From Octopus sinensis (Eukaryota), in NCBI RefSeq assembly GCF_006345805.1, contig NW_021827368.1, forward strand, positions 1-10,719: a stretch of 10,719 bases of DNA. Reading direction: 5' to 3'. The notes below the pieces were generated by a model, which was not told where the DNA came from, made no database searches, and saw only the letters and a program-made list of their open reading frames with translations. A program made the translations under genes and the position numbers. Positions 1-10,719 of the stretch are shown in pieces. How positions within the stretch are numbered: the first letter of the stretch is position 1; each line of letters starts with the position of its first letter.

Positions 1-152
1 GAGCATCCAGGCTCAGCGGTCGCGTAGGAAGTCGGGGAGGACAAGAAACAAGAAGAAAGAGTGAGAGAAAATTGGAAGTGAAAGAGTACGACAGGTGGTC
101 GCCACCACCCGCTGCCGGAGGCTCGTGGAGCTTTAGGTGTTTTCGCTCATAC

Positions 153-168
153 TGTTGTTGTTGTTGTT
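153..168. repeat. (TGT)n microsatellite
   Basis: About 5 perfect TGT units. Confidence 0.85.
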
Positions 169-677
169 CATTGTTGACAGAGTCTTATCGTTTTATTTGC
201 TTTTTAATTTCCCCCCGACCTCCTCCTCATCGTCTGTTATCTAACAATTTATTTGTCTACACAATTCCACGACAGTTACACTAGAGCGAACTAACAGGAC
301 GTCTCACCATATTTAGTTTTCCACGTCCTTTTCTTTTTTTATTTTTAAAGTTCTGAGATCAAACCCGCCAAGGTCGTCGGCTCGGTCTTTATCTTTTCCA
401 CTGCTTGTTTTGGTGAGGCGATAAAATTAATACAAGATAAAATGAAAAAGAAAAAAATCCCGATAGTTTGCTGCCAAATATATTGCAAGACTCTCGACTT
501 ATCGGGCTAATGCCGGAAGCTTGTTAAAATAGAAATTAATTTGAAGAAAATGTTTTAATGCAATCAATATGCACCACCGCATCATATAAAACTATTAAAT
601 TACTAGGGAGAATGTCTTCTTTGTCTCTTTCGCTGTGTGGCTGAAGAATATTTCGCCGTAATCATAGTAGTAATACA

Positions 678-745
678 TTGTTGTTGTTGTTGTCGTCGTC
701 GTCGTCGTCGTCGTCGTTGTTGTTGTTGTTGTTGTTGTTGTTGTT
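678..745. repeat. Compound microsatellite (GTT)n(GTC)n(GTT)n
   Basis: Directly visible; abuts the SINE-A head at 746. Confidence 0.95.
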
Positions 746-1033
746 AAGGCGGCGAGCTGGCAGAAACGTTAGCACGCCGGGCGAAATTCTTAGCGGTATT
801 TCGTCTGCCGCTGCGTTCTGAGTTCAAATTCCGCCGAGGTCGACTTTGCCTTTCATCCTTTCGGGGTCGATAAATTAAGTACCAGTTACGCACCGGGGTC
901 GATATAATCGACTTAATCCGTTTGTCCCCTCTGTGTTTAGCCCCTTGTGGGAAATAAAGAAATGGGTATTTCGTCTGCCGCTACGTTCTGTGTTCAAATT
1001 CCGCCGAGGTCGACTTTGCCATTCATCCTTTCG
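746..1033 (+). mobile_element. SINE-A: tRNA-derived head + one unit (internal deletion) + 3'-truncated second headless unit
   Basis: Head AAGGCGGCGAGCTGGCAG (A-box-like), GAGTTCAAATTCC (B-box-like), core GCCTTTCATCCTTTCGGGGTCGATAAATTAAGTACCAG, which resembles the Meta/MESC SINE core domain as I recall it. Second unit starts at GGTATTTCG (~965) and breaks at 1033. Confidence 0.9.
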
Positions 1034-1534
1034 AGCTCCAGATCATATATAAAATAAAAATTTTCTTTCCTGCATCACAAACAATTAGGCTTATCGGAAA
1101 AGTCATACATTACAAACGTTCAAGGTTAATAAATGTTTTATGGAAACATTCCAACAACATTCACAGACTGTAGTATTAATGATTTCTAAAACGTGTTAAT
1201 GTCTGTCTCAACAGGAGAGACATCGGCACGTTTCAGAGGCGAATATATCTCGTTTCAGATGTACAAATTACAAGTGAAATGACTGACACATCTTTCAAAT
1301 TCCTTGTCTTTTCAGCTCGTTTCTGTACAACACTACAGTCTCTTCAATATTGCTATGTCAATGATTAACGCACTATTATCATTTTTTTTTATTGCAGAGT
1401 GTCATGTCAAATTTATTATGTTCTATCTGGTGGTCTGTATTTGTGCTAAAGTTTACAGTATAAAGACAGGTGAAGTTTTGTACATGAAAGCCACAAAGTG
1501 CTTTCTTTACAGTAGGGCGGTCAGACGTATAAAG

Positions 1535-1752
1535 ATTAAGTCAATTATATCGACCCCAGTGCGTAACTGGTACTTATCTAATCGACCCCCGAAAGGATGA
1601 AAGGCAAAGTCGACCTCGGCGGAATTTCAACTCAGAACGTAGCGGCAGACGAAATACCGCTAAGCATTCTACCAGCTCGCATTCTACCAGCTCGCCGCAT
1701 GAAGTTAGCATCTAATAACTTATCTACTATAAGCACAAGGTCTGAAATTGTG
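1535..1752 (-). mobile_element. Inverted SINE-A fragment carrying the upstream flank of the 4577 copy
   Basis: 1681-1752 is the exact reverse complement of 4527-4598 (72/72). 15-bp tandem duplication at 1664-1678/1679-1693. Body 1535-1663 is SINE-A. Confidence 0.9.
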
Positions 1753-1833
1753 TTTCTCCGTATATACGTGTGGGAGCTAATGTTCAGTAGCTTTAAATAA
1801 CCTTCTTCTTCTCCTCCTTATTATTATTATACA

Positions 1834-2413
1834 AGGTGGTGTGCTGGCAGAAACGTTAGCACGCCGGGTGAAATGCTTAGCGGTATTTCGTCTGCCGTTA
1901 CGTTGTGAGTTCAAATTCCGCCGAGGTCGACTTTGCCTTTCATCCTTTCGGGGTCGATAAATTAAGTACCAGTTACGCACTGGGGTCGATGTAATCGACT
2001 TAATACCTATGTCTGTCCTTGTTTGTCCCCTCTATGTTTAGCCCCTTGTGGGTAATAAAGAAATAGATATTTCGTCTGCCGCTACGTTCTGAGTTCAAAT
2101 TCCGCCGAGGTCGACTTTGCCTTTCATCCTTTCGGGATCGATTAAATAAGTACCAGTTAGCCACTGGGGTCGAAATAATCGACTTAATCCGTTTGTCTGT
2201 CCTTGTTTGTCCCCTCTGTGTTTAGCTCCTTGTGGGTAGTAAAGAAATAGGTATTTCGCCCGCCGTTCCGTTCTGAGTTCAAATTCCGCCAAGGTCGACT
2301 TTACCTTTCATCCTTTCGGAGTCGATTATATAAGTACCAGTTACGCACTGAGGTCGATGTAATCGACTAGTCCCCTCCCCCCAAATTGCTGTCCTTGTGG
2401 CTAAATTTGAAAC

Positions 2414-2433
<20 letters not shown>
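1834..2433 (+). mobile_element. SINE-A composite: head + two 184-bp units + terminal body with a different tail ending in (TAT)n
   Basis: Unit starts at 1882, 2066 and 2250. Whole block is flanked by the direct repeat TTATTATTATTATACA (1818-1833 and 2434-2449), read as a TSD; the right copy merges with the (TAT)n run from 2414. Confidence 0.92.
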
Positions 2434-2447
<14 letters not shown>

Positions 2448-2579
2448 CACGTTCCTATCTGGCGAAGCTCTCGCCATTTTCATGAATGTAGGGAGGCAGG
2501 TACTGCCTTCTAGTGAGTTTATCAAAAGGTGGATGAGAGTGGAAAGATTGGTGGGGCTGAATGGGTCAACTCTGTTGAA

Positions 2580-2907
2580 CCGACCAAAGCCCTGTGGGTG
2601 GATTTGGTAGACGGAAACTGAAAGAAACCTCCCCCACACGCGCACACACACATATATACGTGTATGTATATATTTGTGTGTGAGTGTCTGTATTTGTACC
2701 CCCAACTATCGCTTAATAACCGATGCTGGTGTGTTTATGTCCCCATAATTTAACAAAAAAGACTGACAGAATAAGTGCTAGACTTACAAAGAATAAATAA
2801 GTCCTGAGGTCGATTTCTTCGACTAAAAACAACTCTTTAATGCGTTGATCCAGCATGGCCACAGTCAAATGACTGAAACAAGTGAAAGAATAAAAGAATA
2901 AAGGAAT
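2580..2907 (+). mobile_element. SINE-B, 5'-truncated, diverged copy
   Basis: Matches the reverse complement of 3012-3330: GGATTTGGTAGACGGAAACTGAAAG, internal CA/TA microsatellite, and CAGCATGGCC..CAGTCAAATGACTGAAACAAG with an (AAAGAAT)n tail. Confidence 0.88.
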
Positions 2908-2942
2908 ACACACACACACATATGCATGCACACACATTCTTT

Positions 2943-2987
2943 TTTTTACCATGTTTCAGTCTAACGGTTATGCCCGTGCTGGGGCAC
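2943..2987 (-). mobile_element. Short diverged SINE-B-like tail fragment
   Basis: Shares TGTTTCAGTC and TGCTGG.GCAC, with similar spacing, with the SINE-B tail. Confidence 0.4.
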
Positions 2988-3011
2988 GCTCACTATATAT
3001 ATATATATCTC

Positions 3012-3423
3012 TTTCTCTTTTACTCTTTTACTTGTTTCAGTCATTTGACTGCGGCCATGCTGGAGCACCACCTTTTAGTCGAGCAAATCGACCCCGGGAC
3101 TTATTCTTTGTAAGCCCAGTACTTATTCTATCGGTCTCTTTTGCCGAACCGCTAAGTGACGGGGATGTAAACACACCAGCATCGGTTGTCAAGCAATGCT
3201 AGGGGGACAAACAGAGACACACAAACACACACATACATATATATATATACATATATACGACAGGCTTCTTTCAGTTTCCGTCTACCAAATCCACTCACAT
3301 GGCATTGGTTGGCCCGGGGCTATAGCAGAAGACACTTGCCCAAGATGCCACGCAGTGGGACTGAACCCGGAACCACATGGTTGGTTAGCAAGCTACTTAC
3401 CACACAGCCACTCCTGCGCCTAT
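3012..3423 (-). mobile_element. SINE-B, full length (tRNA head, CORE-like segment, internal microsatellite, (AAAAGAGT)n tail)
   Basis: Minus strand reads ATAGGCGCAGGAGTGGCTGTGTGGTAAG (A box) ... GGGTTCAGTCCC (B box) ... CTTGGGCAAGTGTCTT (CORE-like). Flanked by (TA)n on both sides. Confidence 0.9.
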
Positions 3424-3432
3424 ATATATATA

Positions 3433-3792
3433 TACTCTTTTACTCTTTTACTTGTTTCAGTCATTTGACTGCGGCCATGCTGGAGCACCGCCTTGAATCG
3501 AGCAACTCGACCCCGCGACTTATTCTTTTGTAAGCCCAGTACTTATTCTATCGGACTCTTTGGCCGAACCGCTAAGTTACGGGGACATAAACATTGTCAA
3601 GCAATGCTAGGGGGACAAACACAGACACACAAACATACACGCACATATATATATATATATACATATATACGACGGGCTTCTTTCAGTTTTCCGTCTATCA
3701 AATCCACTCACAAGGCTTTGGTTGGCCCGAGGCTATAGTAGAAGACACTTGCCTAAGACACTTGCCATGTGGTTGGTAAACAAGCTACTTAC

Positions 3793-3798
<6 letters not shown>
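3433..3798 (-). mobile_element. SINE-B, second head-to-tail copy with B box deleted
   Basis: Near-identical to 3012-3423. AAGACACTTGCC is duplicated (3742-3753, 3755-3766) in place of the B-box segment, and the extreme 5' end is missing. Confidence 0.9.

Positions 3799-3824
<26 letters not shown>
3799..3824. repeat. (TA)13 microsatellite
   Basis: Directly visible. Confidence 0.95.
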
Positions 3825-3835
<11 letters not shown>

Positions 3836-3860
3836 AAAAACTAATGAAAATTCCTTCTGT

Positions 3861-4327
3861 CCGTGAAACAGTTCCTAGGGGCTCTATCGCTAATGATCTT
3901 ACCCCTATACTCTTTAGGGACCATAGGTTGCAATCTGCTGTTTGAAATCTCCATATGTCTCAACTATAACTTTTTACCTGAGTTCCATACCCCTTCTCTC
4001 CGTATATTTAGCTCTACCGACGATTTTCCACAACTCACACCTTTCCAGCTCATTACTATACCCGTTTCACTGCTTGCCACCCTACCTTCTCAATATCAAT
4101 GCTGAAATTTTTAAAGAATGTTGATGTCTTTAGACCCAATTATCGTTGGGGGCAGATGTTCATGCGATTTCTCTGTTCCTTTCGACTCATACATTCCAAA
4201 GAATTCCCTGTGGACAATCTGAATTACTGTATAACCATTTGCGTATATTATTCTTATTGCCTGTTTATTGTTTTGGATTTCTATATATCCACCCCGAACA
4301 TACCAAAAGGAGCACGAGGTGGTTTTG
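3861..4327 (-). pseudogene. Decayed R4/Dong/Rex6-like non-LTR retrotransposon, C-terminal restriction-like endonuclease region
   Basis: Manual minus-strand translation with frameshifts: IVHREFFGMYESKGTEKSHEHLPPTIIGSKDINIL*..NFSIDIEKV..TGIVM..YGDFKQQIA..SLAIEPLGTVSR. This is colinear with the R4-clade pattern as I recall it (IVHWELCKKYG..EKWYEH.P..VIEN...KILWDFSIQTD..I.ARRPDIVV..YQDLK.EI..IVIGALGTVSK). Confidence 0.75.
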
Positions 4328-4344
4328 TTATTAAATGCTGATTT

Positions 4345-4560
4345 AAGGAAGCGAGCTGGTAGGATTGTTAGCATACCGGATAAAATGCTTAGCGGCATTT
4401 CTTCCAAATTTACGTTCGGAATGCAAATTTTTGCAGAGGTCCCCTTTGCCTTTCATCCTTTCAGTTTTGATGAAATAAGTACCAGTCAAATACTAGGGTC
4501 GATGTAATCGATAGGAACCCCTCCTCCACAATTTCAGACCTTGTGCTTATAGTAGATAAG
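4345..4560 (+). mobile_element. Old, diverged SINE-A with tail type b
   Basis: GCGAGCTGGTAGG head, TTTGCCTTTCATCCTTTC core, tail CCACAATTTCAGACCTTGTGCTTATAGTAG. Flanked by TTATTAAATGCTGATT (4328-4343) and TTATTAGATGCTAACT (4561-4576). Confidence 0.85.
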
Positions 4561-4576
4561 TTATTAGATGCTAACT

Positions 4577-6399
4577 TCATGCGGCGAGCTGGTAGAATCG
4601 TTAACACGACGGACGAAATGCTTAGCGGTATTTCGTCTACCGTTACGTTGTGAGTTCAAATTCCGCCGAGGTCGACTTTGCCTTTCATCCTTTCGGGGTC
4701 GATAAATTAAGTACCAGTTACGCACTGGGATCGATGTAATCGACTTAATACCTATGTCTGTCCTTGTTTGTCCCCTCTGTGTTTAGCCCCTTGTGGGTAA
4801 TAAAGAAATAGGTATTTCGTCTACCGCTACGTTCTGAGTTCAAATTCCGCCGAGGTCACTTTGCCTTTCATCCTTTCGGTCGATTAGATAAGTACCAGTT
4901 ACGCACTGAGGTCGAATAATCGACTTGATCCGTTTGTCTGTCCTTGTTTGTCCTCTCTGTGTTTAGCCCCTTGTGGGTAGTAAAGAAATAGGTATTTCGT
5001 CTGATACGTTCTGAGTCAAATCCCCGAGGTCAACTTTGCCTTTCATCCTTTCGGGGTCGATTAAATAAGTACCAGTTACGCACTGGGGTCGATATAATCG
5101 ACTTAATCCGTTTGTCTGTCCTTGTTTGTCCTCTCTGTGTTTAGCCCCTTGTGGGTAGTAAAGAAATAGGTATTTCGTCTGCCGATACGTTCTGAGTTCA
5201 AATTCCGCCGAGGTCAACTTTGCCTTTCATCCTTTCGGGGTCGATTAGATAAGTACCAGTTACGCACTGGGGTCGATATAATCGACTTGATCCGTTTGTC
5301 TGTCCTTGTTTGTCCTCTCTGTGTTTAGCCCCTTGTGGGTAGTAAAGAAATAGGTATTTCGTCTGCCGATACGTTCTGAGTTCAAATTCCGCCGAGGTCA
5401 ACTTTGTCTTTCATCCTTTCGGGGTCGATTAGATAAGTACCAGTTACGCACTGAGGTCGATATAATCGACTTGATCCGTTTGTCTGTCCTTGTTTGTCCT
5501 CTCTGTGTTTAGCCCCTTGTAGGTAGTAAAGAAATAGGTATTTCGTCTGCCGATACGTTCTGAGTTCAAATTCCGCCGAGGTCAACTTTGCCTTTCATCC
5601 TTTCGGGGTCGATTAAATAAGTACCAGTTACGCACTGGGGTCGATATAATCGACTTAATCCGTTTGTCTGTCCTTGTTTGTCCTCTCTGTGTTTAGCCCC
5701 TTGTAGGTAGTAAAGAAATAGGTATTTCGTCTGCCGATACGTCTGAGTTCAAATTCCGCCGAGGTCAACTTTGCCTTCTCCTTTCGGGGTCGATTAAATA
5801 AGTACCAGTTACGCACTGGGGTCGATATAATCGACTTAATCCGTTTGTCTGTCCTTGTTTGTCCTCTCTGTGTTTAGCCCCTTGTGGGTAGTAAAGAAAT
5901 AGGTATTTCGTCTGCCGAACGTTCTGAGTTCAAATTCCGCCGAGGTCAACTTTGCCTTTCATCCTTTCGGGGTCGATTAATAGTACCAGTTACGCCTGGG
6001 GTCGATATAAACGACTTAATCCGTTTGTCTGTCCTTGTTTGTCCTCGGTTTTAGCCCCTTGTGGGTAGTAAAAATAGGTATTTCGTCTGCCGATACGTTC
6101 TGAGTTCAAATTTCGCCGAAGTCGACTTTGCCTTTCATCCTTTCGGGATCGATTAAATAAGTACCAGTTACGCACTGGGGTCAATATAATCAACTAAATC
6201 CGTTTGTCCGCCCTTGTTTGTCCTCTCTGTGTTTAGCCCCTTCTGGGTAGTAAAGAAACAGGTATTTCTTCCGGCTTTACGTTTTAAGTTCAGATACTAA
6301 CGAAGTAGACTTTGCCTGGCATCCTTTCGGGATCGATAAAATAAATATCAGATGTAATCGACGAGCCCTTCCCGCATAATTTCAGGCGTTGTGAAAGGG
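4577..6399 (+). mobile_element. Old SINE-A split into head (4577-4626) and body (6261-6399) by a tandem array
   Basis: Head GCGGCGAGCTGGTAGAATCGTT and body GGTATTTCTTCCGG... are old-type like 4345-4560 and strongly diverged. Followed by a third target copy, TTATTAGATGCTGTTT (6400-6415). Confidence 0.8.
4627..6260 (+). repeat. Tandem array of nine headless SINE-A units, consensus 184 bp
   Basis: Unit starts (GGTATTTC) at 4627, 4811, 4991, 5169, 5353, 5537, 5721, 5902 and 6077; lengths 184, 180, 178, 184, 184, 184, 181, 175, 184. The small deletions could be long-read errors. Confidence 0.97.
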
Positions 6400-6415
6400 T
6401 TATTAGATGCTGTTT

Positions 6416-7310
6416 TTGAACTGTGGAAATCTGTACTTCAACGCATCCCTTAAGCCTATTCGTCACGTTTTCAAACTTTAATCGCACCAGGATTTTCGTC
6501 CAGAGCCCGAAAAATTTGTCGATGCATTGTCATATTTTGGGTGTTGCTTTGCTTCATCCCCCCCGCTTCTGTTTCCGGACTTTATGCATTTCGTAGATAA
6601 CGTATTTCAAATTCTTTAGATGCTACACATCCATTATACTTAACTAATTCAAACCTCTTTAACTCTTCCAACATCTGTCTCACACCAGTTTTTGCAACAA
6701 TTGTGCTTCATTAATCTTTTTACATTATTCACAATTAATTAATTCTCTGCCTACTGTTATACGAGATATACAAAATCCCCAGAACAGCAGTTCTGGAATA
6801 TTTTTCTAATGCTTTACGTATGGTCCCGTTGCTTTTCCTGTCTTTCTATCCAAACCGTTTCCCCCCACCCTCTTGGTGGAGCGGAGAAGGAGGCTTCTTC
6901 TTCCACTTCAATATTCCTCCACCACACCACTTTACTATTAATATGAACCAGATGTTAATGACCCGTGACTTATTTTCCCGATTTAGCTTAGATTTAAACA
7001 CTAATTTCAAACTCTTGAAGTATTTCTCTTCCAAATATTTCTCTCATATTTGATTCATGAATCTAATCTAACTCCATCGCACCTTCAGTATTTATAACTG
7101 TCAGCGACGATCTGTTTTTATAACGTTCTCATCCGGTAATTATACCACCATTATTTATTTACCATTATTTTCCCGTTTTTAACTACGAAAGCTCCACCCT
7201 CTTTTAACGCTAAATACCATCTTATATAGATTCACTCAACCTATCAACAGCTCGCATTAGCAAATCTATTTGATCGTTGTTTTCCCCATCAAACTCGAAT
7301 TATCTACAAA
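6416..7310 (-). pseudogene. Decayed R4-like non-LTR retrotransposon: RT catalytic region, thumb and downstream region
   Basis: Minus strand: FVDNSSLMGK...KMVF (~FMDDLKLYGK...KMEF, same spacing); LPDENVIK; SYKY; YFKSLKLVFKSKLNRENKSRVINIWFILIVKWCGGGILKW (~YFRRVRKILKSKLNGGN..KAINTWAV..VRYGAGILKW); LDRKTGK; LYIS..GRELINCE; LKGCVEVQISTVQKQ. Many stops and frameshifts. Confidence 0.85.
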
Positions 7311-7693
7311 CTAGCAGTATCGCCCGGCGTTGCTCGGGTTTGTAAGGGAAATAACTATAAAGCATTTTTAGAGAGTTATAGCCCAAAAATAGCAAAAAAA
7401 TGGAAAAAAAATTATGGTAAATTTTTTTGAGAGTTAAAAAGGTCGAGTTGCGTTCCCTAGACAGTCTGTGGTTTGTATTTCTGATTCTCGACCCCATGTC
7501 GAATTTATCGATTATTTTCAGAACTGGGGGAACTTTTTAAAATTTTCGCTGCGTTAGTTTTGAATTATGACATTGGGCTATGTGTGTGTCAAGTTTCATC
7601 AGAATCGGTTGAAAGCCGTGGTCAGGGTGAGGGTACAACCTAACAGACACACAGACACACAGACAGACAAACTGCCGTTTATATAGAGAGAGA
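7311..7693 (-). mobile_element. Non-autonomous Helitron, 383 bp
   Basis: On the minus strand: 5' TC start, (GTCT/GTGT) microsatellite near the 5' end, and 3' hairpin CCCG(A)GC-AAC-GCCGGG 8 nt before a CTAG terminus. Inserted between host A (7694) and T (7310) with no TSD; removing it rejoins the RT frame as VNRQ|FVDN. Confidence 0.9.
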
Positions 7694-7900
7694 TTGGCGA
7701 TTGACTTCATCCTTCCAGCTATTCATCGTTCACCATTTCCCTTATTATCTGTGGAACCAATGTTAACGGTGCCTTGAATATTTCATGAAGTAAAAAAGAC
7801 AAGCCCTACCGTTTTGGAAAATTCTCTCTCTTGTTCTAAATACTTCTTTCAGTTTTTATCAGAATTATTAATAGTTAATGTTTGGTTTTCGTGTCAGATA
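7694..7900 (-). pseudogene. Upstream part of the same R4-like RT
   Basis: EVFRTRERIFQNG (~EVNIRRGIFQGDS) at ~7805-7850, then PLTLV, leading into the motif split by the Helitron. Upstream boundary is uncertain. Confidence 0.6.
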
Positions 7901-8003
7901 AATTCACTGGAATTAGTTGGAATAGTCGCTACTAAGGTGAGTGGTCGATACCAAAAGAAGATAGTTACTTTGTGGGTGGATGACTATTGAGAACAAATTT
8001 ATA

Positions 8004-8497
8004 TTGGGCTGGTGCATAATTATTGCGGCTTTTTTTCAAGAAATTTTATTCAACAAAAGCAATAACAATGTTTAACAAAAACATCTTTAAATGATTATTC
8101 CGGGGCATATTCACCATCTACTTCAATACCTATTTCTTTATTACCCACAAGGAGCTAAACACAGAGGAGACAAACAAGGACAGACATAGGTATTAAGTCG
8201 ATTACATCGACCCCAGTGCGTAACCGGTACTTAATTTATCGACCCCGAAAGGATGAAAGGCTAAGTCGACCTCGGCGGAATTTGAACTCACAACGTAACG
8301 CAGACGAAATATCGCTAAGCATTTCGCCCGGCACGCTAACGTTTCTGCCAGCTCGCCGCCTTACTTCAATACCTGCTTCCCATTTGCTTGGCAGACGGTC
8401 AGACGGTCATTTAAAGATGTTTTTGTTAAATATTGTTATTGTTTTTGTTGAATAAAATTTGTTGAAAAAAAGCCGCAATAATTACGCACCAAACCGA
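8004..8497 (-). mobile_element. Mariner MITE copy 1, interrupted by SINE-A
   Basis: TA (8002-8003) then TTGGGCTGGTGCATAATTATTGCGG ... CCGCAATAATTACGCACCAAACCGA then TA (8498-8499). 251 bp once the SINE and one TSD copy are removed. Interior is the reverse complement of copy 2. Confidence 0.9.
8132..8361 (-). mobile_element. Full-length SINE-A monomer with array-type tail
   Basis: Runs from head to ...GTGGGTAATAAAGAAAT. Perfect 13-bp direct repeat TACTTCAATACCT at 8119-8131 and 8362-8374 (TSD). Confidence 0.95.
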
Positions 8498-8508
8498 TAG
8501 ATGTGACG

Positions 8509-8795
8509 TGAAGGCGCGTGACTTAGTAATTAACGTATTCGACTCACGATAGCAAGGCCGTGAGTTCGATTTCCGGCAGCGCGTTTTGTCCTTGAGCAAG
8601 ACTCTTTATTTCACGTTGCTCCAATCCACTCAACTGGCAAAAATGAGTTGTGCCTGTATTTCAAGGGGCCAGCCTTGTCACACTCTGTGTCATGCTGAAT
8701 CTCCTTGAGAACTACGTTGTGTACGTGTGTCTGTGGAGTACTCGGCCACTTGGCGCCGTTAATTTCACGAGCCGGCTATTGACAGACGCAGTCAC
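8509..8795 (+). mobile_element. SINE-C, tRNA-derived CORE-like SINE
   Basis: GAAGGCGCGTGACTTAGT (degenerate A box), GAGTTCGATTTCC (B box), TGTCCTTGAGCAAGACTCTTTA (CORE-like). 9-bp direct repeat GATGTGACG at 8500-8508 and 8796-8804. Confidence 0.82.
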
Positions 8796-8819
8796 GATGT
8801 GACGCAGACAGCAAATATT

Positions 8820-9069
8820 TTGGGTTGGTGCAAAATTATTGCGGCTTTTTTCAACAAGTTTTATTCAACAAAAACAATAACAATATTTAACAAAAACATC
8901 TTCAAATGACGGTCTGGCCGTCTGCCAAGCAAATGGGAAGCAGTAATTGAAGTAGATGGTGAATATGCTCCGGAATAAAAATTTAAAGATGTTTTTGTTG
9001 CATGTTGTTATTGTTTTTGTTGAATAAAAATTGTTGAAAAAGAGCCGCAATAATTATGCACCAACCTAA
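8820..9069 (+). mobile_element. Mariner MITE copy 2, 250 bp, ~88-bp inverted arms
   Basis: Ends TTGGGTTGGTGCAAAATTATTGCGG and CCGCAATAATTATGCACCAACCTAA|TA closely resemble the Hsmar1/MADE1 TIR (TTAGGTTGGTGCAAAAGTAATTGCGG). 8919-8978 encodes RLPSKWEAVIEVDGEYAPE*, a mariner transposase-like C-terminus. Confidence 0.92.
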
Positions 9070-9452
9070 TATATTTAACCTACTAATTCCTCCCTGAATG
9101 ATTCAATAGATGAGCCTATAATTGAAAATAGAGATTTATAACAACAATGATTTCTAGTATAAGAGCAAGGTCACACGTTGTCAAGAACTTGGTCGAGTCG
9201 TTGGTAGTGTATTTTAGTGACCCCGGAAGAAGGAAAGCAAAAGCGACCACGGCGGGATATGAACACAAAACGTTAGAAAAATCGTAATTAAATACCACAA
9301 AACAATTTATTTGGCTCTTTATCATTTGTGTCTACGATCAAAGACCGCGAGGAAAGACTGAACTTGATGCGTCAAGTTCGTTATTTGATTGGTGCTTATT
9401 TTCTTTCTTCTGGAAAAATTGAAATATGAAATATAATGACAAGGATGGAAAT

Positions 9453-9813
9453 ACTACTCTAGGCACAAGGCCCGAAAATTTTGGTAGTTGGGGCCAGTCG
9501 ATTAGATCAACTCCAGTACGTAACTGGTGCTTAGTTTATTGACCCCGAAAGGATGAAAGGCAAAGTCGATCTCGGCGGAATTTGAACTCAGAACGTAAAG
9601 ATAGACGTAATACCTGTTTCTTTACTACCCACAAGGGGCTGAACATAGAGAGGACAAACAAGGACAGACAGACGGATTAAGTCGATTATATCGACCCCAG
9701 TGCGTAACTGGTACTTAATTTATCGACCCCGAAAGGATGAAAGGCAAAGTCGACCTCGGCGGAATTTGAACTCAGAACGCGAAGACAGACGAAATACCTA
9801 TTTCTTTACTACC
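9453..9813 (-). mobile_element. SINE-A: partial tail + one 184-bp headless unit (9798-9615) + older terminal body with tail b
   Basis: Reverse complement gives GGTATTTCG unit ... AAAGAAACA|GGTATTACG body ... GGCCCCAACTACCAAAATTTTCGGGCCTTGTGCCTAGAG. Confidence 0.9.
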
Positions 9814-9819
9814 TACAAG

Positions 9820-10006
9820 GGTAGTAAAGAAATAGGTATTTCGTCTGTCACTACGTTCTGAGTTCAAATTCCCCCGAGGTCGACTTTGCCTTTCATCCTT
9901 TCGGGGTCGATAAATTAAGTACCAGTTACGCACTGGGGTCGATGTAGTCTGTCCTTGTTTGTCTTCTCTGTGTTTAGCCCCTTGTGGGTAGTAAAGAAAT
10001 AGGTAT
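9820..10006 (+). mobile_element. Headless SINE-A unit forming the right arm of a palindrome
   Basis: Reverse complement of 9610-9813 with a 17-nt deletion; ends in AAAGAAATAGGTAT. Confidence 0.9.
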
Positions 10007-10380
10007 ATATTTCATGAAAAGCTCTCAATAAACGAAGACACGCAAATCTATGAATACCAGGGATTTAGACGGGTAACTATGGTGTAGTAAGGTACTGTGA
10101 TGGGTGTAGTCTAAATCACCGAAACAGAGACTATGAGGGGCTTGAAGAATGAGTAAGAGTAAGCATGATATACGGGGCGTGTCTCCGAGGGATTGGCTGC
10201 GTGTAAGACAGGGGTAAGGTTAGTTCTAGAGATGAATTTAGTTAATTAGTATATTGCTTTGAGTCAGCGGCTTCTCCGAAGAAGAGTTTTGAGAGCGTGT
10301 AAATAAGTAGGTGCTCTTAAAGGTCTGCAAAGGATGAGCCATACATGTAACATCTGGCGTGTGCTCCCTCCTCTCTCACA

Positions 10381-10719
10381 GCCTTTTCATCATATATATA
10401 TATATATATTATATATATATATATATATTATATATACATACATATATATATACATACATACTTATAAAGATATGTGTGTTATATATGTATATATATTTAT
10501 ATACATGCTTATATAGATATGTGTGTATGTATATATATATCTGTGTCGTGTGTGTATGTGTATTTATAAAATTGGGAATATATAGTATATTTCATGTATA
10601 TGCATATCATATTCCAATATTTATTCGTCGCAAAAATATGTACATACATATATGTATATGTGTACATTTGAGTATATATGAATATGAATATGTGTGTGTG
10701 TATACACACGCATACCTAA
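10381..10719. repeat. TA/TG/CA low-complexity microsatellite field
   Basis: Imperfect (TA)n, (TACA)n and (TG)n runs to the end of the window. Confidence 0.9.

Follow-up and report, generated by a model that had tools for sequence, protein, structure and literature searches.

Young headless SINE units joined at a fixed GGTATT site in older relatives in an octopus: a candidate retrotransposition route to tandem arrays

The window analysed here, the whole stretch of 10,719 nucleotides (10.7 kb) of Octopus sinensis DNA, is rich in a single tRNA-like SINE superfamily, and five separate arrays within it share one junction: headless units of a younger SINE lineage stand directly behind the head, at a GGTATT site of older relatives. 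The best reading of these joins, in which we place an even measure of confidence, is that units were added by reverse transcription primed at GGTATT, with the 5′ end closed by homology. The arrays are a variant of a known route from SINEs to satellite-like repeats, here probably seeded by reverse transcription. The evidence base is this one window together with about ten short contigs from a related species.

The full element consists of a head of about 48 nt that ends in CTTAGC, a body and a tail. The body begins with GGTATTTCG and includes a B-box-like GAGTTCAAATTCC at unit positions 27–39, and the head holds an A-box-like TGGCAGAAACG; both boxes were recognized by eye. ARAGORN reported no tRNA in the head, and Rfam gave no tRNA match at E≤1. 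The first 99 nt have a predicted folding energy of −39.8 kcal/mol (z = −2.15). A 12-bp hairpin is predicted at the boundary between head and body, with the GGTATT site as its 3′ arm, and a structure of this kind could also favour slippage at the DNA level. Old S-type tails read CCCCTCC...TTATTA or (TTA)n. The younger lineage, which comprises subtypes A and B, carries a 65-nt tail that differs from the S-type and ends in AAAGAAATA; this end is followed by (A)GGTAT(T), the same 6–7 nt that are found behind the head of every relative. By eye, the unit tail seemed plausibly homologous to that of the S-type, but between 3 and 486 of 500 shuffles reached the local alignment score, and we do not claim such homology.

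As is typical of SINEs, the copies are short and dispersed, and their target-site duplications vary (13 bp for the solo 231-nt copy; 13 and 18 nt for composites). Diverged copies are present in O. bimaculoides proteins and in Logan contigs of a related species. The S-type copies of the window are located at TTATTA or (TTA)n targets, and their duplications, which start with TTATTA, show a matching of tail to target like that proposed below for the young lineage. Neither the window nor the related-species contigs yielded a LINE. Rfam (E≤1) detected no hammerhead, HDV-like or other ribozyme in the whole window, so that the ribozyme typical of retrozymes was not found, and no Rfam family for a ribozyme or RNA-processing site was found at GGTATT; its output on the window was limited to spurious miRNA-hairpin matches on palindromes.

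The longest array was mapped by BLAST with head, unit and S-type probes. Positions 4578–6398 form one old S-type SINE, the host S′, between matching target-site duplications, with nine units of 175–184 bp inside it (4627–6260). TRF reports a 184-bp period at 4627–6351 with 9.5 copies, 93% matches and a score of 2876. The units start at 4627, 4811, 4991, 5169, 5353, 5537, 5721, 5902 and 6077, and their lengths are 184, 180, 178, 184, 184, 184, 181, 175 and 184 nt. An 18-nt duplication, read from the sequence, occurs in three near-identical copies: GTTATTAAATGCTGATTT at 4327–4344, upstream of a first S-type SINE; GTTATTAGATGCTAACTT at 4560–4577, between the two S-type elements; and GTTATTAGATGCTGTTTT at 6399–6416, closing the host. 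In self-BLAST, 4327–4511 aligns with 4560–4743 at 77%. The first S-type SINE (4345–4559, plus strand) is complete in the BLAST map and alignment, with head, body and a CCCCTCC...TTATTA tail; behind its head the site has changed to GGCATT and is free of insertions, and the element holds T5 at 4428 and T4 at 4465. In the head alignment, the head of the host (4578–4626, plus strand, ending in CTTAGC) carries the S-type variants TGGTAGAAT and CGGACGAAATG, and its diagnostic bases match those of the head at 4345 and differ from those of the A/B-type heads at 746, 1833 and 8362. It is followed on the same strand by unit 1 of the young subtype A (4627–4810), by units 2–9 of subtype B (4811–6260), and by the terminal body and tail of the host (6261–6398), which has an S-type start GGTATTTCTTCC, a 16-nt gap, T4 at 6282 and a tail ending in ...CATAATTTCAGGCGTTGTGAAAGG. 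BLAST places the head at 4581–4627 and traces the terminal body through 6261–6351, beyond which the tail is a different one.

The shared architecture that the earlier note described, a head, n units and a body with a different tail, recurs in the BLAST map at 1833–2448, 746–1033 and 9440–9822. The second array (1820–2448, plus strand, n = 2) lies between copies of ATTATTATTATAC at 1820–1832 and 2436–2448 and contains a head (1833–1881), an A unit (1882–2065), a B unit (2066–2249) and, at 2250–2435, an older terminal body whose tail is (TTA)n; TRF finds the 184-bp period at 1884–2368 in 2.6 copies. The third (746–1033, plus strand) sits behind a (TTG)n/(TCG)n microsatellite and comprises a head (746–794), a unit with a 14-nt internal deletion (795–964) and a second unit (965–1033) that breaks off at about position 70. 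The fourth (9440–9822, minus strand, BLAST map) has lost its head and keeps at least one unit: 22 nt of a unit end (9801–9822) are followed by unit 9617–9800, which ends in AAAGAAACA, and by an older S-type terminal body with its tail (9440–9616). It is joined head-to-head, as a near-perfect palindrome, to an inverted partner (9823–10006, plus strand) made of 14 nt of a unit end, one unit with a 17-nt internal deletion, AGGTAT and non-SINE flank. A very old S-type SINE at 9150–9370 (minus strand) has a decayed head and a GGTATT site that is intact but unoccupied.

Positions 1490–1752 (minus strand) are a partial inverted copy of the 4527-46xx region, with 72 nt that are 100% identical to 4527–4598. 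This copy comprises the final 49 nt of the S tail, duplication copy 2, head 2 in rearranged form and a unit of B type that lacks the array-specific variants described below; it ends in ...GTAAAGAAAG. An origin from unit 9 specifically was considered and set aside, as only two extra bases are shared and the first 124 nt are nearer to units 4 and 6. A template produced by read-through from the Pol III promoter of the upstream SINE is likewise unlikely, because of the T5 at 4428. Neither for this copy nor for the palindrome at 9440–10006 did we find convincing target-site duplications.

Throughout the window the junction is fixed, as the earlier note had proposed: all 15 unit-to-body joins fall at the same position, between ...AAAGAAAYA and GGTATTTCG. 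The invariant 3′ junction at a defined target that marks target-site-specific elements was seen at 17 of 17 unit ends, a small sample from one window; these ends (...AAAGAAATAGGTATT) are all followed by G[G/A]TAT, two of them leading into non-SINE DNA. Copies from the related species stop at the same base, ...AAAGAAATA. The view that the unit end is a true terminus of the element is borne out by a solo full-length A-type SINE (8132–8362, head plus one unit; minus strand), which lies within a palindromic MITE-like element and stops at this site. It is flanked by a 12–13-bp duplication, AGGTATTGAAGTA, at 8119–8131 and 8362–8374 (the whole spanning 8119–8374), and its empty site is present in the window as an uninterrupted paralogue at 8915–8985, AGTAATTGAAGTA. 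Since G[G/A]TAT stands behind all 17 ends and a 13-bp duplication bounds the solo element, units stop at the natural 3′ end of the young subfamily; and because the duplication stands on both sides and the paralogous site is empty, the solo target held AGGTATT before insertion. The presence of AGGTATT there, for which the chance probability is about 6 × 10^-5, fits a pairing between the 3′ end and the target.

The last 65 nt of the units (TAATCCGTTTG...AAAGAAATA) are missing from the bodies and tails of the hosts. Since the unit tail differs from the host tails, the units are not derived from the host, and the view that they are not its tandem duplicates holds. Three of the arrays combine different hosts with one and the same junction. 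Past this junction, bases specific to the host reappear after 7–10 nt in three of three terminal bodies, and they are also present 13 nt before it in two of two heads; thus, exactly one 184-nt module was added each time. If the join were free to fall anywhere over the 119 nt of homology, the probability of a position at 7–10 nt in all three terminal bodies would be about 6 × 10^-4. In the first 9–17 nt of the new units, host variants are not clear, except perhaps in unit 9617–9800. Each whole composite has a single duplication pair (1820–1832 with 2436–2448; 4560–4577 with 6399–6416).

The earlier note described both head and terminal body of the long array as strongly diverged, which holds for the body only. 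The terminal body at 6261–6398 is strongly diverged, with 21 substitutions in 102 aligned positions plus the 16-nt gap, and 29 private substitutions in 125 nt, but the head at 4578–4626 is not strongly decayed: it retains its CpGs, and its differences from the A/B-type head are mainly at sites common to the S-type SINE at 4345–4559. Terminal bodies have 67–82% mutual identity and 4–29 private substitutions per 125 nt, compared with 0–3 for most inner units. The larger number of private changes in the hosts is consistent with an array younger than its host, although this age estimate consists of private substitutions in very few copies, the host parts may belong to a different subfamily, and old-looking host parts could come from a composite source. 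Private changes are more numerous in tail-side than in head-side units and most numerous in the units beside terminal bodies.

The inner units of the long array are of two subtypes, and units 3–8 are nearly identical. Unit 1, of subtype A, has 0–1 private substitutions and is 98.4% identical to 1882–2065 and 96% identical to the solo copy at 8132–8362, but only about 90–92% identical to the B units 2–9; the A units at the three places are 96–98% identical, with 0–3 private changes. Unit 9 is the most diverged of units 2–9, with 8 private substitutions, and ends in AAAGAAACA. Units 3–9 have A at position 17 and units 3–8 have A at position 48, which none of the 8 units elsewhere in the window has, and the linked positions 80/121 define two interleaved haplotypes among units 2–9. 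Given these array-specific variants and interleaved haplotypes, most of n = 9 probably reflects local amplification or one multi-unit event rather than nine independent insertions. Homogenisation within an array is seen only in this one long array (4811–6260). The A-then-B order is alike in both headed arrays and could reflect a preference for the site next to the head, could be due to chance (1/4 or less) or could stem from gene conversion among the three A copies within 6.5 kb.

We propose that these arrays would form in the following way. The 3′ end of a young RNA would pair with a nicked GGTATT site and thereby prime reverse transcription. SINEs make up about 12% of an octopus genome, each with GGTATT behind its head, so that resident SINEs would be hit often. 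Once the body had been copied, the upstream target end (...CTTAGC GGTATTTCG...) would be homologous to the cDNA at the unit start; the 5′ end would then be closed there, and exactly one seamless headless 184-nt module would be gained. Repeats of the process would place A units beside the heads of two different hosts, and the run of eight B units at 4811–6260 would owe most of its growth to unequal exchange or slippage inside the array, or would arrive as one multi-unit cDNA. The core of the earlier proposal, homing by the 3′ end with a 5′ end resolved by homology, is supported by the natural 3′ terminus, the AGGTATT target and the fixed junction, whereas the enzymology, in the form of target-primed reverse transcription with homology-guided 5′ joining, and how much each step contributed to growth are what we infer. 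More tentatively, and with rather more doubt than belief, the 3′ end of a SINE subfamily (…AAAUAGGUAUU) may pair with the post-head site of all members of the superfamily and so direct target-primed reverse transcription into resident SINEs. The duplication would then be homologous to the start of the incoming body, the 5′ end would always be closed at this point and the head would never be copied, such that retrotransposition, in place of recombination, would seed headless satellite-like arrays, with one shared upstream promoter box, at thousands of SINEs.

Several pieces suggest that composite sequences can themselves be copied. The inverted partner at 9823–10006 and the related-species contig L068 are 5′-truncated copies that start within a preceding unit, and 1490–1752 is a 5′-truncated copy that runs from the tail of the upstream SINE, through the duplication and head 2, into a unit. 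From their structure, these multi-part copies suggest that composites and multimers can also be copied, probably through RNA; this agrees in part with a movement of multimers as wholes, which the earlier note would have counted against its proposal, and old-looking host parts could be inherited rather than aged at the locus. In the related species, the joins of SINE to SINE are scattered: at head position ~8, at head position ~17, at a full head after a spacer and at 22 nt of head. Of about 11 segments from that species, 7 have this SINE family adjacent to or within copies of itself, and the join of a unit end to head position 17 is found at three loci.

These observations bear on a rival explanation in which composites originated in one event and then spread as wholes, their old-looking heads and tails being inherited and not older at the locus. 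In a single retrotransposition, an S-type RNA would have been copied from its tail to GGUAUU, whereupon the reverse transcriptase would have jumped by the 6–7-nt match to the 3′ end of A/B RNAs, or re-annealed repeatedly on the same RNA, and finished through a head; the composites of head, units and body, whose units lack a T4 terminator, would then have been transcribed and retrotransposed as wholes. The single duplication pair of each composite agrees with this, as do the multi-part copies, whose templates would have been multi-part RNAs, the recurrent join to head position 17 and the lack of any run of T≥4 from 4581 to 6049 or 6282 and from 1833 to 2477; near-identity of units 3–8 is directly expected from one RNA source. 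We nevertheless regard this explanation as unlikely, if the strongest of the rivals. Head type, terminal body and tail all vary among the three hosts of the window; no fewer than three composites must therefore have arisen separately, which makes their formation recurrent however the copies spread. Between the two headed arrays, A units are 98% identical, the neighbouring B units about 93% and the heads about 87%, which means that the two arrays were not copied from a single composite. With so much decay, the terminal body at 6261–6398 is an improbable active template, and the host at 4578–6398 has both the 18-nt duplication and the subfamily variants in common with the neighbouring SINE (4345–4559).

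We consider it still less probable that the arrays arose purely at the DNA level, by replication slippage, unequal crossing-over or ectopic gene conversion (synthesis-dependent strand annealing from an array donor) without new retrotransposition. Exchange of this kind is real within units 2–9, as their array-specific variants and interleaved haplotypes attest, and unequal recombination has been proposed for SINE-derived satellites and for clam SINE arrays (PMC10702118, PMC11481361). The predicted 12-bp hairpin at the head/body boundary, the 6–7-bp GGTATT direct repeats that bound the solo element, the palindromic junction at 9822 and the inverted partial duplicate at 1490–1752 also accord with it. 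Yet for a unit to be joined to a host body in the first place, the natural 3′ terminus of one element has to be set precisely at the GGTATT of a different one, which slippage within a single element cannot do, and a conversion boundary would be expected anywhere in the 119 nt, whereas it is seen within 7–10 nt (three of three bodies) and 13 nt (two of two heads). The solo copy, moreover, is an insertion at AGGTATT with target-site duplications by the same lineage.

In units 2, 3, 7 and 8 only, 20 bases are deleted in 13 events of 1–3 nt, several of them in short homopolymers and with no insertions, a pattern that resembles consensus error of long reads; the unit lengths and the count n = 9 are therefore provisional. 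That the assembly itself, through a repeat collapsed or expanded or through an unpolished long-read consensus, produced part of the length and fine structure of the nine-unit array is nonetheless very improbable given five separate same-junction arrays in 10.7 kb, unit substitutions that are structured and shared instead of random, and related arrangements in independent short-read assemblies of another species, and such an artefact could alter n but not the architecture.

Among known systems, the 5′ junctions resemble those of L1 and Alu, in that truncation occurs where the cDNA matches the target end. Microhomology at 5′-truncated L1/Alu junctions and twin priming were reportedly described by Zingler et al. 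in 2005 and by Ostertag and Kazazian in 2001. Truncation points in mammals are scattered, reflecting short chance microhomologies, whereas the octopus target gives the same homology every time. The head-to-head structure at 9440–10006 has the topology of twin priming, and the layout at 4327–6416, duplication-SINE-duplication-SINE-duplication, is that of a target-site triplication, known for Alu from Lee et al. 2015, as cited in PMC11481361. R2 makes precise 5′ junctions guided by homology (Eickbush et al. 2013, PMC3774820), and LINEs with a restriction-like endonuclease, e.g. of the R4/Dong clade, target microsatellites or repeats (PMC4640811); in Octopus vulgaris, the LINEs reported to be most active are Dong-R4 elements (PMC13282606). 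The octopus units are similar to both in their fixed 3′ junction, their precise 5′ junction where the cDNA can anneal upstream and their multicopy target, but what moves in the octopus is a non-autonomous SINE, and it targets its own relatives.

The route from SINE to satellite is not new, as the earlier note had allowed it might be, but has been published for squamates (Vassetzky, Kosushkin and Ryskov 2023, PMC10702118) and for the ark clam Scapharca broughtonii, in which TSD1-(SINE)n-TSD1 arrays occur (Martelossi et al. 2024, PMC11481361). As in SINE-derived satellites generally, parts of a SINE are repeated head-to-tail, here at five arrays, and the terminal units reach the SINE end. The squamate satellites (sSat) likewise consist of a tandem SINE part with box B at many independent loci, closed by a longer terminal unit that reaches the SINE terminus; their subvariants are locus-specific and often alternate, longer arrays are more homogeneous, and the unit is near nucleosome size. 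Their unit is an internal piece of one SINE, for which a start by unequal recombination or by repeated insertion at one locus was proposed (PMC10702118), whereas the octopus unit comprises the whole body and tail of a younger subfamily, runs to that subfamily's natural 3′ terminus and sits nested within older, different hosts at one microhomology site. The clam arrays, also from a mollusc, have a first copy with a full head, headless inner copies, a last copy with a full tail and one outer duplication pair, and palindromic SINE pairs are common there as well. Their inner copies are the same SINE truncated at both ends, while the inner units of the octopus have a full tail of their own, unlike that of the host, and are younger than the host.

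A literature search found no paper on octopus SINE arrays. Unit-specific 20-mers gave 3, 59, 2 and 1 matches in two scans of viral contigs and one each of JGI metagenomes and prokaryote genomes; the first of these were without SINE similarity in BLAST with head, unit and S-type probes, and the last three matches are assumed to be chance. Exact-ORF look-ups with the array ORF of the window and the O. bimaculoides proteins returned no contigs. A word-indexed protein search returned a single octopus protein, and a full HMMER scan returned more protein matches; six of them with multiple repeats (P0005, P0008, P0009, P0017, P0019 and P0020) match through a TGTY-like motif only, contain no SINE-derived sequence, and were set aside as repeat proteins that we take to be bacterial.

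In octopus genomes, arrays, palindromes and nested SINE copies probably complicate the annotation of repeats, the estimation of their ages and assembly. Dispersed repeats are usually thought to become tandem by chance duplication followed by unequal exchange. If a 6–7-nt match between the 3′ end of an element and an internal site of its relatives indeed guides seeding by retrotransposition, the passage from SINE to satellite would be deterministic and could recur at many loci, and the octopus arrays would be a clear natural case in which homology sets the 5′ end of an insertion by a non-LTR element, as has so far been documented mainly for R2.

The layout of the arrays was derived by mapping head, unit and S-type probes and then aligning the copies in register. 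The main array, on the plus strand, consists of a SINE head at 4578–4626 that ends in CTTAGC, nine units at 4627–6260 (each a 184-bp headless body plus tail, numbered 1–9 from the head), and a terminal body at 6261–6398 that starts like a unit and continues into a different tail; head and terminal body belong to an older SINE, the host. The same plan was found at 1833–2448 (plus strand, two units), at 746–1033 (plus strand, one unit and a truncated one) and at 9440–9822 (minus strand, one unit and 22 nt of another, head lost). Within the window, TRF reported a 184-bp period at 4627–6351 (9.5 copies, 93% matches, score 2876) and a second such tract at 1884–2368, and the in-register alignment placed all 15 unit-to-body joins at one identical base, with ...AAAGAAAYA directly followed by GGTATTTCG. 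The array description in the earlier note was thus reproduced with three details amended; among these, unit 1, which had been counted with the near-identical units, is of a different subtype, and the main array head, which had been called strongly diverged, is a subfamily variant and not a decayed copy. Units 2, 3, 7 and 8 (4811–5168 and 5721–6076) have lost 20 bases in steps of 1–3 nt and gained none. These small deletions are probably errors of an unpolished long-read consensus within the array, and the unit number is likewise provisional. The head at 746 directly adjoins a (TTG)n/(TCG)n microsatellite (678–745). The second unit of that array stops at about position 70 and, because it has neither tail nor duplication, suggests a later deletion behind it.

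Three kinds of sequence were distinguished by alignment: the old S-type copies and the subtypes A and B of a young lineage. S-type SINEs lie at 4345–4559 (plus strand) and, in a very decayed state, at 9150–9370 (minus strand), and the array terminal bodies are S-type as well. The first 119 nt are common to A, B and S-type bodies; beyond them the S-type tail has the form CCCCTCC...CAAATTTCAGGCCTTGTG...TTATTA or (TTA)n, and A and B carry a distinct 65-nt tail terminating in AAAGAAATA. A proposed homology between the two tails was dropped, as the alignments were no better than those of shuffles. A solo A-type element at 8132–8362 (minus strand), consisting of a head and exactly one unit with AGGTATTGAAGTA on either flank, splits a palindromic MITE-like element whose empty site is visible in an uninterrupted paralogue (8915–8985), and in the related species the same element also terminates at ...AAAGAAATA before entering unrelated DNA. 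Since both end at this point, the unit boundary is not arbitrary: its 3′ edge is where the young lineage naturally terminates, and its 5′ edge is the first base after the head. Pol III promoter boxes were identified by eye, and neither tRNA search (ARAGORN; Rfam) recognised the SINE head as a tRNA.

The MITE-like element, of ~260 bp, is present in two copies about 90–92% identical; the solo SINE interrupts the first (8000–8500), and the second (8813–9076) represents the empty site. A sub-threshold Rfam MIR1435 hairpin on it was judged spurious. The window also holds a second, unrelated SINE-like family of about 350–430 bp with microsatellite-rich middles, reading GGCGCAGGAGTGGCTGTGTGGTAAG...GGTTCCGGGTTCAGTCC on the minus strand, of which two tandem copies (2993–3345 and 3420–3758) are 87% identical and a third, inverted copy (2580–2900) is 69% identical.

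The units cannot be duplicates of their hosts, because the unit tail is absent from host sequence. Each composite has a single pair of target-site duplications, ATTATTATTATAC at 1820–1832 and 2436–2448, and an 18-nt sequence at 4560–4577 and 6399–6416. A third copy of the latter at 4327–4344 precedes the neighbouring S-type SINE, so that 4327–6416 reads duplication-SINE-duplication-SINE-duplication, a target-site triplication around two S-type SINEs that reflects either two insertions at a single site containing TTATTA or an old tandem duplication that took in a SINE together with the 18-nt sequence. The heads at 4578 and 4345 have the S-type variants TGGTAGRAT and CGGA in common, and the main array terminal body opens with the S-type GGTATTTCTTCC, which indicates that both parts came from one S-type host. 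Head type, body and tail all differ among the three hosts in the window, and their terminal bodies are 67–82% identical pairwise. Terminal bodies carry 4–29 private substitutions per 125 nt, compared with 0–3 for most inner units, although all age inferences are drawn from a handful of copies. Private changes increase from head to tail along the arrays: in both headed arrays the head is followed by an A unit with 0–1 private changes, B units adjoining terminal bodies are the most changed (eight private changes in unit 9), and two of these end in the older-looking AAAGAAACA.

Host-specific bases are found 13 nt ahead of the junction in both heads and restart 7, 9 and 10 nt past it in the three terminal bodies, so the inserted block is 184 nt, give or take ~10. 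Were joins free to occur at any point of the 119-nt shared body, the chance of three out of three within 10 nt would be ~6e-4. Such precision and the natural 3′ terminus jointly speak for addition of units by a step starting at the RNA 3′ end and against homology-driven conversion.

G[G/A]TAT directly follows all 17 unit ends in the window, two of which enter non-SINE DNA, namely that of the solo copy and one at 10001 reading ...AAATAGGTATATATT. Both duplication copies of the solo element contain AGGTATT, which implies that the target held AGGTATT before insertion. The S-type duplications behave similarly, their first bases being the tail motif of S-type copies (GTTATTA at 4327, 4560 and 6399; (TTA)n at 1820 and 2436). 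Most simply, the last bases of the SINE RNA would pair with the nicked target, a behaviour known from repeat-targeting elements and from LINEs whose tails are short repeats (PMC4640811). GGTATT behind the head is an old feature, exact in 4 of 10 copies in the related species and nearly exact in the remainder; GGTAT after the tail was found only in the lineage of the window and not in related-species copies. GGUAUU opens the 3′ arm of a 12-bp hairpin in the predicted fold of the first 99 nt. Subtype A units alone contain AATACCT (unit position about 124–131; window 4752, 2007 and 8189). Read from the other strand this motif is AGGTATT, and it could therefore serve the young lineage as a target for inverted insertions; none was seen there in the window.

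The fixed, precise junction and the natural 3′ terminus favour, in a more specific form, the core of the earlier proposal that a young subfamily homes to GGTATT behind the head of its relatives, with the 5′ end resolved by homology. We infer the enzymology from the footprints, which alone are demonstrated. The bottom strand of a resident SINE would be nicked at the left edge of GGTATT, where the ...AGGUAUU end of a young RNA could pair and allow reverse transcription of tail and body. The top strand would then be cut some bases downstream, leaving a free end, ...CTTAGC GGTATTTCG..., homologous to the start of the just-copied body; once that region exists, this end could anneal to the cDNA and prime the second strand. 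The head would never be incorporated, and no duplication would be visible, being itself the shared sequence. Such 5′ closure parallels the documented behaviour of R2, whose 5′ junctions are uniform where the cDNA is able to pair with target DNA upstream (PMC3774820).

Repeated homing as the source of all units, as had been proposed, is too strong a claim for the nine-unit array. Position 17 is A (GATACG) in units 3–9 and position 48 is A (GTCAAC) in units 3–8, and both variants are absent from all 8 units found elsewhere in the window, at five other places. Perfect linkage between positions 80 and 121 defines two interleaved haplotypes, G-G (units 2, 4 and 5) and A-A (units 3 and 6–9); other variants are common to subsets of units. 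Together these variants bear the signature of within-array exchange, or of a single source that supplied one multi-unit cDNA, and not that of eight independent homings; in its alternating subvariants the main array resembles the SINE-derived satellites of squamates (PMC10702118).

SINE-derived tandem arrays are established in squamates (PMC10702118), and in the ark clam they comprise a complete head, headless inner copies, a last copy with a complete tail and one duplication pair (PMC11481361). The octopus arrays differ in three respects: each inner unit is a full body plus tail from a younger subfamily, the hosts that enclose the units are older and different, and a single 6–7-nt match accounts for both unit edges. 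Our literature search on cephalopods found no description of younger-subfamily SINE units nested in older SINEs.

The evidence comes mostly from the window itself, with ten short related-species contigs and the literature. The closest protein relatives of the repeat reading frames were only from Octopus bimaculoides (UniRef A0A0L8H450, A0A0L8HVT7, and XP_052831724), and more distant relatives came from Logan assemblies of runs SRR11869384, 85, 90, 91 and 94; on this basis the window is octopus genomic DNA, crowded with short interspersed elements. Four pattern scans of metagenome, viral and prokaryote collections, which hold no octopus DNA, gave only chance matches. In the related species, the family lies beside or within its own copies in 7 of ~11 SINE-bearing segments. 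Unit ends join a head at position ~17 via a common AGAAA in three Logan contigs (L066, L067 and L068) and at position ~8 in a fourth, L077, whose minus strand carries one unit, then 22 nt of head, then an S-type body and its tail. Other contigs hold two full copies in head-to-tail order, separated by an 11-nt spacer (L069, 100–660), an S-type copy with a full copy behind it (L076, 1780–2143) and an inverted pair joined inside the body (L072, 2435–2677). Self-association is thus a trait of the SINE family, but the seamless headless junction is restricted to the lineage with GGTATT after its tail, as a microhomology-guided process predicts.

A near-perfect palindrome at 9780–9850 (GACGAAATACCTATTTCTTTACTAC / CTACAAGG / GTAGTAAAGAAATAGGTATTTCGTC) joins two 5′-truncated arrays head to head, a topology that is that of twin priming or of a fold-back rearrangement; no flanking duplication was found, and the palindrome yields several sub-threshold miRNA matches in Rfam. 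Palindromic SINE pairs are frequent in the ark clam (PMC11481361).

On the minus strand, 1490–1752 contains 72 nt that are 100% identical to 4527–4598, running from 49 nt at the end of the upstream S tail through the middle duplication into the beginning of the second head. There follow a rearranged version of this head, with a 15-nt tandem duplication, GCGAGCTGGTAGAAT, in place of 21 nt, and one B unit with an internal deletion and without the array-specific variants, terminating in GTAAAGAAAG. This copy may record the locus at a stage that preceded the arrival of the A unit and the spread of the array-specific variants. The segment at 9823–10006 opens with 14 nt of a preceding unit, and L068 consists of flank, 20 nt from the end of a unit, a head starting at position ~17, a unit and flank again. 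All three look like 5′-truncated retrocopies whose templates were multimers or composites. Should composites be mobile, each copy would inherit old-looking host parts along with young-looking units, and an age contrast at any one locus would then count for less than it seems to; even so, three different hosts share one junction in one window, and the formation of composites must therefore be recurrent.
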